This document shows positions 1 through 7,375 of a stretch of DNA of 7,375 nt, piece after piece. The notes under the pieces were generated by a model, which did not search any database, had not been told where the DNA came from, and saw nothing but the letters and a program-made list of their open reading frames with translations. The stretch comes from Octopus sinensis (Eukaryota): assembly GCF_006345805.1 (NCBI RefSeq), contig NW_021828877.1, forward strand, positions 1-7,375. The letters run 5' to 3'. Position numbers and translations under genes: made by a program. Positions within the stretch are counted from its first letter, which is position 1, and the number at the start of each line of letters is the position of its first letter.

Positions 1-182
1 TGTTGTTGTTGATGTTGTTAGGCAAACACGTGCTTCAATGTGAACGTGCTATTCAAATTCCTGTTTGTGTAAGTTGGTCTGTATGTATCAGCGTGTGGTA
101 CGTAAACGTGTATAGTTCTGACACAAACAATCCATTCATGCCTCTATGCGCCTATGCGTGCGAGTACAACCGCATACATCGA

Positions 183-258
183 CACATACACACACGTTAT
201 ATACATATATATATTGTGTGTGTGTGTGTTTGTGTATTATGTATGTGCTTATGTGTAT
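183..258. repeat. Compound (CA)n/(TA)n/(TG)n microsatellite
   Basis: acacatacacacacg, atatacatatatatat and tgtgtgtgtgtgtgt runs read directly. Confidence 0.9.
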
Positions 259-299
259 AATATTATTATTGTTTTTACGTATTATTTTTGTATTCATAT

Positions 300-543
300 T
301 CGTGTAACATCGTCCGTTTTTCCGTCCTTGTTTTGTATACATTCGAACTTTCTTCCAAGGAATCTAATGCGCTTAGCTTAGTTTTTCCTTGGAGCTGGCC
401 TCATTGGAGCAATCTCAAGATTAATCAGCCGAAATTGCGAGGATGATCCGGTTCTTGACTGAAGATTGAAGGTTTCGAATGTCCCATCCGTGTTTTTTGT
501 ATCGTCTTCTAAATGTTTTGCGTTATTGTCCCAGTTTGTTTTG
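300..543 (+). mobile_element. Structured interspersed-repeat fragment, possibly a Penelope-like terminal region, abutting (TA)n
   Basis: Contains a 9-bp stem tccaaggaa (354-362) / ttccttgga (385-393) and hammerhead core motifs at 409-465. It ends at the (AT)n tract starting at 544. Repeat status is from recall, and boundaries are approximate. Confidence 0.45.
409..474 (+). ncRNA. Candidate rearranged (non-circularly permuted) hammerhead ribozyme; order cleavage site - GAAA - CUGANGA
   Basis: Stem III: gcaaT (409-413) pairs with Attgc (434-438) next to GAAA (431-434), giving an AUC triplet with C414. Stem I: tcaaga (415-420) pairs perfectly with tcttga (453-458), directly before CTGAAGA (459-465). 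Stem II is imperfect. Confidence 0.45.
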
Positions 544-558
544 ATATATATATATATA

Positions 559-677
559 TCACGTGATCACATGACTGACTAGGCCATCAGATGTTGCTAA
601 ACATTGCTGGTCACAATGCGCTTTGCATTGATTTTTTAACCTTTAATGACGCCACCCCGCTGGCTAAGCAAGCAGGC

Positions 678-679
<2 letters not shown>
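559..679 (-). mobile_element. SINE family C, 3' tail only (5'-truncated), inserted in (TA)n
   Basis: 559-631 matches 4858-4922 in the same orientation (atcagatgttgct...gctggtcaca.tgcgctt.gcattg). Its reverse complement matches 5228-5306 (tagccagc.gggtggcgt.att...gcgcattgtgacc). (AT)n flanks both sides. Confidence 0.85.
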
Positions 680-720
<41 letters not shown>

Positions 721-737
721 ATATATAATATATATTA
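680..737. repeat. (AT)n microsatellite
   Basis: Direct reading. Confidence 0.95.
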
Positions 738-894
738 TGCGATGGTTTTGTTAAGCAGGGTCGATTTTTACAATTTTTGTAAATAACAATAATAGTATTT
801 TATAAGCTTAGATCCTTTAAGCGATCACCGCGCAATGACTAAAGAAACTAGTCTAATAATGGAACATATAAGCCCTCTGCAGAAAAATGTAGGT

Positions 895-925
895 TTTCCC
901 GTACGCATGGGACTCGAACCCATAC
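895..925 (-). pseudogene. Isolated tRNA T-arm / Pol III B-box fragment (truncated tRNA-derived SINE head or tRNA remnant)
   Basis: Minus strand reads ATGGG-TTCGAGT-CCCAT (923-907), a perfect 5-bp stem with a 7-nt T-loop. No D-arm or anticodon arm is recognisable upstream. Confidence 0.55.
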
Positions 926-1085
926 CTCTTTGTTTTCCTTCACCTCTACAACAAATATACAGTTAAAAAAAACACAAAGAAGGAATTGATTCGTGAGACC
1001 AAAATATCATTAATTTATTGTAAAGGAGTAGAAGCAGAAATGAAAAGGTAAATGATTTTATAGTGACCTATCCACATGCTCTTAC

Positions 1086-1178
1086 ATAAAATAAGTTCAA
1101 GTTGTGCACTGGAGTCGGTGTAATTGACCGTACCCCTTCTCCAAAATTGCTGGCCTTGTACCAAAATTTGAAATTATT
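1086..1178 (+). mobile_element. SINE family A, 3' portion
   Basis: ataaaataagt...gcactggagtcggtgtaattgac...ccaaaattgctggccttgtaccaaaatttgaaa matches the 3' parts of the copies at 6637-6712 and 5845-5900 (reverse complement). Confidence 0.8.
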
Positions 1179-1191
1179 AGTGTGGCTGGAA

Positions 1192-1406
1192 AAGCGGCCA
1201 GCTGGCAAAATCGTTAACACGCCGTGAAAAATGCTTAGCAGCATTTCGTTCGTCTTTACGTTCTGTGATCAAATTCCGCCGAGGTCAGCTTTGCCTTTCA
1301 TTCTTTCGGGGCTGACGAAATAAGTATCACACGAGTGCTGGCGATGATATAATCGACTTGCAGCATTCCTAAATAGCGTTCTTGTATCAAAATTTGAAAG
1401 ATTATT
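1192..1406 (+). mobile_element. SINE family A, near full-length, diverged
   Basis: Head gcggccagctggcaaaatcgttaacacgcc, degenerate B box (gatcaaattcc), central ctttgcctttcattctttcgggg domain and aaaatttgaaa tail. Colinear with 6341-6507. Confidence 0.9.
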
Positions 1407-1796
1407 TCTTTCTCAGTTGAAACTCAATACCTAATATTTTTTTTTTTTTGTTGCTGACCTCGTTCAATGGACTATCCGCTTAATATGTGGAGATTGGTAT
1501 AACGGGGAATAAGTATTTAAGGTAGAAATATCACAAGGTATTTACTTTTGTCCGCTGTTGTCAAAACTCATTATTTCCAGGCACAACGTACATGATAGAA
1601 CTGACAACAGGAACCTCCCCAACTGCTTTTCCTTTTTAAGGAACCCAACCCTAACCCTAACTGCAAAAACAAAGATTAGACTTATTAACCTCAAAAAATC
1701 AGACATAGGTGGAGTCAGTAAACACAAACTAGAGAGAATTATTTGAAAGGTCAATTTGGTATCGTGCTTATCGTTTTGGAATAATACACTAGAGAT

Positions 1797-1921
1797 TTAT
1801 ATATATATCTATGCATGCATACATACATACATACATACATACATACATACATACATACATAAATACACACAGATAGACACACATACACACACATACACAC
1901 ACACGCATATACACACACACA
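1797..1921. repeat. (TA)n-(ATAC)n-(AC)n compound microsatellite
   Basis: About 10 ATAC units at 1819-1860, followed by imperfect CA repeats. Confidence 0.95.
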
Positions 1922-1924
1922 GTA

Positions 1925-1970
1925 CAAGGTAGGTCAAAAGTCACCCGACAGTAAATCAAAATTCCATAAA
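1925..1970. mobile_element. Possible lone Tc1/mariner-type terminal inverted repeat, truncated by the adjacent SINE
   Basis: TA (1923-1924) followed by caaggtaggtcaaaagtcacccgacagt resembles the TA|CAGGGT...CAAAAGT termini of Tc1/mariner elements. I saw no partner TIR in the window. Confidence 0.4.
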
Positions 1971-1984
1971 TTCTTAATTTTCTT

Positions 1985-2201
1985 TCTTTTACTTAAGTCA
2001 TTTGACTGCGACCATGCTGGAGCACCGCCTTTAGTCGAGCAAATGACCCCAAGACGTACTCTTTGTAAGCCTAGTACCTATTCTATCGGTTCTTTTGCCG
2101 ACGCGCTAAGTTACGGGGAAGTAAACACACCAGCGTCGGTTGTCAAGCGATGTTGGGGGTGGGGGGACAACACATACACACAAACACACATACGACGGGC
2201 T
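1985..2201 (-). mobile_element. SINE family B, 3' half, 5'-truncated where the hammerhead-bearing element begins
   Basis: Reverse complement aligns with 5390-5560 (gctggtgtgtttacttccccgtaacttagcg vs gctggtttctttacttctcggaaactaagcg) and has an internal (TG)n tract. I recall this as an abundant octopus SINE but cannot assign a published family name with certainty. Confidence 0.85.
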
Positions 2202-2204
2202 CAT

Positions 2205-2839
2205 CGTGTCTCATCGTTATACATTATAATTTTTCAAATTCACCGCGCAAGCGCAGTTTCAGTCGGTAGTAAATGAATATATGCCGAACTAATCTTTTAA
2301 AAATTGCTAAAAACATATACGTAAAATATAGGGTAGCGAGTGTTTTTTTCAGAAATTTCACTACCAGTGGCCTAGCATGTATAAAAGTCAATAGACAACA
2401 TATTCTCAATATGAAATAGTGTACATTTAACGACAAGAGAGACTGAAAATTTGAAAAAATATAATGTATAACGATGAGACACGTGTTCGTCTCTTACTTA
2501 TATGTTAGTACTATGGCGTGGTCACTGATGAGAAATTCGCCAAGCAAAATAATTTATTTGTTAAAAATATTTTGAAACCTCGGTCTGACCAGAATAAAAT
2601 AACAAGGTAAATTTTTTTATTTTTCATTCCTTTTGAAGATTGCTCTTAAATGTGGTTTTGGTCGTTTTGACTACTTTTTCTAGCGTGTGAAACTGCTTGT
2701 TTAAGGCTGTTTCACTTATGTTTAAATGTACACTATTTTATATTGAGAATATGTTGTCTATTGACTTTTTTATACATGCTAGGCCACTGGTAGTGAAATT
2801 TCTGGAAAAAAAAACTCACTACCCTATATTTTACGTATA

Positions 2840-2840
<1 letters not shown>
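2205..2840 (+). mobile_element. Penelope-like / retrozyme-like non-autonomous element with an inverted partial copy
   Basis: Two interleaved inverted-repeat pairs: 2205-2264 vs 2441-2483 (the latter with a 17-nt deletion) and 2315-2430 vs 2722-2840. A hammerhead lies at 2519-2591, and the element ends in (TA)n. Confidence 0.7.
2519..2591 (+). ncRNA. Type I hammerhead ribozyme with minimal stem III
   Basis: Stem I tggtca (2519-2524) / tgacca (2586-2591); CTGATGA (2525-2531); stem II gaaat (2532-2536) / atttt (2569-2573) with a G-U closing pair; GAAA (2574-2577); stem III ACC-tc-GGT (2577-2584); GUC cleavage triplet ending at C2585. Confidence 0.85.

Positions 2841-2870
<30 letters not shown>
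2836..2870. repeat. (TA)n microsatellite
   Basis: Direct reading. Confidence 0.95.
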
Positions 2871-3058
2871 CGTTTTGGGATTTGGTTTGCAAGATTCTTT
2901 ATATGACTTCGTGTGTTGAAGCATATTCTGTTGTGTCTGGGGAGAGTCATTTTCTTTTTGTGCCTTATAATTTAACACACTCACCGGTAAAATTTCCACT
3001 TATTCCTTATTATTTTCTTAAAATTTTCGTTGCGTCTTGCAACCTTTTCAATAGTCTT
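2871..3058 (-). mobile_element. Interspersed-repeat fragment with a degenerate hammerhead-like / Penelope-like terminal motif
   Basis: Abuts (TA)n. Minus strand reads TTGAAAAG-GTTGC-aagac-GCAAC-GAAA (3051-3025). Repeat status is from recall only. Confidence 0.4.
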
Positions 3059-3096
3059 GGCTCTGTCCCTTATTTACACTGCGTTCCTTTTTGTTT

Positions 3097-3343
3097 GTTT
3101 GTGCGCATGTGTGTGGGTCAGTATGTGTATGTGTGCTTATGCATGCATGCATGTATGTATTTATGTAGGTATGTATGCATGTGTATGTATATGTGTGTAT
3201 GCATATGTATATATGTATGTATGTGTGTGCATCTGTATGTATATATTCTGCATATTCATGTGCTTGCATGTCCGTGCTTGTGTGTTTTTTATGTATGTGT
3301 GCATGCGTATGTTTGTATATGAATGCACCTCTGTGTGTGTGTG
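3097..3343. repeat. Degenerate (TGTA)/(TGCA)/(TG)n low-complexity tract
   Basis: About 245 bp of alternating purine-pyrimidine sequence; the source of four spurious ORFs. Confidence 0.9.
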
Positions 3344-3508
3344 TTTTGCAACTATGTACCATCCGTTTAATGTAAATAATGTACATAATTCCTCATCTCT
3401 TCAATATAGAACTGTATTCTTGCTTTCCCTGATGTAAGTCACCATCTCTCTGTTACTACCTTTCCCTCAGACTAATACTTTTGCAACCTTCTTATTTTAT
3501 CATATAAT

Positions 3509-3677
3509 TCGCCCAACGCGCCTGTGGGGACATATAGATTTTTATTGAAATCCATTTAGCCTATTATTGAACTGAATGTTAGTGCAATATGTATGTAAGG
3601 TTTCGTAAATATTGGTTTGCTGGTATAGGCACTAAGATGATAACAGACAGACAGAAATCGCCATTTATATATATAGA
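3509..3677 (-). mobile_element. Probable non-autonomous Helitron-type fragment (5' end at 3677)
   Basis: Minus strand reads A|TCTATATATATAAATGGCGATTTCTGTCTGTCTG: a 5'-TC after A, followed by (CTGT)n, as in Lep1-like Helitrons. The internal atgtatgtaaggtttcgtaaatattggttt resembles a motif of such elements. A weak GC-rich stem lies at 3512-3530, but there is no clear 3' CTAG. Confidence 0.5.
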
Positions 3678-3746
3678 TATATAAATTTTTAATATAATTA
3701 AAAAAAATTTTAATACAAATTACCTCGTTTGAAAACTCTTAATTTT

Positions 3747-3809
3747 ATATGTGTATATATATATTATATATTATATATATATGTACCTGTGTGTGTGTGT
3801 GTGTGTGTG
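3747..3809. repeat. (TA)n/(TG)n microsatellite
   Basis: Direct reading. Confidence 0.9.
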
Positions 3810-3960
3810 GAATGTTCATGTTTTATGCTTTTAATTACGCATGTGCATTGTTTTCCAGTAGACACACATGTAAAACTAATCCTGCAGGAGTTAAAGAAAC
3901 ATCTTGTAATTTCAGCTTCAGTCGATAATTCAATAAAAGCCTCTCCTATCTTTCACTCAC

Positions 3961-3969
3961 AACTGCCAC
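3961..3969 (-). other. Candidate 9-nt microexon GTGGCAGTT (or the start of a longer non-coding/terminal exon)
   Basis: Minus strand reads gCTAATaacgtgtttttttatgtattttAG|GTGGCAGTT|GTGAGT: branch-point motif (3998-3994), T-rich tract, AG (3971-3970) and consensus donor (3960-3955). It lies in the longest apparently repeat-free stretch of the window. Confidence 0.45.
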
Positions 3970-4785
3970 CTAAAATACATAAAAAAACACGTTATTAGCC
4001 TGAATACTTTTTTTCATTTTAATTATTTATTCTATTTTATTTATTTATTTATTTATTAGTAGAACCAGTTCTGTAATCCTTAAAATAAACCGTTACACCG
4101 ATCTACACCTCGTCTGCTGTGAATACATAATAAATAATTATGACTATTAAATATGATTTAAGGGTGTTCTGTTTTGTAAGCCATTTGCGAGAAATGTTAA
4201 GCTGTTTTCATTATCAACCATATCGTATATCAGTTGGAGAGATTAGATATTAATTCAACATGAAGGGAGTGAAATATAGTTAATCTACTAAGAACGCCGT
4301 CGTGTTCGCTCGTCCATTTCCAAGTCTGAAGTTGAATTAAGAGCAAGAAATAGTTTGTGTATTTTTCACAGCAACTCTGTAGCCAGTCAGGTTGTGTTTC
4401 AAATTCCTGGGTCAGGGTTTACTTAGTATAGATATCTGGAGCGCTCATAGGTTATTAGCTCTGCTGTTTGTGTATAATTTTAGCCTTAATTTACTAAATC
4501 ATTTTTACATGCTCATAGCAATACAGTAAGTTAGAGGGAAGCTTATAAAATATCCGTGATCGTCATACGGTTTTGATTTCCCTCCATATCTTTTGCAATT
4601 CCCTCGTTGAGTTATATGAGAATGTATGACTGCAACAGAATTTCGCTTTCATTTCAAAGTATATCTAAGGAATTTGCACATTTATCAGAAACCTGTGTTT
4701 TTGTAAGATTTAAGAAAACTTATGCTTTATAAACTGTTGCGACACGTCTAGCTAACATTCAGCTCACAATACTGCAGCACAGCAA

Positions 4786-4858
4786 TGTGTGTGTGTGTAT
4801 GCGTGTGTATATACATACACATATACACACATACATGCATATATATATATATATATAT
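4786..4858. repeat. (TG)n/(CA)n/(TA)n compound microsatellite
   Basis: Direct reading. Confidence 0.9.
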
Positions 4859-5026
4859 CACCGTGACCGACCAGGCTATCAGATGTTGCTACACATCGCT
4901 GGTCACATTGCGCTTCGCATTGTTTTAGCTCAATTAAATACTCACAACGCCCGGTCTGGGAATCGAAACCGCGATCCTACAAAGCGCATGTCCGCTGCAC
5001 CCAAACCACTGGGCCATTGGCCTCCA
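4858..5026 (-). mobile_element. tRNA-derived SINE family C, internally deleted
   Basis: Minus strand A box TGGCCCAGTGG (5016-5006) and B box GGTTTCGATTCC (4970-4959). The 3' tail is shared with 559-631 and 5266-5306. The middle section is missing. Confidence 0.85.
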
Positions 5027-5076
<50 letters not shown>

Positions 5077-5086
5077 TATATATATA
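5027..5086. repeat. (CA)n(TA)n microsatellite between two divergently oriented SINE heads
   Basis: Direct reading. Confidence 0.95.
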
Positions 5087-5087
5087 A

Positions 5088-5314
5088 GTGAAGGCGCGTA
5101 GCCTAGTGATTGGGATGTTGCACTCACGATCGCTAGATCGCGTGTTCGATTCCCCGACTGGGCGGTGCGTTGTTTTCTTGAGCAAAACACTTTATTTCAT
5201 ATTGCTCCCTTCGACCAGGGAGGATTGTTGGTCTACTCGTCTAGCCAGCAGGGTGGCGTTATTCGAATGCAAAAGCGCATTGTGACCTGCGATGCGTAAC
5301 AACATCACGTGTGA
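5088..5314 (+). mobile_element. tRNA-derived SINE family C with a CORE-like central segment
   Basis: A box TAGCCTAGTGA (5099-5109), B box GTTCGATTCC (5144-5153), then ttgttttcttgagcaaaacacttta (5170-5194), which resembles the CORE-SINE motif tgtgaccttgggcaagtcactta. The tail is shared with the other family C copies. Confidence 0.85.
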
Positions 5315-5384
5315 AATAAACAATATACATATATGTGTGTGTATGTATGCACATAAATATACATGTGTGTATGTAAGCGTGTGT

Positions 5385-5560
5385 TTATAGTTGTGTCTGT
5401 GTTTGCCCCTCACTGCTTAAGAGCTGGTGCTGGTTTCTTTACTTCTCGGAAACTAAGCGGTTCGTTAAAAGGGAAGGACCAAATAAGCACCAGAATTAAA
5501 AAACAGGTACTGAGGATCGAGTTTTTCGGCAAAACCCCATGGCCAAGTGAAAGTTAAAAG
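5385..5560 (+). mobile_element. SINE family B, 3' half, diverged (preceded by a TG/TA-rich tract at 5323-5385)
   Basis: Aligns to the reverse complement of 1985-2175. Confidence 0.75.
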
Positions 5561-5662
5561 TTAAATGGACAAGAATTTTCTGTCATATCTATGGTTCAAT
5601 TGTTTGACATATATGTAGGTTCGAGGATTAGTATTGAAACACCTCTGTACATCATTCGTAGG

Positions 5663-5827
5663 TGGGTTAAGTCGATTACATTGACCCAAATGTTCAAGTT
5701 GTACATAATTTATCGATGCGAAAGGATGAAAGGCAAAGTCGACCGCATGTAATTAGAACTCAGATCCTAAAGATGGACGAAATGCCGCTAATCATTCTGC
5801 TAACAATTCTGCCAGGTCACCGCCTTA
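5663..5827 (-). mobile_element. SINE family A, diverged
   Basis: gaaaggatgaaaggcaaagtcgac (5730-5753) is the reverse complement of the family A central domain. The head ttctgccaggtcaccgcctt is at the right end. Confidence 0.85.
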
Positions 5828-5842
5828 ATCTGAATAAATATT

Positions 5843-6008
5843 GGTTTCAAATTTTAGGAATAAGGCCAGCAAATCTAGGGAAGAGATTAGTCGATTACAT
5901 CACCCCGAAAGGATGAAAAGCAAAGTCGATCTCGGCGGATTTTGAACGCAGAGCGTAAATGTCGAGATGCCGCTAAGTATTTTGTCGGGAGTAGTAACGA
6001 TTCTGCCT
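5843..6008 (-). mobile_element. SINE family A with internal deletion, flanked by a 10-bp direct repeat (probable TSD)
   Basis: Tail ggtttcaaattttaggaataaggccagc, central gaaaggatgaaaagcaaagtcga, head aacgattctgcc. aataaatatt occurs at both 5833-5842 and 6009-6018. Confidence 0.85.
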
Positions 6009-6280
6009 AATAAATATTCTTGTATATTCTCAATCTGAATGAATATTGCCTGCTTCTATTTTATATCATATTACATAGAACCGACATATGTAACAAATTA
6101 CCAGTGATACCATTACTAAGCTAGAAATTATAATGAGATTATTACTTTACCTTTCTGTCTGATTTCTTCTCATTAAGAGATAGGATTTTGTTTAAATATA
6201 AATATCTTCCCAAATATTCTTGAGTTTCATGACAATAATCTTTATTGGCAGGCTTAGCATTACATTATGATGCCTAATTA

Positions 6281-6731
6281 AAGTGGCTAGCACGCTGATC
6301 TGTAAACACGTCAGCAAAATGCTTAACGGTACTTCTTCAAGGCAGCGAGCTGGCAGAAGCGTTAGCACGCCGGACAAAATGCGTAGCCGTATTTCGTCTG
6401 CTGTTACGTTCTGAGTTCAAATTCCGCCGAGGTCGACTTTGCCTTTCATCCTTTCAGGGTCGATAAATTAAGTACCAGTTACGCACTGGGGCCGATGTAA
6501 TCGACTTGATCCGTTCGTCTGTCCCCTCTATGTTTAGCCCCTTGTGGGTAGTAAAGAAATAGGTATTTCTTCAACCGTTACGTTCTGAGTTCAAATTCCG
6601 CCGAGATCGACATTACTTTTCATTCTTTTGGGGTTGATAAATTAAGTACCACCTGAGCACTGGAGTCGATGTAACGGATTAGCCCTCTCCTCCAAAATTT
6701 CAAGCCTTGTGCTTAAAGTAGTAAAGATTAT
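6281..6731 (+). mobile_element. Older SINE family A copy split by a nested insertion (segments about 6281-6340 and 6562-6731)
   Basis: gtaaacacgtcagcaaaatgcttaacggtacttcttcaa continues colinearly into ccgttacgttctgagttcaaattccgccgag once 6341-6574 is removed. Confidence 0.75.
6341..6561 (+). mobile_element. Younger full-length SINE family A copy with 13-bp TSD
   Basis: A box TGGCAGAAGCG (6351-6361), B box GAGTTCAAATTCC (6413-6425), central domain at 6432-6478. TSD ggtacttcttcaa (6328-6340) / ggtatttcttcaa (6562-6574). Confidence 0.9.
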
Positions 6732-6999
6732 GATACCTAACCAATTAGCACTGGCTTGGCCGTTTTTGAAAAATGCGTCTGTGTAGCCATCCATGGAGAT
6801 GCATTGTCAATTGAGACTCGTAGAATTTTAAGTAATGAAGCATACATTGCAACGTGGGTAACTGTTGTGTGGGGAGTATTATTACACTGGTTACTACAGT
6901 ATAGTTGTACCTAGCCACGGAGATACTTGTCAGTTGAAACTTGTAATAGTTTCATCAATGAAAGATATGTTGCAACGTTGCTAACTTCCAGATGGTTAG

Positions 7000-7001
<2 letters not shown>

Positions 7002-7041
<40 letters not shown>
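7002..7041. repeat. (AT)20 microsatellite
   Basis: Direct reading. Confidence 0.95.
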
Positions 7042-7046
<5 letters not shown>

Positions 7047-7235
7047 ACCTTGAAACTCGAGTCCGTGTGTATCATAAGTTGAAGACGGGAAGGATGACTT
7101 CCCTTCACAAATACTGATAGGGCACAGAAAGTGTGTCTATAGCCAGCTGGAGGAGGTGTCTTCCTGGGGCTACAAACTACAGTAGCATCCACCCTTAGGG
7201 GTTAGCCATATTCAAATGGCAAATATACGTCACGA
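7042..7235 (-). mobile_element. Hairpin-rich insertion between two (AT)n tracts; possible LTR fragment
   Basis: Bounded by (AT)n on both sides and more GC-rich than its flanks. The minus strand begins TCGTGACG, close to the TGTGACG/TGTNAC start typical of Ty3/gypsy-type LTRs. Confidence 0.45.
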
Positions 7236-7250
7236 TATATATATATATAT

Positions 7251-7375
7251 TGTTACGAATATAAAATTATATTCAAATAATTTCTCATTCGTACGACGCC
7301 GAATTAGAACATCACTCTCTGTTTTTGCAAGCAAATTGTCTTGCTGAGCTCGCTTACGGTCTTCCGAGATATCGG
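7251..7375 (+). mobile_element. Possible LTR start running off the window
   Basis: TGTTACG begins immediately after (AT)n. Only the terminal motif supports this call. Confidence 0.35.

Follow-up and report, generated by a model that had tools for sequence, protein, structure and literature searches.

A non-coding 467-nt hammerhead repeat family of Octopus sinensis with insertion ends suggesting mobilisation by Penelope-like elements

Penelope-like elements (PLEs) that carry an endonuclease, such as Neptune, Poseidon and Naiad, are described as having a tail at one end only, partial tandems with an inverted, 5'-truncated copy at the head, (TA)n targets and a hammerhead upstream of two internal start sites (PMC8557442, PMC3846280, PMC11167929). 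According to the account of the anole PLE, its purified protein, predicted to be dimeric, cleaves both strands and extends them, its main substrate is uncut RNA, and the two internal start sites bound the tail (PMC11167929). The origin of the tandem and inverted structures of PLEs has been called undefined (PMC8557442). Animal non-LTR retrozymes and their proposed dependence on PLEs are already published (PMC7229834; bioRxiv 10.64898/2026.07.22.740005). They are presented there as non-coding, tandem-type units of low GC content with one type I hammerhead and a short palindromic stem III, found as monomers to multimers in genomes that also hold PLEs. The retrozyme-PLE link has so far consisted of this co-occurrence and of similarity to pseudo-LTRs (bioRxiv 2026.07.22.740005, PMC7229834). 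The non-autonomous Chlamys PLEs (MRC1) are reported as non-coding PLE passengers with pseudo-LTRs and head-to-tail multicopy insertions (PMC8557442).

The structural traits listed for these three systems recur in a repeat family of Octopus sinensis, described here from a locus in a stretch of 7,375 nucleotides that makes up an entire contig (the window). Its copies have a short, low-GC, non-coding unit in head-to-tail tandem, with at least two hammerheads at some loci, and they combine partial tandems and an inverted 5' copy with insertion at (AT)n and a tail at one end only. We regard the locus as probably one insertion of a dispersed, non-coding, tandem-type repeat of 467 nt that is mobilised by PLEs with priming at two sites. 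The family very probably represents a non-autonomous, PLE-driven element of the animal non-LTR retrozyme kind, whose reverse transcriptase (RT) and endonuclease would be supplied in trans. It also departs from each described system. Invertebrate retrozymes are given as 170-400 nt long (Cervera and de la Pena 2020; Li, Clavereau and Pollet 2026), which places the 467-nt unit at or above the upper end. Retrozymes form arrays and accumulate circular RNA, whereas the family, described here from genomic sequence, consists mostly of dispersed insertions in the sample, over half of them head-to-head; fixed priming sites and PLE-type ends are not among the features that the retrozyme accounts cited above describe. 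Compared with the endonuclease-bearing PLEs as published, the family lacks an ORF, has a tail of about 97 nt instead of 30-40 nt, and carries a hammerhead with a long stem II and an extended stem I in place of a minimal one. Its arms end on ATAT microhomology, whereas the anole PLE is reported to start without target homology (PMC11167929). MRC1 elements, according to their description, are similar at their 3' end to an autonomous family, for which we found no counterpart in 94 stretches around GIY-YIG matches, and belong to a clade without canonical hammerheads.

Two arms, delimited by self-BLAST and family comparison, make up the locus. The plus arm (2441-2840, plus strand) holds about 0.9 unit, namely the end of segment X, segment A, the hammerhead and segment B. 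The inverted arm (2205-2445, minus strand) reads B of the previous lap, X and the start of A. Both inverted pairs reported in the initial annotation are recovered by self-BLAST: the B arms (2709-2840 and 2443-2315) match at 91.7% over 132 columns (E 8.6e-50) and the A arms (2448-2483 and 2240-2205) are identical at 35 of 36 positions (E 7e-13). The longer A pairing proposed there, 2441-2483 with 2264-2205, holds with one gap, the plus arm opening with GACTGAA and missing the next 17 nt of the family (deletion after 2447). Segment X (2241-2314, minus strand) is the 74 nt joining B to A in tandem copies, giving a unit of 393+74 = 467 nt where about 465 nt had been claimed. Unit positions (u) are counted from the first base past the predicted ribozyme cut, u1 being window position 2586; u158 is 2743, u255 is 2840, X covers u256-329 and A begins at u330. 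GC content of the unit is 30%. The unit is non-coding, as had been supposed, with longest stop-free frames of 50 codons in the plus arm and 73 codons in the minus arm.

The minus arm reaches to about 2445 and overlaps the start of the plus arm by about 4-5 nt; a '10-nt junction' (2431-2440), formerly set apart as a separate piece, is instead the 5' continuation of the minus arm. Downstream, the plus arm stops at the second of two end sites defined below and continues into the (AT)n run that is its target site (2836-2870, no strand assigned). The minus arm contains the B-X-A tandem junction and is broken off at 2205 (u365), next to a short repeated CGATGAG and before either standard end. Adjoining this cut end is the 3' part of an abundant SINE-like repeat (1980-2201, minus strand) without its head of about 150 nt. 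The element had been thought to truncate this SINE, which does start at 2201, but the missing head is found nowhere in the window. Because sequence is lost on both sides, a deletion or repair junction at 2201/2205 fits better than an insertion splitting the SINE.

Each unit holds one type I hammerhead, its self-cleavage being a prediction from the sequence. In the window the predicted fold spans 2510-2603 on the plus strand, with the cut predicted between 2585 and 2586. Its core lies where the initial annotation had seen a hammerhead (CTGATGA, 2525-2531; GAAA, 2574-2577; GTC, 2583-2585). Stem I pairs 2519-2524 with 2586-2591 and has in addition a distal stem, weakened in the window copy. The family fold consists of stem I CGGTCA/TGACCG with its distal extension, CTGATGA, GAAA, stem III and GUC or GUA. 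Stem II is long, with 6 bp capped by an inner hairpin of 8 bp, and stem III is short, formed by the family palindrome ACCTAGGT with one change in the window copy. Short palindromic stems III are said to mark hammerheads that work as dimers (PMC4209133). Rfam scans reported no hammerhead, only simple-repeat miRNA noise. The active fold was the minimum-energy fold in none of four copies folded, and stem I formed in two of the four.

In an alignment of 61 copies the stems are paired in 89.9% of cells, and the core, intact in the window, is intact in 38. Core conservation is 0.96 against a median of 0.95 for the other columns. With an intact core in only 38 of 61 copies, and hardly more conservation there than in the rest of the unit, copies appear to decay neutrally once inserted. 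Covariation within the family (24 cells changed on both sides against 11.8 in shuffles of the 61 copies) is inflated by relatedness, and for that reason we give more weight to stem changes between families. Two sister families allow this comparison. Family 2 is an ORF-less hammerhead family with 298 candidates and a period of about 447-496 nt (L094:2330-2900, plus strand; L135-L159). Family 3, with 60 pattern matches (L160-L184), is 65-75% like the 467-nt unit and has a period of about 460 nt, its hammerhead core mostly with U replacing C3. Both retain the core or its U3 variant while stems I and II change in step, in a compensated manner. Stem III most often takes the form of a palindrome that differs between the families: ACCTAGGT for the 467-nt family (28 of 59 copies), ACTCGAGT for family 2 (9 of 13) and ACCATGGT for family 3 (13 of 16).

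A search of the genome with window positions 2441-2840 gave 2,480 first-look candidates, the best 40 of which were scored. Four further DNA searches with family sequence led to 98 distinct loci after removal of overlaps and of one near-duplicate (L081); they are the best-scoring matches to chosen queries and not a random sample, and the counts of end sites given below are biased by these queries. Copies differ by about 7% from the column majority (98 segments). The earlier annotation had envisaged that the arrangement might turn out to be a one-off rearrangement or the sequence single-copy. Neither applies to this dispersed multi-copy family, and the B-X-A junction recurs, in the same orientation as A-hammerhead-B, in many copies, 40 scored candidates of one of the further searches among them. 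The tandem arrays suggested for search exist up to about three units: multimers are present at 3 of the 98 loci (L190, about 2 units; L217, about 2.3; L216, about 3). Most arms are shorter than 1.55 units and the sampled copies are mostly dispersed insertions of 0.5-1.5 units. L216 has three hammerhead regions, L190 two, the upstream one with a damaged core, and the window copy one. In the three-unit array of L216 (1322-2725) the internal tails share a deletion of about 22 nt over site 1, the terminal end has an intact site 1, and units 1 and 3 seem closer to each other than to unit 2.

Family copies carry a GC-rich CGCTTGCGC motif followed by a TATA-like stretch (window 2217-2256, minus strand) about 93 nt before the hammerhead core, and both sister families have a comparable motif upstream. 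With a loose pattern it is found upstream of the hammerhead in 33 of 59, 8 of 13 and 8 of 16 copies across the three families. A promoter role for this motif is a guess. Family-like sequence is present in contigs of four runs (three presumed RNA, one of uncertain kind), which is not informative on expression, strand, ends or circles.

The ends of the copies are strongly patterned. Among 151 arms of 60 nt or more at the 98 loci, 122 end at site 1 (68 arms; u139-175) or site 2 (54 arms; u225-258), about 97 nt apart. In window coordinates site 1 is 2743 (minor 2752) and site 2 is 2840 (minor 2829). The ends peak at u158 (39), u167 (8), u244 (9) and u255 (26), each an ATAT end, and 82 of the 151 arms finish exactly there; no comparable peak is seen at the five further ATAT words of the window's unit, despite a query bias towards arms crossing them. 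AT runs follow 39 of 61 site-1 ends and 37 of 48 site-2 ends (76 of 109 together) against 4 of 26 other ends (86 loci). The segment between both sites (2744-2840, plus strand) forms the tail.

Head-to-head pairs occur at 54 of the 98 loci, against one weak case of a tail-to-tail pair. The inversion proposed in the initial annotation is accordingly present, though as the usual form of the family rather than as a one-off local event. In most pairs the arms abut within a few bases. Where both ends of a head-to-head pair could be classed, 24 of 28 pairs have one end at each site (mixed pairs; Fisher p=0.0007) and four do not; in the other 26 of the 54 pairs, window included, one or both ends fall elsewhere, and the test excludes them. 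Conditioned on the longer arm to limit query bias, the rule reads that a longer arm at site 2 has its partner at site 1 in 17 of 18 pairs, and a longer arm at site 1 has its partner at site 2 in 7 of 10. We found no description of the 467-nt family or of this one-of-each rule in the literature searched, which left most subscription papers and repeat databases outside its range. At L029 (1132 and 1816) a head-to-head pair has outer flanks that are alike when each is read in the sense of its own arm (ATAAAGCATGATT...), as if the target flank had been duplicated in inverted form.

Such pairs could be imagined as two independent insertions in one AT-rich hotspot or as later local rearrangements, and different PLE-type elements do pile into single (AT)n runs (window 2836-2870, L197). 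The abutting arms mostly have no (AT)n between them, however, and chance insertion does not account for the near absence of tail-to-tail pairs, nor for arms that share subfamily variants and follow the one-of-each rule. As a general cause this explanation is refuted, and we consider it extremely improbable. Arms of one locus share minor variants in the same lap (81 against 22.6 expected) and in different laps (31 against 7.0), which shows that they share a source or subfamily, though they need not stem from a single molecule.

We privilege the hypothesis, with fair though not high confidence, that the inverted arm is made by priming on both target strands. A PLE protein bound to the tail would cut an (AT)n run on both strands, the resulting 3' ends would each pair with an ATAT on one side of the tail and prime reverse transcription, and the two cDNAs would extend upstream and join at their far ends, leaving head-to-head arms of which one has the tail and the other does not. 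L1 twin priming, in which the second target strand primes on the RNA, likewise yields an inverted 5' piece. The L1 case has a variable second site and pieces with hardly any overlap, whereas the sites of the 467-nt family are fixed beside one tail and its arms often overlap by hundreds of bases. Fold-back self-priming of a single cDNA, or an antisense template, is a different way to invert an arm of a PLE-mobilised element. Self-priming has been proposed for rotifer Penelope elements (PMC3846280), and both arms start at a near-identical unit position in many pairs (L003, L005, L028, L029). With fold-back, the sequence of one arm is contained in that of the other; simple fold-back cannot yield the window and five other loci (L009, L026, L027, L071, L073), because in these neither arm contains the other. 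Fold-back alone also gives no reason for the second arm to end at the other fixed site beside (AT)n, and we hold it to be unlikely.

Under priming of both strands, arms longer than one unit call for a repeating template, which could be an RNA circle, a partly cut multimer, or a ribozyme-cut monomer on which synthesis jumps from the 5' to the 3' end. The choice is limited to these three because the ribozyme site is no barrier to arms on the first lap. A covalent RNA circle stands only just short of an even chance. Known retrozymes do form circles (PMC7229834), upstream and downstream laps show no fixed differences, and tandem laps within one arm share variants (79 against 26.7 expected), as a circle also predicts. 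An apparent lack of shared rare variants between tandem laps (4 against 3.5), which would have argued against a circle, vanished with more loci and a looser variant cut-off. Base variation at the cut site tracks subfamily and is not junction noise.

In another version of this explanation the template is always linear RNA with a ribozyme-cut 5' end, either a partly cut multimer or a monomer entered again at its 3' end; we find this quite possible, if somewhat less probable than its negation. Long arms stop in excess within the 35 nt past the upstream cut (u1-35) on the second lap: 9 of the 15 arms at risk do so, compared with 15 of 67 in the remaining bins (p=0.009), in a small, score-ranked sample (31 rows of 40 scored) with bins fixed after a first look. 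By eye, no such excess past the cut site is present on the first lap. A plain circle gives no reason for stopping there on the second lap only, and the uncut RNA reported as main substrate of the anole PLE also speaks for a linear template (PMC11167929). The excess hints at a ribozyme-cut 5' end, yet the second-lap starts are scattered over positions 8-35 rather than placed at 1.

The tail of about 97 nt is the segment common to all three hammerhead families. Its folding energy is ordinary (z 0.09). The sister families end at two places equivalent to sites 1 and 2, and about eight family-2 pairs, read by eye, look mixed. We infer that the tail is a protein-binding and priming region.

Candidate donors of the machinery are abundant. 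Searches with PF01541 and two proteins reveal many GIY-YIG retroelements in the genome, some with open frames of 775-883 codons that match GIY-YIG and RVT_1 (the latter just below cut-off). Most have a CxxxxCxxC-like linker, a feature tied in the literature to Neptune and Nematis (PMC8557442). A young Neptune-like family (L125:674-4374, plus strand; L128) has a 781-codon RT/GIY-YIG frame preceded, with slight overlap, by a separate frame of 479 codons. Downstream of the GIY-YIG frame in L103, L133 and L134, the 3' region of a PLE family contains a tandem duplication of about 250 nt interrupted by (AT)n runs. Within the window, the 3' end (pseudo-LTR) of an ORF-bearing Penelope-like family (2864-3344, minus strand; matching the sequence that follows the GIY-YIG frame of L277 at 85% over 437 columns) lies tail-to-tail with the element on a common (AT)n run. 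Copies of this ORF-bearing family end at two ATAT sites separated by about 55 nt, and the three two-armed loci that it has among 22 stretches are all mixed.

The unit has no ORF with RT plus GIY-YIG, and the window no PLE protein match. The unit or its tail was found as a pseudo-LTR next to an ORF in none of 94 (44 + 50) partly overlapping stretches around GIY-YIG matches, drawn from about eight protein families in a genome that holds thousands more candidates (5,029; 18,999; 8,019). The ribozyme retroelement proposed in the initial annotation is borne out as a permuted, non-coding, multi-copy unit of about 467 nt with Penelope-type insertion signatures, and not as regards linkage to a Penelope ORF in these 94 stretches. 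Apparent links were discarded: tail matches in L094 and L131 are separate sister-family insertions, L251 has just weak matches of 28-33 nt, and the PLE of L197 is a neighbour across a microsatellite.

This partial sampling of PLE families leaves some room for the view that the copies are merely truncated pseudo-LTRs of an unsampled autonomous PLE; PLE insertions are described as mostly 5'-truncated, with pseudo-LTRs that hold hammerheads (PMC8557442, PMC4209133). Long arms, however, pass through X into the tail of the previous unit, up to about three units and with no ORF. When 16 PLE-locus frames were compared with 148 family loci by tblastn, in no case did an arm run on into PLE coding sequence, and inspection of two loci by eye showed the PLE pieces there to be neighbours distinct from the arms. 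Single arms have no common upstream sequence other than that of other repeats. We judge truncated pseudo-LTRs very unlikely as an explanation, and retain that of a non-autonomous element served in trans.

The kind of element is already known, and its value is as a sharp and cheap test of mechanism with an unusually clear integration geometry. Here a hammerhead repeat with no ORF bears a PLE integration signature, and the presence of a tail at just one end becomes a rule that can be counted across inverted pairs. The two different fixed ends of back-to-back copies are a clue to the likely priming of both cut strands by PLEs, and the cis element of about 97 nt, kept in three families, is a candidate cargo signal. 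Tentatively, these elements can be joined in one reading, whose truth as a whole we place somewhat below even chance: at least three retrozyme families (about 460-490 nt) would record how PLEs build tandem and inverted structures, one protein dimer priming both strands of a cut (AT)n run at two ATAT sites, one on either side of a conserved 97-nt binding element, and copies longer than one unit arising from ribozyme-cut RNA whose 3' end is entered anew, with synthesis running off the cut 5' end on the second lap. If true, it would give direct genomic evidence for animal retrozymes integrating by the PLE reaction, with a minimal non-coding substrate.

In the window, ARAGORN gave no match. Another abundant SINE-like repeat has pieces on both strands at 1086-1360, 5668-6004 and 6339-6730, and a 63-nt repeat is present at 572-634 and 4864-4926.
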